Assembly (NCBI GenBank): GCA_045807565.1
Contig: JBJMHD010000149.1
Span: forward strand, 5,116-69,115
DNA length: 64,000 nt
Source of the DNA: Acidimicrobiales bacterium
GTDB lineage: Bacteria; Actinomycetota; Acidimicrobiia; Acidimicrobiales; VFJN01
Direction: 5' to 3'
The position numbers and the translations under genes were made by a program. Of this stretch, positions 1 through 64,000 are shown piece after piece (the first letter of the stretch is position 1; each line of letters begins with the position of its first letter). The notes beneath the pieces are model-generated. The model ran no database searches and was not told where the DNA came from. It worked only from the letters and a program-made list of their open reading frames with translations.

Positions 1-510
1 GAGCTGGCTGCGCCGCTTCACGCCCTTCGGCCGCCCGGTGGTGCCCGACGTGTAGAGCATGGTGCCGCCACCCGGGCCATCGAGCGGGAAGGGCTCGTCC
101 ACCGGGTGGGCGGCCAGCGACTCGAGCTCGTCTCCGGCCAGCACCACGGCGACGTCGTGCCCGGCGGAGGCGGCGGCGGCTCGGGCCACCGACTCGTGCT
201 CGGGATCAGAGAAGAGGATCGTGGAGCCGCTGTCCTCGAGGATGTACGCGACCTCGCTCGCGGTGAGGTGCCAGTTGATCGCGGTGACCCAGGTGCCCGA
301 CTGCTGCGCGGCGAGGAGCACGTCGATGAGCTCGACGCGGTTGCCGATGAGCATCGACACGTGCCCGCCGACGGGCACGCCGCCGTCGTCGAGCATCCAA
401 TGACCGAGCCGGAGCGCGCGATCGAGGAGCTCGCCACGCGTGCGGCGTCGGGTCAGGTCGTCGACGGCGGGAGCGTCCGGGTCGGCGGCGACCAGCTCGG
501 GGAACGTCAT
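1..510 (-). CDS. AMP-binding acyl-CoA synthetase (N-terminal part; runs off the window start)
   Basis: Not in the ORF track. Manual translation from ATG at 510 gives MTFPELVAADPDAPAVDDLTRRR...INWHLTASEVAYILEDSG...MLYTSGTTGRPKGVKR, which includes the ANL-family YTSGTTGxPKG motif. Confidence 0.9.
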   Translation of the reverse strand, partial: MTFPELVAADPDAPAVDDLTRRRTRGELLDRALRLGHWMLDDGGVPVGGHVSMLIGNRVELIDVLLAAQQSGTWVTAINWHLTASEVAYILEDSGSTILFSDPEHESVARAAAASAGHDVAVVLAGDELESLAAHPVDEPFPLDGPGGGTMLYTSGTTGRPKGVKRRSQL

Positions 511-565
511 GGGTTCGATCCTGGCAGGGATCGGAGCCTGCTGCCGCACGCCGTAACGTGCCCAC

Positions 566-1537
566 ATGGCTGGAGGTGATCACAGCGCCAGAGCGGTGGT
601 CGCGGCCCTGCTCGCCAACCTCGGCATCGCCGCGTCGAAGCTGGTGGGCTTCCTCGTCACCGGCTCCGCCTCGATGCTCGCGGAGGCGATCCACTCCGTG
701 GCCGACTCCGGGAACCAGGGCCTGCTGCTGCTCGGCGGGCACCGGGCCCGCCGCGATGCCGACGACACGCACCCCTTCGGCTACGGCCGAGAGCGCTACT
801 TCTGGGCCTTCATCGTCGCTCTCGTCCTGTTCAGCCTGGGCGGCGGCTTCGCCATCTTCGAGGGCATCGAGAAGATCCTCCACCCGCACGAGCTCGAGTC
901 GGTGGGAGTTGCCATCGCGATCCTCCTCTTCGCCCTCGGGCTCGAGGGGTACTCCTTCCGCACCGCGGTGATCGAGTCGAACAAGGTCCGGGAGGACGCC
1001 TCGTGGTGGCAGTTCATCCGCCGGTCGAGGAACCCCGAGCTCCCTGTGGTGCTGCTCGAGGACCTTGCCGCCCTCACCGGCCTCGTCATCGCCCTCGGTG
1101 CGCTCACGCTGTCGGTCGTCACCGACGACCCCAGGTACGACGGGATCGGCACGCTGATGATCGGACTGCTGCTCACCGCGGTCGCGATCGTCCTCGCCGT
1201 GGAGATGAAGAGCCTGCTCCTCGGGGAGACGGCGCAGCCGGCGGTGCAGGAGGCCATCCGCACCGGGATCGAGCGCGAGCCCGCCGTCGAGCGGCTGATC
1301 CACCTCCGCACCCAGCACATCGGGCCCGACGAGCTCCTCATCGGCGCCAAGGTGGCGTTCGCCGACGGCCTCTCGATGCAGGAGCTGGCCGAGGCGGTCA
1401 ACCGGGTCGAGGCGAACGTGCGCGAGGCGGTGCCGGAGGCACGGGTGATGTACGTCGAGCCCGACGTGGTGGGTCCGGAGCCTCCCGACGACCCGCTCGC
1501 CACGCCGCTGTCGGCGCGCGGCCGGGACGGCTCGTGA
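566..1537 (+). CDS. Cation diffusion facilitator (CDF) family transporter
   Basis: SASMLAEAIHSVADSGNQ, HPFGYGRERY and EDLAAL motifs; about 6 TM helices plus a C-terminal cytoplasmic domain; TAACGT 6 nt before the ATG. Confidence 0.92.
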   Translation: MAGGDHSARAVVAALLANLGIAASKLVGFLVTGSASMLAEAIHSVADSGNQGLLLLGGHRARRDADDTHPFGYGRERYFWAFIVALVLFSLGGGFAIFEGIEKILHPHELESVGVAIAILLFALGLEGYSFRTAVIESNKVREDASWWQFIRRSRNPELPVVLLEDLAALTGLVIALGALTLSVVTDDPRYDGIGTLMIGLLLTAVAIVLAVEMKSLLLGETAQPAVQEAIRTGIEREPAVERLIHLRTQHIGPDELLIGAKVAFADGLSMQELAEAVNRVEANVREAVPEARVMYVEPDVVGPEPPDDPLATPLSARGRDGS

Positions 1538-1935
1538 CCGGCGCCGACGCGTCGGGGCGGCGGCAGCTCGAGGCGCTCGGCGAGCTCATCCGCAAGCAGC
1601 GCCAGCAGGCCGAGATGACCCTGCGCGACCTCGCCGAGAGGGCGAACGTGTCGAACCCCTACCTGAGCCAGATCGAACGAGGCCTCCACGAGCCGTCGGT
1701 GCGCGTCCTGAAGGGGATCGCCGGCGCGCTCAACGTCAGCGCCGAGCAGCTCCTGGTCCAGGCCGGCGTCCTCGAGGGGGTGGAGCACGAAGCGCCGCCG
1801 CCCCCGAGCGTCGAAGACGCCGTGAACGCCGACCCCCGCCTCAGCAAGGACCAGCGCGCCGCGCTGATGAGCGTGTACCGCAGCTTCGTGGAGGACGCTC
1901 CGGTCGCCGCGAAGCGGCCGCGCCGGCGCACGTGA
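1534..1935 (+). CDS. XRE-family HTH transcriptional regulator (Rv0474-like)
   Basis: GTG overlaps the CDF stop (GTGA); LGELIRKQRQQAEMTLRDLAERANVSNPYLSQIERGLHEPS is an XRE HTH. Confidence 0.88.
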   Translation: MTGADASGRRQLEALGELIRKQRQQAEMTLRDLAERANVSNPYLSQIERGLHEPSVRVLKGIAGALNVSAEQLLVQAGVLEGVEHEAPPPPSVEDAVNADPRLSKDQRAALMSVYRSFVEDAPVAAKRPRRRT

Positions 1936-1948
1936 TCCACGCGCGCGA

Positions 1949-1979
1949 GAGCGGCGCCTCGGGGGGAGAGGCGCCGCTC
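1949..1979. terminator. GC-rich hairpin between convergent genes
   Basis: GAGCGGCGCCTC-N7-GAGGCGCCGCTC, a perfect 12-bp stem downstream of the XRE stop. Confidence 0.65.
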
Positions 1980-2014
1980 ATCGCGCGAAGTCCCGTGGGG
2001 GACTCGGACGCAGG

Positions 2015-2040
2015 GGGTCGGTCGGGGTGTCGACCGACCC
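2015..2040. terminator. Second hairpin between convergent genes
   Basis: GGGTCGGTCG-GGGTGT-CGACCGACCC, a 10-bp stem just downstream of the stop at 2044. Confidence 0.6.
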
Positions 2041-2043
2041 GCT

Positions 2044-2349
2044 CTAGGCGGCCTTGACCGCGGGCTTCGTGGCCTTCTTGGTCTTGTAGCCGGCCAGCGG
2101 GGCCACCGTCTCGAGGACGGCGGTCACGAGCGCGGTGTTGGCGTCGATCAGCTTCTTCACGAAGGCGGTCTGGCTCTCCACGACCTCGATGGGCGTGGCC
2201 AGCGACGCGGGGTAGGTGACGGAGGGAAGGCGGTCACCGACGAGCTCGACGCCCTTGGAGACGTACTCGACGACGGTGGGCTTGGCGTCCTTGACGGCCT
2301 GGAGGATCTGGTCCTCGTAGCCCTCGACGGTGCTCAGGATGGTGCTCAT
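2044..2349 (-). CDS. Small amphipathic helical protein with Lys/Ala tail (HbhA/phasin-like)
   Basis: 101 aa from ATG 2349; strong GC3 codon bias; C-terminus YKTKKATKPAVKAA. Confidence 0.7.
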   Translation of the reverse strand: MSTILSTVEGYEDQILQAVKDAKPTVVEYVSKGVELVGDRLPSVTYPASLATPIEVVESQTAFVKKLIDANTALVTAVLETVAPLAGYKTKKATKPAVKAA

Positions 2350-2464
2350 GGTTGGAACGGTGCTCCTCGGTGGGGGGTGCTGCGGCAAGCAGTGCGCTAA
2401 CTATATCTAGCAGTTGCTTGATGCGTCAACGTGGCCTCCGTCACACCGCCTTACGGCGGGGCCG

Positions 2465-5400
2465 TCAGGCGGGGACGCCGACGGCGAGGGCGAACGCCTG
2501 CCGCCACCCGGTGTCGCTGACGCCCAGCTCGGCAAGGCGGGCTTCGGCCTCCGACAGGCGGGCGGGGGCGTCAGGGTCGCTGCGTGCGGTCGCGGCGGTG
2601 GCGTCGGCCAGGCGCACGAGCGTCTGCGACACGCGGTCCTCGGTGGCGTCGGCGGCTGCCCGCACCTGGTCGAACGCCGCGGTGGAGGCCGCGACATCGC
2701 CCCGCCGTGACAGCGCGAGGGCGCGAGCGATGCCCGCGGTGAGGCGGTCGAGGTAGCTCGCGCGCTCGTGGACGTCGACCTCGTCGGCGGCGGCCAGGGC
2801 CTCGTCGATCGAGCCGTTCGCCACGCTCGCCAGGGCGAGGGCCGAGTGCAGGTTCGGATCGATCTCGGGCGCCAGCCGCGCCTCGAGAGACGACATGAGC
2901 GCCACCGCTCCTGCCACGTCCCCGCACTGGAGGCGGTGGAGACCCAGCGACGTCGTGCGCTCCGTGTCACCGACGATCAGCTCTCCGTCGCCGCCGTCGG
3001 CGAGTGCGGGCGGGGACACCGCGAGCATCTGCTCGCTGCGGGCGACGTCGCCCACCTGCACCGTGGCCGCGAGCCCCGCCATCATCGCCACGATCAGCTC
3101 GCGCTCGCTGAGGGGCGTGCCGTCGCTCCGATCCATCGAGGCGACCATGTCGAGGCCCTCCTCCACCTGCCCGGAGAGGATCAGGGCGCGACCGAGCACG
3201 GCCGAGGACTGCGAGTGGCCGAAGTCGTCTTGGATCTCGTCGAAGAGCGCACGCGCCTCTCGCAGGCGATCGATGGCGCTCAGGGTCCGACCGGTCCACA
3301 GCCGAACGGATCCGGCCAGGATCAGCATCATGCCGACCGCCCACCGGTCGCCGCCGCGGTCGTCGGCGAGCACGGCCTCGGCCATGTCGCCGGCCTCGGT
3401 GGCGTGGCCCTGCTGGAAGCGAGCCCAGGCGAGGAGACCCCGCGCCCACCGCAGGCCCCCAGGATCGCCCAGCTCCTCGAAGGTGGCGGCCGCCTTGTGG
3501 AGCAGGACCTCGGCCTCGGCGACGCGACCCGAGTAGAACGCGCACCACGCGAGGTTCTGGCGCACCCACGCGATGCCGCGACGGTCCTCCAGCTCCTCGT
3601 ACCGCCGGAGCGCCTGCTCGAGCAGCGCGGTGGCGGCGGCGTACTCGTGCCGGGTGAGCGCGCCGAACCCGCGGAACCGGAGCACCTCCGCCTCGCCCGT
3701 CGCATCGCCGAGCTCCTCGAACACGTGGCCCGCTTCATCGAGAGCAGACTCCGAGGCGGCCCAGCTGGACGCCTTCTGCTCGATGTCGGCGAGCACCAGC
3801 AACGCCCGTCCGAGATCGCGCCGAGCGTCGCCTCCGGCGTGCCGGCTCTCCTCGACCGCGGCCACGGCGTCCGCTCGTGCCGGCGCGACCTCGCGCAGGC
3901 CGGCCAGCGCCCGGGCGCGGCCCATGAGGAACGTGCGGTGCCGCGGCCCGTGGCGGCCGCCCAGCAACCGCAGGCCCTCGCTGTAGAGGCGCTCGGCCAC
4001 CACGGACATCTCGGCCTGGTTGGCGCGGGCGGCCGCCTGCTCGAGCCAGTGGAGCGCGGGCTCGGCGAGATCGGTCGGAAGCCCCTCCACCGGACCGAGC
4101 TCCTTGAGGAGCTCGGCGGCGCGGACGTAGTGGTACGTGAGCCGGTCGATCACGGCGTCGTGGTCGGTGTCCTCGTGGACCTCCATCCAGGTGGCGATGC
4201 CGTAGTGGGATCGGGCGCGGTCAGCCTTGGTGAGGGTGCTGTAGGCCACCTCGCGCACGAGGTCGGAGCGGAAGGTCCACTTCTCGCTCTCCCCGGCACC
4301 GCTGAGCACGAGGAGCTCCTTGTCCTCCAGCGAGTGGAGGATCGGCCGCACGTCGGCGATGCCGAGGTGCTTCCCGGCCATGACCTCGATCGCGCTCATG
4401 GGGCCGCGGCGGCCGAGCACCGCGCAGTCGTCGAGGACACGCCGCTCGTCCACCGAGAGCCCGTCGAGGCGGGCGGACACCAGCCCGCGCAGGGTGTCGG
4501 GAAGGTCGATGTGGTCGTCGTGGTCGCCATGCCCGCGCACACCGACCATCCCCGCGTCGGACAGGAGGGTGACGAGCTCCTCGAGGAAGAAGGGGTTGCC
4601 GCCACTGCGCGCCAGCAGCTCCTTGGTGAGGCCCGCGCCCAGCTCCGCCCCCGCCAGCTCGCACAGGAGCGCCTCGGCGGACTCGGACGTGAGCGGGTCG
4701 AGGGTGAGCACGACGAGGTTGTGCCGGCCGTGCGGCGGGTGCCACCGCTCCTCGACCGCAGGACGAGCGGTGGCGAGCACCACGAACTTCCTCGACGACA
4801 GCCGGTCGAGCAGCGTGTCGACGAGCTCGAGCACCAAGTCGTCGGCCCAGTGCAGGTCGGACAGCACCACCACCACCGGACGATGCGCGGAGAAGCGCTC
4901 GGCGTAGGTGACGACCGCCGAGGTGGCCTCCTCGCGAGCGCGCGCCGGATCGATGCCGCGCAGCTCGGAGTCGTAGCCCATGAGGTAGAGCAGCCCCTGG
5001 TGGACCCGGTCCACCTCGGCGGGGCTGGCGTCCTCGCCGAGCGCGATGCACACGGAGGTGCGGGCCAGCTCGATGGCCTTGTCGACGGGATCGCTCGAGC
5101 GGATCCCGGCGCCGTGGCGCAGCGCATCGGCCACCGGCCACCAGATGTTCGCCTCGCCGTAGGGGACGCAGCGGCCCTCGAGGATGAGGGCGTTGTGCGC
5201 CTCCTCGGCGTGCCGGGCCAGCTCCTCGGCCAGGCGGGACTTGCCGACGCCCGCCTCGCCGAGCAGGAGCAGGAGCGAGGCTCGGGCGTTGCAGATGGCG
5301 TTCTCCACGCTGTTGCAGAGCAGGCCGAGCTCGGGCTCGCGGCCGATGAGCCGGGCCCGGTTCCGCTCGGGGCGGTAGCCAGGCGGGAGCTCGGCACCGT

Positions 5401-6016
5401 CGGCCCGCCATGCCGGCACCAGCTCCTCGCGGCCCTTGGCGGTGATCGGGTCGAGCGCCTCGTAGCGCACGGTCCGCCGCGTGGCGGCGAAGGTGGCCGG
5501 GCCGACCAGCACGTCACCGGGCTGCGCGGCGGCCTGCAGGCGGTTGGCCGTGTTCACCACGTCGCCCATGGCCGTGTAGTCGCCGCCCGCCCGGAGCGCG
5601 CCCACCAGCACCTCGCCCGTGTTGACGCCCACCCGCATCCGGATGTCCACGTCGAGCTCCGCGGTGTGGGCGGCGAGGGTCTCCTGCATGCGCAGCGCCG
5701 CTCGCACGGCGCGCTCGGCGTCGTCCTCGTGCGCCGTGGGCGCGCCGAACAGGGCGACGATGGCGTCGCCGATGATCTTGTCGACACGCCCGCCGAACGC
5801 GTCGATGTCGGCGACGAGCCGCTCGAAGCAGCCGTCGATCAGGTTCTTCACGTGCTCGGGATCGCGGGTCTCCGAGAGGGTGGTGTAGCCCACCAGGTCC
5901 GCGAACAGGACCGTGACGATGCGCCGCTCGTCGCCCCGCAGCCGCAGGTCCTGCCCGCAGTCGGCGCAGAACCGTGCGCCTGCCGGCACGTCAGCACGAC
6001 AGCTGGGGCAGGTCAC
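2465..6016 (-). CDS. Zinc ribbon + class III adenylate/guanylate cyclase + AAA ATPase + TPR-like (STAND-type) protein
   Basis: CPSC...CADC ribbon; TVLFADLVGYT, DKIIGDAIVALFG and GDVVNTANRLQ cyclase motifs; GEAGVGKS Walker A; helical repeats. Start re-called at GTG 6016 because the upstream part of the ORF is antisense to the ABC gene. Confidence 0.9.
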   Translation of the reverse strand: MTCPSCRADVPAGARFCADCGQDLRLRGDERRIVTVLFADLVGYTTLSETRDPEHVKNLIDGCFERLVADIDAFGGRVDKIIGDAIVALFGAPTAHEDDAERAVRAALRMQETLAAHTAELDVDIRMRVGVNTGEVLVGALRAGGDYTAMGDVVNTANRLQAAAQPGDVLVGPATFAATRRTVRYEALDPITAKGREELVPAWRADGAELPPGYRPERNRARLIGREPELGLLCNSVENAICNARASLLLLLGEAGVGKSRLAEELARHAEEAHNALILEGRCVPYGEANIWWPVADALRHGAGIRSSDPVDKAIELARTSVCIALGEDASPAEVDRVHQGLLYLMGYDSELRGIDPARAREEATSAVVTYAERFSAHRPVVVVLSDLHWADDLVLELVDTLLDRLSSRKFVVLATARPAVEERWHPPHGRHNLVVLTLDPLTSESAEALLCELAGAELGAGLTKELLARSGGNPFFLEELVTLLSDAGMVGVRGHGDHDDHIDLPDTLRGLVSARLDGLSVDERRVLDDCAVLGRRGPMSAIEVMAGKHLGIADVRPILHSLEDKELLVLSGAGESEKWTFRSDLVREVAYSTLTKADRARSHYGIATWMEVHEDTDHDAVIDRLTYHYVRAAELLKELGPVEGLPTDLAEPALHWLEQAAARANQAEMSVVAERLYSEGLRLLGGRHGPRHRTFLMGRARALAGLREVAPARADAVAAVEESRHAGGDARRDLGRALLVLADIEQKASSWAASESALDEAGHVFEELGDATGEAEVLRFRGFGALTRHEYAAATALLEQALRRYEELEDRRGIAWVRQNLAWCAFYSGRVAEAEVLLHKAAATFEELGDPGGLRWARGLLAWARFQQGHATEAGDMAEAVLADDRGGDRWAVGMMLILAGSVRLWTGRTLSAIDRLREARALFDEIQDDFGHSQSSAVLGRALILSGQVEEGLDMVASMDRSDGTPLSERELIVAMMAGLAATVQVGDVARSEQMLAVSPPALADGGDGELIVGDTERTTSLGLHRLQCGDVAGAVALMSSLEARLAPEIDPNLHSALALASVANGSIDEALAAADEVDVHERASYLDRLTAGIARALALSRRGDVAASTAAFDQVRAAADATEDRVSQTLVRLADATAATARSDPDAPARLSEAEARLAELGVSDTGWRQAFALAVGVPA

Positions 6017-6082
6017 CGCGCCCGAATCTACTGGTGACCCATCGCAAACCCCGCTTCCTTCTGCGCCCCGCCTCCCGCTCAG

Positions 6083-6114
6083 GGTGACCGGGGTCACCTC
6101 GGGGACAACCCCGA
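6083..6114. promoter_or_regulatory. Two adjacent palindromes, candidate operator(s) for the ABC exporter or cyclase
   Basis: GGTGACC-GG-GGTCACC (6083-6098) followed by TCGGGG-ACAA-CCCCGA (6099-6114) in the divergent intergenic region. Confidence 0.4.
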
Positions 6115-6151
6115 TGTCCCGGCCGGGGCACCACAGGTACGGTCCCGAACC

Positions 6152-6913
6152 ATGACCATGACCTCCCCCACACCACCGGCGAGCGCGGTGGCGGCAGCGC
6201 GCGCCGTCCACGCCACCAAGATCTACGGCCAGGGAGACACCGAGGTCCGCGCCCTCGACGACGTGTCGATCGACTTCGAGGCGGAGCGGTTCACGGCGAT
6301 CATGGGGCCATCGGGCTCGGGCAAGTCCACCCTGATGCACTGCGTCGCCGGTCTCGACAGCCTCACCTCGGGTGAGGTGTTCATCGGCGAGACCGACCTC
6401 ACGACGCTGCACGACAAGGAGCTCACGCAGGTCCGGCGCGACCGCGTCGGGTTCGTGTTCCAGAGCTTCAACCTGATCCCCACGCTGAACGCGCTGGAGA
6501 ACATCACCCTGCCGATGGACCTCGCCGGCCGGAAGCACGACTCGCCGTGGGTGGACGAGGTCGTGCGCACGGTCGGCCTCGGCGACCGCCTGAAGCACCG
6601 GCCCAGCGAGCTGTCGGGCGGCCAACAGCAACGGGTCGCGGTGGCCCGTGCCCTCGCCGCCCGACCGTCGATCATCTTCGCCGACGAGCCCACCGGCAAC
6701 CTGGACTCGCGCAGCGGCGCCGAGATCCTGTCGTTCATGCAGACCGCCGTGTCCGACCTCGGGCAGACCATCGTGATGGTCACCCACGATCCCGTCGCGG
6801 CCGCCTACGCGTCGCGCGTGGTGTTCCTCGCCGACGGACGGATCGTCGACGAGCTCCACGACCCCTCGGCCGAGCAGATCCTCGACCGCCTGAAGGCCTT
6901 CGGGGACGCTTGA
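6152..6913 (+). CDS. ABC transporter ATP-binding protein (LolD/MacB-like)
   Basis: GPSGSGKST, LSGGQQQRVAVARAL, FADEPTGNLD, VTHD. Confidence 0.95.
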   Translation: MTMTSPTPPASAVAAARAVHATKIYGQGDTEVRALDDVSIDFEAERFTAIMGPSGSGKSTLMHCVAGLDSLTSGEVFIGETDLTTLHDKELTQVRRDRVGFVFQSFNLIPTLNALENITLPMDLAGRKHDSPWVDEVVRTVGLGDRLKHRPSELSGGQQQRVAVARALAARPSIIFADEPTGNLDSRSGAEILSFMQTAVSDLGQTIVMVTHDPVAAAYASRVVFLADGRIVDELHDPSAEQILDRLKAFGDA

Positions 6914-9489
6914 TGCTGAAGGTCACCCTCCGATCGTTCTGGGAGCACAAGCGCCGGCTCGTGCTCACGGTCATCTCGATCGTGCTCGGCGTGTCCTTCA
7001 TGGCGGCGACGTTCGTCCTGGGCGACACCTTCAACCGGTTCTTCGACGACCTCTTCTCCACCGGTGGCGAGAAGGTCGACGCCCAGGTCGAGGGCGACGT
7101 CACCCTCTCCGACCCCTTCAGCGGCCAGGACGAGCGGGCCCCGCTCCCCGAGTCGATGGTCGAGCAGGTGGCGGCCGTGCCGGGCGTGCGCGTGGCGGAG
7201 CCGTACGTGATCACCATCGGCTTCGGGACCACGAACCGGGTGCTCGGGCCCGATGGCAAGGCCCTCGGCGCGGCGCAGGGCCCGCCGACCCTCCTCGAGA
7301 GCTGGCGACCGCACAGCCAGCTCTCCGCGTACCGCGTCGAAGACGGCCGCGGCCCGGAGGCGGACGACGAGATCGCCCTCGACCTCGCCACCTTCGAGGA
7401 CTCCGGGTACGAGCTCGGCGACACCGTCACCGTCGTCACCCTCGACGGCAACAAGGACTACACCCTCGTCGGCACGGTGCGCTTCGGCACCGCGAAGAGC
7501 TCGGGCGGGGCGTTGTCGGCCGAGTTCACCCTCGCCGAGGCGCAGCGCCTGGCGGACCTCCCCGGACAGGTCGACCAGGTGGTCGCCGGCGCGGAGCCGG
7601 GGGTGAGCCAGGAGGAGCTGGCCGGCGCGATCCGGGAGGCGCTGCCGAAGGACGTCCACGTCCTCACCGGCAAGCAGGCCTCGGATCAGCTCTCCTCCGA
7701 CGTGCAGAGCGGCTTCTCGATCATCACGACGATCATCCAGGTGTTCGCCGGCATCGCGCTCCTGGTGGGGATCTTCGTGATCACCAACACGTTCTCGATC
7801 ATCGTGCAGCAACGCACCCGCGAGCTGGCCCTGCTCCGAGCCGTGGGCGCGGGTCGCCGGCAGGTGCTCACCTCCGTCCTGCTCGAGGCGATCCTCGTCG
7901 GGCTCATCGGCGCAGGCCTCGGGCTCCTCGTCGGCGTGGGTCTGGCGACCGCTTCCATCGCCGGGTTCGGAGCCGACCTCGGCGGCATCGTCCTGAGCGG
8001 CAAGACGGTGGGCGCGGCGCTGCTGATCGGATTGGTCGTCACGCTCGTGTCGGCTCTCGCGCCCGCCATCCGCGCCACGCGCGTGCCGCCGCTCGCCGCG
8101 CTGCGCGACGTGGCCATCGACCGATCGGGGGCGTCGAGGGCACGCGTGGCGCTGGGGGTGCTGATCACCCTCGCTGCCGCCTTCCTGCTGAGCACGATCT
8201 GGACAGGCGACAACACGACCGACGACATCGCGCCGATCATCATCGGCGCCCTCCTCGTCCTCGTGGCCGCGGTCATCGTCGGTCCGGTCCTGGCTGGTCC
8301 CAGCGTGCTCCTCGGGGGCAAGCCGCTCGCCAAGCTGTCGGGCATCACCGGTCGCCTGGCCGTCGAGAACGCGTCTCGCAGCCCGAAGCGGACCTCGGCC
8401 ACGGCCGCCGCCCTGCTCATCGGCGTCGCCCTGGTCGGGCTGCTGTCGGTGTTCGGGGCGTCGGCCAAGGCGTCCATCGACAAGGTGGTGAGCCGCGGGT
8501 TCAACGGCGACTTCGTGGTGCAGGCGGAGTCATCCGGCTTCGGGCCGGGCATCGGCGGCTTCTCCCCGGCCATCGCCGAGCAGGTCGTCGCCACCGAGGG
8601 GGTGGCGACCGTCGCGCCGCAGGCGCTGGCCGGCGCGCACCTCGTCTACCCGGACGGGGACGAGGCGGACGAGGTGATCACCGCCATGGACCCGAGCACC
8701 CTCACCGGGACCCTCGAGCCGACCATGGCCGAGGGCGCGGTGACCGACCTCACCGACGATGGGGTGATCGTCGACGTCGAGCGGGCCAGGGAACACGGGA
8801 TCTCGCTCGGGGACAAGATCCACTTCGTCCTCTCCGGCGGCGAGCAGCTGGACCTCAGGGTCGCGGCGTTGAGCGACGAGGAGAACCTGCTCGGGTTCTT
8901 CACCATGACCCGCGCCACGTACCAGGCGAACGCCAAGGCACCCCTCGACACGTTCCTCTACGGCACCGTCGACGACGGCGCCGACGTCGATGTCGTCGTC
9001 GACCGCGTCGACGAGGCAGTGGCGGCGACGCCGGGGCTGCAGGTGCTCGACAAGGAGGGCTTCATCGGCTCGATCGCCGATCAGGTGTCGTTCTTCCTCA
9101 ACTTCATCACCATCCTGCTGCTGCTCTCGATCGTCATCGCCCTGATCGGCGTGGCCAACACGCTGTCCCTGTCGATCAGCGAGCGGGTGCGGGAGCTCGG
9201 CCTCCTGCGGGCGGTGGGGATGGACCGTGTCCAGCTCAAGCGATCGATCCGCTGGGAGGCGATCCTGATCGCGATGCTCGGGACGACCGTCGGCGTCGCG
9301 CTGTCCGTGGGGCTGGGGTGGGCGCTGATGGAGGGCTTCGCCAGCCAGGGCTTCACCGAGTTCCGCGTGCCGGTCGGGTCGCTGGTCGTGCTGCTCGTCG
9401 CCGGTGCCGGGGTCGGGACCCTCGCGGCCATCCTCCCCGCCCGGCGCGCCGCGAAGCTCTCGATCCTCGACGCCATCGCCACGGACTGA
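6913..9489 (+). CDS. ABC transporter permease, double FtsX/MacB-like
   Basis: TGATG coupling to the ATPase; two FtsX-like repeats (QRTRELALLRAVG, ERVRELGLLRAVG) with large extracytoplasmic domains; 858 aa. Confidence 0.93.
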   Translation: MLKVTLRSFWEHKRRLVLTVISIVLGVSFMAATFVLGDTFNRFFDDLFSTGGEKVDAQVEGDVTLSDPFSGQDERAPLPESMVEQVAAVPGVRVAEPYVITIGFGTTNRVLGPDGKALGAAQGPPTLLESWRPHSQLSAYRVEDGRGPEADDEIALDLATFEDSGYELGDTVTVVTLDGNKDYTLVGTVRFGTAKSSGGALSAEFTLAEAQRLADLPGQVDQVVAGAEPGVSQEELAGAIREALPKDVHVLTGKQASDQLSSDVQSGFSIITTIIQVFAGIALLVGIFVITNTFSIIVQQRTRELALLRAVGAGRRQVLTSVLLEAILVGLIGAGLGLLVGVGLATASIAGFGADLGGIVLSGKTVGAALLIGLVVTLVSALAPAIRATRVPPLAALRDVAIDRSGASRARVALGVLITLAAAFLLSTIWTGDNTTDDIAPIIIGALLVLVAAVIVGPVLAGPSVLLGGKPLAKLSGITGRLAVENASRSPKRTSATAAALLIGVALVGLLSVFGASAKASIDKVVSRGFNGDFVVQAESSGFGPGIGGFSPAIAEQVVATEGVATVAPQALAGAHLVYPDGDEADEVITAMDPSTLTGTLEPTMAEGAVTDLTDDGVIVDVERAREHGISLGDKIHFVLSGGEQLDLRVAALSDEENLLGFFTMTRATYQANAKAPLDTFLYGTVDDGADVDVVVDRVDEAVAATPGLQVLDKEGFIGSIADQVSFFLNFITILLLLSIVIALIGVANTLSLSISERVRELGLLRAVGMDRVQLKRSIRWEAILIAMLGTTVGVALSVGLGWALMEGFASQGFTEFRVPVGSLVVLLVAGAGVGTLAAILPARRAAKLSILDAIATD

Positions 9490-9503
9490 GCTCGCGCGAG
9501 ACA

Positions 9504-9526
9504 TCGAACGCCTGTTCGTCTATCCT
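9504..9526 (+). promoter_or_regulatory. LexA (SOS) box plus -10 element
   Basis: TCGAAC-GCCT-GTTCGT, 1 mismatch to the actinobacterial TCGAAC-N4-GTTCGA; TATCCT at 9521-9526; GTG 7 nt later. Confidence 0.75.
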
Positions 9527-9533
9527 CCAGGGC

Positions 9534-10163
9534 GTGGCGTTCACCGAGATCGAGGCCTCTCGCGCCGACGTGGCGTGGCAGCCGTCGCTGCTGGCCATCG
9601 ACGAGCCCGACGTCGACCCCACCCTGAGCGGTGCCCGGCGCCGCTTCCTCGGGCAGGGGGCGTGGGTCGACGTCGTCCCCGGATGGGCGCGCGGCGCCGA
9701 CACCCTCTTCGACTCGGTGCTCGGATCGGCGGTGTGGAAGGCCTACGAACGCCCGATGTACGACCGCATCGTCGACGTCCCGAGGCTCACCGCCACCGAG
9801 TGGCGTCGTCGACCGGCCATCCTCGACCGGATGGCACGGTGCCTCGGCCGTCGCTACGGCGTGGAGCTGCCCTCGATCTCCGCGAACCTCTACCGCGACG
9901 GCCAGGACTCGGTCGCCTGGCACGGCGACCGCATCGGCCGGGTGCGCTCCGACGCCGTCGTGGCGATCTTGTCGCTCGGGTCCGATCGCACCCTCCTCCT
10001 GCGACCCAACGGCGGTGGCCACTCGATCGCCCTGCCGATGCGCTCCGGGGACCTCGTCGTGCAGGGCGGCACCTGCCAGCGCACCTTCGAGCACTGCGTG
10101 CCGAAGCGCGCCCACGCCGGCCCGCGGATCAGCGTCATGTTCCGCCAGCGGGGAGGGAGCTGA
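9534..10163 (+). CDS. alkB: AlkB-family 2OG-Fe(II) dioxygenase
   Basis: NLYRDGQDSVAWHGD (HxD), FEHCVPK, and RISVMFR (RxxxxxR) motifs; start set at GTG 9534 from the promoter geometry. Confidence 0.88.
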   Translation: MAFTEIEASRADVAWQPSLLAIDEPDVDPTLSGARRRFLGQGAWVDVVPGWARGADTLFDSVLGSAVWKAYERPMYDRIVDVPRLTATEWRRRPAILDRMARCLGRRYGVELPSISANLYRDGQDSVAWHGDRIGRVRSDAVVAILSLGSDRTLLLRPNGGGHSIALPMRSGDLVVQGGTCQRTFEHCVPKRAHAGPRISVMFRQRGGS

Positions 10164-10752
10164 GGGCCTTCCGGTGGTCCCACCGGCCCGGGTCGGTCGT
10201 GGACCGCCAGTCCTCCGTCTGCGCGAGCGCCCACCGCGCCCAGCCCGCCATCGATCGCTCGTGGTCCACGACGAACTGCAGACCCAGCGCGTTGAGGTGA
10301 CCTCGCTGCGCGAAGGCGTATCCCTCGTCGGAGAGCTCGCGCACCTTGCCCTCGAGGTCGGCGAGGCGCTCCTCGGCCGTCGTCGCGATGGCCGTGAGCG
10401 TGGCCCGGAGCTGGTCGAGCGACCCGGCGTCGGCGAAGAACACCTTCACCATGCCCTCGAACTCGAGGGTGGGGGGCGCCGGCGGATCGTCCAACCAGCG
10501 GCGCAGCGCCGTGCGCCCGCGCTTCGTCACCGAGTACACGGTGCGCGGCCGTGCACCGGTCATCTCGCGCTCGCTGCTCGCCAAGCCGGCCGCCACCAAG
10601 CGCTTCGGCTCGTCGTAGAGCTTTCGCTCGGCCCGCGGCCAGAACCAGCCGAGGGACTTCTGCACCTGCTTGGCGAGCTCGTAGGTGGTCCAGGACCGCA
10701 GCGAGAGCAGCCCGAGGATGGCGTGCGACGTGGTGGACGGCGGCGGCGTCAT
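10135..10752 (-). CDS. PadR-family transcriptional regulator
   Basis: HAILGLLSLRSWTTYELAK...WPRAERKLYDEPKRL...[18 protein letters not shown]. Confidence 0.88.
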   Translation of the reverse strand: MTPPPSTTSHAILGLLSLRSWTTYELAKQVQKSLGWFWPRAERKLYDEPKRLVAAGLASSEREMTGARPRTVYSVTKRGRTALRRWLDDPPAPPTLEFEGMVKVFFADAGSLDQLRATLTAIATTAEERLADLEGKVRELSDEGYAFAQRGHLNALGLQFVVDHERSMAGWARWALAQTEDWRSTTDPGRWDHRKALSSLPAGGT

Positions 10753-10761
10753 GATCCGAGG

Positions 10762-10790
10762 TTGACATAGTGCCCTGGGCAGTGTCTAGT
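10762..10790. promoter_or_regulatory. Divergent promoter and possible PadR operator
   Basis: TTGACA at 10762; imperfect dyad GACA-TAG-TGCCC-T-GGGCA-G-TGTC between padR and the cupin gene. Confidence 0.35.
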
Positions 10791-10840
10791 GGCAATCGAA
10801 TGCTGCAGAGGGCAGCATCCACGCACAGGAGGGCAACACG

Positions 10841-11311
10841 ATGCAGACGACGACCCTGATCCGTGGCCGCGACGAGGGCGAGGCCACCTGGTTCTTCAAC
10901 GCCCTGACCACCAGCGTGGCCAGCACCGAGGAGACCGGCGGCGCCTACAGCCTCACCGAGCACCTCGTGACCTCCGCCTCGAACCCGCCGATGCACGTGC
11001 AGGTCGATGAGGAGGAGGCCTTCTACATCCTCGATGGCGAGGTCGAGTTCGAGGTCGACGGGCACGTCGCGGTCGCGACCCCGGGAACGTTCGCCCTCGT
11101 CGCCCGCGGCGCTGCCCACACCTTCCGCGTGCTCACCGACACGGCGCGGATGCTCGTGATCTGCTCGGGCAAGCCCACCGACAACCTCGAGGACTTCTTC
11201 TTCGGGATGGGCACCCCTGCCACCGAGCGGCGGCTCCCCGAGCCAGGCGCACCCGACGAGGCGCTCCTCGTGCAGCTCTGCAGCCGCACGGGCATCGAGC
11301 TGGTGCCGTGA
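10841..11311 (+). CDS. Cupin domain protein (quercetin dioxygenase-like)
   Basis: PPMHVQVDEEEAFYILDGEV and GAAHTF cupin motifs; AGGAGGG RBS. Confidence 0.85.
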   Translation: MQTTTLIRGRDEGEATWFFNALTTSVASTEETGGAYSLTEHLVTSASNPPMHVQVDEEEAFYILDGEVEFEVDGHVAVATPGTFALVARGAAHTFRVLTDTARMLVICSGKPTDNLEDFFFGMGTPATERRLPEPGAPDEALLVQLCSRTGIELVP

Positions 11312-12045
11312 AGCTGCTCGTGGTGGTCGCGCACCCGGACGACGAGTCGTTCGGGTGCGGGTCCATCCTCGCCCGCGCCGCGCAGGCCGGACACCACACG
11401 TCCGTCCTCTGCGCCACCCGCGGCGAGGCCGGCGAGAGCCGGATCGCCACGGACGACCTGGCGGCGGTGCGCGAGTCCGAGCTGCGCGCCGCCGCCCGCG
11501 TCCTCGGCGTCGCCGAGGTGCGCGTCCTCGACCACCGCGACTCCGGCATGACCGGCGATCCTGCCCGGGGCACGCTGGCGGGGGCCGACCCCGCCCGCAT
11601 CACGGCGGAGGTGGGCGCCGTCATCGACGAGCTCCGCCCCGACGTGGTGGTCACCCTCGATGCCAGCGACGGCCACCGCGACCATGCGGTCATCCGCGAC
11701 GCGACCGTCGCTGCCGTCGACAGCGCCACCCGGCCGCCCGCCGGCACCTACCTCTGGTGCCTCGCCCGGTCGTCCATGGCGCGGTGGGCGGACCACCAGC
11801 GAGGGACAGGCGGTGGCGACGCCTACCTCGACCTCGGCGAGCTCGGCACCCCAGACGAGGACATCACGCTGATCGTCGACGCGGCGGCGCAGCTCGCCAC
11901 GCGCTGGGACGCGATGCGGGCCCACGCGAGCCAGGGCAGCCCGTACGACGACCTGCCGACCGAGCTCCAGCACGAGTTCCTCGCGACCGATCGCCTCCGG
12001 CTGGTGCGCGGCGACGACGTGCTGCGCGGGGACGTCGAGGGCTGA
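11308..12045 (+). CDS. PIG-L family deacetylase (MshB/Mca-like)
   Basis: AHPDDE, ATRGEAG, DGHRDH and AHASQ motifs; GTGA overlap with the cupin gene. Confidence 0.9.
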   Translation: MKLLVVVAHPDDESFGCGSILARAAQAGHHTSVLCATRGEAGESRIATDDLAAVRESELRAAARVLGVAEVRVLDHRDSGMTGDPARGTLAGADPARITAEVGAVIDELRPDVVVTLDASDGHRDHAVIRDATVAAVDSATRPPAGTYLWCLARSSMARWADHQRGTGGGDAYLDLGELGTPDEDITLIVDAAAQLATRWDAMRAHASQGSPYDDLPTELQHEFLATDRLRLVRGDDVLRGDVEG

Positions 12046-12059
12046 CCTACCGTTCGCGC

Positions 12060-12482
12060 GTGGCCGGGTACTCGGGGACGCCGCTCGCCCAGAAGCTCGG
12101 GATCAAGCCGGGCACGCGCCTCGCCGTGCTCGGTGCACCGGCGGGGTTCCGGATCGACCAGCTCCCCGGCGGTGTCGAGGTGCGCTCCACCGCGCGCGGC
12201 GCCCACGACGTGATCGTGTCGTTCCACACGAGGCGTGCCGACCTCGCCAAGCGACTGCCCACGCTCATGCGCGCGCTCGACGTGGACGGCGGGCTCTGGG
12301 TCAGCTGGCCGAAGAAGGCGTCCGGGATCCCGACCGACATCACCGAGGACGTCGTGCGCGAGGTCGCCCTCCCTCCCGGGCTGGTCGACGTGAAGGTGTG
12401 CGCGGTCGACGACACGTGGTCGGGCCTTCGCCTGTGCCTGCGCAAGGAGCTCCGAGCGGGGCGTCGCACAGCGGCCGGATAG
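12060..12482 (+). CDS. DUF3052-like protein
   Basis: AGYSGTPLAQKLGIKPG...LWVSWPKKASG...LVDVKVCAVDDTWSGL; TACCGT 6 nt before the GTG. Confidence 0.8.
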   Translation: MAGYSGTPLAQKLGIKPGTRLAVLGAPAGFRIDQLPGGVEVRSTARGAHDVIVSFHTRRADLAKRLPTLMRALDVDGGLWVSWPKKASGIPTDITEDVVREVALPPGLVDVKVCAVDDTWSGLRLCLRKELRAGRRTAAG

Positions 12483-12485
12483 CGG

Positions 12486-12875
12486 TCAGTCCTCGGCCGG
12501 GCCCATCTCCGCCGGATCCCAGAAGGCACGCATGGACGTGATCTTCCCGGCGTCGTCGAACGTCATCACGTCGATGATGTCGATGCACATCGTGGTGCCG
12601 CCCATGGTGGGCCGCGCCTGCATCGGGAAGGCGCACTCCCCCGCCGCCACCCGGACCGGGCCGGTGCGGCGCAGCTCGATCGAGTCGGCCATCGTGCTCA
12701 TCTGCGTGAAGAACTCGCCGATGGCGTCGTGGCCCTCGTGCCGTGGCGTGCCCACTGGGTCCTCCACCCAGGCGCCGGGGGTGAAGAGCGCGACGTACGC
12801 GTCCTTGTCCCCCGCGGTGAAGGCGCCCGTGTAGGCGTCGACGACGGAGCGGATCGTGGCGGCGTCAGCGGTCAT
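12486..12875 (-). CDS. NTF2/SnoaL-like (ketosteroid isomerase-like) protein
   Basis: VEDPVGTP...IDVMTFDDAGKITSMRAFW. Confidence 0.85.
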   Translation of the reverse strand: MTADAATIRSVVDAYTGAFTAGDKDAYVALFTPGAWVEDPVGTPRHEGHDAIGEFFTQMSTMADSIELRRTGPVRVAAGECAFPMQARPTMGGTTMCIDIIDVMTFDDAGKITSMRAFWDPAEMGPAED

Positions 12876-14130
12876 GGTCGCGGACGCTACCGGTGATCAG
12901 GCGCGGGCCGCGGTCCCACGTGAGGTAGTTCCACGCCCAGTTGAGGAGCACCGACGCCCGGTTGCGCGGTCCCACGAGGGTGACGATGTGCAGGCCCAGC
13001 CACGCCACCCATGCCAGGCCGCCCCGGAGTCGGATCCGGCCGGGGAGCTCGGCGACCGCGGCCCGCCGGCCGATGGTGGCCATGATGCCCTTGTCCAGGT
13101 AGCGGAACGGCTTGGTGGGACGACCCTCGAGGAGGCGACGGATCTGCCGGGCGACGTGCCGTCCGGACTGCATCGCGACCGGCGCGAGCTGCGGGAGCAC
13201 CTCGCCTCCCCGATCGGTGGCGGCGGCGACGTCGCCGATCGCCCACGCTCCGGGGCGCCCCGGCACGCGCAGATCCCGCTCCACCACCACCCGTCCGCCT
13301 CGCCCGGTCGGGAGGTCGAGGGCGGACGCCAACCGGTTCGCCTGCACGCCGGCGGCCCAGACGAGGGTGTGGCAGGGCAGCACCTCGCCGCCGACCAGCG
13401 TGACCGCATCGCAACCGACGGACTCGACCTGCACCCCGAGCCGCACCTCCACGCCGCGTGCGCGCAACGTCTCCAGCGCGTGCCGGCGGCTGGACCCGAC
13501 GAACGGGTGGAGGAGGTGGTCCTGCATCTCGACGAGGACCACCCGCGCCTGGGTGACGTCGATCCCGGGGTAGTCCCTGCCGAACACCATGGCGAAGAGC
13601 TCGGCCAGCGCGCCGGCGGTCTCCACGCCCGTGGGCCCGCCACCGACCACGACGAAGGTGAGCCCGCCGCGGTCGATGAGGCTCGGGTCGCGGTCGGCCG
13701 CCTCGAAGCGCGACACCACGTGGTCCCGCAGCCGGGTGGCGTCCTCGAGCGTGTACAGCGGGAAGGCGTGCTCGGCGGCTCCGGGGGTCCCGAACCACGC
13801 GACCGACGCGCCAGCGGCGAGCACGAGGTGGTCGAACGGCAGGTCGGACTGCCCCTCCACGTGCAGGACCCGCGCCGTCCAGTCGACGCCGGTCGCTCGG
13901 CCCTGGCGGAAGCGCAGGTTGCCCTGCCGGTGGAACAGGCCGCGGACGACGTGGGCCACGTCGGTGGGGCTCAAGCCCGCCGTCGCCACCTGGTAGAGCA
14001 GCGGCTGGAAGGTGTGGAAGTTGTGCTGGTCGACCAGCGTGACCTCCACCGGTGCCCCCTTCAGGCCCCGGGCGACCTCGAGCCCGCCGAAGCCCGCACC
14101 GATCACCACGACCTTGGGGACCACGGTCAC
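12865..14130 (-). CDS. ndh: Type II NADH dehydrogenase (NAD(P)/FAD-dependent oxidoreductase)
   Basis: GAGFGG, FQPLLYQVAT, GGGPTGVE, AIGD, FRYLDKGIMATIGR. Confidence 0.92.
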   Translation of the reverse strand: MTVVPKVVVIGAGFGGLEVARGLKGAPVEVTLVDQHNFHTFQPLLYQVATAGLSPTDVAHVVRGLFHRQGNLRFRQGRATGVDWTARVLHVEGQSDLPFDHLVLAAGASVAWFGTPGAAEHAFPLYTLEDATRLRDHVVSRFEAADRDPSLIDRGGLTFVVVGGGPTGVETAGALAELFAMVFGRDYPGIDVTQARVVLVEMQDHLLHPFVGSSRRHALETLRARGVEVRLGVQVESVGCDAVTLVGGEVLPCHTLVWAAGVQANRLASALDLPTGRGGRVVVERDLRVPGRPGAWAIGDVAAATDRGGEVLPQLAPVAMQSGRHVARQIRRLLEGRPTKPFRYLDKGIMATIGRRAAVAELPGRIRLRGGLAWVAWLGLHIVTLVGPRNRASVLLNWAWNYLTWDRGPRLITGSVRDHDR

Positions 14131-14139
14131 GCGCGCAGC

Positions 14140-14961
14140 CTAGCGAGATTTGTGAAAACTCTCACGAGTGGCGGGGGCGGGCTGGCAGGTCGGGCACCAG
14201 TAGCTGCTCCGCTGCTGCTCGCCCTGCCGAGCCACGCGGATGGGCGTGCCGCACCGGCGGCACGGCTGACCCCGGCGCCCGTAGACGGCGAGGCCACCGG
14301 CGTGCGTGCGCCGGGCCGAGCCCACCAGGTTCGCCTGGAGCTGCCGCGCCGCGACCTGCCACACCCGTCGGCGGGCGTCATCGGGCAGGTCGATCAGGGG
14401 CATGCCCGGGTCGAGCCCCGCGGCGAAGCACGCCTCCGACTTGTAGACGTTGCCGATCCCCGCCGCGATGCGCTGGTCGAGCAGCGCCTCGCCCAGCGTG
14501 GCGTCGGCGGACGTGAGGCGGCGCGACCGCGCCACGACGTCGTCGAGGACGTCGTCCGCCAGCGAGGCCGCCTGGCAGAGGTCGGGTCCGAGGGATGCGA
14601 GCGGCGCGGGGTCGCCGCCGCGCTGGTGGTAGGTCTCCACGACCGGCGCCTGGAAGCACACCGCCACCCACCCGCTGTCGGTGCCGATGACGGCCCGGGC
14701 GAGGTGGGCGGGCTTCTGCCATCGCTCGCGCTCGCGGTACACGTGCCACGAGCCCGACATGCGCAGGTGCGTCCGCAGCACCAACCCGCGCTCGAAGTGG
14801 ACCAGGAGGTGCTTGCCGCGCGCCTCGACCTGCTCGATGCGCTCCCCCAGCTCCGGTGCGTCACCGACCAATCGCGGCGCCTCGAACCGCGTCACGCGGT
14901 GGCCCTGCAGCGCGGGCCGCAACCGGGCGGCGATCTTGAAGAGGGTGTCGCCTTCGGGCAC
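14140..14961 (-). CDS. nei: Fpg/Nei-family DNA glycosylase/AP lyase
   Basis: (M)PEGDT N-terminus, GKHL, HLRMSG, H2TH LLDQRIAAGIGNVYKSE, and a CRRC...WCPTCQ zinc finger. Confidence 0.93.
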   Translation of the reverse strand: MPEGDTLFKIAARLRPALQGHRVTRFEAPRLVGDAPELGERIEQVEARGKHLLVHFERGLVLRTHLRMSGSWHVYRERERWQKPAHLARAVIGTDSGWVAVCFQAPVVETYHQRGGDPAPLASLGPDLCQAASLADDVLDDVVARSRRLTSADATLGEALLDQRIAAGIGNVYKSEACFAAGLDPGMPLIDLPDDARRRVWQVAARQLQANLVGSARRTHAGGLAVYGRRGQPCRRCGTPIRVARQGEQQRSSYWCPTCQPAPATRESFHKSR

Positions 14962-15037
14962 GCGCTCAGTGTGCCGTGGAGTTACGGTCGCCCGACATGG
15001 TCGGCGTCGCTCGCCCGGGTCCGCGCCGGTAGCCCCG

Positions 15038-16213
15038 ATGCGGTCGATCAGCGTCGACGAGCGCCGCGCCCGGCTGGCGCACCGGCACCGATTGGCACCG
15101 AGCGCTCGCGTCGACGACGACCCAGTCGCGATCGCGCGGTCGGTGGTGGCGCTCCATGCCACCGACCCGGCCACGGTGGTCCTGTCGACGATCCAGCGCA
15201 TGCGCACGCCCGATCCCGCGGTGGTCGCGCGGGCGCTGTTCGAGCACCGGACCCTCGTGCGGATGCTCGCCATGCGAAGGACGCTGTGGACCGTCCCGGT
15301 GGTCGACCTGGCGATCGTGCAGCGATCGAGTGGCGACGCCGTCGCCGCCGCCGAGCGCAAGCGGTTCGTGAAGATCCTCGAGGACGCCGGGGTCGCCAAG
15401 GACGGAGCCCGGTTCCTTCGACGGGCGGAGGAGAAGGCGCTGGCCGCCCTCGAGGACGCCGGCGAGCTGGCGGCAGGCGACCTCGCCAAGTGCTCGAAAG
15501 AGCTGGCGATCCAGATCCCGATGAACGAGGGCAAGGCCTACGCCGCGACCATCGGCGTGGGTCCCCGGGTGCTGCTCCTGCTCGCGGCGGACGGGCGCGT
15601 CGTCCGCGGCCGCACCACCGGCGGCTGGGCCAGCAGCCGTCACCTGTGGGCGCCCCTCGACCGCTGGCTCGGCGGGCCCATCCCCGAGCTCCCCGCCGAG
15701 GACGCCCGCGTGGCGCTGGCGCGCGCCTGGCTGGAGCGGTTCGGCCCGGCCACGGTCGAGGACCTCAAGTGGTGGACGGGCTGGACGATGGGCCACACCC
15801 GTGCTGCGCTCGCCGCGCTCGTGGTGGAGCCGGTGGACCTCGACGGGAGCGACGGACTGGTGCTCCCCGGCGACACGGAGTCGCCCGAGCTCGAGCCGTT
15901 CGTCACCCTGCTGCCGGGGCTCGACCCCAGCACGATGGGCTGGAAGCACCGCGACTGGTACCTCGGCGAGCACCGGTCGAGGGTCTTCGACGCCAACGGG
16001 AACGGCGGTCCGACCGTGTGGGTCGACGGTCGCATCGTCGGCGGGTGGGCGCAGCGCAAGACCGGTGAGGTCGTGTTCCGGCTCCTCCAGGACGTCGGCG
16101 CAGAGCGGGTCGACGAGGTCGCGGCGCGGGCGGCCGCCCTCGAAGCCGTGTTGGGCGAGGCGCGGGTGGTGGTGCGGTTCCCTGGACCGCTCGACAAGGA
16201 GCTGTCGCGATGA
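15038..16213 (+). CDS. AlkZ/YcaQ (HTH_42) family winged-helix DNA glycosylase
   Basis: VALHATDPATVVLS, RMLAMRRTL, ERFGPATVEDLKWWTGW, LLPGLDP, NGGPTVWVDGRIVGGW. Confidence 0.85.
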   Translation: MRSISVDERRARLAHRHRLAPSARVDDDPVAIARSVVALHATDPATVVLSTIQRMRTPDPAVVARALFEHRTLVRMLAMRRTLWTVPVVDLAIVQRSSGDAVAAAERKRFVKILEDAGVAKDGARFLRRAEEKALAALEDAGELAAGDLAKCSKELAIQIPMNEGKAYAATIGVGPRVLLLLAADGRVVRGRTTGGWASSRHLWAPLDRWLGGPIPELPAEDARVALARAWLERFGPATVEDLKWWTGWTMGHTRAALAALVVEPVDLDGSDGLVLPGDTESPELEPFVTLLPGLDPSTMGWKHRDWYLGEHRSRVFDANGNGGPTVWVDGRIVGGWAQRKTGEVVFRLLQDVGAERVDEVAARAAALEAVLGEARVVVRFPGPLDKELSR

Positions 16214-16569
16214 GCGACGGGCCTCGGGTGGACCGCTGGCTCTGGGCGGTCCGGCTGTTCAAGACGCGAGGTGAGGCCACCGACGCGTGCCGGGGCGGCC
16301 ACGTCCGCGTCAACGGTCGACCTGTGAAGGCGGCGGCGACGGTCGAGGCCGGAGACGTGGTGGTCGTCCGGACCCATGGCGTCGACCGGACCGTCGAGGT
16401 CAGGCAGCTGATCGAGAAGCGGGTGGGCGCGTCGCTCGCGGCCGACAGCTACATCGACCACACGCCGCCCCCACCGCCCAGGGAGGCGCGGGTCGCGGCG
16501 CGCGAGCGCGGTGCGGGCCGCCCGACCAAGCGCGAGCGGCGCCAGCTCGACCGGTGGCAGCGCGGCTGA
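16210..16569 (+). CDS. hslR: S4-domain RNA-binding protein (Hsp15-like)
   Basis: RVDRWLWAVRLFKTR...GHVRVNG...GAGRPTKRERRQLD; ATGA overlap with the upstream gene. Confidence 0.88.
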   Translation: MSDGPRVDRWLWAVRLFKTRGEATDACRGGHVRVNGRPVKAAATVEAGDVVVVRTHGVDRTVEVRQLIEKRVGASLAADSYIDHTPPPPPREARVAARERGAGRPTKRERRQLDRWQRG

Positions 16570-16635
16570 TCGCCGTCGCCCGCCCGCGGGCGCAGGAGGT
16601 CGCTGTCTCTTCTCCAGGCGCGCGAAGGTGCTCGG

Positions 16636-17220
16636 GTGTCTCCGCCGCTCGAGCTGCGCTTCGTCACGTCAGCCGACCGGCTCGAAGCGCTCCCGGACTC
16701 ACGGGCGGAGGTGGCGGTGGTGGGCCGGTCGAACGTGGGCAAGTCGTCGCTCATCAACGCGCTGGCCAAGCGCGACGGCCTCGCCAACACGTCGAAGACA
16801 CCCGGCCGCACGCAGCTCCTCAACTGCTTCGCGCTGCCCGACGGGCAGACAATCGTCGACTGCCCCGGGTACGGCTACGCCAAGGTGTCGAAGGTGCAGC
16901 GGGCGCAGATGGCCACGATGATCGAGCGCTACCTCGCCGGCCGCGACGCCCTGGCGATGGTGATGGTCCTCGTCGACGGCGAGGTCGGCCCCACCCCGCT
17001 CGACCAGTCGATGCTCGAGTGGCTGCGCGCCGAGGCCCTCCCCCACCAGGTGGTGGCGACGAAGCACGACAAGGTCAAGTCCGCCCAGCGGGAGAAGCGG
17101 AAGAAGCAGCTCGCCGCCGGCTGCGACCTGGATCCCGGCGACGTCGTGTGGGTGAGCGCTCATCGGAACGTCGGGATCGACCGGCTGCGTGATCTGGTGC
17201 GCCTCTGGCTGGACGGCTGA
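16636..17220 (+). CDS. engB: Ribosome biogenesis GTPase EngB/YihA/YsxC
   Basis: GRSNVGKSSLIN, SKTPGRTQLLN, DCPGYGYA, TKHDK. Confidence 0.93.
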   Translation: MSPPLELRFVTSADRLEALPDSRAEVAVVGRSNVGKSSLINALAKRDGLANTSKTPGRTQLLNCFALPDGQTIVDCPGYGYAKVSKVQRAQMATMIERYLAGRDALAMVMVLVDGEVGPTPLDQSMLEWLRAEALPHQVVATKHDKVKSAQREKRKKQLAAGCDLDPGDVVWVSAHRNVGIDRLRDLVRLWLDG

Positions 17221-17265
17221 CGGGGGATCCCCCACCCACGGGCGGCGCGGCGGAACACTCTCGCC

Positions 17266-17451
17266 ATGATCCGTGCGCTGTTGCTGCTCGTCCTGGTGCT
17301 CCTGATCGCGACGTTCCCCGCGACGTGGCTCCTGATGCTCTTCTTCGGGAACCTCGGGATGGGGCTCAGCTACTGGGGCACCCTCCCGCTCGGTGTGCTC
17401 GCGTCCGCGCTGTTGGCGGGCTCGGGCAGCAACGTCTACACGCTCGATTGA
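17266..17451 (+). CDS. Small two-TM membrane protein
   Basis: 61 aa, highly hydrophobic (FPATWLLMLFFGNLG...YWGTLPLG); fills the intergenic gap. Confidence 0.65.
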   Translation: MIRALLLLVLVLLIATFPATWLLMLFFGNLGMGLSYWGTLPLGVLASALLAGSGSNVYTLD

Positions 17452-17463
17452 GCTCCATCCGCG

Positions 17464-20400
17464 TCAGCGGGCGCGCTTGATCCATCCCTTGTAGCCCTGC
17501 TGGAAGCCAGCCGCTCGCAGGGCGTCGTGCACCTCGGGCTCGTGCTCGTGCACGTCGACGCCGTCGATGGCGCGGAGCTCGAGCGATCGGAACCGACCGG
17601 CGTCCACCAGGGCCCCGAGCGCGGCGATCCATCGTCGGTCGTCGACGCCGGCGGGGAACCGCAGCACCTTGTGGGCGCCCCGTTCGAGGTAGACGAGCGC
17701 GCTCCCTCCACCGAGCACCACGAACGCCCCCGCCGCTCGGGCCGGGCGACCTGTCGTGTCGGGCCACGGGATCGCGGCGCCGAAGGGCTGCGCGGGATCG
17801 GTTGCGGCGAGCACCACCGGCGCCTCGTCGTCGTCCTCCTCGCGCTCGCGGCGGAGCCGATCGACGGCGCCGGCCACCGCGAACTGGGCGGCCCCGAGCC
17901 CGGCGACGAAGTAGCCGCGACGCACCTGGCCCCGCTCCTCCAACGCCTTCAGCACCGGGTACACCCCGGCAAAGCCGCCTTCGGCCCCCTCCCCGAGCGC
18001 CGCTTCCCGGGTGAGCACGCCGTAGCGCTCGAGCAGCTGCAGGGCCCTGGCGTGCGCCGCCTCGGTGGCCGTGGGCAGGGGCTCCAGGAGCGGCGCCACC
18101 AACGACCATCGGCCCGCGCCCGCCGGCGGACCGAGGCGGCTCAACCGGCCAGGGCGAGGCCGGCCACGGGCGCCGGCCCGTGCCGATGACCGTCCCGCCG
18201 ACCGCCGGCCGGTGGCGCCCACGTAGGCGCGGAGCGGAGCCAGCGAGTCGTTGGTGACGAGCCCCGCCCACACGAGGTCCCACAGCCCGGCGAGGACGGT
18301 GGGGTCGTCGAACGGCTGGCCCGCCTGCTGCGCGGCGCCGGTGAGGTCGGTCCAGAACGAGGCCCCGCGGCGCTCCAGGTGCTCGAGCAGCGAGGTGTGG
18401 AGCTCGTCCGGTTCGAACCCCTCCACCGTGGGGAGCAGGAGCCCGGCCTGGTCGCGGAACACCAGGCGGATCCGGCCGTCGGTCGACCCGATGGCACCGG
18501 CGCCCACCCACACCACGTCCCCGGATGTGCACAGGGCGTCGAGGTCGGACGGATCGTGCTCGGGCAGCCGCACGCGGAGGATGTCGCGGTCGACGGCGGA
18601 TGCCACCAGCGGCGCGCCCTGGAGCTGGGCGACGACGTCCACCAGCGCGTCCACGCCGCGGCGGTGCTGCCCGATGCCGTGCCACCTCGGCAGGAAGCGG
18701 GCGAGCGTGCCGGCGTCGACGGGCTCGACCTCCTTGCGCAGCGCGGCGAGCGACCGTCGGCGCAGCTGGCGCAGGACATCGCTGTCGCACCACTCCCGCT
18801 CGACGCCGTCGGGCCGGAACTCGCCCCGCACGACGCGGCCCTCGCGCTCGAGCTCGTCCAGCGCGGCACGAGCGCGCTCGAGGCTCACGCCGTACCGCGC
18901 CGCAGCGTGGTGCACGAGGAACGGGCCGTGGGTGCGGGCGTAGCGGGCGACGAGGTCGACGAGCGGAGTAGGGACGGACTCGGTGCACGCCGCGGGCAAG
19001 CCCACGGGGACGGCGACGCCCAAGGCGTCCCGCAGCCTGCCGGCGTCCTCGGCCGCGCACAGCCGCTCCTCCCCCGCGATGCCCGCCAGGAAGGCTCGGC
19101 GCTCCGTGACGAGCTGGTCGACCCAGTCCTTCACCGGGGCGCCGTCGACCGAGCGGAGGCCGAGCTCGTCGAGCGAGAGCGGGCCGAGCAACCGCAGCTG
19201 GTCGTGCAGCTCGTCCTGGTCGCGGGCCAGCCGCCCCTCGACGAGCCGCTGGAGCTCGAGCTCGAGGTCGGCCAGCACGTCGGCGTCGATCAGCTCCCGG
19301 AGCTCCTCGGCGCCGAGGAGGTCGCGCAGCAGGTCGCGGTCGAGCGCGAGGGCGGCTGCCCGGCGCTCGGCGAGCGGCGCATCGCCGGCGTACATGTAGA
19401 CCGCGATCCAACCGAACATCAGCGACTGCGCGAACGGCGACGCCTGCTGGGAGTCCACCGACACCAGCCGGATCCGCCGGGCCTGGAGGTCGCGCAGCAC
19501 CTGCGTGAGGGCGGGGACGTCGAACACGTCGTTCAGGCACTCCCGCGTCGCCTCGAGGAGGATCGGGAAGCTCGGGTAGCGCGACGCGACCGAGAGCAGG
19601 TCGGCCGAGCGCTGCCGCTGCTGCCAGAGCGGGGTGCGGCGGTCGGGACGCCGCTTCGGGAGCAGCAGGGCGCGGGCCGCGCACTCCCGAAAGCGCGAGG
19701 CGAACATGGCGGTGTTCGGGAGCTGGGAGACGATCAGCTCCTCGATCTCCTCGGGATCGATCAGGAGCTCGTCGTCGGGCAGGGCGTCGACGGACTCCGG
19801 CAGCCGGATGACGATGCCGTCGTCGCTCCACATGAGCTCCACCGAGAGCCCCCACCGCTCCCCCAAGCGGTGCTGCAACGCCATCGCCCACGGTGCGTGC
19901 ACCTGCGCGCCGAACGGCGACAGGACGCAGACGCGCCAGTCGCCGATCTCGTCCTGGAAGCGCTCGACCACGATCGTGCGGTCATCCGGCACCACCCCGG
20001 TGGCATCGGCCTGTTCGTCGAGGTACGCGACGAGGTTCAGCGCGGCGCGGGCGTCGAGACCGCCGGCGCGCAGCCGTGCGACGGGATCGCTCGCGTCGCT
20101 CCGGAGCTCACGGGTGAAGGTGCCGATGGCGCGACCGAGCTCGAGCGGACGGCCCGGCTTGTCGCCGTGCCAGAACGGCATCTTCCCCGGGTGGCCGGGG
20201 GCGGGCGTGACGATGACCTTCTGGTAGGTGATGTCCTCGATTCGCCATGTGGACGCGCCGAGCAGGAAGGTCTCCCCAGGCCGGCTCTCGTACACCATCT
20301 CCTCGTCGAGCTCGCCGACGCGCGTGCCGTCGGGCAGCGTCACCGTGAACAACCCGCGGTCGGGGATGGTGCCGGGGTTGGTGACGGCCAGCCGCTGGGC

Positions 20401-21987
20401 GCCGCTGCGAGCGCGGACCATCCCCTCCACCCGGTCCCACACCAGGCGAGGGCGGAGCTCCGCGAACTCCTCCGACGGGTAGCGCCCGGCGAGCAGGTCG
20501 AGCACCGAGGCGAGCAGGTCGTCCGACAGGTCGGCGAACGGTGCCGCCCCACGCAGGACGGCCGCCAGGTCGTCGAGCGCCCAGTCGTCGAGGGCGCACA
20601 TGGCGACGATCTGCTGGCACAGCACGTCGAGGGGGTTGCGGGGGTAGTGCGTCTCCTCGATCTGCCCCGCCTGCATCCGCTCGACGACCACGGCCGCCTC
20701 GAGCAGGTCGGCACGGTGCTTCGGGAAGAGCTTGCCGCGGCTGGGCGCGCCCACCTGGTGGCCGGCCCGGCCGATGCGCTGGAGCCCGCGCGACACCGCG
20801 CCGGGCGACTCCACCTGCACCACCAGGTCGACGGCACCCATGTCGATGCCGAGCTCGAGGCTCGACGTCGCCACCAGCCCCTTGAGGCGACCGGACTTCA
20901 GCTCGTCCTCGATGGCGAGCCGGCGCTCGCGCGACAGCGACCCGTGATGGGCCTTCACCAGCTCCTCGTGCTCGGGGGGCGTGCCCTCCGCCTCCGCGGC
21001 GCGGTTCTCGCCCTCCCAGTGCAGCTCGTTGAGGCGGGTGGCGAGCCGCTCGGCCAGACGGCGGGCGTTGACGAAGATGAGGGTGGACCGGTGCTCCCGC
21101 ACCAGCTCCAGCAGGCGCGGGTGCATGGCGGGCCAGATCGAGCTCCGCACGGGACCAGCCGCCGCCGACCCGGAGGTGGGCTCCTCGATGACCGTGCCCA
21201 GCTGCGCCATGTCGTCCACCGGGATCACGACCTCGATCTCGAGCGGCTTGCGCACGCCCGCGTCGACGACGGTCACCGGCCGCGGGCGGGGAGCACCGTC
21301 GGCGGTCCTCGTGCTGCCGCCGAGGAAGCGGGCGATCTCCTCCAGCGGCCGCTGCGTGGCCGACAGGCCGATGCGCTGGGGAGCCTCGCCCCCACCCTTG
21401 CGCACCCAGTGGTCGAGCCGTTCCAGCGTGAGGGCGAGGTGGCTGCCGCGCTTGGTGGCGGCGAGGGCGTGGATCTCGTCGACGATCACCGCCTCGACCC
21501 CGAGCAGCGTCTCGCGCGCCGCCGAGGTGAGCATCAGGTACAGCGACTCAGGGGTGGTGATGAGGATGTCGGGCGGGTTGCGCACGAGGTTGCGCCGCTC
21601 GTCCGACGGCGTGTCGCCGGTGCGGATGCCCACCGTCGGCTCGGCGTAGGGCTCCCCGAGCCGCTCGGCGGCGAGCCGGATCCCTTGGAGCGGGCTGCGG
21701 AGGTTCTTCTCCACGTCGACAGCGAGGGCGCGCAGCGGCGACACGTACACGATCCGCGTGCGGTGCGTGCGCTGCTCGGGGGGAGGCGTGCGGGTGAGGG
21801 CGTCGATGCCCCAGAGGAAGGCGGACAGCGTCTTGCCCGACCCCGTGGGAGCGAGGATCAGGGTGTGCTCCCCGCCGGCGATGGCCGGCCAGCCCTGGGC
21901 CTGCGCCGCGGTCGCCTCGGGGAACGAGGCCCTGAACCACGCGCGCACCGCGGGCGAGAACAGCTCCAGCGGATCCGGGGCGTCCAC
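17464..21987 (-). CDS. lhr: Full-length Lhr helicase with C-terminal AlkZ-like domain
   Basis: APTGSGKT, VDEIHA, GLSAT, HHGSLS, SSLELGID, QRIGRAGH; 1507 aa including the C-terminal extension. Confidence 0.95.
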   Translation of the reverse strand: MDAPDPLELFSPAVRAWFRASFPEATAAQAQGWPAIAGGEHTLILAPTGSGKTLSAFLWGIDALTRTPPPEQRTHRTRIVYVSPLRALAVDVEKNLRSPLQGIRLAAERLGEPYAEPTVGIRTGDTPSDERRNLVRNPPDILITTPESLYLMLTSAARETLLGVEAVIVDEIHALAATKRGSHLALTLERLDHWVRKGGGEAPQRIGLSATQRPLEEIARFLGGSTRTADGAPRPRPVTVVDAGVRKPLEIEVVIPVDDMAQLGTVIEEPTSGSAAAGPVRSSIWPAMHPRLLELVREHRSTLIFVNARRLAERLATRLNELHWEGENRAAEAEGTPPEHEELVKAHHGSLSRERRLAIEDELKSGRLKGLVATSSLELGIDMGAVDLVVQVESPGAVSRGLQRIGRAGHQVGAPSRGKLFPKHRADLLEAAVVVERMQAGQIEETHYPRNPLDVLCQQIVAMCALDDWALDDLAAVLRGAAPFADLSDDLLASVLDLLAGRYPSEEFAELRPRLVWDRVEGMVRARSGAQRLAVTNPGTIPDRGLFTVTLPDGTRVGELDEEMVYESRPGETFLLGASTWRIEDITYQKVIVTPAPGHPGKMPFWHGDKPGRPLELGRAIGTFTRELRSDASDPVARLRAGGLDARAALNLVAYLDEQADATGVVPDDRTIVVERFQDEIGDWRVCVLSPFGAQVHAPWAMALQHRLGERWGLSVELMWSDDGIVIRLPESVDALPDDELLIDPEEIEELIVSQLPNTAMFASRFRECAARALLLPKRRPDRRTPLWQQRQRSADLLSVASRYPSFPILLEATRECLNDVFDVPALTQVLRDLQARRIRLVSVDSQQASPFAQSLMFGWIAVYMYAGDAPLAERRAAALALDRDLLRDLLGAEELRELIDADVLADLELELQRLVEGRLARDQDELHDQLRLLGPLSLDELGLRSVDGAPVKDWVDQLVTERRAFLAGIAGEERLCAAEDAGRLRDALGVAVPVGLPAACTESVPTPLVDLVARYARTHGPFLVHHAAARYGVSLERARAALDELEREGRVVRGEFRPDGVEREWCDSDVLRQLRRRSLAALRKEVEPVDAGTLARFLPRWHGIGQHRRGVDALVDVVAQLQGAPLVASAVDRDILRVRLPEHDPSDLDALCTSGDVVWVGAGAIGSTDGRIRLVFRDQAGLLLPTVEGFEPDELHTSLLEHLERRGASFWTDLTGAAQQAGQPFDDPTVLAGLWDLVWAGLVTNDSLAPLRAYVGATGRRSAGRSSARAGARGRPRPGRLSRLGPPAGAGRWSLVAPLLEPLPTATEAAHARALQLLERYGVLTREAALGEGAEGGFAGVYPVLKALEERGQVRRGYFVAGLGAAQFAVAGAVDRLRREREEDDDEAPVVLAATDPAQPFGAAIPWPDTTGRPARAAGAFVVLGGGSALVYLERGAHKVLRFPAGVDDRRWIAALGALVDAGRFRSLELRAIDGVDVHEHEPEVHDALRAAGFQQGYKGWIKRAR

Positions 21988-21993
21988 AGATCA

Positions 21994-22015
21994 AGGCTAT
22001 CGACGCGCCCTGACA
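21994..22015 (-). promoter_or_regulatory. PafBC / RecA-NDp-type promoter of lhr (leaderless)
   Basis: Minus strand reads TGTCAG-GGCGCGTCGA-TAGCCT, then 6 nt, then GTG; this matches TGTCRG-N10-TANNNT. Confidence 0.75.
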
Positions 22016-22063
22016 TCGCCTGTCAGGGATCGGTCGATCGCGTGCGCCGCGGCCTCGATGTGC

Positions 22064-22441
22064 TCAGCCGACGGTGAGCGTGCCCACCATGTTGGCGTGG
22101 AGATCGCACACGTACTGGTAGGACCCCGGCGCCAGGTCGACGTCGAGGTCCTGCGTCGACGGCCCCTTCTGCAGGTCCGTCGCCGGTGCCCCAGGCGCGT
22201 CCGGGAGATGGACGTTGTGGTTCTGCCCGTCGTCCCGGTTGTCGACCTCGATGGTCAGCGGACCGGATGCGGACCGCAGGCAGTCCGTGTCCCATCGCAG
22301 GTCGTCGGCCACCAGGGTGAGGCGACCGTCGGCGGCGTCCTTGCACCCGCCCGAGGTCTCGCCGCCGTCCCGCCCGTCACCGGTGTCGCCGCAGCCGGCC
22401 AGCATCACGACGACGGCGGCGAGGACGGCGAGGCGGCGCAT
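22064..22441 (-). CDS. Cupredoxin-domain lipoprotein
   Basis: Lipobox LAGC; HNV...YVCDLHANM type-1 copper ligands (H, C, H, M). Confidence 0.85.
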   Translation of the reverse strand: MRRLAVLAAVVVMLAGCGDTGDGRDGGETSGGCKDAADGRLTLVADDLRWDTDCLRSASGPLTIEVDNRDDGQNHNVHLPDAPGAPATDLQKGPSTQDLDVDLAPGSYQYVCDLHANMVGTLTVG

Positions 22442-22496
22442 GGGGGGAAGGTCGAACGTGGAGCCCGTCGGGTTCCAGAGCAGGCTGACTGTAGCG

Positions 22497-23045
22497 ATGG
22501 CTGACGTCTTCGCTGCCTTCGCGGTGGTGTTCCTGGCCGAGCTCGGCGACAAGACCCAGCTGGTCGCGCTCACCCTCGGCGGCCGGTACCCAGCCAGCCG
22601 GGTCCTGCTCGCCTTGACCGGCGCGATCGCCGTGCTGCAGACGATCTCCGTCACGCTGGGCGCCCTCGTGAGCCGAGCGCTGCCGGACCGGGCGGTCGCC
22701 ATCGGCGCGGGACTGCTGTTCCTCGCCTTCGCGGTGTGGACCTGGCGCGCCGCGGACGACGCGGACGACGACGCATCGACGACGCGGGGAGGGCTGTTCG
22801 GCGCCGCGACCGCGTTCTTCCTCGCCGAGCTGGGTGACAAGACGATGCTCACGACGGCCGGGCTGGCCGCCGACCGGGGCGCGGTCCCGGTGTGGATCGG
22901 TTCCTTCGCCGCCATGGTGTCGGCCACCGCCCTCGCCGTTCTCGCCGGCCGCACCGTCACGCAGCGCGTCGGATCTGACGTCCTGCGCCGGGTCGGTGCG
23001 GTGGCGTTCGCCGTGGTCGGCATCGTGACGCTCGCGACGGCGTGA
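22497..23045 (+). CDS. TMEM165/GDT1 (UPF0016) Mn2+/Ca2+ transporter
   Basis: Two ELGDKT motifs (AELGDKTQL, AELGDKTML). Confidence 0.92.
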   Translation: MADVFAAFAVVFLAELGDKTQLVALTLGGRYPASRVLLALTGAIAVLQTISVTLGALVSRALPDRAVAIGAGLLFLAFAVWTWRAADDADDDASTTRGGLFGAATAFFLAELGDKTMLTTAGLAADRGAVPVWIGSFAAMVSATALAVLAGRTVTQRVGSDVLRRVGAVAFAVVGIVTLATA

Positions 23046-23066
23046 TCGGTCGCCCATGATGGGGCC

Positions 23067-23357
23067 ATGCCGCACTGGTTGCTCACCTACGACCTGGTCG
23101 ACGACTACCTCGAGCGCCGCACCCCGCTGCGCCCGGAGCACCTGGCGCTCGCCCAGGCGGCGCACGCGCGGGGCGAGCTCGTGCTGGCCGGCGCGCTGGC
23201 GGACCCGGCCGACCGAGCCCTGCTGGTGTTCCGGGCTGACGACGCCGCACCGGCCGAGGCCTTCGCGCATGCCGATCCGTACGTTCGGGAGGGGCTCGTG
23301 CGCGAGTGGTCCGTGCGACCCTGGACCGTGGTCATCGGGGACGAGCCGGCCACCTGA
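23067..23357 (+). CDS. YciI-like protein
   Basis: RTPLRPEHL...LAGALADP...ADPYVREGLVREWSVRPW. Confidence 0.88.
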   Translation: MPHWLLTYDLVDDYLERRTPLRPEHLALAQAAHARGELVLAGALADPADRALLVFRADDAAPAEAFAHADPYVREGLVREWSVRPWTVVIGDEPAT

Positions 23358-23435
23358 CGCGCGATGCCGAGCGCGCACCGTCCGGGTGTGTGAGCATTGC
23401 GAGGTCCGGCCGGGCGAAGAACGGGGGTGCTCCGG

Positions 23436-23873
23436 ATGCAGACCGACCAGATCCTCGACCGCAAGGGACGGGACGTCGCCACCATCACACCGGAGTCGCC
23501 GGTGCGGGCGGCGGTCGACCAGCTCGGCGCCGCGAACGTGGGCGCGCTCGTCGTGTCACCGGACGGCACCACGGTGGCGGGCATCCTCTCCGAGCGCGAC
23601 GTGGTGCGACGTCTCGCCACTGCCGGCCCCAGCCTCCTCGACGAGCCGGTGTCGTCGATCATGCAGGCCGAGGTGCTCACCTGCACCGGCCGTGACCTGG
23701 TGGACGACCTGATGCACCGGATGACCGAGCACCGCATCCGCCACCTGCCCGTCGTGGACGACGACGGCAACCTCGCCGGCATCATCAGCATCGGCGACGT
23801 GGTCAAGACCCACGTCGACGCCCTCGAGACCGAGCGCGAACAGCTCGTCGACTACATCCGCACCGGTCGGTGA
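23436..23873 (+). CDS. CBS-domain pair protein
   Basis: GILSERDVVRRL and MTEHRIRHLPVVDDDGNLAGIISIGDVVK. Confidence 0.9.
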   Translation: MQTDQILDRKGRDVATITPESPVRAAVDQLGAANVGALVVSPDGTTVAGILSERDVVRRLATAGPSLLDEPVSSIMQAEVLTCTGRDLVDDLMHRMTEHRIRHLPVVDDDGNLAGIISIGDVVKTHVDALETEREQLVDYIRTGR

Positions 23874-24243
23874 TCCCCGTCGGTCGCCTCCGGCGACCTC
23901 CTCGGAGCTGATGGGTGCGGCCTGCGGCCGCGCTGATCGTCTGCTCAGGGGTCGGCGGAGCCGCCCCTTCGCGGGCGGGGGGCTCCGGCGGAGCCTCTGC
24001 CCCCCGCACCCCCCGCCAGAGCCCTGGCACCCCCGGTAGGCGAGCTGGCCGGAGGTGGAGGGGGGAGTGTGAGGGGGGAACGCTCCGCGTGCCCCCCTCG
24101 CCGGGAGGTGATCCGGCTCTGCCGGTCGCCGACCAGGGATGAGGCGCCGCAGGCGTTCCTCACAGCTCCGAGGAGGTCGCCGCAGGCGACCGACGAGGAT
24201 CAGCGATACGTCGCCGCAGGCGAGCGACGAGGAATCAGCGATA
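23871..24243. repeat. Intergenic composite inverted-repeat element (REP/MITE-like)
   Basis: 40-bp inverted repeat, 23871-23910 vs 24163-24202 (38/40 identical); CGCCGCAGGCG units at 24145, 24178 and 24212; internal G5/C5 hairpins. Confidence 0.75.
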
Positions 24244-24480
24244 GGGGCAGTGCCGGCAGTCGTTGGCGCAGCAGTGGCCTCGGCGGACGTGCTCGGCGGC
24301 GGTGATCACGAACAGGCCGGTGTCGGGATCGAGGTAGCCAGGTTCGCCCGCTTCGACCGCTTCACGGTGGGCGGTGAGGATCTCGGAGCGGCGGGGGTGG
24401 TCGACGGCGAGGCGGTCCGGATGCGGTTCGAACAGAGAGCGGCCGACGGGCCGCTGCCGCCGCGGGTCCGGCGAGCTCAC
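24235..24480 (-). CDS. Small Cys/His-rich protein (DUF5522-like)
   Basis: GTG overlaps the ECF-S stop (GTGA); C-terminus YLDPDTGLFVITAAEHVRRGHCCANDCRHCPYR. Confidence 0.75.
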   Translation of the reverse strand: MSSPDPRRQRPVGRSLFEPHPDRLAVDHPRRSEILTAHREAVEAGEPGYLDPDTGLFVITAAEHVRRGHCCANDCRHCPYR

Positions 24481-25283
24481 GGGTCGAACGTCACCGGGGC
24501 GTCGAAGGCGGCCTTGCGGGAGGCGCGACGCAACGTCACGAGGACGGCCCGACCGACCAACAGCACCGCGAGCACGTTGGTGATGGCGCGGCCCGTGTCC
24601 CATCCCCAGGTCGACGTGGCGAGCGTGTACAGCACGAAGCGGTGCAGGTTCTCGGCCACGGCGCCCCCCGCCACGTAGGACAGCTCGGTGCCGGCGCCGA
24701 GCGCGAACGGCCAGCCCCACAGGTTCACGAGGAACCCGTACAGGTAGGCCGACACCCCTGCGTAGACCGCGAGCATGGCGATCTCGGCGCGGCCCCGCAG
24801 AGGGGGCAGGCATCCGGCGAGGAGGCCCACCCACGACGAGGCGAGCATCTGGAAGGGCAGCCACGGGCCCACGCCACCGGTGATGAGCGCGGACGCGAAC
24901 AGCGTGGTGGAGCCGAGCACGAAGCCGAAGGCGGGCCCGTACACGCGACCGCCGAGGACGAGCAGGAAGAACACGAGCTCGATGCCGCCGGTGCCGGCCC
25001 CGAGCGGACGCAGGGCCGCGCCGATCGCCGACAGCACACCGAGCATGGCCAGGGCCTTCGTGTCCATGCCCCGGGAGCTCATCTCCGCCAGGAGGATCGC
25101 GATGAGGGCCGGGAGCACGAGGGCGAACACGTACGGCGCGTCGCGCTCGTGCGAGAACCCGGCGGGAGGGTCGATGATCAGCGGCCAGGCGAACATGGCG
25201 AGCCCGCCGATCGACGCCACCAGCAGCGCGACCGCAGTGCGCGGCGCCATGCCGACGACGGAGCGGTCGCGGTGAGCGATCAT
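24477..25283 (-). CDS. ECF transporter S component, predicted cobalamin-specific (CbrT-like)
   Basis: Polytopic; LAMLGVLSAIGAALR, GRVYGPAFGFVLG, GVGPWLPFQM, GWDTGRA; lies in the B12-riboswitch operon. Confidence 0.85.
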   Translation of the reverse strand: MIAHRDRSVVGMAPRTAVALLVASIGGLAMFAWPLIIDPPAGFSHERDAPYVFALVLPALIAILLAEMSSRGMDTKALAMLGVLSAIGAALRPLGAGTGGIELVFFLLVLGGRVYGPAFGFVLGSTTLFASALITGGVGPWLPFQMLASSWVGLLAGCLPPLRGRAEIAMLAVYAGVSAYLYGFLVNLWGWPFALGAGTELSYVAGGAVAENLHRFVLYTLATSTWGWDTGRAITNVLAVLLVGRAVLVTLRRASRKAAFDAPVTFDP

Positions 25284-26884
25284 CACGTCGCTGCTCCGGC
25301 GAGGGCCGTGGCCACCTGTTCCACGGTGAGCCATCGATCGGGGTGGAGCACCTTGGCGACCTGCGGGGCGAACGCCGGTGAGGCCACCACCACGTCGGCG
25401 GTAGGGCCATCGGCCACGACCTCACCGTCGGCGAGGACGACGACGCGGTCGGCCACGCGCGCCACGAACTCCACGTCGTGGGTGGCCACCACGACGACGC
25501 GACCCTCGGCGGCCAGCTCCCGGAGGAGCTGGGTGAGCTCGTCCTTCACCAAGTGGTCGAGGCCACGGGTCGGCTCGTCGAGGAGGACCACGGCGGGCGA
25601 GGAGGTGAGCTGCAGGCCGAGGACGAGCCCCAACCGCTGGCCCTCCGAGAGGTCACGGGGGTGGTGGTCACCTTGCAGGCCCGGCACGATCCGGTCGACC
25701 AGCGCCCGGCACGTCCCGGGCACCGACCCGGTCTCCTCGTCCGCCTGGGTGCACTCCTCGTCGACGGTCGCCAGGTAGAGGAGATCGGCCGGGGTCTGGG
25801 GGACGAGCGCGATGGGGCTGGGTCGCACCCCGGCGGGGTCCACGCCGTCGACGGTGACCGAGCCGGCCTGTCGATGGCCGGCGGGGTGCAGGGCCCAGAG
25901 GAGCGAGGACTTGCCCGAGCCGTTCCGACCCATGACGGCCACGACCTCACCGGCCGGCACGCGGAGGTCGACACCGCGCAGCGCCAGCACCTCGCCGTAG
26001 CGGACGACCAACCCCCGACCGTCGAGCCCGTGCCCACCGGTCGCGAGCGGCTGGGTGTCGCCGGCGGGTGGCGACAGGGTGCGCAGCTGCTCGTGGAGGC
26101 CAGCGGCCTGCCGACGGGCATCGCGCACGGAGAGCGGGACGGGGTCCCAACCGGCCAACCGGCCCAGCCGCACCACCGGAGGGGCCAGCGGCGAGGTGCG
26201 AAGCGCGGTCGGGACGTCGAGGCGCGCCGTCCCGCTCTCGAGCAGGACGAGGGAGTCGGCGTGCTGCACGACGCGCTCGAGCCGGTGCTCGGCCATGACC
26301 ACGGTGATCCCGAGATCGTGCACGAGGCGCGTGATCGCGGCCAGCACGTCCTCAGCGGCAGTGGGGTCGAGCGCCGAGGTGGGCTCGTCCAGCACGAGGA
26401 TCCGCGGATGGGCGGTGAGCACCGCGCCGATCGCCACCCGCTGCTGCTGCCCGCCCGACAGGGTGCGGAGCGCGCGACCGCGGAGCTCGGCGATGCCGAG
26501 CAGGTCGAGCGTCTCCTCGACGCGCTTGCGCATGACCAGCTCGGGCACGGCGAGCTGCTCCATGGCGTAGGCGAGCTCCTCCTCCACGGTGTCCATCACG
26601 AACCCCGCGAGCGGGTCCTGGCCGACCATCCCCACGACGTCGGCGAGGTCGCGGGGAGGGTGGGTGCTGGTGTCGCGGCCGTCGACGATCACCCGTCCGG
26701 CGAGCCGCCCGCCGGTGAAGTGCGGGACGAGCCCGTTGACGGCGCCGAGCAGCGTCGTCTTGCCCGAACCGGTGGGCCCCACCACCACGCACAGCTCGCC
26801 CTCGGGCACGGTGAGGTCCACGTCCCGCAGCACGGGCTCGAGCGCGTCGGGGTACGTGATGGCGACACCCTCGAAGCGGATCAT
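25283..26884 (-). CDS. ECF transporter fused double ATPase (EcfA-A')
   Basis: Two ABC domains: GPTGSGKTT/LSGGQQQR/LDEPTS and GRNGSGKSS/LSEGQR/LDEPTR; TGATG-type coupling. Confidence 0.92.
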   Translation of the reverse strand: MIRFEGVAITYPDALEPVLRDVDLTVPEGELCVVVGPTGSGKTTLLGAVNGLVPHFTGGRLAGRVIVDGRDTSTHPPRDLADVVGMVGQDPLAGFVMDTVEEELAYAMEQLAVPELVMRKRVEETLDLLGIAELRGRALRTLSGGQQQRVAIGAVLTAHPRILVLDEPTSALDPTAAEDVLAAITRLVHDLGITVVMAEHRLERVVQHADSLVLLESGTARLDVPTALRTSPLAPPVVRLGRLAGWDPVPLSVRDARRQAAGLHEQLRTLSPPAGDTQPLATGGHGLDGRGLVVRYGEVLALRGVDLRVPAGEVVAVMGRNGSGKSSLLWALHPAGHRQAGSVTVDGVDPAGVRPSPIALVPQTPADLLYLATVDEECTQADEETGSVPGTCRALVDRIVPGLQGDHHPRDLSEGQRLGLVLGLQLTSSPAVVLLDEPTRGLDHLVKDELTQLLRELAAEGRVVVVATHDVEFVARVADRVVVLADGEVVADGPTADVVVASPAFAPQVAKVLHPDRWLTVEQVATALAGAAT

Positions 26885-28005
26885 GCGACCCGCTCCCGAG
26901 TGACCGTCGGCGCCACGTGCGGCGTGGCGGCGGGGAGCCGCACGGGCGGCGCGATCCACGCGGGCAGCATCCCGAGGAGGGCGGCGGCCAGCGGGAGCGA
27001 GGGGAGCTCCGGCCAGCGCAGCGGTTGGAGCGACGGGTGGAGGAGCGTGGGGTCGATGGTGCTCACGGCCACCATCACGGTGGCCACCACGATGCCGACG
27101 ATCGACACCGCCCACTCCTCGATCCACCAGGGGTCGGGCCGGTACCGGCTGCGCTCGACGCGCCGTCCGCTCAGGGTGACCCCGGCCCAGCCGACCGCCA
27201 CGCCGCCGAGGAGCATGGGCAGGCCGAGGTAGCGGGGCGCGGTGCTGTCCAGCAGGCCATAGGAGCCGATCGCGATGGCGACGAGGCCTCCGAGCAGCAG
27301 TGCGCCGGTGACCGCCACCGCGGAGCGGCCCCGGCGGGCCACGCGGCCGTACCCGCGCGAGTCCATGGCCGCCGCGAGCAGCAGCGATCGATCGAGGGCG
27401 TCGGTCATCACCGGAAGCGCGACCTCGCGCACGACGTGGAAGCGCCGGCCCGGCTCGCCGCGCAGGCGACGCGCCCGGCGGACCCGCTGGCCGCTCTCGA
27501 TGAGCTGCGGGGCGACGCTCAGCGCGACCGTGACGGCGACGCCCACCTCGTGGAGCGCGGCCGGCATCGACTGGAGGAGGCGCTTCGGGTTGGCGAGGGT
27601 GTTGGCAGCGCCCACGCACAGCAGGAGCGTCGCCAGCCGCAGGCCGTCGTAGACGGCTGCCAGCACGCCCTCGGCGGACACCGCGCCGCCGAGCCGGATC
27701 CCGGCGACGGCATCCGGGAGGGGCACCTCGGGCAGGGTGAAGAGCAGGTGCGACCCGTACTGCGCGTCGAGGAGCACCCGGAACGCCACCCGGATCGCGA
27801 TCACCAGGAGGCCCAGGTAGAGGTAGGCACGGAAGCCACGCGCCCACGGCGCCTCGGTGCGGCGGGCGGACACGACGAACGCCACCACGGCGACGATCAC
27901 CAGCAGCAGGATCGGGTTCGTGGTACGGCTCGCGGCGGCCGCCATCCCGAGCGCCCAGAGCCACCACGCTCCGGGGTGCAGCGCTCGCGGCAGGCGGGCC
28001 ATCAT
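26881..28005 (-). CDS. ecfT: ECF transporter transmembrane component T
   Basis: LHPGAWWLW...ARRLRG...ALDRSLLLAAAMDSRGYG, with the ARG/SRG coupling motifs. Confidence 0.9.
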   Translation of the reverse strand: MMARLPRALHPGAWWLWALGMAAAASRTTNPILLLVIVAVVAFVVSARRTEAPWARGFRAYLYLGLLVIAIRVAFRVLLDAQYGSHLLFTLPEVPLPDAVAGIRLGGAVSAEGVLAAVYDGLRLATLLLCVGAANTLANPKRLLQSMPAALHEVGVAVTVALSVAPQLIESGQRVRRARRLRGEPGRRFHVVREVALPVMTDALDRSLLLAAAMDSRGYGRVARRGRSAVAVTGALLLGGLVAIAIGSYGLLDSTAPRYLGLPMLLGGVAVGWAGVTLSGRRVERSRYRPDPWWIEEWAVSIVGIVVATVMVAVSTIDPTLLHPSLQPLRWPELPSLPLAAALLGMLPAWIAPPVRLPAATPHVAPTVTRERVA

Positions 28006-28856
28006 CCGATCGGCGCCCCGTCCGCGGAGCGACGGCGCCGGGCCACGGCGACGGCGGCACCACCGATGGCCGCCACGGCGCTGATGCCGACGAGGGCACC
28101 GGCAGGGGATCCCGCGTCACCGGCCGCCGGGGACGGGGCGGCAGCCGCCTCGTCACGGGAGCGGTCATCGCTGTCGATGCCGTCCCGGCCTGGTGCCGCG
28201 GCTCGCGCCGTCGTCGAGGTCGACGTGGTGTCGCTCGTCGGCGTCGTGGTCGACGACGTCGGGTCGCCTCCGGCGTCGACGGTGATCGACGGGCTGACGG
28301 CGGCGGCCGCGGCGGGCCGAGGTGGCGTCGGTGTCCGCCCGACAGCACGGGCGGTCGTGGTGGTCGTCTCGGCCGGCGGCGGAGGGTCGATGCCGGGCCG
28401 GGCGTCGTCACCGAAGGCCCAACCCTCCACGCTCCCGGGTGGCGGGACCCGGCTGCCGGCGCCCGACGTGCTGTAGGTCCACTCGCCGCCCCGTGGCGCA
28501 TGCCAGTACGCCCAGTAGGCGTTGGCCGGCGGCGCGCTGTGGCAGGGGTCCGAGGCGGGCTCGCCGTCGATCCGGCACAGGAGCCCCGGGTACTGCGTGG
28601 TCCCCTGGAACGTGAACCCCGCCTTGGTGAGGGCCTCGAAGCCGGAGCGGACCGGCTGGGGGGCGCATCGCACCTGCACCCCGTCGCCGAACGCCGACGC
28701 GTCCACCACCACGGTGATGCCGCGCTGGTCCGGGCAGGCGCCCCCTGCCGACGCGGTCCGCGTGGCTGGTCCCGCCGCCGAGATGGCGGCGAAAGGCCCC
28801 AGGGCGAGGAGCGCGCCGACGACGGCGAGCGTCGAGCGAGCGGCCCGTCGCGGCAT
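28002..28856 (-). CDS. Secreted, C-terminally membrane-anchored protein with DUF4430-like (transcobalamin beta-like) domain
   Basis: Signal peptide; GITVVVD...SGFEALTKAGF...LCRIDGEP...YWAYW...WTYS...GSVEGWAF; Pro/Thr linker; C-terminal TM plus RRRR. The domain call is from motif recall. Confidence 0.7.
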   Translation of the reverse strand: MPRRAARSTLAVVGALLALGPFAAISAAGPATRTASAGGACPDQRGITVVVDASAFGDGVQVRCAPQPVRSGFEALTKAGFTFQGTTQYPGLLCRIDGEPASDPCHSAPPANAYWAYWHAPRGGEWTYSTSGAGSRVPPPGSVEGWAFGDDARPGIDPPPPAETTTTTARAVGRTPTPPRPAAAAAVSPSITVDAGGDPTSSTTTPTSDTTSTSTTARAAAPGRDGIDSDDRSRDEAAAAPSPAAGDAGSPAGALVGISAVAAIGGAAVAVARRRRSADGAPIG

Positions 28857-30406
28857 CAGGTGGCCTGGATCGCGGCGCGTCGCCGATCGCTCGCGAGGAC
28901 CAGCGCGGTGCCGCCCAGCACGAGGAGGGCACCGGCGAGACCGAGCTCCGCCGTCGCCGACCCCGTGGCCGGCAGCTGCTGGGCGGGATCGGCCTCCTGC
29001 CCCGTGACCTCGATCGAGACCTCCACCTGCACGCCGGAGGTCTCGCCAGCCATGGAGATGGTGTGGACGCCGGGCTCGACGTCGGCCGGGATCGTGACCG
29101 GCGCCGTCACCTCGCCATCGGGATCCGCGGTGAAGGAGCCGAGCGCGACGGGCGCCGAGTGGAGGGTGACGTCCACGGTCTCGCCGGGGGCGAAGCCGAC
29201 GCCGTGGAGCGTGAGCGTGCCGCCCGCGACGATCGACCCCACGGATGCGGTGACCTTCGGGACCACGGTCGTGGCCACCGGGCAGGTGACCGCATCGAGG
29301 CCGGCGGTCACCGGCGCCACGCTCCCGATGTCGCCGTAGGCGGGGAGGCCGAGGCCCAGCACGCCCTGCGCGGTCGCCCGCGTCCACTGGGCGCGGTCGG
29401 CAGCGATGCCGGCATCGAACGCGGCCTGGTCGTAGGCGATGGCGCCCAGCTCGGCGCAGTCGTCCGTCTGCAGCGCGGCGAGGAACGCGGCACCGTCGTC
29501 GGCCGCGCCGGTCTCGCCGGCGGCGCGCAGCGCAGACGCGGCGAGTCCGGTGGTGTTCGAGTTCACGGCGCCGGTGCCGAAGAACCCGCCGGACGCCTGC
29601 TGCTGCGCGAGGAGGTGGTCGACGGCCCCGGAGACGGCGGTGCTGACCGCGGGCGACGAGGGCGCGATGAGGAGCGCCTGGAGCGCGAACGCGGTGGCGT
29701 CCGCATCTCCTTCTGCGTCATCGGTGCACACGTGCGGGTCCGTCGTCACCGCCGGGTCCGTGTGGTACAGCCGGAAGCTGCCGTTGGGGCACTGCTCCCC
29801 GAGCAAGAAGTCGATGGCCTCGCTCGGGACGCCGCTCGCGGTCCGGTCGAGGGCCACGATGGCGAGCGACTGGCCGATCGTGTTGGCGAAGTTCCCCCAA
29901 CCGAGGCTGTCGCTGTCGGAGAAGCGGCCCACATCGCTGCCGCTGGTCTCCATCACGTCGCGCAGGTCGGCTTCCAGGTCGATGCCGTCGCTCACGTCCG
30001 CCCCGGAGATCTCCTCGAGGAGGAGGGTCTTGGCGGTGGCGTTCGCGGCGCGGTCGGCGTCGGTCTCGAACCCCGTGATGTACGGCATGAGGTTGACGGG
30101 GTCGGCGAGGGTGTCGAGGGACAGGGCCACCGCCGGGTCGGCGGCCTCACCGGCGGCGATGATGCCGAGGATCGCGTCGATCGTGAGGCCTTGGTCGGGG
30201 AACTCGTCGGGGCCGCCGAAGCTCACCGTGAGCATGCCCTCGTTCGCCTCGAGCTCGGTCGCGAGCCAGTTGGCCGCGGCCCGGGCGGGGCTCAGGCTGG
30301 TGCCGGGCTGCGCGGCCCGGGCTGGTGCGGCGGTGAGGCCGAGGATGGCGAGGACGGCGAAGGTGGCGAGGCCGCGGCGAGCGGGCCGTCGTCGGGGTGG
30401 GGTCAT
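28856..30406 (-). CDS. Secreted prenyltransferase/squalene-oxidase-repeat (alpha/alpha barrel) protein with Ig-like domain and LPxTG sortase signal
   Basis: Signal peptide; repeats LLGEQCPNGSF, DADATAFALQAL, LLAQQQASGGF, NSNTTGLAASAL; C-terminal LPATG + hydrophobic segment + RRR. Confidence 0.8.
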   Translation of the reverse strand: MTPPRRRPARRGLATFAVLAILGLTAAPARAAQPGTSLSPARAAANWLATELEANEGMLTVSFGGPDEFPDQGLTIDAILGIIAAGEAADPAVALSLDTLADPVNLMPYITGFETDADRAANATAKTLLLEEISGADVSDGIDLEADLRDVMETSGSDVGRFSDSDSLGWGNFANTIGQSLAIVALDRTASGVPSEAIDFLLGEQCPNGSFRLYHTDPAVTTDPHVCTDDAEGDADATAFALQALLIAPSSPAVSTAVSGAVDHLLAQQQASGGFFGTGAVNSNTTGLAASALRAAGETGAADDGAAFLAALQTDDCAELGAIAYDQAAFDAGIAADRAQWTRATAQGVLGLGLPAYGDIGSVAPVTAGLDAVTCPVATTVVPKVTASVGSIVAGGTLTLHGVGFAPGETVDVTLHSAPVALGSFTADPDGEVTAPVTIPADVEPGVHTISMAGETSGVQVEVSIEVTGQEADPAQQLPATGSATAELGLAGALLVLGGTALVLASDRRRAAIQAT

Positions 30407-30525
30407 CGGGGTTCGAACCTTCCGGAAGGTCGAGGCCCCGGACAACGCTCGACCGCCCACGGCCCTGCCGTGCGCTCCCGAGCTCCCGATCCGCAGACCT
30501 CGACGGCTGATGGAGCTGATGCCTC

Positions 30526-30615
30526 CGAGCAGGCATTCCGACTCGCCACCGGCACGGGGGTCGGTGGCCTACGGCTGCGGGTCAGTGCCGGACTTCGACC
30601 GGCTTCCCCTGCTCG
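30526..30615 (-). ncRNA. Cobalamin riboswitch (compact form)
   Basis: Minus strand: CGAGCAGG-GGAA-GCCGGTCGAAGTCCGGC-ACTGACCCGCAGCCGTA-hairpin-GAGTCGGAATG-CCTGCTCG; 8-bp closing stem and B12-box elements; upstream of the ECF operon. Confidence 0.9.
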
Positions 30616-30708
30616 ATGGCGGTTGTCGACCGGTCGCCCGGCCGTGTTCGGACGCTACCGGCTGTGCCACCGGCGCGCCCCATCTGGTGACGTCGGTCGG
30701 TCGGTACG

Positions 30709-31680
30709 GTGGATGCGGTGAGCGCCGTCGACGCCGCCGAGGTGGATCCCGCTCGCCGCGACCCCGACTACCGGTGCTCGCCGTGGACGCAGGCGCAGGC
30801 CGTGGATCCGATCGGATCAGCGGGGGCGTTCGACGAGCTCCTCCTCGTCGAGTGGGCCCTCCCGTGGCCATCGGACGTGAGCGACGTCGACGCGCTCGCT
30901 GCCGCGGCGGCGCACCCGGGCGCGCGCGTGATGATGGTCGTACCGCACGCGGACGCCGCCGAGGACGGGCTGCGCCGCGTCGTCCACCACCGCCGCACGA
31001 GCACCCACCGCCTCACCGGCGTCGACCACCGGGTGGAGGTCGACCGGATCCCCGACCTGTTGGCCGCGCTGCTCGCCGAGCCGGATCGCCCGCAGCACGA
31101 GTGGCCCAGCGTCGTCGGTGACGCGCCCGCCGAGGTGCTCGTGTGCGGACACGGTCGCCGCGACCCCTGCTGCGGTCGCTGGGGCACGCTCTTGCACCTC
31201 GAGACGGCGGCGCGAGGGCTGGCGGCGCGCGTGTGGCGCTGCAGCCACACCGGGGGGCACCGCTACGCCCCCACCGCGATCACGTTGCCCGACGGGCGGG
31301 CGTGGGCCTACGCCGACGTCGACCTGCTCGAGGGCGTCCTCACGCGCTCCGGCGACGTGGGAGCCCTGTGCGACCACGATCGCGGCTGCACCGCGCTCGA
31401 CCCGTGGGCGCAGGTCGTGGAGCGGGCGCTGTTCGTCGAGCACGGGTGGGCCTGGCTCGACGGTGAGCTCACGAGCAGCACGACGCAGGTCGCGGACGAC
31501 GCGCGCTCGGCGTCGGTCGAGCTGCACTGGCGGTCGGCGGACGGCACGGCCGGGAGCGCCGTCGGCGAGGTGGAGGTCACGCGCGTCCTGCCTGTCCTGG
31601 TGTGCGGCGAACCGCCCGAGAACGCCAAGAAGACCAGCCCCGAGCTCGCCCTGCGCAGCCTGCGCGCCCGAGCCAGTTAG
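30709..31680 (+). CDS. Sucrase/ferredoxin-like (thioredoxin-like 2Fe-2S) protein
   Basis: VLVCGHGRRDPCCGRWG and WRCSHTGGHRYAPT motifs. Confidence 0.85.
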   Translation: MDAVSAVDAAEVDPARRDPDYRCSPWTQAQAVDPIGSAGAFDELLLVEWALPWPSDVSDVDALAAAAAHPGARVMMVVPHADAAEDGLRRVVHHRRTSTHRLTGVDHRVEVDRIPDLLAALLAEPDRPQHEWPSVVGDAPAEVLVCGHGRRDPCCGRWGTLLHLETAARGLAARVWRCSHTGGHRYAPTAITLPDGRAWAYADVDLLEGVLTRSGDVGALCDHDRGCTALDPWAQVVERALFVEHGWAWLDGELTSSTTQVADDARSASVELHWRSADGTAGSAVGEVEVTRVLPVLVCGEPPENAKKTSPELALRSLRARAS

Positions 31681-31690
31681 GGCTGCCTAA
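31677..31690. promoter_or_regulatory. DtxR/IdeR-type operator upstream of the regulator
   Basis: TTAGG-GCTG-CCTAA dyad in the -35 region; TAGCGT at 31708-31713; ATG 6 nt later. Confidence 0.75.
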
Positions 31691-31719
31691 TCCACGCTGT
31701 CGGCCGGTAGCGTGGCGCC

Positions 31720-32388
31720 ATGGCCGACTACAAGACGCCGGAGTTCCATCCCGCGTTCGAGGAGTACTGCGAGGCCGTCTACGAGCTGCGCGAGGACGAC
31801 GTCGACGTGATCCAGGCACGGATCGCCGACCGCCTCCTCGTCTCCCGCCCCGCGGTGTCCGAGATGATCAAGCGGATGGAGACCGAGGGCCTGGTGGCCA
31901 TCGACCACAACGCCATCACCCTCACCCACGACGGCCAGCGGCTGGCCGAGCGGGTCGTGCGCCGGCACCGTCTCGCCGAGCGCTTCCTCACCGACATCCT
32001 CGAGCTGTCGTGGGCCGACGCCCACCAGGAGGCGGGCAAGTGGGAGCACATCATCTCGGAGCCCGTCGAGGCCGCCATCGTGCGCGTGCTCGGCAACCCC
32101 ACCACGTGCCCCCACGGCAACCCGATCCCCGGCGCCGACTACCACGCGCCGGCGGCGGTGCCGCTCGCTGACGTCCTCGTGGGGGGCGGCTTCACCGTGA
32201 CGCGGATCCCCGAGGAGCTGGAGTTCACGCCCGGGCTGCTCGAGTTCCTCGAGGACGCCGACGTCGTGCCCGGCCGCACCGGCACGATCACCGCAGCCTC
32301 GCCCGACGGCACCACCACCGTGGAGGTGAACGGGCGGCACATCGGCATCGGCGCCTTCGCCAGCCAGCGCATCCTCGTCACCACCTAG
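31720..32388 (+). CDS. DtxR/IdeR/MntR-family metal-dependent regulator with FeoA/SH3 domain
   Basis: EEYCEAVYEL, VSRPAVSEMIKRM, RRHRLAERFL, HQEAGKWEH, CPHGNPIPG. Confidence 0.93.
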   Translation: MADYKTPEFHPAFEEYCEAVYELREDDVDVIQARIADRLLVSRPAVSEMIKRMETEGLVAIDHNAITLTHDGQRLAERVVRRHRLAERFLTDILELSWADAHQEAGKWEHIISEPVEAAIVRVLGNPTTCPHGNPIPGADYHAPAAVPLADVLVGGGFTVTRIPEELEFTPGLLEFLEDADVVPGRTGTITAASPDGTTTVEVNGRHIGIGAFASQRILVTT

Positions 32389-32416
32389 GTCTGGTCACCG
32401 ATCTGTTCGCCATCCG

Positions 32417-32436
32417 TTAGGGGTGCCTACTAAGGT
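32417..32436 (+). promoter_or_regulatory. Second DtxR-type operator plus -10 element
   Basis: TTAGG-GGTG-CCTAC followed by TAAGGT (32431-32436); GTG start 8 nt later. Confidence 0.65.
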
Positions 32437-32444
32437 CGCGGCTC

Positions 32445-34976
32445 GTGACCTTGCTGGACCCGGCTCGCGGGACGGCGACGCGCTTCGGCGCCTTCCTCGC
32501 CTCGCACGGCGAGCGGCCCGCCCTGTTCGACGGGGAGCGCTGGACCACCTACGCCGAGCTCGCGCCGCGGGTCGACGCGGTCACGCACGCGCTCGGCCCG
32601 GTCCCCCGGCTGGTGCACGTGCCGCTCCCCCGCACGACGGGAGCGGTGATCGGGTACCTCGGAGCGCTCGCCGGCGGCCATGCCGTGCTCGTGACCGACG
32701 ACGACCCGGAGCGGAACGCCGCGATCCTGCGCACCTTCGATCCTGATGCCGTCATCGAACCGCTCGGCGACCGGTGCGAGGTCGTCGAGCGACGCTGCGG
32801 TTCGCGACACGACCTGCACCCCGATCTCGCGCTGCTGCTGTCGACCTCGGGGACCACCGGCGCACCCAGGCTGGTGCGGCTGTCGCACGCCAACGTGCTG
32901 GCCAACGCCCGTGCGATCGCCGACTACCTGCACCTCACGGCGGAGGACCGGGCGATCACCTCGCTGCCGCTCCACTACTGCTACGGCCTGTCGGTCCTGC
33001 ACAGCCACCTGCTCGTGGGCGGCGGGGTCGTGATCTCGGACCTGTCGGTGGTCGATCGGTGCTTCTGGGATCTGTTCCGCCGCGGCGAGGTGACCTCGCT
33101 GGCAGGTGTGCCCCACACCTTCGAGCTGCTCGAGCGCTCGGGGTTCGACGACCTGGACGCCCCGAGCCTGCGGCTGGTCACCCAGGCCGGAGGGCGCCTC
33201 CCGCCGGCGACCGTCGCGCAGCTGGCGCGCCGAGGTCAGCGGCGGGGGTGGGACCTCGTGGTGATGTACGGCCAGACCGAGGCGACCGCCCGCATCGCGT
33301 ACCTCCCGCCGGCCCTCGCCCACGAGCATCCCGGAGCGATCGGGATCCCCATCCCCGGCGGATCGCTCCGGCTGCACCCGGGCGCGGGCCCCGGCGACGA
33401 GGTCGGCGAGCTCGTGTACGAGGGCCCGAACGTCATGCTCGGGTACGCCGTCGAGCCTGCGGACCTGGCGCTGGGCGCGACGATCACGGAGCTCCACACC
33501 GGCGACCTCGCCCGGCGGAACGAGGCGGGCCTCTTCGAGATCGTGGGTCGCTGCGCGCGGTTCGCGAAGGTGTGCGGGCTCCGCGTCGACCTGGATCAGG
33601 TCGAGGCCATGCTGCGCGCCGACGGCGTCGAGGCGCTGTGCGCGAGCGACGACGAGCGGCTCGGCGTCGTCGCCGTGGACGCGAGCGCCGCGGACGTCGC
33701 CGGGCGGGTCGCCGCCCACACCGGCCTGCCGGTCGCGCGGATCGCGGTGGGCCACGTCACCGAGCTGCCGCGCCTGCCCAACGGCAAGCCCGATCACCGG
33801 GGGGCCCTCCGGATCGCCACCGACGCGGTCGACGGTCGCGGCGCGGCGGACGGGAGCCGGCGCGTGCACGCGGTCTACGAGGAGGTGCTCGGCGTGGCGC
33901 AGGTCCACGACGAGGACACCTTCGTGTCGCTCGGCGGCGACTCCCTCTCGTACGTCGAAGCCTCCATCGGTCTGGAGGCGATCGTCGGCGCGCTGCCCTC
34001 GGACTGGCCGAGCCGACCCGTGGGGAGCCTCGTCCCGGCACGCGCTCGCCGATGGTTCGCGCTGACCGAGACGAGCGTGGTGCTGCGAGCGCTGTCCATC
34101 GTGCTGATCGTGAGCATGCACGTGAAGCTCACCGCGTTCCTCGGCGGCGCGCACCTGTTGCTGGCGATGGCGGGGTACAGCTTCGGTCGGTTCCAGTCCG
34201 AGCCGGTGGGACGCTTGCGGAGCATCGCTCGCATCGCGGTGCCCAGCGCGGTGTGGCTGGTGCTGGCCAGCCGGCTGAACCATCGCATCGGGCTGCCGCA
34301 CGTGCTGCTCGTCAACGGGTGGATCGGCGCCGAGGGCTCCCACGGCGGCTACTGGTTCGGGGAGGCGCTCGTGCAGATCCTCCTCCCGCTCACGGCGATC
34401 CTCGCCATCCCCGCAGTGCGGCGCCTGGAGGTCGCCCGCCCCCTTGCGGTCGCGTCCGGCGCGCTGGCGGCGGGGCTCCTCGTGCGCTTCCACGTCGTCC
34501 ACCTGCCGACGGTCGAGCCCCACGACATCCGCCCGCACGACATCTTCTGGATCTTCGCCATCGGCTGGGCCGCGGCCCACGCTCGCGGCCGCGGCGCCCG
34601 CCTCGCGCTGTCGGTCGTCACGATCGCCGCGCTCCCGGGGTACTTCGGCGAGCCACAGCGTGAGGTGTTCCTCGTGATCACGTTGCTCGTGCTCCTGTGG
34701 GTGCCCTCGCTCCCGGTGCCGCGCGCCGCCACCCGCGCCATCGGGCTGGTGGCGGGAGCCTCGCTGTACATCTACCTCAGCCACTGGCAGGTGTTCCCCG
34801 TGGTTCGACCCTTCGCCGGCAAGCCCGCGGCGGTGGTGGCGTCGCTGGTGGTGGGGGTGCTGCTCTGGAAGCTCGCCGGGGTGGTGGAGGCGCGCCTCCG
34901 GCGGGTCAGGTGGACCGCAGCACCTCGGGCAGCGGGCGCTCGTGCACCAGCACCAGCCGCTTCGTGGCTCGGGTGA
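32445..34976 (+). CDS. Adenylation domain + carrier protein + acyltransferase-3 membrane domain fusion
   Basis: STSGTTGAPR, MYGQTEA, HTGDL and LPNGK (A domain); FVSLGGDSLS (phosphopantetheine Ser); LRALSIVLIVSMH, GGAHLLLAMAGY and YWFGEALVQ in a multi-TM AT3-like region. Confidence 0.82.
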   Translation: MTLLDPARGTATRFGAFLASHGERPALFDGERWTTYAELAPRVDAVTHALGPVPRLVHVPLPRTTGAVIGYLGALAGGHAVLVTDDDPERNAAILRTFDPDAVIEPLGDRCEVVERRCGSRHDLHPDLALLLSTSGTTGAPRLVRLSHANVLANARAIADYLHLTAEDRAITSLPLHYCYGLSVLHSHLLVGGGVVISDLSVVDRCFWDLFRRGEVTSLAGVPHTFELLERSGFDDLDAPSLRLVTQAGGRLPPATVAQLARRGQRRGWDLVVMYGQTEATARIAYLPPALAHEHPGAIGIPIPGGSLRLHPGAGPGDEVGELVYEGPNVMLGYAVEPADLALGATITELHTGDLARRNEAGLFEIVGRCARFAKVCGLRVDLDQVEAMLRADGVEALCASDDERLGVVAVDASAADVAGRVAAHTGLPVARIAVGHVTELPRLPNGKPDHRGALRIATDAVDGRGAADGSRRVHAVYEEVLGVAQVHDEDTFVSLGGDSLSYVEASIGLEAIVGALPSDWPSRPVGSLVPARARRWFALTETSVVLRALSIVLIVSMHVKLTAFLGGAHLLLAMAGYSFGRFQSEPVGRLRSIARIAVPSAVWLVLASRLNHRIGLPHVLLVNGWIGAEGSHGGYWFGEALVQILLPLTAILAIPAVRRLEVARPLAVASGALAAGLLVRFHVVHLPTVEPHDIRPHDIFWIFAIGWAAAHARGRGARLALSVVTIAALPGYFGEPQREVFLVITLLVLLWVPSLPVPRAATRAIGLVAGASLYIYLSHWQVFPVVRPFAGKPAAVVASLVVGVLLWKLAGVVEARLRRVRWTAAPRAAGARAPAPAASWLG

Positions 34977-37023
34977 GCGCGACGTAGAGCGAGCGGGCGC
35001 CCTGCACCTCCTCCTCGAGGATGGCGGCGGGCTCCACCACCACGGAGGCGTCGAGCTCGAGCCCCTTCACCAGGCTCACCGGCACGACGGTGATCTGCGT
35101 GTTGAGGCCGGTGCGGACCGCGCGTCCGTACTCCACGCCCCGCGCTTCGAACGCGACCGCCACATCGTCGACGAGCGAGTCGGGCACGATCACGGCGACG
35201 CTGCCCGGGTCCACGGCGTCGCGCTCCACGAGCGCCTGGTCGACGGCGGCCTCGGCGATGCCTCCGGGGCCGGCCTCGATGAACCGCGGCTCCTCCCCCT
35301 CCTGCCGCACGGACGAGGGCGGCGTGAGGTCGGGGGCGGCGAGGGTGAGCACCTTCGTGGCCAGGGCCATGTTCGGCCCCGGGAGCCGGTAGCCGATGGT
35401 GAGCTCGGTGCGCCTCGCCGGTCGACGATCCGGGAGCTGATCGAGCACCTCGGTCCAGTCGGCGTGGGCCCACGCACCGGTGGACTGGGCGATGTCGCCG
35501 ACGACGGTCATCGACCCGTTGAGCGACCGGCGCGTGAGCATCCGCAGCTGCATGGGCGACAGGTCCTGCGCCTCGTCGACGACGATGTGCCCGTAGGTGC
35601 GGAAGTCGTCGTCGGAGGGCTGGCCGGGCCGCCTGACCTTGGGCTTGGGCCCGAGCAGCGACCGGGCCTCGTCGAGCAGGGGCACGTCGTCGACGGTCCA
35701 CACCGCCTCTTCCACCGTGTCGGCGCGCGGGCGCAGCAGCGCCTCCCGCTCGTCGGCGCTGAGGGCCCGACCGGCGGCGAGTTCGATCAGCGCGGCCGAA
35801 CCGAAGAGGTCGTGCAGCAGGTCGGCGGGGGTGAGCACCGGCCACATCCGCTCGAGCGCCTCCCGCACCTCGGGGGCGTGGCGCAGGCGCTCGCGCGCCT
35901 CCTGCGCCTCGACCGGCACGCGAGCGCTGTCCGCGAGGGTGGCGAAGACGCTCGCCTCCACGTGCTTGCGCCCGGCGTTGTGGAGCCGGAAGCGCCGCTT
36001 GGCGTCGGCGACGATCGCCTGGCTCTGCCCAGGGGTGAGGCTGAGGGTCTGCAGGCCGTAGCCCACGCGCATCGTGCGGCGCAACGGCCGCTGGCGATCG
36101 TGGACGGCCTTGGCGAGGACCTTGGCCATGCGCAGGTCGCCCTTCACGCGGGCGGTGATCGGACGGTCGCGACCTTCGATGGTGACGCCGATGGTGCCGT
36201 CGAGGAGGTCGGCCAGCACGGCCAGCTCCACCCCCGCCTCGCCGAGGCTGGGCAGCACCTGCTCGATGTAGCCCAGGAAGAGGCGGTTGGGCCCGATGAC
36301 GAGCACCCCCTGCCCTTCCAGCGGGAACCGATGGGTGTAGAGGAGGTACGCGGCCCGGTGGAGCGCGACGACCGTCTTGCCGGTGCCGGGTCCACCCTGC
36401 ACGACGAGCACGCCAGGCAGGTCGGCCCGGATGATCTCGTCCTGCTCGCCCTGGATCGTGGCGACGATGTCGGTGAGGCGACCGGTGCGGGCCTCCTCGA
36501 GGGCGGTGATCAGGGTGCTGCGGCCGCGGATCTCGCGCCCGTCGTCGACCACCGACAGCTCCCCGCCGAGGAGCCCGGCCGACTCGCCGAACAGCTCGTC
36601 CTCGATGGCGAGCAGCTGGCGCCCCCTGGTCGCGAAGTGGCGCCGGCGCACCAGGTCCATCGGCTCGCGGCCGGTGGCCCGGTAGAAGGGCTCGGCGACC
36701 GGCGCCCGCCAGTCGACCACGAGGGGCTCGCGGTGCTCGTCGGACACCGCCAGGCGGCCGATGTAGTAGCTGTCACCGCCCGCTCGGGTGGTGCGGTCGA
36801 TGCGGCCGAACACAAGGCTGGCGTCGCCCAGCTGCAACGAGGCGAGCCGCTGGGCGATGTTGCCCTCGATCATCTCCCGCTCCCAGCGGGCCTGCTCGGT
36901 GCCGCCCTTCCCCACCTCGACCATCGACCGCAGGCGGGTGGCGTCCTCGCGCGACCGCTCGAGGCTCCTGTACGCGTTGTCGATGTAGGCCTGCTCCGCA
37001 GCCAGATCGGGGTGCGACGCCAT
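34906..37023 (-). CDS. helD: HelD-like RNA polymerase-associated SF1 ATPase
   Basis: FGRID, YIGRL, VDWRAPVAEPFY, IVATIQGEQD, GGPGTGKTVVALHRAAYLLY, VDEAQD, KGLELD, YVALTRAT. Confidence 0.88.
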   Translation of the reverse strand: MASHPDLAAEQAYIDNAYRSLERSREDATRLRSMVEVGKGGTEQARWEREMIEGNIAQRLASLQLGDASLVFGRIDRTTRAGGDSYYIGRLAVSDEHREPLVVDWRAPVAEPFYRATGREPMDLVRRRHFATRGRQLLAIEDELFGESAGLLGGELSVVDDGREIRGRSTLITALEEARTGRLTDIVATIQGEQDEIIRADLPGVLVVQGGPGTGKTVVALHRAAYLLYTHRFPLEGQGVLVIGPNRLFLGYIEQVLPSLGEAGVELAVLADLLDGTIGVTIEGRDRPITARVKGDLRMAKVLAKAVHDRQRPLRRTMRVGYGLQTLSLTPGQSQAIVADAKRRFRLHNAGRKHVEASVFATLADSARVPVEAQEARERLRHAPEVREALERMWPVLTPADLLHDLFGSAALIELAAGRALSADEREALLRPRADTVEEAVWTVDDVPLLDEARSLLGPKPKVRRPGQPSDDDFRTYGHIVVDEAQDLSPMQLRMLTRRSLNGSMTVVGDIAQSTGAWAHADWTEVLDQLPDRRPARRTELTIGYRLPGPNMALATKVLTLAAPDLTPPSSVRQEGEEPRFIEAGPGGIAEAAVDQALVERDAVDPGSVAVIVPDSLVDDVAVAFEARGVEYGRAVRTGLNTQITVVPVSLVKGLELDASVVVEPAAILEEEVQGARSLYVALTRATKRLVLVHERPLPEVLRST

Positions 37024-37110
37024 CGTTCTCCCGCGATGGAAGGGGATCGAGCATGTTACCGGAGCCTGTCGTCGCGGCGCAGAACCCCCTGATCCGGCAG
37101 ACGAGGTCGG

Positions 37111-37368
37111 TCAGGCGCCCGGATCCTCACCCACCTCGCGCAGGGCGTCACGGAGCGCGACCCGGAGACGACGGGCGATGCCGGGGCTCAGGTGCGCGAT
37201 CAAGCCGGCGCCGGGGCTGCCCACCTCCTCCACCGTGAGGACCACGCGGGGCTCAGCGTCCTCGTAGTCGTCGCTGATGGCGACCGCCCACGAGAGGTGC
37301 TGGATGTCCTCCTCGCTGGGCGGGAGCTCGTCGAGGCGGAACGGGTGGTCGTCGATGGATCGGCGCAC
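37111..37368 (-). CDS. Hypothetical acidic small protein
   Basis: 85 aa with coding-like codon usage; fills the gap between hemE and helD. Confidence 0.65.
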
Positions 37369-37424
37369 CCCGCCATTCGACCACGAGTTCGTGGCACGTC
37401 GAGGTGCCTCCTAGGTTGGCCGAC

Positions 37425-38480
37425 GTGGCAGGCGACCCCGCACCGCGACCGGGGCTCTCCGACGCACCGCTCCTCGTGGCGGCGCGCGGCGGGCGGGCCT
37501 CCCGTGTCCCGGTGTGGTTCATGCGCCAGGCGGGCCGGTCGCTGCCGGAGTACCGAGCGCTCCGCGGCGAGGGCAGCATCCTCGACGCCATCCGCGATCC
37601 GGACCTGGCGGCGGAGATCACGCTGCAACCGGTGCGGCGCTACGGCGTGGACGCCGCGATCCTGTTCAGCGACATCGTCGTGCCGGCCGCCGCGATCGGC
37701 TTCGGCGTCGACGTCACCCCCGGCCTCGGACCGGTCGTGTCCGAGCCCTTCCGCTCCGCCGGCGACCTCGAGCGGCTGCGACCCTTCGTCCCCGACGAGG
37801 ACGCGCCGTTCGTGGGCGAGACCGTGCGCAACGTCGTCCGGGAGCTGGGCGACACACCCCTCATCGGCTTCGCCGGCGCACCGTTCACCGTCGCCAGCTA
37901 CCTGATCGAGGGCCGGCCCTCGCGCACGTACGGCCACACCAAGGCGATGCTCCACGCCGAGCCCGAGCTGTGGCACGCCCTGCTCGACCGGCTGGCCGAC
38001 ATCGCGATCGCGTCCCTCCGCGCCCAGATCGACGCGGGGGCCAGCGCCATCCAGCTGTTCGACTCCTGGGCGGGCGCGCTGCCACCCGACGTCTACCGGT
38101 CGCACGTGCAGCCCCACAGCGCCAAGGTCCTCGCCGCCGTCGCTGACGTCCCCCGCATCCACTTCGGTGTGGGCACCGGCGAGCTCCTCGCGCTGATGGG
38201 CGAGGCGGGCGCCGACGTCGTGGGCGTCGACTGGCGGGTCCCGCTCGACGTGGCGCGCGAGCGCGTCCCGGGCAAGGCCGTGCAGGGGAACCTCGACCCG
38301 GCGGTGTGCCTCGCTCCGTGGGAGGTCGTGGCGGCGCGCGCTCGCGACGTCCTGCGCCGCAACGCCGGCCGTCCGGGTCACATCTTCAACCTCGGCCACG
38401 GCGTGCTCCCCGAGCTCGACCCCGGCGTGCTGGCGCAGGTGGTCGACCTCGTGCACGACGAGGGACGGACGGATGGGTGA
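37425..38480 (+). CDS. hemE: Uroporphyrinogen decarboxylase
   Basis: [46 protein letters not shown]; start GTG 37425 lies 7 nt after TAGGTT. Confidence 0.96.
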
Positions 38481-39378
38481 CCGCCTCGGCGTCGTCGTGA
38501 TGGCCTACGGCACGCCGGCCACGCCCGACGACGTGGCGGCGTACTACACCCACATCCGACGGGGGCACCCGCCCACCCCCGAGCAGCTCGCCGACCTCGT
38601 GCGGCGCTACGACGCCATCGGCGGGACGTCACCGCTGGCCGAGCGCACCGAGGCCCAACGGGCAGCCCTCGCCTCCGCGCTCGAGGAGCGGGCGCCCGGC
38701 CGCTGCACGGTGGTGCTGGGACAGAAGCACGCCGCTCCCTTCATCGAGGACGCCGCCACTGAGCTGCTCCGTGAGGGCGCGGCGGCCCTGGTCGGGCTCG
38801 TGCTCGCGCCGCACTACTCGGGGTTCTCCGTCGGGCAGTACCAGGAGCGCCTCGCCGAGGCCGCTGGTGACGTGCCGGTGGGCCGTGTCGACAGCTGGCA
38901 CCTCGAGCCCGCCTACATCGAGTTCCTCGCCCGCGCCGTGCGCGACGGCCTGGCGACGCTGCCCGCGCACAGCCACGTCCTCTTCACCGCCCACTCGCTC
39001 CCCGAGCGGGTCCTGGTCGGCGATCCGTACCCGGAGCAGCTCGCGGCCTCCGCCGCGGCGATCGCCGGCACCGTCGGCCTGGCGCGCGACCGCTGGTCTC
39101 TGGCGTGGCAGTCAGCGGGCCGGACCGCCGAGCCGTGGCGCGGACCGGACGTCCTCGCGGTCCTCCGCGAGATCGCGGCGGGACACTCCGGCGACGGTGT
39201 CCTCGTGTGCCCGCACGGGTTCGTGAGCGACCACCTCGAGGTGGTCTACGACCTGGACATCGAGGCGGCCGGCGTGGCGACCGAGGTGGGCCTCGCCTTC
39301 GCGCGAACGCGCGTCCTCAACGACGACCCCGGGGTGCTCTCGGCGCTGGCTGACCGCGTCCTCGCAGCGGCGCCGTGA
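38473..39378 (+). CDS. hemH: (Copro)porphyrin ferrochelatase
   Basis: [45 protein letters not shown]. Confidence 0.95.
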
Positions 39379-40784
39379 GCACGGTCGTCGTCGTCGGCGG
39401 GGGCATCACCGGGTTGGTCGCAGCACGAGAGGCGGCGAAGGCGGGCGCCGACGTCACCCTCGTCGAGCCGGACGTGCTGGGCGGCAAGGTGCGCGCCAGC
39501 GCGTTCGACGGCGGCGTGCTCGATGAGGCCGCCGACGCGTTCCTCGCTCGGGTGCCCGAGGGCGTCGCGCTCTGCCGCGAGCTCGGCATCGACGGCGACC
39601 TCGTGTCACCCAGCGCGCGCCGCGCCTACGTCTGGAGCCGCGGCGACCTGCGTCTCCTCCCGGAGGCACAGGTGCTCGGCGTCCCCACCGACCTCGACGA
39701 GCTCGAAGCGTCCGGGATCCTCAGCGCCGACGGCCTCGCCCGCGTCCGCCAGGCCCCGGCGCTGGTCGCACCGCACGGCGACGTCGCCATCGGGGACGTG
39801 ATGCGCTCGAACCTGGGCGACGAGGCGACGGAACGGCTGGTCGACCCGCTCGTCGGCGGGATCAACGCCGGCGACACCGATGCCCTGAGCCTCGCCGCCA
39901 CGGTGCCGCAGCTGGATGCGGCGGTGCGCAGCGGCGCGCCGACCCTCGTGGCGGCGTGCCAAGCGCAACGAGCGGCCGTGACGGACCGCTCGGCGCCGGT
40001 GTTCTTCGCGCCCCGTGGCGGCATGGGTGCGCTCGCCGCCACCCTCGCCGCGGACGTCGACGCGCTCGGGGTCCAGCTCGTCCGCGGCCGCGCCACGGCC
40101 ATCGCGGCCGCGGGAGCGGAGTGGCACGTGGCCGTCGAGCTCGGATCCGGGCAACGCTCGGCCGACGCCGCCATCGGCTCGGCGCGTGCGCTCGTCGCGG
40201 CCGATGGTGTCGTGATCGCCGCGCCCGCCGCCGTCACCGCCGAGCTCGTGCGCGACCGCGCACCCCGTGCGGCGACCTTGCTCGCCGCCATCCCCTACGC
40301 GTCGGTCGCGATGGTCAGCCTGGCCGTGCCGCGCGACGGCATCGGCCACGCGCTCGACGCCAGCGGCTACCTCGTGCCACGCGTCGAGCGCCGTACCCTC
40401 ACCGCCTGCTCGTGGGCATCGTCGAAGTGGCCCCACCTCGCCGGCGACGGCACGGTGTGGCTCCGGGCGTCGGTGGGGCGGGACGGTGACGAGTCCCCGC
40501 TCGCCCTGGACGACCAGGCGCTCGTCGCCGCCGTCCTCGACGACCTGCGCGACACCATGCAGCTGCGCGGCCAGCCGAGAGAGGTCCGCGTCACCCGTTG
40601 GGTCGAGTCGTTCCCGCAGTACCGGCCGGGACACCTCGATCGCTGTGCCGCCATCGACGCCGACCTGGCCGCCTCGGCCCCCCGGATCGCCGTCACCGGC
40701 GCAGCCTTCCGCGGCCTCGGGGTGCCGGCGTGCATCCGTCAGGGCGCGGCCGCCACGAGCGCGGTCCTGCGGTCGATCGGCTGA
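39375..40784 (+). CDS. hemG: Protoporphyrinogen/coproporphyrinogen oxidase (HemY/HemG type)
   Basis: GGGITGL, LVDPLVGGINAGD, FPQYRPGH, GLGVPACIRQG. Confidence 0.93.
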   Translation: MSTVVVVGGGITGLVAAREAAKAGADVTLVEPDVLGGKVRASAFDGGVLDEAADAFLARVPEGVALCRELGIDGDLVSPSARRAYVWSRGDLRLLPEAQVLGVPTDLDELEASGILSADGLARVRQAPALVAPHGDVAIGDVMRSNLGDEATERLVDPLVGGINAGDTDALSLAATVPQLDAAVRSGAPTLVAACQAQRAAVTDRSAPVFFAPRGGMGALAATLAADVDALGVQLVRGRATAIAAAGAEWHVAVELGSGQRSADAAIGSARALVAADGVVIAAPAAVTAELVRDRAPRAATLLAAIPYASVAMVSLAVPRDGIGHALDASGYLVPRVERRTLTACSWASSKWPHLAGDGTVWLRASVGRDGDESPLALDDQALVAAVLDDLRDTMQLRGQPREVRVTRWVESFPQYRPGHLDRCAAIDADLAASAPRIAVTGAAFRGLGVPACIRQGAAATSAVLRSIG

Positions 40785-40848
40785 CGCCCGCCGCTCCGCA
40801 TCGGGCGGCGTTGCCGGTCGTCGCGGCGCAGCGGTCATCATTCCCCGG

Positions 40849-42309
40849 ATGTCGACCCGCAGGGAGCGCGTGACGCTCGCCGCCGCGTGCCTCGGCAGCG
40901 GCGCGCTCCTCTGCCTGTCGCTGCCCCCGTTCGGGTTCTGGCCGCTTGCCGCGGTGGGGCTCGTCGGGATCGACCGGCTGATCGCCGACCAGCCGGCCCC
41001 GGTGCGGTTCCGTCGGGGGTGGCTGGCCGCGATGGGTTGCTTCGTGCCCTCGCTCGTGTGGATGACGGCGCTCACCGCGCCGGGCTACGTGATCGCGTGC
41101 GCCGCCTACTCCGGCATGCTCGGCGCCGGGATCGCCGCCGCTCCGCCCGGTCGCGGCCGGTGGCTCGCGCTGGCCGGCACGTGGACGCTGGCGGAGCTCG
41201 TGCGCTGGACGTGGCCCTTCGGGGGCGTGCCGCTCGCCAACCTCGCCATCGGCCAGGTGGCGGGACCGCTCGCACCGGTGCTGCGCGTCGGCGGCGCGCT
41301 GCTGCTCGTGCTGGTGGCCGTGCTGGCGGGCCAGGCCGTCGCCGCCGCCGCGCGAAGAGCGTGGTGGTGGGCGGGCGCCATCGCGCTCGGGGTCGTGGTG
41401 ATCGTCGCCGGGTCGGCGGCTGCCCCGGCTGGGCATGCCGTGGGGACGGTGGAGGTCGCGCTCGTGCAAGGGGGCGGCGAGCAAGGGACGCGCAAGACCG
41501 ACACCGGGGTGATCGAGGTGTTCGAACGGCACCTCGAGGCGAGCGAGGGCGTCGAGCCGCCCGTCGACCTCGTGGTGTGGCCGGAGGACGTCATCGACAC
41601 CAACGACGTCCCGTTCGTCGACGACCCGTGGGCAGACCTCGTCGGCGCGCTCGCGCAGGACCTCGGTGCGCCGCTGATCGTCGGGACCGTGGAGGACGCC
41701 GGGCCCGGGCGGTTCCGCAACAGCGCCGTGCTCGTGGGCGAGTCGGGCGCGGTCGTCGACCGCTACGACAAGGTCCACCGCGTCCCGTTCGGCGAGTACG
41801 TCCCCTTCCGGTCCCTGCTCGAGCCCATCGCCGGAGACGCGCTGCCCGATCGCGACGCGCGCATCGGCTCGCTCCCCGCGCAGCTCGACGTTCCGGAGCC
41901 TGTCGGGCGGGTGGCCACCCCGATCTCCTGGGAGATCTTCTTCGCCGATCGGACGCGGGAAGGGGTGGAGAACGGGGCTCGCCTCGTGCTCAACCCCACC
42001 AACGGATCGTCGTTCACCGGCACGATCGTGCAGACGCAGCAGATCGCATCGTCGCGGATGCGCGCCATCGAGAGCGGACGGTGGGTGGGGCAGGTCGCGC
42101 CGACCGGCTTCACCGCGGTGATCGACGACGCCGGCACCGTCCTCGAGCGCACCTCCGTCGGCGAGCAGGCGGTGATCCAGCGGCAGGTGGAGCTCCGGGA
42201 GGGGCTGACGATCTACACCCGCTGGGGCAACGGGCCGGCGTTGGCGCTGGCCGCGGCGCTCATCCTCGCCGGGTGGACGATCCAGCTCCGAGGTCGATCG
42301 TCGTCGTGA
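40849..42309 (+). CDS. lnt: Apolipoprotein N-acyltransferase (nucleophile position is Ser)
   Basis: N-terminal TM region; WPFGGVP, VVWPED, YDKVHRVPFGEY, ISWE, TNGSSF, RAIESGR. Confidence 0.88.
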   Translation: MSTRRERVTLAAACLGSGALLCLSLPPFGFWPLAAVGLVGIDRLIADQPAPVRFRRGWLAAMGCFVPSLVWMTALTAPGYVIACAAYSGMLGAGIAAAPPGRGRWLALAGTWTLAELVRWTWPFGGVPLANLAIGQVAGPLAPVLRVGGALLLVLVAVLAGQAVAAAARRAWWWAGAIALGVVVIVAGSAAAPAGHAVGTVEVALVQGGGEQGTRKTDTGVIEVFERHLEASEGVEPPVDLVVWPEDVIDTNDVPFVDDPWADLVGALAQDLGAPLIVGTVEDAGPGRFRNSAVLVGESGAVVDRYDKVHRVPFGEYVPFRSLLEPIAGDALPDRDARIGSLPAQLDVPEPVGRVATPISWEIFFADRTREGVENGARLVLNPTNGSSFTGTIVQTQQIASSRMRAIESGRWVGQVAPTGFTAVIDDAGTVLERTSVGEQAVIQRQVELREGLTIYTRWGNGPALALAAALILAGWTIQLRGRSSS

Positions 42310-43888
42310 CGTGGACCGCGTCCAGGAACGCGCGGTCGTGGGTCACGAGCAGGAGCGTGCCGTCATAGGCGTCGAGGGCTGTCTCCAGCTGCTCGATGGC
42401 CTCGAGGTCGAGGTGGTTGGTGGGCTCGTCGAGCACCAGGCAGTTCACGCCTTGCGCCATGAGCTCCGCCAGGAGGGCGCGCGTGCGCTCGCCCGGTGAG
42501 AGCTCGGCGCCGGCGCGGTCGACGTGGTCAGCACGGAGGCCGAACTTCGCCAGGAGCGTGCGCGCGTCGCTCCGCTCGAGGCCGGTGGCGGTGAGGAAGC
42601 CAGCGAGCAACGGCTGGGCTCCGCCGTAGCGGCTGCGACGCTGGTCGAGGAGGCCGAGCGTCACCCCGGGGCCGAGTCGTCGTGTGCCGGTGGTGAGCTC
42701 CACCTCGCCCAGGAGGGCACGGAGCAGGGTGGTCTTCCCCGACCCGTTCGGGCCGAGGATCGCCAGCCGGTCCTGCCACCCCACCTCGAGGTCGACCGGC
42801 CCGAGCCGGAACGCGCCGAGCTCCACGACGGCGGCGTCGAGCCGCGCGACGACGTCGCCCGCTCGGGTCGCGGGAGTGAGATCGAGCTGCAGCTGCCACG
42901 GCTCCCACGGCTTGTCCACGGCGTCGAGGCGATCGATCGCCTTCTCGGTGGCCTTGGCCTTGCCCGCCATCTTCTCCGACGTCTGCGAGCGGAAGTGCTT
43001 GATGTTCTTGTCGCCGTCGGTGGCCTTGCGCTTGGCGTTCCGCACGCCCTGCACCGCCCACTCGCGCTGGGTCCGCTGGCGCTGCTGGAGGCGGTCGCGC
43101 TCGGCCACGAACTTGTCGTAGCCCTCCTGCTGCTGCCGCCGTGCGAGCGCACGGGAGGCGACGAAGTCCGTCCAGCCGCCGGCGTGCTCCACGGCGTCGT
43201 GGTGCGGCAGCCGGAGCTCCAGCACGCGTGTGACGCATCGATCGAGGAAGGCGCGGTCGTGCGACACCACGACGACCGCCGCCGGCGTGCCGTCGACGAA
43301 CCGCTCGAGCTGCTCGAGGCCGGCGAAGTCGAGGTCGTTGGTCGGCTCATCGAGGAGGAGCACGTCCTGCTTCGACAGGAGGATCGCGGCGAGGGCGGCG
43401 CGCGCGGCTTGGCCTCCGCTGAGGTGGCCCACCGGCACGTCGAGCCGATCGTCGGGCAGCCCCACGTCGGCGAGCACGCTCCCCGTGCGGGCGTCGAGGT
43501 CGTCGCCGCCGAGGGCGAGGTAGAGCTCGAGCGCTTCGCTGTAGGCGACGATCGACTCGGCGTCGTCGCCCAGCGAGTGCATGGCGGCGTCGAGGGCGCG
43601 GGACGCGGCGGCCACGCCCGTGCGCCGCCCCAGATAGGCGCGCAGCGTCTCCTCGGGGTCGGCGTCGGTCTCCTGGGGAAGGAACCCCACCGTCACCTCG
43701 GCCGGCGACCGCGAAACCGCGCCCGCATCGGGCTCCTCCAACCCGGCGAGCACCCGCAGCAACGTGGACTTGCCGATGCCGTTCGGTCCGACGACGCCCA
43801 AGCGCGCGCCGGGGTTCACGGTGAGCGACACCCCTCCCAGCACCACCTGCGCTCCGTGGTGGCGCTCCAGGTCCTTGGCCACGAGCAC
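42260..43888 (-). CDS. ABC-F family ATP-binding protein
   Basis: Two ABC domains (GPNGIGKST/LSGGQ/LDEPTND; GPNGSGKTT/LSPGE/LDEPTNH) with a helical linker and no TM segments. Confidence 0.92.
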   Translation of the reverse strand: MLVAKDLERHHGAQVVLGGVSLTVNPGARLGVVGPNGIGKSTLLRVLAGLEEPDAGAVSRSPAEVTVGFLPQETDADPEETLRAYLGRRTGVAAASRALDAAMHSLGDDAESIVAYSEALELYLALGGDDLDARTGSVLADVGLPDDRLDVPVGHLSGGQAARAALAAILLSKQDVLLLDEPTNDLDFAGLEQLERFVDGTPAAVVVVSHDRAFLDRCVTRVLELRLPHHDAVEHAGGWTDFVASRALARRQQQEGYDKFVAERDRLQQRQRTQREWAVQGVRNAKRKATDGDKNIKHFRSQTSEKMAGKAKATEKAIDRLDAVDKPWEPWQLQLDLTPATRAGDVVARLDAAVVELGAFRLGPVDLEVGWQDRLAILGPNGSGKTTLLRALLGEVELTTGTRRLGPGVTLGLLDQRRSRYGGAQPLLAGFLTATGLERSDARTLLAKFGLRADHVDRAGAELSPGERTRALLAELMAQGVNCLVLDEPTNHLDLEAIEQLETALDAYDGTLLLVTHDRAFLDAVHVTTTIDLGAGSSTRRG

Positions 43889-43983
43889 GGCGGTCGACGC
43901 TATCGGGGGGTGAGGCTGGCACCCCCGCCCGTTCTGGTGGCTGCTCCCTTGTCGGGTGGGGGCCTCGAGCAGAGCCTGAGGGC

Positions 43984-44787
43984 ATGGACACCACGGCTTC
44001 GGACGCCCCCTCCGTCGACACCGCGAGCGCACCCGTGCGCGGGACGGCGGTGGCCACGCTCGGCTTGCTCATGGCAGCGAGCGGACCGCTCCTGCTGCTC
44101 GTCGCATCGATCGCGTTCGGCCTGACCGAGTCGGTGGGCTACTTCCTCATCCCCGTGGTCCTCGGGCTCGCCGGCGTGTGGTTGGTGCGCCTCGACCGCA
44201 CCTGGGCGAAGGTCGTCGCCATCGTCCTCGCCGTGGTCGTCCTGAGCTTCGCCTTCTGGACGGTGTTCGGGCTGGGCGTGCCGTCGAGCTTCTTCGACTT
44301 CGTCCCTGGGACGCTCGTGGTGCCGGGCGTGCTGCTGGCCATCTACGGCTCGGTGATGGCGATCCGCGCACGGCGATCGGGCCGCACCGTCGGGCCCGGC
44401 GAGCGCCGGTTCGTCGCCGTCACCCTCGCCGTGCTCGGCGTGCTCGCGGTCGCATCGGTCGTGCTGACCCTCACCGGGCGCGACACCGTGCCCGATGCGG
44501 TCGCCGACGAGGCCGATGCCGTCGTGCACCTCGAGGGCTTCGAGTACGACCAGGACGGCTACGAGCTGGTCGGCGGTGGCACGGTGCTGGTGGAGAACGA
44601 CGACCCGTTCGTCCACAACTTCACCATCGACGCCCTCCACATCGACGTCGACCTCGGTCCGGGCAGCGAGAAGCTCATCGACATCCCGGACGAGCCGGGG
44701 ACCTACGTCGTGTACTGCGAGCCGCACACCGAGGACACGGACGACCCCGGCGAGGACGACATGGCATCGGAGCTGACGATCGGCTGA
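43984..44787 (+). CDS. Membrane protein with C-terminal cupredoxin domain
   Basis: About 4-5 TM helices, then VHNFTID...YVVYCEPH...DMASELTI. Confidence 0.75.
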   Translation: MDTTASDAPSVDTASAPVRGTAVATLGLLMAASGPLLLLVASIAFGLTESVGYFLIPVVLGLAGVWLVRLDRTWAKVVAIVLAVVVLSFAFWTVFGLGVPSSFFDFVPGTLVVPGVLLAIYGSVMAIRARRSGRTVGPGERRFVAVTLAVLGVLAVASVVLTLTGRDTVPDAVADEADAVVHLEGFEYDQDGYELVGGGTVLVENDDPFVHNFTIDALHIDVDLGPGSEKLIDIPDEPGTYVVYCEPHTEDTDDPGEDDMASELTIG

Positions 44788-44801
44788 CCGGGCCGCCGTC
44801 G

Positions 44802-45317
44802 CTAGCCGATCCAGTAGCGGCGCGTCTGGGTGCCGGACTCGTTGTCCACGATGTCGTCGAGCACGCCGCCGGCGCGCTCGATGACCGTGGCGCTGCCGAC
44901 GTTGTCGTCGTCGCACGTGACGAGCACCCGCTCCACACCGCGGGCGCGCACCCGCTCGAGGCTCTGGCGGAGGATCTCGCTGGCGTAGCCGCGCCGGCGG
45001 TGCGCCGGGAGGACGCCGTAGCCGATGTGCCCGCCCTCGTGCCGCAGGAAGTCGTTGAGGCGGTAGCGGATCGAGGCGCGGCCTACGACCTCCCCGTCGA
45101 CCTCGGCGACCAGGAAGGAGGACTCGACGAACCGCCCCATGGGCGGTTCGCCCCGCTCGATGCGCTCGAGGCGGGCGATGTAGTCGGCGAACGCGTCGTC
45201 CTCACCCCAGGCGAGCAGGAACGTGAAGCCCTCGGCGGCCATCGTCTCGTGGGCGGCGACGACCACGGCTTCGTCCTGAGGACGGAGCGGGCGGAGCACG
45301 AGGCGGTCGACGGACAT
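44802..45317 (-). CDS. GNAT-family acetyltransferase
   Basis: GGHIGYGVLPAHRRRGYA, VLVTCDDDNVGSATVIERAGG. Confidence 0.9.
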   Translation of the reverse strand: MSVDRLVLRPLRPQDEAVVVAAHETMAAEGFTFLLAWGEDDAFADYIARLERIERGEPPMGRFVESSFLVAEVDGEVVGRASIRYRLNDFLRHEGGHIGYGVLPAHRRRGYASEILRQSLERVRARGVERVLVTCDDDNVGSATVIERAGGVLDDIVDNESGTQTRRYWIG

Positions 45318-45365
45318 CCGGGGGGACGGTAGGGGTTCGCGCGACTGGTCCCTAGCGTGTTCTCC

Positions 45366-45809
45366 ATGTCGTTGGACGGCGAGTACGAACCGAGCACGTG
45401 GGACTGGGTGCGCGAGCAGGTCGAGCGCTACGAGGCGAGCGGGGGAAGCGAGCACAACACGCTGCGCGACACGGGGCAGCCGGTCGTGATCGTCACCACC
45501 CGCGGCAACAAGACCGGGAAGCTGCGCAAGATGGCCCTCATGCGCGTCGAGCACGAGGGTGAGTACGCGCTGATCGGATCGATGGGCGGGGCCCCGCAGC
45601 ACCCCGTCTGGGTCCACAACCTGCGAGCCGATCCGAGGGTCACCGTCCAGGACGGCCCGGAACCGGTCGAGATGACGGTGCGCGAGGTCGATGGACCGGA
45701 GCGCATCCAGTGGTGGGAGCGCGCCGTGCAGGCCTACCCCCCGTACGCGGAGTACCAGGCCAAGACGGACCGGGTCATCCCGGTGTTCGTCGCGACGCCC
45801 ACGGCCTGA
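45366..45809 (+). CDS. F420-dependent (Ddn-like) nitroreductase family oxidoreductase
   Basis: TTRGNKTGKLRK, GSMGGAPQHPVWVHNLRADP, YAEYQAKTDRVIPVFV. Confidence 0.92.
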   Translation: MSLDGEYEPSTWDWVREQVERYEASGGSEHNTLRDTGQPVVIVTTRGNKTGKLRKMALMRVEHEGEYALIGSMGGAPQHPVWVHNLRADPRVTVQDGPEPVEMTVREVDGPERIQWWERAVQAYPPYAEYQAKTDRVIPVFVATPTA

Positions 45810-45812
45810 GGG

Positions 45813-47132
45813 TCACACCGCCGAGAGCCGCAGGGCGAAGGCCGGCGTGTCGGCCGGGCGCACCGGGAGGACGACGCGACAGCCGCTCACCGTGGGTTCC
45901 CAGGGCAGCGCGGCGTCGTGGCCGAGGAGGTGGACGGTCGCGCCGGTCGCCGGTGCCAGATCGAGCTCGACGACGTTCGTGTCCGGTGTGCCGCACACGA
46001 TGGCGAACACCTCGTCGGCCCGAGCTGTGTAGCGCACGTCGAGCCCATCGCCTGTCTCACCGTCGGTGCGCGACCAGGGACGGGTGCCGTAGATCGCGTC
46101 GCCGTTGCCGCGGAGCCACCACCCGAGGGCGAGGAGGCGCTGCGCCTGGACGAAGGGGATGGTGCCGTCAGCGTTGGGTCCGACGTTGAGGAGCAGGTTC
46201 CCGCCGTTGGCGACGATGTCGACGAACATCCGGACCAGCTGGAACGCCGACAGGTAGCTCGACTCGTCCTCCTGGCGGTTGTAGCCGAAGCTCGTCCCGA
46301 TGCCGCGGGTGCTCTCCCACTTGCGGGACCGGCTGCCCTTGGTGGAGTACTCGGGGGTGACGAAGTCGGCGTGGACGGCTCCGGCGGTCTGGCCCATCCA
46401 GTCGAAGCGGTTGTTGATCACGCCGTCCGGTACCGCCGCGTAGTAGCGCTCGAACAGCGCGCGGAGGTCGAGCGCGGCGGGCGACCCGATGTCGGCCCAG
46501 AGGACGTCGGGGCGGTACCGATCGATGAGCTCGTGCCAGTGCGCTCGCACGTAGGCCTCGAACTCGTCGGTCTGCGGGATGGCGGCGAGCATCTGCTGGA
46601 AGTCGCGCATCGGCAGACCGCCGAAGCTCCAGTCGAGTCCGCCCGAGTAGTAGGTGCCGAACCGAAGGCCTCGCGCCCGCACCGCCTCGGCGAGGTCGCC
46701 GACGATGTCGCGCTCGCTCCCCCACCGGTCCTTTCGGGGGTTCGCCGTCGCGCTGGGCCACAGCAGCACGCCGTCGTGGTGCTTGGTGACGAGCACGACG
46801 TAGCGCGCTCCCGCGGCCTGGAACAGGTCGGCCCACGGATCCGGTTGCCAGCCGGCGTGGCCGTCGAGGAACGTCTCCACGAAGTCGTCGTACGGGCGAT
46901 CGCCGTGCACCTCGGCGTGGTGCCGCGCCGCCGGGCTGCCCTCGATCGCGATGGAGTTCTGGTACCACTCGGTGTAGGGCGAGAGGCGCATCGCCTCCTC
47001 CCAACCGCCCTCGGCGGCCACGTCGAACGGGGACTCGTTCACGGGCGCGAAGGCCGGCACGGCCGCCGCCGTCCAGTGCACGAAGATCCCGAGCTTGGCG
47101 TCGTCGTACCAAGCCGGAAGCGGACGCTCCAT
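45813..47132 (-). CDS. Alpha-L-fucosidase (GH29)
   Basis: WYDDAKLGIFVHW, YTEWY, YVVLVTKHHDG, LWADI, KWESTRG, GGNLLLNVGP. Confidence 0.92.
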   Translation of the reverse strand: MERPLPAWYDDAKLGIFVHWTAAAVPAFAPVNESPFDVAAEGGWEEAMRLSPYTEWYQNSIAIEGSPAARHHAEVHGDRPYDDFVETFLDGHAGWQPDPWADLFQAAGARYVVLVTKHHDGVLLWPSATANPRKDRWGSERDIVGDLAEAVRARGLRFGTYYSGGLDWSFGGLPMRDFQQMLAAIPQTDEFEAYVRAHWHELIDRYRPDVLWADIGSPAALDLRALFERYYAAVPDGVINNRFDWMGQTAGAVHADFVTPEYSTKGSRSRKWESTRGIGTSFGYNRQEDESSYLSAFQLVRMFVDIVANGGNLLLNVGPNADGTIPFVQAQRLLALGWWLRGNGDAIYGTRPWSRTDGETGDGLDVRYTARADEVFAIVCGTPDTNVVELDLAPATGATVHLLGHDAALPWEPTVSGCRVVLPVRPADTPAFALRLSAV

Positions 47133-47569
47133 CAGACCTCCACGATCAGCGTCACCGGCCCGTGGTTGACCAGCTCGACGTCCATGTCGGTGCGAAACCG
47201 CCCCGTGGCCACCGTGGCACCCAGGTCGTCCAAGCGATCGACGACCGCCTGCACGAGGGGCTCGGCGTGCTCGGGGCGGGCGGCCGCCAGCCACGACGGC
47301 CGACGCCCCTTCTCGGTGCTCCCGTAGAGCGTGAACTGCGAGACCACGAGCAGCTCGGCTCCGGCATCGGCTGCCGACACGTTCATCACGCCCTCGGCAT
47401 CGTCGAACAGCCGCAGGTGCCACAGCTTGTCGGCCAGCTTGGCCGCGGCGTCGGCGTCGTCCGCGTGGGTGACCCCCACGAGGACGCACAGCCCTGCGCC
47501 GATCGCGCCGACGACCTCGTCGCCCACGGTCACGGTCGCCCGGCTCACCCGCTGCACCACCGCCCGCAT
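47132..47569 (-). CDS. dtd: D-aminoacyl-tRNA deacylase
   Basis: [20 protein letters not shown]. Confidence 0.96.
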
Positions 47570-47601
47570 GGGCCCCGACCGTAGACCGCTTCCCGCCGCC
47601 C

Positions 47602-47733
47602 CACCCCCGCGGCCTGTGGTCCCGCGACAGCCTCGTCCTGTCCGGCGGCCACAGATCGCGGCTCTTGCGCCCGCACCCCCGCGGCCTGTGGTCCCGCGAC
47701 AGCCTCGTCCTGTCGCGCCGACGCTGATCGCGG
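47602..47733. repeat. 72-bp-period tandem repeat (2 units)
   Basis: 41-bp identical block at 47602-47642 and 47674-47714; GATCGCGG also repeated at +72 (47654 and 47726). Confidence 0.85.
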
Positions 47734-47800
47734 GCCTGGCGCTCGGCTCGACGAAACCCTGGCTCCTTCGGACGGCCGGTCTCGGTAGCGTCGTGCCCTC

Positions 47801-49381
47801 GTGGGCGCGATCGACGTGAACGGGGTGGCGTGCCGCACGCCCGGCGGCGTCGACCTCCTCACCGGGGTGAGCTTCGGCGTGGGGGACGGGGAGCACGTGG
47901 CCCTCGTGGGCGCCAACGGCGTCGGCAAGACCACGCTGTTCCGCGTCATCGCCGGCGACCAGACGCCCGACGCGGGCAGCGTGCACGTCGACGGCCGCCT
48001 GCGCGTGATGCGCCAGCTGGTCGGGTGGCGCGAGGAGGGGCGGACGGTGCGCGACATGCTCCTCGACCTGTCGCCGCCCGCGCTGCAGGCCACCGCTGCG
48101 CGGCTCACCGCCGCCGAGCACGCGGCCGACGCGGAGCCGGGCGACCGCACCGGCATGTCGCTCGCCAGGGCGCACGCCGCCTGGGGGGACGCGGGGGGCT
48201 GGGACGCCGAGGTGCTGTGGGACACGTGCTGCACGATCGCCGTGCGGCAGCCGCTCACCGAGGCCGGCGACCGGGCGCTGTCCACGCTCTCCGGGGGCGA
48301 GCAGAAGCGCCTCGCCCTCGAGGTGCTCCTCCGCTCCGACGCCGACGTGCTGCTGCTCGACGAGCCCGACAACTACCTCGACGTCCCGGGCAAGGAGTGG
48401 CTCGAGGAGGCGCTGCGTGGCTGCCCGAAGACGATCCTCCTGATCAGCCACGACCGCCAGCTGCTGGCCGGCGTCGCCAAGCGGGTGGTCACCCTCGAGG
48501 GCAGGACGGCGTGGGTGCACGGCGGGTCGTTCGCCACCTGGCACGAGGCGCGGGAAGCGCGGCTGGCTCGCATCGACGAGGAGCACCGGCGCTGGCAGGA
48601 GGAGCGCAAGCAGATGCAGGTGGCGCTGGTGGAGTACCGCCGCCGAGCGTCGATGGGCAGCGACAAGTTCGCATCGCGCGTGCGCGCCACCAAGACGAAG
48701 ATCGAGCGCTTCGAGGCAGCGCCACCGCCCGAGAAGGTGCGCGACCACCAGGTGACCATGCGCCTGGGCGGCGACCGCACCGGACGCCGGGTGATCATGT
48801 GCGAGCAGCTCGAGCTGCACGGCCTCACCGATCCCTTCGACCTCGAGATCAGCTACGGCGAGCGCGTCGCCGTCCTCGGGCCGAACGGCACCGGCAAGAG
48901 CCACTTCCTCCGCCTGCTCGCCGGCGAGCCCGTCGGACACGAGGGCACCTGGCGGCTCGGCGCACGCGTGGAGCCTGGGTACTTCAGCCAGACCCACGAC
49001 CACCCGGAGCTGCGCGGGGTCGACGTCCTGGACGTGCTGCTCAAGCGGGGCGTGGAGCGGGGCAAGGCGATGGGCGCGCTGCGCCGCTACGGGATCCAGG
49101 GCTGCGCCGACCAACCGTTCGAGACGCTCTCGGGCGGACAGCAGGCGCGCCTGCAGATCCTGCTGCTCGAGCTGGCCGGCTCGACCCTGCTGCTGCTGGA
49201 CGAGCCCACGGACAACCTCGACCTGGCCTCGGCGGAGGCACTGGAGGACGCGCTCGACAGCTACGTGGGCACCGTCGTCGCCGTCACCCACGACCGCTGG
49301 TTCCTGCGCGGCTTCGACCGCTTCGTCGTGTTCGGCCGCGACGCCACGGTGCACGAGCACCTCGAACCGGTCTTCGTCTGA
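47801..49381 (+). CDS. ABC-F family ATP-binding protein
   Basis: [23 protein letters not shown] and [22 protein letters not shown]. Confidence 0.92.
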
Positions 49382-49424
49382 TCGCCCACCGCGGGCGCCA
49401 CCGCGCGCACCGTGGAAGGCTGCG

Positions 49425-50606
49425 GTGATGCGGACGCGGATCGCTCCCGCGACCGCGGCGGGGGCGGACACCCTGGCTGCGGCTCGCGACCTGTTCGGCC
49501 AGCTCGACGCCGACGCCGGCAAGGCCGAGGCCGACCGGCGGTTGCCACGCTCGAGCGTCGACGCGCTGAAGGCCGCGCACGCCTTCCGCATGCCGATGCC
49601 CGCGGCGTGGGGCGGTCCCGAGCTGCCGATCGCCGACATGCTGCTCGTGATCGAGGAGCTGTCCTACGCCGACGGCTCCGCCGGGTGGTGCGCCATGATC
49701 GGCTGCGACTCCGGCTTCTACGCCGCCAAGCTCGAGGACGCGGTGGCGAGGGAGGTGTTCGACGACCTCGACCTCGTGACCGCCGGGCAGACGTCGCCAT
49801 CGGCTCGGGCCGTGCGCGACGGCGACGGGTGGCGCATCAGCGGCCGCTGGGCGTTCGGCAGCGGCTGCACCCATGCCGACCGCATCGTCGGCGGAGCGTT
49901 CCTCCACGGCGACGACGGAGAGCACATCACCGCGCGCGACGGCATGCCGTCGTGGCGCACCTTCGTCCTGCCCGTCGACGAGGTGACGATCCACGAGACC
50001 TGGGACCCGATGGGCCTCGCCGGCACCGGCAGCCACGACTACTCCGTCGATGGCGTGTGGGTCCCCGACGAGCTCGGCATGCGACCGCTCGACGCGCCGC
50101 TCCGCGAGGGCGCGATCTACGCGGTGCCGTGGTCCTTCATCGTGAAGGGCGCGGCGGTCCCGATCGGCCTCGCCCGCCGCGCGCTCGACGAGCTCGTGGC
50201 GATCGCCCCCGGCAAGCTCGTGTTCCCCGAGATCGCCATGCTCGGCGACCTCGACCACCTCCACGACCGCCTGGCCCGCAGCCGTGCCCTCGTGGCCTCG
50301 GCCCGCGCCCTCATCCACGACGTGGTCGGTGCGGCATGGGAGGAGATCGAGCGCACCGGCGAGCTCCAGCAGGAGGGCCGAGCGGACCTCCGGCTGGCGA
50401 TGGTGCACTGCGCCACCGCGTGCCGCAGCGCGGTCGCCCACGTGGTCGACACCGCCACCACCGCGGCCATCAAGCGCGGGTCGCCCATCGACCGTGCGCA
50501 CCGCGACATCGTGACCGCGTCGCAGCACCTCGTCGTGAACGATCGCGTCTACGGCATGGTCGGTCGGGTGCTGATGGGGAAGCCCGCCGGCGTCATCATG
50601 ATCTAG
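49425..50606 (+). CDS. Acyl-CoA dehydrogenase-fold flavin-dependent hydroxylase (HsaA-like)
   Basis: [40 protein letters not shown]. Confidence 0.85.
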
Positions 50607-50625
50607 CGGTCCGTACCCTTGCGCC

Positions 50626-51444
50626 ATGCCCACGCTCACGGCGGGCCCGGTCACGGTGCGCGTGGATCGCGCGCGCGGCGCGCGCCTCGCGTCTCTGGTC
50701 GTGCACGGTCACGAGCTGCTGGTGCAACCGGAGACGGGCCGTCGTGGCCGTCCCAGCGATCCGCTCGTCTCGGGCTGCTACCCGATGGCACCGTTCGCGG
50801 GGCGGACCCGCGGTGGTCGGTTCGCCTGGTACGGGCAGATCCACGAGCTGGTGCCCAACCACGCCGGCCACGCCATGCACGGCACGGTGTTCGACCGACG
50901 CTGGCTGCTGGAGCTGGCGGACACCGGGTACGTCCGGCTGCGCCGTGACCTCCAACCGGGGTGGCCGTTCGCCGGGTGGGCAGTCCACGAGGTGTCACTG
51001 CAGCGCGACCGGCTCGAGCTCCGCCTCGAGGTCCACACGGAGGGAACGACGTTCCCCGCCACCATCGGCTGGCACCCGTGGTTCCGGCGTCGCATCGAGG
51101 TCGGCGGCAGCCTCGAGGTCGACCTCGACGCCAAGCGGTGGTACCCCCGTGGCGTGGACGGGCTCCCGCTCGGCTTCCTGGAGGCCCCTCCCGCGGAGGG
51201 ACCGTGGGATGACTGCTTCACGGCGGTGTCCTGGCCGGCCCGCCTCACGTGGCCGGGAGCCCTCGAGGTCACCATGACGACCACCTGCGACCACGTGGTG
51301 CTGTACGACCAGCCACGCCATGCCATCTGCCTCGAGCCCCAGACCGGACCGCCCGACGCCCTGAACCACCTGGAGCGCGCCACGCTCGTGCGCCGCGGCC
51401 ACCCGCTCGTGGCGGAGATGGCGCTGGCCTGGACGAGCCCCTAG
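50626..51444 (+). CDS. Aldose 1-epimerase family protein
   Basis: YPMAPFAGR, HAMHGT, GWHPWF, WDDCF, ICLEPQT. Confidence 0.88.
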   Translation: MPTLTAGPVTVRVDRARGARLASLVVHGHELLVQPETGRRGRPSDPLVSGCYPMAPFAGRTRGGRFAWYGQIHELVPNHAGHAMHGTVFDRRWLLELADTGYVRLRRDLQPGWPFAGWAVHEVSLQRDRLELRLEVHTEGTTFPATIGWHPWFRRRIEVGGSLEVDLDAKRWYPRGVDGLPLGFLEAPPAEGPWDDCFTAVSWPARLTWPGALEVTMTTTCDHVVLYDQPRHAICLEPQTGPPDALNHLERATLVRRGHPLVAEMALAWTSP

Positions 51445-52295
51445 GGCTGCGGGAGGCCGAGCAGCTCGGTGGCGGCGGCGAAGACCCGCCGCTGGAGGTC
51501 GCGATCGCGCAGCCGGCCGTCGCGAGGCAGCAGGCCCGCGCCCGGCGTGCTCGTGTGGAACCCGCCGGTCTGGCCTTGCTGTGCCGGGTCGCTCGCGAGC
51601 CGCACCACCACCGCCGCGCCCTGCTCCGGACGCCGCACCAGCGGCGTGCGCGCCAGCAACGTCGACGCGTGCGTGAAGCGCGACTCGGATCCGGCGAGGT
51701 TGGTGGCGACCAGGCCCGGACAGCACGAGCTGACATGGATGCCATCGCCGGCCACGCGCTCGGCGAGCTCCTGCATCACCAGCAGGAGGGCGAGCTTGGT
51801 GCGTCCGTAGAGGCGGTTCTGCTGGAGCCCGTTCGTGGCCGGGCCCCAGCTGCGGATGGTCGCCGGGTCGAGCCGGTCAGCGAACCGATGGGCCTCCGAC
51901 GCGACGTTCACGACGCGGCTCGGCGAGCCGGCGCGCAGCGGTGCCAGCAGGAGGCTGGTGAGCAGGAACGGAGACAGGAAGTTCGTGGCCACCATCGGAT
52001 CGAGCCCGTCCGACGTGCGCTCGCGCATCGTGGCGTTGATGCCGGCGTTGTTCACCAGGACGTCCAGGCGCGGCCAGCGAGCGGCGACGTCCTTCGCCAC
52101 CTGTCGCACCTGATCGAGCTCGGCGAGGTCGGCGATGAACACCTCCTCGACGCCGAGCTCCGCTGCCGCGCCTTCGGTCTTGGCCGGGTTCCGACCGATG
52201 ATGCCGACCTTGGCGCCGCGCCGCACGAGCTCGCGAGCGGCCTCCTTCCCGATGCCGGACGTGGCCCCGGTGACGATGACGTGTTCCCCATGCAT
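51441..52295 (-). CDS. Short-chain dehydrogenase/reductase
   Basis: TGATSGIG, LVNNAG, RVVNVAS, YGRTK. Confidence 0.92.
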   Translation of the reverse strand: MHGEHVIVTGATSGIGKEAARELVRRGAKVGIIGRNPAKTEGAAAELGVEEVFIADLAELDQVRQVAKDVAARWPRLDVLVNNAGINATMRERTSDGLDPMVATNFLSPFLLTSLLLAPLRAGSPSRVVNVASEAHRFADRLDPATIRSWGPATNGLQQNRLYGRTKLALLLVMQELAERVAGDGIHVSSCCPGLVATNLAGSESRFTHASTLLARTPLVRRPEQGAAVVVRLASDPAQQGQTGGFHTSTPGAGLLPRDGRLRDRDLQRRVFAAATELLGLPQP

Positions 52296-52326
52296 GCACC
52301 CATGGTGCACCACCTAGCCTCGGCCC

Positions 52327-53100
52327 ATGACCGAGGTCGGAACCGTCGCCCAGCTCTGGCGCTACCCGGTGAAGTCGTTCCAGGGCGAGCCCGTCGAGGA
52401 GCTCGCCATCGGCCCGGGCGGCGCCGACGGGGACCGCATCCTCGCCGTCGTCGACCCTGGCGCCAAGAAGGTCCTGTCGGCGAAGCGCTACGCCGACCTG
52501 CTGCTGGCGTCGGCGCGGCTCGACGGCACCCGGGTGGTCCTCACCTTGCCCGACGGCAGCGAGCACGCGTCCGACGACGCCGGCGTGCACGACGCCCTCT
52601 CCTCCTGGCTGGGCATGCCGGTGCGGCTCGAACCCCCGCCCACCGACGAGGTGTTCCCGATGGAGATGTACACGGGCATGTCGGACGAGGACTCGCCGCT
52701 CTTCGACTGGCCTGGCCCGCCCGGCACCTGGCTCGACCTCGCCGACTCGCACTGGGTCACCACCGCCAGCCTCGCCACGATCGCGGGCGAGCACCCCGAC
52801 GGCGAGTGGGACGTCCGGCGGTTCCGGCCGAACGGGCTGATCGAGACGGCCGCCGAGGGCTATCCCGAGGAGGGGTGGCCCACCTTCGAGCTCGGCGAGG
52901 TGCAGGTGGAGGTGCTGATGCCGACCATGCGCTGCTCGATGCCGTCGCGGGCCCAGCCCGGGCTCGAGCGAGACAAGGCCATCGGCACCACCATCCGGGA
53001 CGCGAACAGCAACAACCTGGGCGTCTACGCCCGGGTGACCAGGGGCGGAACGGTCAGGGTGGGCGATAGCGTGCACTCCACGCAGCACCCGGCTCCGTGA
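52327..53100 (+). CDS. MOSC domain protein
   Basis: LWRYPVKS, GDR, RRFRPN, PTMRC, NLGVYA. Confidence 0.9.
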   Translation: MTEVGTVAQLWRYPVKSFQGEPVEELAIGPGGADGDRILAVVDPGAKKVLSAKRYADLLLASARLDGTRVVLTLPDGSEHASDDAGVHDALSSWLGMPVRLEPPPTDEVFPMEMYTGMSDEDSPLFDWPGPPGTWLDLADSHWVTTASLATIAGEHPDGEWDVRRFRPNGLIETAAEGYPEEGWPTFELGEVQVEVLMPTMRCSMPSRAQPGLERDKAIGTTIRDANSNNLGVYARVTRGGTVRVGDSVHSTQHPAP

Positions 53101-53118
53101 GTTGACCGGTGGGTCAAC
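53101..53118. promoter_or_regulatory. Perfect dyad upstream of the glycosyltransferase operon
   Basis: GTTGACC-GGTG-GGTCAAC, containing a -35-like TTGACC. Confidence 0.5.
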
Positions 53119-53140
53119 AGCCCGAAAGGCTTGTCGGTCC

Positions 53141-54415
53141 ATGGCCAACGTCACCGCCAGCGACGCACCCCTCCGGATCGCCTACCTCACGTACCGGGGC
53201 AAGCCCCACGTCGGGGGCCAGGGCGTCTACACCCGCCACCTCGCCAAGGCGCTGGTCGACCTCGGCCACCACGTCGAGGTGCTGGGCGGGCAGCCGTACC
53301 CGGTGCTCGACGAGCGGGTGCCGCTGATCGAGCTCCCCAGCCTCGACATCTACAACGACCACTTCCCGATGCGGCAGCCCGGGATCTGGGAGCTCAAGGA
53401 CTGGAAGGACGTCCTCGAGGTCACGGCGTTCATCGGTGGCACGTTCCCCGAGCCCTTCGCCTTCTCGATGCGGGCGTGGGACCACCTCCGCCACCGCCAG
53501 GGCGACTTCGACATCGTCCAGGACAACCAGTGCCTCGGCTGGGGCCTGCTGCTCATCGAGCGCCAGCTCGGCATCCCCGTGCTCGGCACCATCCACCACC
53601 CGATCACCGTCGACCGCCGGCTCGAGATCGAGGCGGCCGAGAGCTGGTACAAGAAGCTCACGCTGCGCCGCTGGTACAGCTTCGTCGACATGCAGACGGA
53701 GGTCGCCCGCCGGCTGAAGCGGATCATCACGGTGTCCGAGAACTCGTTCAAGGACATCGTCCACGACCACAAGGTCGATCCCGAGCGGATGGCGGTCGTG
53801 CCGGTCGGTGTCGACGTCGAGCTGTTCAAGCCGGTCGAGCGCGTGTTCCCGATCTCGGGACGCCTCGTCACCACCGCATCGGCCGACGTCGCCATGAAGG
53901 GCCTCAAGTTCCTCCTCGAGGCGCTCGCCAAGCTCCGCACCGAGCGCGACGACGTGCACCTCGTGGTGATCGGCCGCCGGAAGCCCGGCGGCGCGAGCGA
54001 CGAGACGATCAAGCGCCTCGGGCTCGAGGACCACGTGGAGTTCGTCACCGGGGTGCCCGAGGACCGGATCATCGAGCTCTACTCGGAGGCGCAGCTCGCG
54101 GTGGTGCCGTCGCTGTACGAGGGCTTCTCGCTGCCCGCGATCGAGGCGATGTCCTGCGGCACCCCGTTGGTCGCCACCACCGGCGGTGCCATCCCCGAGG
54201 TCGTGGGCAAGGACGGCGACACCGCGCTGCTCGTGGAGCCTGGCAACAGCGAAGCGCTGGCCGCCAAGATCCGGTGGGCCCTCGACGAACCCGACCTGCG
54301 GGGCACGGTCGGCGCCCGAGGCCGCCAGCGCGTCATCGACCAGTGGTCCTGGCGGCACACGGCCGTGAAGACCGTCGAGCAGTACCGCATCCGGTTGGAG
54401 ATGGAGCAGAAGTAG
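53141..54415 (+). CDS. GT4 glycosyltransferase (ManT-like)
   Basis: KPHVGGQGVY, DNQCLG, TIHHPIT, SLYEGFSLPAIEAMSCG. Confidence 0.9.
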   Translation: MANVTASDAPLRIAYLTYRGKPHVGGQGVYTRHLAKALVDLGHHVEVLGGQPYPVLDERVPLIELPSLDIYNDHFPMRQPGIWELKDWKDVLEVTAFIGGTFPEPFAFSMRAWDHLRHRQGDFDIVQDNQCLGWGLLLIERQLGIPVLGTIHHPITVDRRLEIEAAESWYKKLTLRRWYSFVDMQTEVARRLKRIITVSENSFKDIVHDHKVDPERMAVVPVGVDVELFKPVERVFPISGRLVTTASADVAMKGLKFLLEALAKLRTERDDVHLVVIGRRKPGGASDETIKRLGLEDHVEFVTGVPEDRIIELYSEAQLAVVPSLYEGFSLPAIEAMSCGTPLVATTGGAIPEVVGKDGDTALLVEPGNSEALAAKIRWALDEPDLRGTVGARGRQRVIDQWSWRHTAVKTVEQYRIRLEMEQK

Positions 54416-55158
54416 TGCTCACGGTCCGGTTCGACCGGCTCGGCGTGCAGCCGGGCGACCTGCTGCTCGACATGGGCTGCGGAGCCGGACGTCACGCCTT
54501 CGAGTCCTTCAAGCGCGGGGCTCGGGTCGTCGCCTTCGACTACTCGGCCGCCGAGCTCAAGGACGTCGGTGGCCTCTTCGCGGCCATGCGCGACTCCGGG
54601 GAGGCTGGTCGCGAGCCGGGATCCATGGCGGCCACCACGAACGGCGACGCCCTCGCGCTGCCGTTCCCGTCGAACACGTTCGATCGGATCATCGCCAGCG
54701 AGGTGCTGGAGCACGTCAGCGACGACCAGGTGGCGCTGCAGGAGATCTTCCGCGTCTTGAAGCCGGGCGGCACGCTGGCGGCCACCGTGCCGTCATGGCT
54801 CCCGGAGCAGATCTGCTGGGCGCTGTCGGAGGAGTACCACGCACCCTTCGTCGAGGGCGGGCACGTTCGCATCTACTCGGAGCCGCAGCTGCGCGGCCGG
54901 ATGCGCCAGGCCGGACTGAAGCCCGGCTTCGCCCACCACGCCCACGCCCTGCACTCGCCCTACTGGTGGCTGAAGTGCGCGGTGGGACCGACCAACGACG
55001 ACAACCCCCTCGTGAAGGCGTACCTGCAGGTGCTCATCTGGGACATCGCGCAGGAGCAGCCGATGGGCACGGTCACGCGCTGGGCCGAGCGCCTCCTGAA
55101 CCCGGTGCTCGGGAAGAGCCTGGTCGTCTACGCCAGCAAGCCCGGTAGGGAGGCGTAG
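54415..55158 (+). CDS. Class I SAM-dependent methyltransferase (type 11; MeT3-like by context)
   Basis: TAGTG coupling; LLDMGCGAGRH, FDRIIASEVLEH, GGHVRIY, HALHSPYWWLKC. Confidence 0.88.
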   Translation: MLTVRFDRLGVQPGDLLLDMGCGAGRHAFESFKRGARVVAFDYSAAELKDVGGLFAAMRDSGEAGREPGSMAATTNGDALALPFPSNTFDRIIASEVLEHVSDDQVALQEIFRVLKPGGTLAATVPSWLPEQICWALSEEYHAPFVEGGHVRIYSEPQLRGRMRQAGLKPGFAHHAHALHSPYWWLKCAVGPTNDDNPLVKAYLQVLIWDIAQEQPMGTVTRWAERLLNPVLGKSLVVYASKPGREA

Positions 55159-55160
55159 GC

Positions 55161-56216
55161 GTGCCCGTCAACGTCCCCGGGCTCGTGTCGGCCACCGACC
55201 TCCACGCCACCCTCGACGGCATCGCCGAATGGCAGCTGCCGTCCGGGATGATCCCCTGGTTCCCCGGCGGGCACGCCGACCCGTGGAACCACGTGGAAGC
55301 GGCCATGGCGCTCGATGTGGGGGGCCGCCGGGCCGAGGCCGACCGCGCCTACGAGTGGCTCGTGGACCTCCAGCGCGAGGACGGGTCCTGGCACCAGTAC
55401 TACATCGCAGGCGACGACGGCTCGACGCTCGTGGAGCAGGACAAGCTCGACGCCAACGTGTGCGCCTTCGTGGCCGCCGGCGTGTGGCACCGATGGCTCC
55501 TCACCGACGACAAGGGGTTCGTGGAGGAGCTGTGGCCGGTGGTCGAGAAGGCGATCGACTTCGTGCTCGAGCTCCAGACGCCGCGTGGCGAGATCCTGTG
55601 GGCTCGCCACGCCGACGGCACCCCCTGGAGCTTCGCCCTGCTCACCGGTTCCAGCTCGATGTGCCACAGCCTCCGCTGTGCCATCGGGATCGCCGAGCTG
55701 CTGGGGCACGAGCGGCCCGACTGGGAGATCTCGGCGGCCCGGCTGGCCCATGCCGTGCGGGAGATCCCGGAGGCCTTCGCCCCCAAGCACCGCTGGGCGA
55801 TGGACTGGTACTACCCGGTCCTCGGCGGCGTGGTGCTCGGCGAGGCGGGTCGTGCGCGGCTCGATGGCCGCAAGGACACCTTCCTGATGGACGGCAGAGG
55901 CGTCCGCTGCGTGTCGGACCGTCCGTGGATCACCGTCGCCGAGACGTGCGAGTGCGCCATGGCGTACCTCGCCGTGGGTGAGCGGGAGATGGCCCACACC
56001 CTCTTCGGGTGGGCGCAGCAGTTCCGCCACGACGAGGACGGCCGCTACTGGACCGGCACCGTGTTCCCCGACGAGGCCCGCTTCCCCGGCGGCGAGCGCA
56101 GCACCTACACCGCCGCCAGCGTCATCCTCGCCGCCGACGCCCTCGCCGGCAGCACGCCCGCCAGCGCCCTCTTCGTCGAGACCGCCGGCGTGTTGCCCCC
56201 GTTGATGGACATGTAG
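55161..56216 (+). CDS. (alpha/alpha)6-barrel protein, prenyltransferase-like (MmpH-like glycoside hydrolase by context)
   Basis: DPWNHVEAAMAL, LQREDGSW, MDWYYP, PWITVAETCE, STYTAA. Confidence 0.75.
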   Translation: MPVNVPGLVSATDLHATLDGIAEWQLPSGMIPWFPGGHADPWNHVEAAMALDVGGRRAEADRAYEWLVDLQREDGSWHQYYIAGDDGSTLVEQDKLDANVCAFVAAGVWHRWLLTDDKGFVEELWPVVEKAIDFVLELQTPRGEILWARHADGTPWSFALLTGSSSMCHSLRCAIGIAELLGHERPDWEISAARLAHAVREIPEAFAPKHRWAMDWYYPVLGGVVLGEAGRARLDGRKDTFLMDGRGVRCVSDRPWITVAETCECAMAYLAVGEREMAHTLFGWAQQFRHDEDGRYWTGTVFPDEARFPGGERSTYTAASVILAADALAGSTPASALFVETAGVLPPLMDM

Positions 56217-56398
56217 GGCACGCACGGCGGGACGCCGCGAGCCTGGCTGGCCGAGACGGGCTGGTCGATGGCATCAGGTCAAGGGCGCGGCGACGACAGC
56301 GACGATCCCCGTCCGCCCCCGCCCCGCATGCCTGCGACATCTCGCGGCCGATCTGGCCATCTGGTGTCGCAAGCTCGCGCGGTGCAGTCCAGCGCAGC

Positions 56399-57019
56399 TC
56401 AGACGCGCCGGAGCACGCGCAGGCTGCCGACCCTTGCCATCTCCGTGAAGGCGCCCGATTCGATGGCGGGCTTGTAGATCTGCTCGTACGGGGCTTGGCC
56501 GCCGTCGGCGGGGTCCTCGAAGACGTCGTGGATGCAGAAGGTGCCGCCGGTGACCAGGTGCGGGGTCCAGAGGTCGTGGTCGAGGCGCGCGGGCTCGGCG
56601 CCGTGGCCGCCATCGATGAAGAGGAACGCCAGCGGGGTGGCCCACGCTCGCGCGACCGTCGGCGAGTCCCCGACGACGGCGACCACGGTGCCCTCCAGGC
56701 CGGCGTCGTGCACCGTCTTGCGGAAGAAGGGCAGCGTGTCCATCTTCCCGACGGCGGGATCCACGAGGTCCGGTTCGTGCCACTCCCACCCGGGCTGGTT
56801 CTCCTCGGAGCCGCGGTGGTGGTCGACGGTGAACAGCACCCGACCGAGCTGTCGGGCGGCGGCGCCGAGGTACACCGACGACTTCCCGCAGTAGGTGCCG
56901 ACCTCGAGGAGAGGGCCCTCCGCGTCGACGGCGAGCGCGGCGTCGTGCAGGGCACGCCCCTCCTCGGCGGGCATGAACCCGCGGGCCGCCTCCGCGTGCC
57001 GGCGGAGGTCGTCGTCCAC
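56399..57019 (-). CDS. Class I SAM-dependent methyltransferase (Methyltransf_24; MeT1-like)
   Basis: GFMPAEEG, EVGTYCGKS, DHHRGSEENQPGWE, FIDGGH, HDVFEDPADGGQAP; GTG overlaps the upstream TAG. Confidence 0.85.
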   Translation of the reverse strand: MDDDLRRHAEAARGFMPAEEGRALHDAALAVDAEGPLLEVGTYCGKSSVYLGAAARQLGRVLFTVDHHRGSEENQPGWEWHEPDLVDPAVGKMDTLPFFRKTVHDAGLEGTVVAVVGDSPTVARAWATPLAFLFIDGGHGAEPARLDHDLWTPHLVTGGTFCIHDVFEDPADGGQAPYEQIYKPAIESGAFTEMARVGSLRVLRRV

Positions 57020-57678
57020 TACCAGGTCTCGACGTGGATGATCCGGTCGAGGTCGCGCCGGGGGCCGGGCTTGAAGTCGGTGCCACCGAGCGGGTGGGCG
57101 ACGGGGATGAGCGCGCCCTGCATCACGTGGTCGGGGATGCCGAGGAGCTCGGCCGTCTCCTTCTCCTTCACCAGGTGCAGGGTCGTGTAGCACGACGCCA
57201 ACCCGCGGGCTCGAGCAGCGAGCTGGAAGCTCCACACCGCCGGGAGGAGGGAGCCCCACTGGGAGGCCTGCCACACTGCCGGTGCGCCGTCGGTGCGGCC
57301 CTCGATGCAGGCGATCACCCACAGGGGCACGTCCGCCAGGTGGTCGGCGAGGTAGTCGGCGGAGTCGATCACCTTGCTCGTGGTGGACACGTAGGCGGTG
57401 TCCTCCTGCGGGAGGTTGCCGAGGACAGCGTCCTTGCTGCCGTAGAACGCCTTGAACGCCTCGCGGTACCACCCGGCGATCGGCCGCATCTTCTCCTTGT
57501 CCGTGACGATCACCCAGTGCCACCCCTGGTTGTTGCCACCGGTGGGCGCCTGGGTGGCGACGTCGATGCACTCGCGGATCACCGCCAGGTCGACCGGCGT
57601 CTCCAGGTCGAGGCGCTTCCGCACCGAGCGGGTGGTGGAGAGCAGCTGGTCCGGATCGAGGGGCAGGAGCGTCGACAT
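57019..57678 (-). CDS. Nitroreductase family protein
   Basis: LLSTTRSVRKRLD, AP.GGNNQGW, ARARGL..C.TTLH. Confidence 0.9.
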   Translation of the reverse strand: MSTLLPLDPDQLLSTTRSVRKRLDLETPVDLAVIRECIDVATQAPTGGNNQGWHWVIVTDKEKMRPIAGWYREAFKAFYGSKDAVLGNLPQEDTAYVSTTSKVIDSADYLADHLADVPLWVIACIEGRTDGAPAVWQASQWGSLLPAVWSFQLAARARGLASCYTTLHLVKEKETAELLGIPDHVMQGALIPVAHPLGGTDFKPGPRRDLDRIIHVETW

Positions 57679-57700
57679 GGCCCGGGACGCTAACCCGCGG

Positions 57701-58174
57701 TCAGGTGGCGGGGTGGTCCTCCTGCGACAGGACCTCATCCTTCTCGGAGTGCCCGAACATGATCTGATCGAGGAAGAGGAACTTCGCCACCCAGAGGATG
57801 CCGAACCCCGCGAGGTTGGCCGCCATCACGAGGAGGGTGGAGTCCGAGATGTCCTCGGCGATGGCCACCAGGGCCGTGGACAGGGCGAGGCCGGCACCGG
57901 TGAACACCCAGAACGGCAGGATCTCCCGCCGCACGCTGATCTTGCCGTCCACGTTCCACACCCAGCGCTTGTTCAGGAAGAACACCGGTATGGCGCAGAT
58001 CATCACGGCTGCCACGTTCGACCGCGTGGCGTCCATGTCGAGGAGCCCGACGTAGATCGCCAGCTGGAGCTGGGTGAGGGCGACGCCGAACACCGAGACC
58101 ATCGAGTACTTGATCGCCAGGTCGCCCCGGCCTCCGGTGACCCGATCGAGCAGCGCAGCAGGAGACAGCTTCAC
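57701..58174 (-). CDS. GtrA-family membrane protein
   Basis: 4 TM; KYSMVSVFG, SNVAA, FLNKRWVW, KFLFLDQIMF. Confidence 0.82.
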   Translation of the reverse strand: MKLSPAALLDRVTGGRGDLAIKYSMVSVFGVALTQLQLAIYVGLLDMDATRSNVAAVMICAIPVFFLNKRWVWNVDGKISVRREILPFWVFTGAGLALSTALVAIAEDISDSTLLVMAANLAGFGILWVAKFLFLDQIMFGHSEKDEVLSQEDHPAT

Positions 58175-58218
58175 GACATCGGAGCCTACGGGGAGGTCCT
58201 CGAGGAACCCCGCATCGC

Positions 58219-59400
58219 TCAGTCCACCAGGGCGTTCGCCTGGGCGATCCGACCGAGCCATCGCGCGCTCGCCTTGGGGGTGCGCTCGAAGGTGTGCCGA
58301 TCGCAGTCGACGATCCCGAACCGGGGGCCGTAGCCGTACGCCCACTCGAAGTTGTCGAGGAGGCTCCAGTACGTGTAGCCGCGCACGTCGATGCCCTCGT
58401 CGATGCAGTCGAGCACGCCATCGAGGGCGGTGCGGACGTAGGCGACGCGCTGCTCGTCGTCGTCGGTGCCGATGCCGTTCTCGGTGACGATGATCGGCAC
58501 CTCGCCCTTGGTGTACTCCCAGGCCCGGCGGATCGTGGCGGCCAGCGACTCGGGGTAGTACTCGTAGCCCATGATCAGCGTCGGCACGCCGTCCTCGGGG
58601 CCCAGCACCCCGTCCGGCCCGACGCGGGTGCGCGAGTACGTCTGCACGCCGACGAAGTCGTCGCCCACGGTGGCGTCGAAGAACACGTCCTCCATGCTCC
58701 TGCGGATCTGGTCGAGCTTGGACTCGCCCCCGTCCACCGCCTGGTAGTCGCTCATGGCGAGGGTGATGCCCACCGGCACGCCCGGCGCGCTGGCGCGGAT
58801 GGCGTCCACGCCGGCGCGGTGGCTGCGCACGAAGACCTCGTTCACGCGGCGGCGAGCGTCGCGGTCGCGCTTGCCCGGCGGGAAGGCGCCGCCGAGGTAC
58901 CCGATGGTGGACACCATGCTCGGCTCGTTGATCGTGCACGCCCGCGCCATCACCCCATCGAGCCGGGCGGCCGCCTTCGCGCAGTAGGCGGCGAAGCGCT
59001 CCGGCATGTCGTCGCGCTCCCATCCACCGAGGTCGGCGAGCCAGATCGGCGTGGTGAAGTGGTGGAAGGTGACAACCGGCGCGATCCCGGCCGCACGGAG
59101 CCCCTCGCACACCCGGGCGTAGTGGTCCAAGGCCACCGTGGACCACTCGCCCTCGGCGGGCTCGATGCGGCTCCACTCCAGGCTGAAGCGGTAGTCGGTG
59201 AACCCGAGCTCCTTCAGCAGGGCGATGTCCTCCGGCCAGCGGTGCCAGCTGTCGCAGCAGTCGCCGCTGGACTCCTTGCAGCCCGACTCCGGGTCGTGCT
59301 CCCAGCGCCACCAGTCGTTGTTGACGTTGCCGCCCTCGATCTGGTGGGCGGCGGTCGCGGTCCCCCAGCGGAACCCGTCGGGGAAGGCGCGTGCGGACAT
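58219..59400 (-). CDS. Glycoside hydrolase family 1 (beta-glucosidase)
   Basis: WGTATAAHQIEG, RFSLEWSRIEP, TINEP, VTENG, YWSLLDNFEW. Confidence 0.95.
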   Translation of the reverse strand: MSARAFPDGFRWGTATAAHQIEGGNVNNDWWRWEHDPESGCKESSGDCCDSWHRWPEDIALLKELGFTDYRFSLEWSRIEPAEGEWSTVALDHYARVCEGLRAAGIAPVVTFHHFTTPIWLADLGGWERDDMPERFAAYCAKAAARLDGVMARACTINEPSMVSTIGYLGGAFPPGKRDRDARRRVNEVFVRSHRAGVDAIRASAPGVPVGITLAMSDYQAVDGGESKLDQIRRSMEDVFFDATVGDDFVGVQTYSRTRVGPDGVLGPEDGVPTLIMGYEYYPESLAATIRRAWEYTKGEVPIIVTENGIGTDDDEQRVAYVRTALDGVLDCIDEGIDVRGYTYWSLLDNFEWAYGYGPRFGIVDCDRHTFERTPKASARWLGRIAQANALVD

Positions 59401-59442
59401 GGGCGGGACCGTACCTCCGGTCTCGTACGCGAGGATGGCCCG

Positions 59443-60297
59443 ATGTCCCAGGACGCCGTCGACGCGCTGGTGGCGCTGCTCGACCTCGAACCGATCGAGG
59501 TCAACATCTTCCGTGGCGTGTCCCCGGACGAGGATCGTCAGCGCGTGTTCGGTGGCCAGGTCGCCGGGCAGGCGCTCGTCGCGGCCGCCCGCACCGTGGA
59601 GCCCGGCCGGTCCGTCCACTCGCTCCACGCCTACTTCCTCCGCCCCGGCGACGTGCGCGTGCCGATCCTCTACGAGGTGGACCGCATCCGCGACGGCCGC
59701 TCGTTCACCACCCGCAGGGTCGTCGCCATCCAGCACGGACGGGCCATCTTCAACCTGCAGTGCAGCTTCCAGGTGCCTGAGGACGGCCTCGAGTTCGAGG
59801 CGCCCATGCCCGACGTCCCTGACCCGGAGAGCCTTCCGGACTTCACCGCCCGCATGGCGCCGTACGCCGACAAGATGGGCGACTGGTACCTCCGGCCGCG
59901 GCCCATCGACATGCGCCACGTCGACCTCACCCCGCCCGACGAGCCGGGGCCCCGATCGCCGTTCCAACAGGTGTGGCTCCGTGCCGACGGCATGTTGCCG
60001 GACGACCCGGTGCTCCACGCGTGCGTCGTCACCTACGCGAGCGACATGACGCTCCTCGACACCGCGGTGCGGCCCCATGGGCGCGTGTGGGGCGACGAGG
60101 GGCTGATGATGGCGAGCCTCGACCACGCCATGTGGTTCCACCGGTCCTTCCGGGCCGACGAGTGGCTCCTCTACGACCAGGACACGCCGTCCTCGTCGGG
60201 CAGCCGCGGCGTGGGCCGCGGGAACATCTTCACCCGTGGTGGGCACCTCGCGGTCACGGTCGTGCAGGAGGGTCTGATCAGGGTGATGCGAGCTTGA
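59443..60297 (+). CDS. tesB: Acyl-CoA thioesterase II
   Basis: VFGGQVAGQAL, HSLHAYFLRPGD, RDGRSFTTRRV, ASLDHAMWFHR, VVQEGLIR. Confidence 0.95.
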   Translation: MSQDAVDALVALLDLEPIEVNIFRGVSPDEDRQRVFGGQVAGQALVAAARTVEPGRSVHSLHAYFLRPGDVRVPILYEVDRIRDGRSFTTRRVVAIQHGRAIFNLQCSFQVPEDGLEFEAPMPDVPDPESLPDFTARMAPYADKMGDWYLRPRPIDMRHVDLTPPDEPGPRSPFQQVWLRADGMLPDDPVLHACVVTYASDMTLLDTAVRPHGRVWGDEGLMMASLDHAMWFHRSFRADEWLLYDQDTPSSSGSRGVGRGNIFTRGGHLAVTVVQEGLIRVMRA

Positions 60298-61565
60298 GGC
60301 GGGCCGCAGCCGCGCTCGCGGTCCTCACCCTCCTGGCGGCGTGCACCGACGACGAGCCGGGCAAGGAGGCGTCCACGACCTCCACCGAGCGCGCCGCCGA
60401 CGACACGACCACCTCCACCGAGGCCCCGGCCGAGGGCACCCTCGACGACGTCGACCTCGCGGCGCGGGAGGTCGGAACGCTCGACGCGCCCACCGCGCTC
60501 GCGTCGCGGCCCGGCTCGTCCGACCTGTACATCGCGGAGAAGGGCGGACGCGTGCGCCTCATCAAGGCGCAGGAGGACGAGGTCGGCAAGCAGCCCGGCC
60601 GCATCACGTACCAGGTGCAGAGCACGCCGCTGCTCGACATCTCCGACCGCGTCATCGACGACGGGGAGCGCGGGCTCCTCGGGATCGCGTTCTCCAGCGA
60701 CGGCCGCAGGGTCTACCTCGACTACACGCGCCAGCCCGACGGCGCCACGGTGGTGGCCGAGTACACGCTTGGCGACAGCCCCAGGATCGACAAGGGGAGC
60801 AGGCGCGAGCTGCTGATGGTCGAACAGCCCTTCCCCAACCACAACGGCGGCCAGCTCGTGACCGGACCGGACGGGTACCTGTACGTCGGCCTGGGCGACG
60901 GGGGCAACGGCGGCGACCCCTTCGGGCACGGCCAGAACACGTCCACGTTGCTGGGATCCATCCTGCGCATCGATCCCGAGAGCAGCACCGACGACCGGGA
61001 GTACGGCATCCCCGACGGCAACCCCTTCGCCGACGGCGAGCACGGCGCGCCGGAGGTCTGGCTGTACGGCACTCGCAACCCCTGGCGCTTCAGCTTCGAC
61101 TCCGACACCGGCGATCTCTGGGTGGCCGACGTCGGCCAGGACGCCTACGAGGAGATCGACCTGCTCCCCGCCCAGGACGGCTTCGATGCCGGCCGCGGCG
61201 ACAACCTCGGCTGGGCGGAGATGGAGGGCAAGCACCCCTTCAAGGGCGGGAAGAACCCTGCGGGCGCCGTCCTCCCGATCTTCGAGTACGGGCGGGACGA
61301 CGGCTGCTCCGTGGTGGGCGGGTTCGTCTACCGCGGCGACGACATCCCCGGCCTCCAGGGCACCTACCTCTACGACGACTACTGCGGCACCGGCGTCCGC
61401 GGCCTGCAGGTGGACGGTGAGGAGGTCATCGACACCCGCACGTGGGACCTCCCGATCGAGGACCCCTACTCCCTCGGCCAGGACGATGCCGGTGAGCTCT
61501 ACGTCCTCCTGGCGAGCGGTCCCGTCCTCAAGCTGGTCCCCCCCGCCACCGGCGAGGGCGACTGA
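60294..61565 (+). CDS. PQQ-dependent sugar (glucose/sorbosone) dehydrogenase family lipoprotein
   Basis: TTG overlaps the tesB stop; lipobox LAAC; ERGLLG, NHNGGQL, GDGG, GTRNPWRFSFD, DVGQDAYEEI. Confidence 0.88.
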   Translation: MRRAAAALAVLTLLAACTDDEPGKEASTTSTERAADDTTTSTEAPAEGTLDDVDLAAREVGTLDAPTALASRPGSSDLYIAEKGGRVRLIKAQEDEVGKQPGRITYQVQSTPLLDISDRVIDDGERGLLGIAFSSDGRRVYLDYTRQPDGATVVAEYTLGDSPRIDKGSRRELLMVEQPFPNHNGGQLVTGPDGYLYVGLGDGGNGGDPFGHGQNTSTLLGSILRIDPESSTDDREYGIPDGNPFADGEHGAPEVWLYGTRNPWRFSFDSDTGDLWVADVGQDAYEEIDLLPAQDGFDAGRGDNLGWAEMEGKHPFKGGKNPAGAVLPIFEYGRDDGCSVVGGFVYRGDDIPGLQGTYLYDDYCGTGVRGLQVDGEEVIDTRTWDLPIEDPYSLGQDDAGELYVLLASGPVLKLVPPATGEGD

Positions 61566-61615
61566 TCCCTCCGCGCGCCACGCGGCGCCCGCGCCGCCTC
61601 CTAGCCTGGGCGACC

Positions 61616-62587
61616 GTGGGTCGGGCTGCGGCGGCATTCCTCCTCTTCGCGCTGGTGGCTGCGTGCGCGCACGCGGCCGAGCCCACGGCCGCGCCCGAAC
61701 GGCCGCCGCTGGCGACCACGACCACCCAGCCGACGACCACCACGACCGCCCCACCCCCCACGACCACGACGACCGCCCCGCCGACCACCACCACCGGCAG
61801 CGAGCCGGTCGACGTGTTCGCGCTCGTGCCCCCCGCCGCCTCGCGCATCCCGGCGACCCTGGCGAAGCAGATCATCGCGGCGGAGGCCACGATCCGGAGC
61901 CCGAGCTCGAGCGAGCTCGAGACGGCCCAAGCCGCGCTCCTGCAACAGGTCGCCTACCGCCAGCTCGGCGCGCATCCGGAGTGGGACGGCGTCGTCGCGG
62001 CGGCGCTGCCCGAGGGGCTCCGGGCCGTCGCCCGTCTCCAGGCGGCCGCGCGTCGCGAGTTCCGCGGCATGCACACGAGGCGCTCGAGCACGCTCCCCGC
62101 CTGGCGGATCGTGCAGCCGGAACCCCCCGACGAGCTCCTCGAGGCGTACCGCGCCGCCGAAGCCGAGTTCGGCATCCCGTGGAAGTACCTGGCCGCCATC
62201 AACCTCGTCGAGACCGGCATCGGGCGCATCCGCGGCACGTCGATCGCCGGCGCGCAGGGGCCCATGCAGTTCATGCCCGCCACCTGGGAGGCCTATGGCG
62301 GCGGCGGGGACATCAACGACACCAAGGACGCGATCAGCGCGGCCGCCCGCTACCTCGCCGCCAACGGCGGGGCCCGCGACATCGCCGGCGCCCTGTACCG
62401 CTACAACCACAGCAACCGCTACGTCGTGGGCGTGCAGGTGTACGCCGATCTGATCGCGGAGCACCCCCGCGCCTTCCTGGGCTTCTACTACTGGGGCGTG
62501 TGGTACCTCACCGACCGCGGCGATGTGTACCTGCCGGTCGGCTACGAGCAGGGCGCGCCCATCCCGGTGAGCGAGTACCGGCCCTGA
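61616..62587 (+). CDS. Lytic transglycosylase (SLT) lipoprotein
   Basis: Lipobox VAAC; Thr/Pro linker; AAINLVET, GAQGPMQFMPATW, YRYNHS. Confidence 0.88.
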   Translation: MGRAAAAFLLFALVAACAHAAEPTAAPERPPLATTTTQPTTTTTAPPPTTTTTAPPTTTTGSEPVDVFALVPPAASRIPATLAKQIIAAEATIRSPSSSELETAQAALLQQVAYRQLGAHPEWDGVVAAALPEGLRAVARLQAAARREFRGMHTRRSSTLPAWRIVQPEPPDELLEAYRAAEAEFGIPWKYLAAINLVETGIGRIRGTSIAGAQGPMQFMPATWEAYGGGGDINDTKDAISAAARYLAANGGARDIAGALYRYNHSNRYVVGVQVYADLIAEHPRAFLGFYYWGVWYLTDRGDVYLPVGYEQGAPIPVSEYRP

Positions 62588-62613
62588 CGCGACGGCTGGT
62601 AGACCCACTGGCC

Positions 62614-63051
62614 GTGACCCCGGGAGACGAGATCCGCAACCTGCTGGGCCAGTACTGCGAGCGGATCGACACCGCCGACTTCGACGGAGTGGGTGAGCTC
62701 TTCGAGCACGCCGCGCTGGCCGACGAGCACGGCCGCGAGCTGGCGCGCGGTTCAGCGGCGGTGCGCGACTTCTACCGCGCCGGGACGCTGCTGCACGACG
62801 GCTCGCCGCGCACGAAGCACGTCGTGACCAACACGGTGCTCGACGTGTCCGAGGGCACCGACCGCGCCGGTGCGCGCTCGTCGTACGTCGTGCTGCAGCA
62901 GGTGGGCGATGGGCCGCTGCACCCGATCATCACCGGCCGGTACCACGACTCCTTCGAGCGCCACGACGGCCGGTGGCGGTTCGCCGAGCGCCGGTTCCTG
63001 GTGGACCTCGTGGGCGATCTGCGCGACCACCTCGCCTACGAGCTCGGGTGA
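62614..63051 (+). CDS. NTF2/SnoaL-like protein
   Basis: IRNLLGQYCERID...TKHVVTN...GRYHDSFERHDGRWRFAER. Confidence 0.85.
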   Translation: MTPGDEIRNLLGQYCERIDTADFDGVGELFEHAALADEHGRELARGSAAVRDFYRAGTLLHDGSPRTKHVVTNTVLDVSEGTDRAGARSSYVVLQQVGDGPLHPIITGRYHDSFERHDGRWRFAERRFLVDLVGDLRDHLAYELG

Positions 63052-63058
63052 CGCGCCG

Positions 63059-63631
63059 CTAGCGCGACTCGACCAGCTCGCTGGCCTTCGTCCGGGCCTG
63101 ATCGGCGAGCTCGGCGCCCTTGGTGACGGCCTCGTCGGTGAGGTCGACCATCCGCTTCCTGGCGCGCCGCCCCTGCTCCTTGGCCCGCTTGCTCTGCTTC
63201 CTCGCCTGCTTGCGCGCTTCCTCGGCGGCGGCCTCGGCACGCTTCGACGCCTTGGCCGCAGCCTTCCGGCCGCGACGGCTGAGATCCCTCGCCCGCTCCT
63301 CGACGACCGGTGTGGCAGAGCTCACGATGCCCTCGATGGCCTCGATGGCGCTGGCCGCGGCGGCCCGTCGGCGCTCACGGCGCTTGCGCTGGTCCGCACC
63401 TCCCTTGCTGGCCTTCCGGGCCTGCTGCAGGGCCTGGAGCTCCGCCTGGCGAGCGCGCTTCTCGGCCGCAGCCACGCGCTTGTCGGACTCCGCTCGGGCG
63501 GCCTGCTCCCCGGCCAGCTCGGCCTCCGCGTCCCGGTACGCCTTCTCGGCGCGGCGCAGCTGCTCCTTCTTGGAGCGGAACGGCACGATGCCGAGCGTCC
63601 CGATGGACACGGTCTTGCGGATGAGCCCCAT
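63059..63631 (-). CDS. Hypothetical basic coiled-coil protein
   Basis: 190 aa, Ala/Lys/Arg/Glu-rich; N-terminus MGLIRKTVSIGTLGIVPFRSKKE. Confidence 0.7.
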   Translation of the reverse strand: MGLIRKTVSIGTLGIVPFRSKKEQLRRAEKAYRDAEAELAGEQAARAESDKRVAAAEKRARQAELQALQQARKASKGGADQRKRRERRRAAAASAIEAIEGIVSSATPVVEERARDLSRRGRKAAAKASKRAEAAAEEARKQARKQSKRAKEQGRRARKRMVDLTDEAVTKGAELADQARTKASELVESR

Positions 63632-63727
63632 GGTTCGGACCTCCAGTGGGCGGCGGGCGTCCCCCGGTCTACCCCATGCACGCCGCTCTGATCCCGGAGA
63701 CCTCCAGCACCCCTACGATGCGGCGCC

Positions 63728-64000
63728 GTGGCCGAGCCCCGCACGTACCGCCAGCACCGCTTCGCGCCTCCGCCGGGCGCCACCGAGCTGATCCTCGTCC
63801 GGCACGGCGAGTCCGCCCCCGCGGTGGTCGGCCAGCCGTTCGCGCTCGTGGACGGTCACGGCGACCCGGAGCTCTCGCCCGAAGGCCGGGAGCAAGCGAT
63901 CAAGGTGTGCGCGCGCCTCGCCGGGGAGGGAGTCGACGCCATCTACGTCTCGAAGCTCCGCCGCACCAGCGAGACCGCGCAGGCCCTCGCCGCGTCGCTC
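63728..64000 (+). CDS. Histidine phosphatase family protein (truncated by window end)
   Basis: Not in the ORF track; GTG 63728 gives ...LILVRHGES...LSPEGREQA...IYVSKLRRTSETA (RHG motif). Confidence 0.85.
   Translation, partial: MAEPRTYRQHRFAPPPGATELILVRHGESAPAVVGQPFALVDGHGDPELSPEGREQAIKVCARLAGEGVDAIYVSKLRRTSETAQALAASL

What the first reader, a model, noticed from the sequence alone, without database searches (positions are those of the whole stretch)
53141..57019. Methylmannose polysaccharide (MMP)-like four-gene cluster outside the mycobacteria
Seen: GT4, type-11 methyltransferase and alpha/alpha-barrel genes form an operon, converging on a Methyltransf_24 gene. Established: mycobacterial MMP synthesis uses ManT (GT4), a 3-O-methyltransferase, MeT1 (1-O-methyltransferase) and the recycling hydrolase MmpH; MMPs bind long acyl-CoAs and are known from mycobacteria, Nocardia and Streptomyces. 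The 56399-57019 motifs match my recollection of MeT1 closely; the other three assignments rest on family and context. Inference: this apparently deep-branching actinobacterium makes an intracellular methylated mannan, which would imply an older origin and a role not tied to mycolic acids.
Basis: partly seen in the sequence, partly recalled or inferred. Interest (0 to 1): 0.72.

Follow-up and report, generated by a model that had tools for sequence, protein, structure and literature searches.

The report
Methylmannose polysaccharide genes in Acidimicrobiales
An uncultured soil bacterium of the family Microthrixaceae carries intact counterparts, in the same order, of the four mycobacterial genes that build, cap, cut and re-grow a small intracellular methylated mannose polymer. 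The finding is correct, but it adds a member to a known and widespread system rather than a new one.

Summary
Window 53141-57019 holds a tightly coupled plus-strand operon of GT4, Methyltransf_11 and an (alpha/alpha)6-barrel gene. A Methyltransf_24 gene converges on it.

Three of the products match the solved M. hassiacum MMP enzymes far better than anything else in the PDB:
- ManT (7QSG): E 2.7e-117, next best 1e-22.
- MmpH (7QSJ): E 2e-105.
- MeT1 (6G7D): E 2e-70.

The fourth is the reciprocal best hit of mycobacterial pMeT3. Gene order and orientation match those of a mycobacterial genome.

The genome is a soil MAG of Microthrixaceae (class Acidimicrobiia), not a known MMP producer. The cluster was found in:
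- 29 of 31 relatives;
- all 22 other Acidimicrobiales sampled;
- 68 of 401 Actinomycetota.

All four genes also occur in a cultured gammaproteobacterium (Cellvibrio).

A FAS-I marker domain is absent from this genome and 12 relatives, so the classical FAS-I and mycolate role cannot apply here.

In the Acidimicrobiales MmpH, Asp47 and Glu262 are kept, but Asp50 is Asn, Phe102 is Val and Trp315 is Tyr.

No chemistry exists for this lineage, so the product is inferred.

Verdict: first reading supported; new member of a known kind; moderate interest.

The parts
53141..54415 (+). manT orthologue: GT4 alpha-(1->4)-mannosyltransferase, 424 aa
   Evidence: Pfam Glycos_transf_1 and Glyco_transf_4. phmmer against the PDB gives 7QSG (M. 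hassiacum ManT) at E 2.7e-117, with the next chain at 1e-22. Gly15, His142, Lys240, Glu313, Gly314, Phe315, Leu317 and Glu321 are kept; Leu291 is Val and Asp293 is Glu (residues from PMC9883506). The mycobacterial ManT finds this gene as its best hit in G000.
54415..55158 (+). pmeT3 orthologue: class I SAM methyltransferase (Methyltransf_11), putative MMP 3-O-methyltransferase, 247 aa
   Evidence: Pfam PF08241. No close PDB relative. It is a reciprocal best hit with the gene lying between manT and mmpH in mycobacterial genome G168: E 2.4e-85 against 1.5e-10 for the next hit in one direction, and 3.7e-82 in the other. The GTG start overlaps the ManT stop by 1 nt.
55161..56216 (+). mmpH orthologue: (alpha/alpha)6-barrel MMP endo-alpha-(1->4)-mannosidase, 351 aa
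   Evidence: phmmer against the PDB gives 7QSJ (MmpH) at E 2e-105; squalene-hopene cyclase reaches only 1e-3. Asp47, Trp49, Asn101, Thr163, Met215, Tyr219, Glu262 and Glu265 are kept. Asp50 is Asn, Phe102 is Val and Trp315 is Tyr.
56217..56398 (.). 182-nt convergent intergenic spacer between the mmpH and meT1 stop codons
   Evidence: Sequence. No consensus terminator was found. The median spacer in Acidimicrobiales loci is 92 nt, and the genes converge in 53 of 53 loci.
56399..57019 (-). meT1 orthologue: Methyltransf_24 MMP 1-O-methyltransferase, 206 aa
   Evidence: Pfam PF13578. The only PDB match is 6G7D/6G80/6H40 (M. hassiacum MeT1), at E 2e-70 over residues 6-205. The mycobacterial MeT1 finds this gene best in G000. 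Forty-six positions are at least 97% conserved across 83 orthologues, including the DHHxGSEE, DGxH and HDVF motifs.
57019..57738 (-). Context: nitroreductase-family gene, translationally coupled to meT1
   Evidence: Pfam PF00881. Its stop TAG shares one base with the meT1 GTG. It lies next to meT1 in 16 of 53 Acidimicrobiales loci.
57701..58174 (-). Context: GtrA-like small membrane protein (start approximate)
   Evidence: Pfam PF04138. Start-codon candidates. It lies next to meT1 in 36 of 53 Acidimicrobiales loci and in 0 of 12 loci of other lineages.
58219..59400 (-). Context: GH1 beta-glucosidase-like gene, first gene of the minus-strand run GH1-GtrA-nitroreductase-meT1
   Evidence: Pfam PF00232 and TIGR03356. 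Best PDB hits are 4R27 and S. griseus SGR_2426. It lies near meT1 in 31 of 53 Acidimicrobiales loci.
52327..53100 (+). Context: MOSC-domain gene directly upstream of manT
   Evidence: Pfam MOSC and MOSC_N. Conserved upstream of manT within the genus and in some other Acidimicrobiales.

Best explanation
The four genes are true orthologues of the mycobacterial MMP cluster. They most likely make and recycle a cytoplasmic 3-O-methyl-alpha-(1->4)-mannose oligomer or polymer by the mechanism worked out in M. hassiacum and M. smegmatis:
1. ManT extends alpha-(1->4)-oligomannoside primers from GDP-mannose.
2. pMeT3 methylates the 3-OH groups.
3. MeT1 caps the reducing-end 1-OH.
4. MmpH cuts mature chains into defined fragments that prime new chains.

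Shown here: orthology of all four proteins, conservation of the mutationally tested catalytic residues, identical gene order and orientation, purifying conservation across the order, and a plausible GDP-mannose supply.

Inferred: the enzymatic specificities, the product, and its role. The host has no FAS-I marker, and Acidimicrobiia are not known to make mycolic acids (general knowledge, not tested here). The polymer therefore probably acts as a general cytoplasmic binder or buffer of long acyl chains, or in cold adaptation, rather than as a FAS-I regulator.
For: - PDB matches to ManT, MmpH and MeT1 at E 2.7e-117, 2e-105 and 2e-70, with no comparable second hit.
- The PDB entries are identified as ManT and MmpH in PMC9883506.
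- Reciprocal best hits hold for all four genes between G000 and a mycobacterial genome whose MmpH is 85% identical to 7QSJ.
- Mycobacterial locus L097 has the same layout, ManT+ MeT3+ MmpH+ MeT1-.
- The catalytic residues tested by mutagenesis are conserved: MmpH Glu262 and Asp47, ManT Glu313, Glu321 and Lys240.
- The cluster is intact in 29 of 31 relatives and in all 22 other sampled Acidimicrobiales, and 62 of 80 named loci hold all four genes.
- Start and stop codons are tightly coupled.
- G000 has two ManC-like mannose-1-phosphate guanylyltransferase candidates.
- Short soil metatranscriptome contigs, 90-99% alike, lie on manT, pmeT3 and mmpH. This is weak evidence.
Against: - No 3-O-methylmannose or MMP has been reported from any Acidimicrobiia; a full-text search found none.
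- pMeT3 has not been characterised biochemically even in mycobacteria.
- The Acidimicrobiales MmpH differs at three cleft residues (Asp50Asn, Phe102Val, Trp315Tyr), and Asp50Ala drastically reduced activity in M. hassiacum.
- ManT Asp293, predicted to read the guanine base, is Glu here.
- Identity to the mycobacterial enzymes is only 47-57%, so chain length, extra substituents or even the sugar could differ.
- The transcript evidence comes from relatives' short contigs, not demonstrably from this organism.
Confidence: 0.8

Rival explanations
1. The cluster makes a related but chemically distinct polymethylated polysaccharide. Examples would be an acylated form like the acetylated MMP of Streptomyces griseus, a different chain length, a different methylation pattern or a different cleavage register. 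The Acidimicrobiales enzymes have drifted in their substrate-contact residues.
For: - The lineage-wide MmpH substitutions Asp50Asn, Phe102Val/Thr and Trp315Tyr lie in the cleft.
- ManT has Leu291Val and Asp293Glu.
- Identity to the characterised enzymes is only 47-57%.
- S. griseus is already known to make an acetylated variant (PMC9883506).
- In Acidimicrobiales, meT1 sits in a lineage-specific run with GtrA-like and GH1 genes in 49 of 53 loci.
Against: - No acyltransferase or extra tailoring gene is conserved within the four-gene block.
- The residues that make the mannose and GDP contacts in ManT, and the catalytic pair of MmpH, are unchanged.
- Asp50Asn is a common natural variant (43 of 188 full-length family members) that always retains Asp47 and almost always Glu262. 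This looks like tolerated variation rather than a new specificity.
Confidence: 0.14
2. The genes serve a cell-envelope or lipid-linked glycan rather than a soluble cytoplasmic polymer. The link would be through the neighbouring GtrA-like membrane protein.
For: A GtrA-like gene or a GH1 gene lies upstream of meT1 on the same strand in 49 of 53 Acidimicrobiales loci. By general knowledge, GtrA-family proteins are linked to polyprenyl-phosphate sugar handling.
Against: - None of the four proteins matched a membrane-domain family in Pfam, and each aligns along its length with a crystallised mycobacterial enzyme.
- GtrA and GH1 are absent beside the cluster in all 12 loci scored from other lineages, including two of the three mycobacterial loci. 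They are therefore not part of the conserved system.
- Shared vertical synteny explains the linkage equally well.
Confidence: 0.04
3. The cluster is an artefact: contaminating mycobacterial or Streptomyces DNA binned into the MAG, or a decaying remnant.
For: G000 is a 177-contig MAG with about 4% estimated contamination. It holds a second, partial cluster on a 4.3-kb contig, C46.
Against: - The window copy lies on a 70-kb contig with uniform GC of 70-75% and GC3 above 0.9.
- Its nearest relatives at 81-93% identity are other Microthrixaceae and Acidimicrobiales MAGs with the same flanking genes.
- In the tree it sits inside the Acidimicrobiales clade.
- All four reading frames are open.
Confidence: 0.02

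Closest known systems
Mycobacterial MMP gene cluster meT1-mmpH-pmeT3-manT (M. hassiacum MHAS_04402-04405; M. smegmatis MSMEG_6481-6484; Ripoll-Rozada 2019, Maranha 2023, PMC9883506)
   Same: All four proteins are orthologous: PDB E-values of 1e-70 to 1e-117 and reciprocal best hits. The order and orientation are the same (manT, pmeT3 and mmpH converging with meT1). The mutationally validated residues are the same: MmpH Asp47 and Glu262, ManT Lys240, Glu313 and Glu321.
   Different: - The host is an Acidimicrobiia MAG with no FAS-I marker domain; mycolic acids are not known in this class (general knowledge).
- Amino-acid identity is 47-57%.
- MmpH has Asn50, Val102 and Tyr315 in place of Asp, Phe and Trp.
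- ManT has Val291 and Glu293.
- meT1 is the last gene of a GH1-GtrA-nitroreductase-meT1 run that is specific to Acidimicrobiales.
- No product has been demonstrated.
Acetylated MMP (AMMP) of Streptomyces griseus and the corresponding Streptomyces gene set
   Same: This is a non-mycolate actinobacterium in which a 3-O-methylmannose polymer has been found chemically (PMC9883506). The large-genome family f44 (probably Streptomyces) carries the same four genes.
   Different: In the f44 (probably Streptomyces) loci, meT1 lies 4-5 kb from mmpH, and MmpH keeps the mycobacterial Asp50, Phe102 and Trp315. In the tree these sequences fall in the clade with the mycobacteria, not with the Acidimicrobiales.
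GH15 glucodextranase and GH125 exo-alpha-1,6-mannosidase (structural neighbours of MmpH), and squalene-hopene cyclase or 'prenyltransferase' (the usual automatic annotation)
   Same: They share the (alpha/alpha)6-barrel fold. There is a weak NCBIfam hit to a GH15-type 'oligosaccharide amylase' and weak repeat-level hits to squalene-hopene cyclase.
   Different: The E-values are 1e-14 and 1e-3, against 1e-105 for MmpH. The common database names for this protein, 'prenyltransferase' and 'terpene cyclase', are misannotations.

Membership tests
MMP biosynthesis and recycling cluster (ManT-pMeT3-MmpH-MeT1) | ManT: a GT4 GT-B enzyme orthologous to M. hassiacum ManT, with the Gly-rich loop Gly15, His142, Lys240, Glu313-Gly-Phe and Glu321 | tested here: met
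   7QSG at E 2.7e-117, next PDB hit 1e-22. All listed residues are conserved; Leu291 is Val and Asp293 is Glu. The reverse best hit falls in G000.
MMP biosynthesis and recycling cluster (ManT-pMeT3-MmpH-MeT1) | pMeT3: a Methyltransf_11 enzyme encoded between manT and mmpH | tested here: met
   Reciprocal best hit with the gene between manT and mmpH in mycobacterial genome G168: 2.4e-85 against 1.5e-10 for the next hit, and 3.7e-82 in the reverse direction. Identity is 56-57%.
MMP biosynthesis and recycling cluster (ManT-pMeT3-MmpH-MeT1) | MmpH: an (alpha/alpha)6-barrel endomannosidase with catalytic base Glu262 and an acid at Asp47 or Asp50 | tested here: met
   7QSJ at E 2e-105. Glu262, Glu265 and Asp47 are conserved; Asp50 is Asn in this protein and in essentially all Acidimicrobiales copies. 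In 188 full-length family members, position 47 is Asp in 173, position 50 is Asp in 130 and Asn in 43.
MMP biosynthesis and recycling cluster (ManT-pMeT3-MmpH-MeT1) | MeT1: a Methyltransf_24 1-O-methyltransferase | tested here: met
   6G7D is the only PDB hit, at E 2e-70 over nearly the full length, and the reverse best hit agrees. The literature catalytic residues could not be checked because the 2019 PNAS paper is not held.
MMP biosynthesis and recycling cluster (ManT-pMeT3-MmpH-MeT1) | Conserved gene arrangement: manT, pmeT3 and mmpH co-directional, with meT1 adjacent | tested here: met
   The order and convergent orientation are the same as in mycobacterial loci L097-L099. The arrangement is convergent in 53 of 53 Acidimicrobiales loci.
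MMP biosynthesis and recycling cluster (ManT-pMeT3-MmpH-MeT1) | The product is a 1-O-methyl-capped 3-O-methyl-alpha-(1->4)-mannan that binds long acyl chains | not testable with these tools
   This needs extraction and GC-MS, ESI-MS or NMR from a cultured carrier. No report was found in the held literature.
MMP biosynthesis and recycling cluster (ManT-pMeT3-MmpH-MeT1) | Donor supply: a GDP-mannose pathway in the same genome | tested here: inconclusive
   Two NTP_transferase genes have NF052502 (mannose-1-phosphate guanylyltransferase) as their best NCBIfam hit, at 285-296 bits, which is below the 440-bit cut-off. One is fused to a phosphohexomutase domain. For the unfused gene, several of the best PDB hits are GDP-mannose pyrophosphorylases.
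Mycobacterial FAS-I-linked role of MMP | Presence of a type I fatty acid synthase for the polymer to modulate | tested here: not met
   PF08354 is absent from G000 and 12 relatives, while the C. glutamicum control is positive. G000 has no open frame near 3000 aa.

The most novel reading that the evidence does not exclude
MMP-type polymethylated mannans are not a mycobacterial speciality. On this reading they are an old, vertically inherited cytoplasmic acyl-chain chaperone of Actinomycetota, also present in Proteobacteria, and they work independently of FAS-I and mycolic acids.

In Microthrixaceae, whose best-known member specialises in taking up and storing long-chain fatty acids (my own knowledge, not tested here), the polymer would buffer acyl-CoA or free fatty acids, possibly for cold adaptation in soil.

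The natural Asp50Asn variation would also settle Asp47 as the catalytic acid of MmpH.
Probability: 0.3. Interest if true: 0.65.

Novelty: new member of a known kind. Interest (0 to 1): 0.42.

Why it matters
MMP is described in the literature as a polymer of non-tuberculous mycobacteria, with an acetylated form in S. griseus, and its proposed role is tied to FAS-I and envelope lipid synthesis.

An intact, conserved and near-universal cluster in Acidimicrobiales, a distant and mostly uncultured soil and water class that lacks FAS-I, points to a more general function. Acyl-chain buffering and cold adaptation are the candidates.

Cultured, non-pathogenic carriers such as Aquihabitans could be used to test this.

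The result also corrects a widespread misannotation of MmpH homologues as 'prenyltransferase/terpene cyclase'. It gives natural-variation evidence that Asp47, not Asp50, is the general acid.

It is not a new kind of system, and the same cluster has already been noted repeatedly in this scan.

Tried and rejected
- The 2019 PNAS paper on MeT1 (by DOI and by PMC6338870) is not held. MeT1 catalytic residues were therefore judged only by conservation.
- The promoter and terminator scan of 52200-59700 found nothing, which is uninformative at 72% GC.
- Looking for FAS-I by listing very long open frames gave mostly spurious high-GC frames. It was replaced by the PF08354 marker search with a control.
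- RNA evidence: the best metatranscriptome runs hold only 5-12% of the sampled words. Laid contigs are 80-200 nt and mostly 90-95% alike, so they come from relatives and not demonstrably from this organism.
- A generic EPS or cell-wall GT4 plus methyltransferase cluster was rejected because of the 95-order-of-magnitude gap between ManT and the next GT4 in the PDB.
- A squalene-hopene-cyclase or prenyltransferase reading of the barrel protein was rejected.
- Mycobacterial contamination of the MAG was rejected.
- The tree was built with the quick, non-mixture method. One very long branch (L112) falls outside the Acidimicrobiales clade and its place is not trusted.

Full report
**What is there**

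The window has about 72% GC, so real genes were picked by third-position GC and by open reading frames. The region holds eight genes:
- a MOSC gene, 52327-53100 (+);
- a GT4 gene, 53141-54415 (+);
- a Methyltransf_11 gene, 54415-55158 (+);
- a 351-aa gene with no Pfam hit, 55161-56216 (+);
- on the other strand, a Methyltransf_24 gene, 57019-56399;
- a nitroreductase gene, 57738-57019;
- a GtrA-like gene, about 58174-57701;
- a GH1 gene, 59400-58219.

The plus-strand genes are translationally coupled. The GT4 stop and the methyltransferase start read TAGTG and share one base. The next junction is TAG-gc-GTG behind a GGAGG. The Methyltransf_24 GTG shares one base with the nitroreductase stop.

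The only change is the methyltransferase start, which is 54415 and not 54412.

**Identity of the four proteins**

Searched against all PDB sequences:
- The GT4 protein hits 7QSG at E 2.7e-117, and the next glycosyltransferase reaches only 1e-22.
- The unassigned protein hits 7QSJ at 2e-105, and squalene-hopene cyclase reaches only 1e-3.
- The Methyltransf_24 protein has a single hit, 6G7D/6G80/6H40, at 2e-70.

Maranha et al. 2023 (PMC9883506) identify 7QSG as M. hassiacum ManT and 7QSJ as MmpH. They describe the cluster as MeT1, MmpH, pMeT3 and ManT.

pMeT3 has no solved structure, so it was tested by reciprocal best hit. A phylum-wide genome search with the 7QSJ sequence found genome G168, whose MmpH is 85% identical to that of M. 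hassiacum. Its locus L097 reads ManT+, MeT3+, MmpH+, MeT1-, the same order and orientation as the window.
- The window methyltransferase finds the G168 gene directly upstream of mmpH at 2.4e-85, against 1.5e-10 for the next methyltransferase.
- All four G168 proteins find the window genes as their best hits in the window's own genome.

**Residues**

Residues were taken from the paper.
- In ManT, Gly15, His142, Lys240, Glu313, Gly314, Phe315, Leu317 and Glu321 are conserved. Leu291 is Val and Asp293 is Glu.
- In MmpH, Asp47, Trp49, Asn101, Thr163, Met215, Tyr219, Glu262 and Glu265 are conserved. Asp50 is Asn, Phe102 is Val and Trp315 is Tyr.
- This triple change is shared by essentially all Acidimicrobiales copies. 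The mycobacterial family and the large-genome (probably Streptomyces) family keep Asp, Phe and Trp.

Among 188 full-length family members, position 47 is Asp in 173. Position 50 is Asp in 130 and Asn in 43. The paper could not decide between Asp47 and Asp50 as the catalytic acid. The natural variation favours Asp47. This is an inference.

**Whose genome**

The genome is a 3.5-Mb MAG of 177 contigs, 92% complete. The window sequence is found in soil metagenomes. The closest named loci, at 81-93% identity, are 'uncultured Microthrixaceae bacterium' and 'Acidimicrobiales bacterium' MAGs. Microthrixaceae belongs to Acidimicrobiales, Acidimicrobiia, Actinomycetota. It is not a known MMP-producing genus.

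**Distribution**

- MmpH homologues occur in 29 of 31 relatives.
- They occur in all 22 other Acidimicrobiales in a phylum-wide sample, and in 2 of 8 genomes from other Acidimicrobiia orders.
- Overall they occur in 68 of 401 Actinomycetota genomes, or 43 of 249 genera.
- Of 80 named Acidimicrobiales loci, 62 hold all four genes. Most of the rest are cut off by a contig end or by the 6-kb flank.
- Cultured carriers exist, for example Aquihabitans sp. McL0605 (L052).

A concatenated four-protein tree puts the Acidimicrobiales sequences in one clade (SH-aLRT 100). The mycobacterial family, the probably Streptomyces family and several other families fall in another clade (97). This fits mainly vertical descent with losses. 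It was built with a quick method, and one long branch is unplaced.

The family has 405 clusters at 50% identity with E up to 1e-30.

It also extends beyond the phylum. A distant representative's nearest named relatives are Cellvibrio, Haliea, Halieaceae, Litorivivens and Thioalkalivibrio. Cellvibrio sp. PSBB006 has a manT-pmeT3-mmpH operon at 42-46% identity, plus a meT1 homologue at 53% identity about 80 kb away. Earlier notes of this scan said the same for Proteobacteria and for four other Acidimicrobiia genomes. I treated those notes as leads and verified them only to this extent.

**Physiological setting**

- A FAS-I marker domain (PF08354) is absent from G000 and 12 relatives, while the C. 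glutamicum control is positive.
- G000 holds two candidate mannose-1-phosphate guanylyltransferases. One is fused to a phosphohexomutase domain.
- Short soil metatranscriptome contigs, 90-99% alike, lie on manT, pmeT3, mmpH and the GH1 gene. This shows that relatives transcribe these genes, but it is weak evidence for this organism.

**Mechanism**

The best-supported reading is the published self-recycling scheme:
1. MmpH cuts mature chains into tetra- to octamannosides.
2. ManT extends them from GDP-mannose.
3. pMeT3 adds the 3-O-methyl groups.
4. MeT1 caps free reducing ends.

Orthology and residue conservation are shown here. The activities, the product and the role are inferred. The main rival is a chemically modified variant of the polymer, given the cleft substitutions. 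An envelope role through the GtrA neighbour and an artefact are both unlikely.

**Literature**

A full-text search found no report of MMP or its genes in Acidimicrobiia. [quoted passage not shown] Some JGI records already name such proteins 'MMP endo-(1,4)-3-O-methyl-alpha-D-mannosidase'.

**Verdict**

This is a new member of a known kind. Interest is moderate.

Noticed in passing
window 56399-59400 (minus strand): meT1 is the last gene of a co-directional run GH1, GtrA-like, nitroreductase, meT1, and its start overlaps the nitroreductase stop by one base. A GtrA-like or GH1 gene lies beside meT1 in 49 of 53 Acidimicrobiales loci, but in 0 of 12 loci from other lineages. This may be a functional link or merely inherited synteny.
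   Followed up: partly
own genome, contig C46 (4261 nt), positions 1921-4260: A second manT-pmeT3-mmpH set, with mmpH cut by the contig end, is 70-77% identical in protein to the window copy. Most relatives have one copy, so it is probably another Acidimicrobiales population binned into the MAG rather than a paralogue.
   Followed up: partly
own genome, contig C125, about 80859-82060: A distant MeT1-like Methyltransf_24 gene (33% identity) lies next to a Methyltransf_11-like gene (34% identity to pMeT3). This is a separate methyltransferase pair of unknown role.
   Followed up: no
own genome, contig C103, about 8131-8826 and downstream: An 828-aa fusion joins a mannose-1-phosphate-guanylyltransferase-like NTP_transferase domain to a phosphohexomutase domain. 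It could perform two consecutive steps of GDP-mannose synthesis in one polypeptide.
   Followed up: partly
L118 (Cellvibrio sp. PSBB006, CP021382.1, 3708787-3719854) and L119: A cultured gammaproteobacterium has a manT-pmeT3-mmpH operon at 42-46% identity to the window proteins. Its meT1 homologue (53% identity) lies about 80 kb away.
   Followed up: partly
L117 (ENA ERZ26051695 contig_10): A 39%-GC metagenome contig of unknown lineage carries GT4, Methyltransf_11 and an MmpH-like gene (37% identity), with a Methyltransf_24 gene 5 kb downstream on the other strand.
   Followed up: no
relatives G015 (C1:1650000-1651047) and G007 (C2:69048-70095): In two genomes of the same genus, an mmpH copy is broken into pieces. 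One has an in-frame TGA and the other frame shifts. These could be pseudogenes or long-read assembly errors.
   Followed up: no
databases: MmpH homologues are widely annotated as 'prenyltransferase', 'terpene cyclase/mutase family protein' or 'hypothetical protein'. Only a few JGI records carry the MMP endomannosidase name.
   Followed up: no
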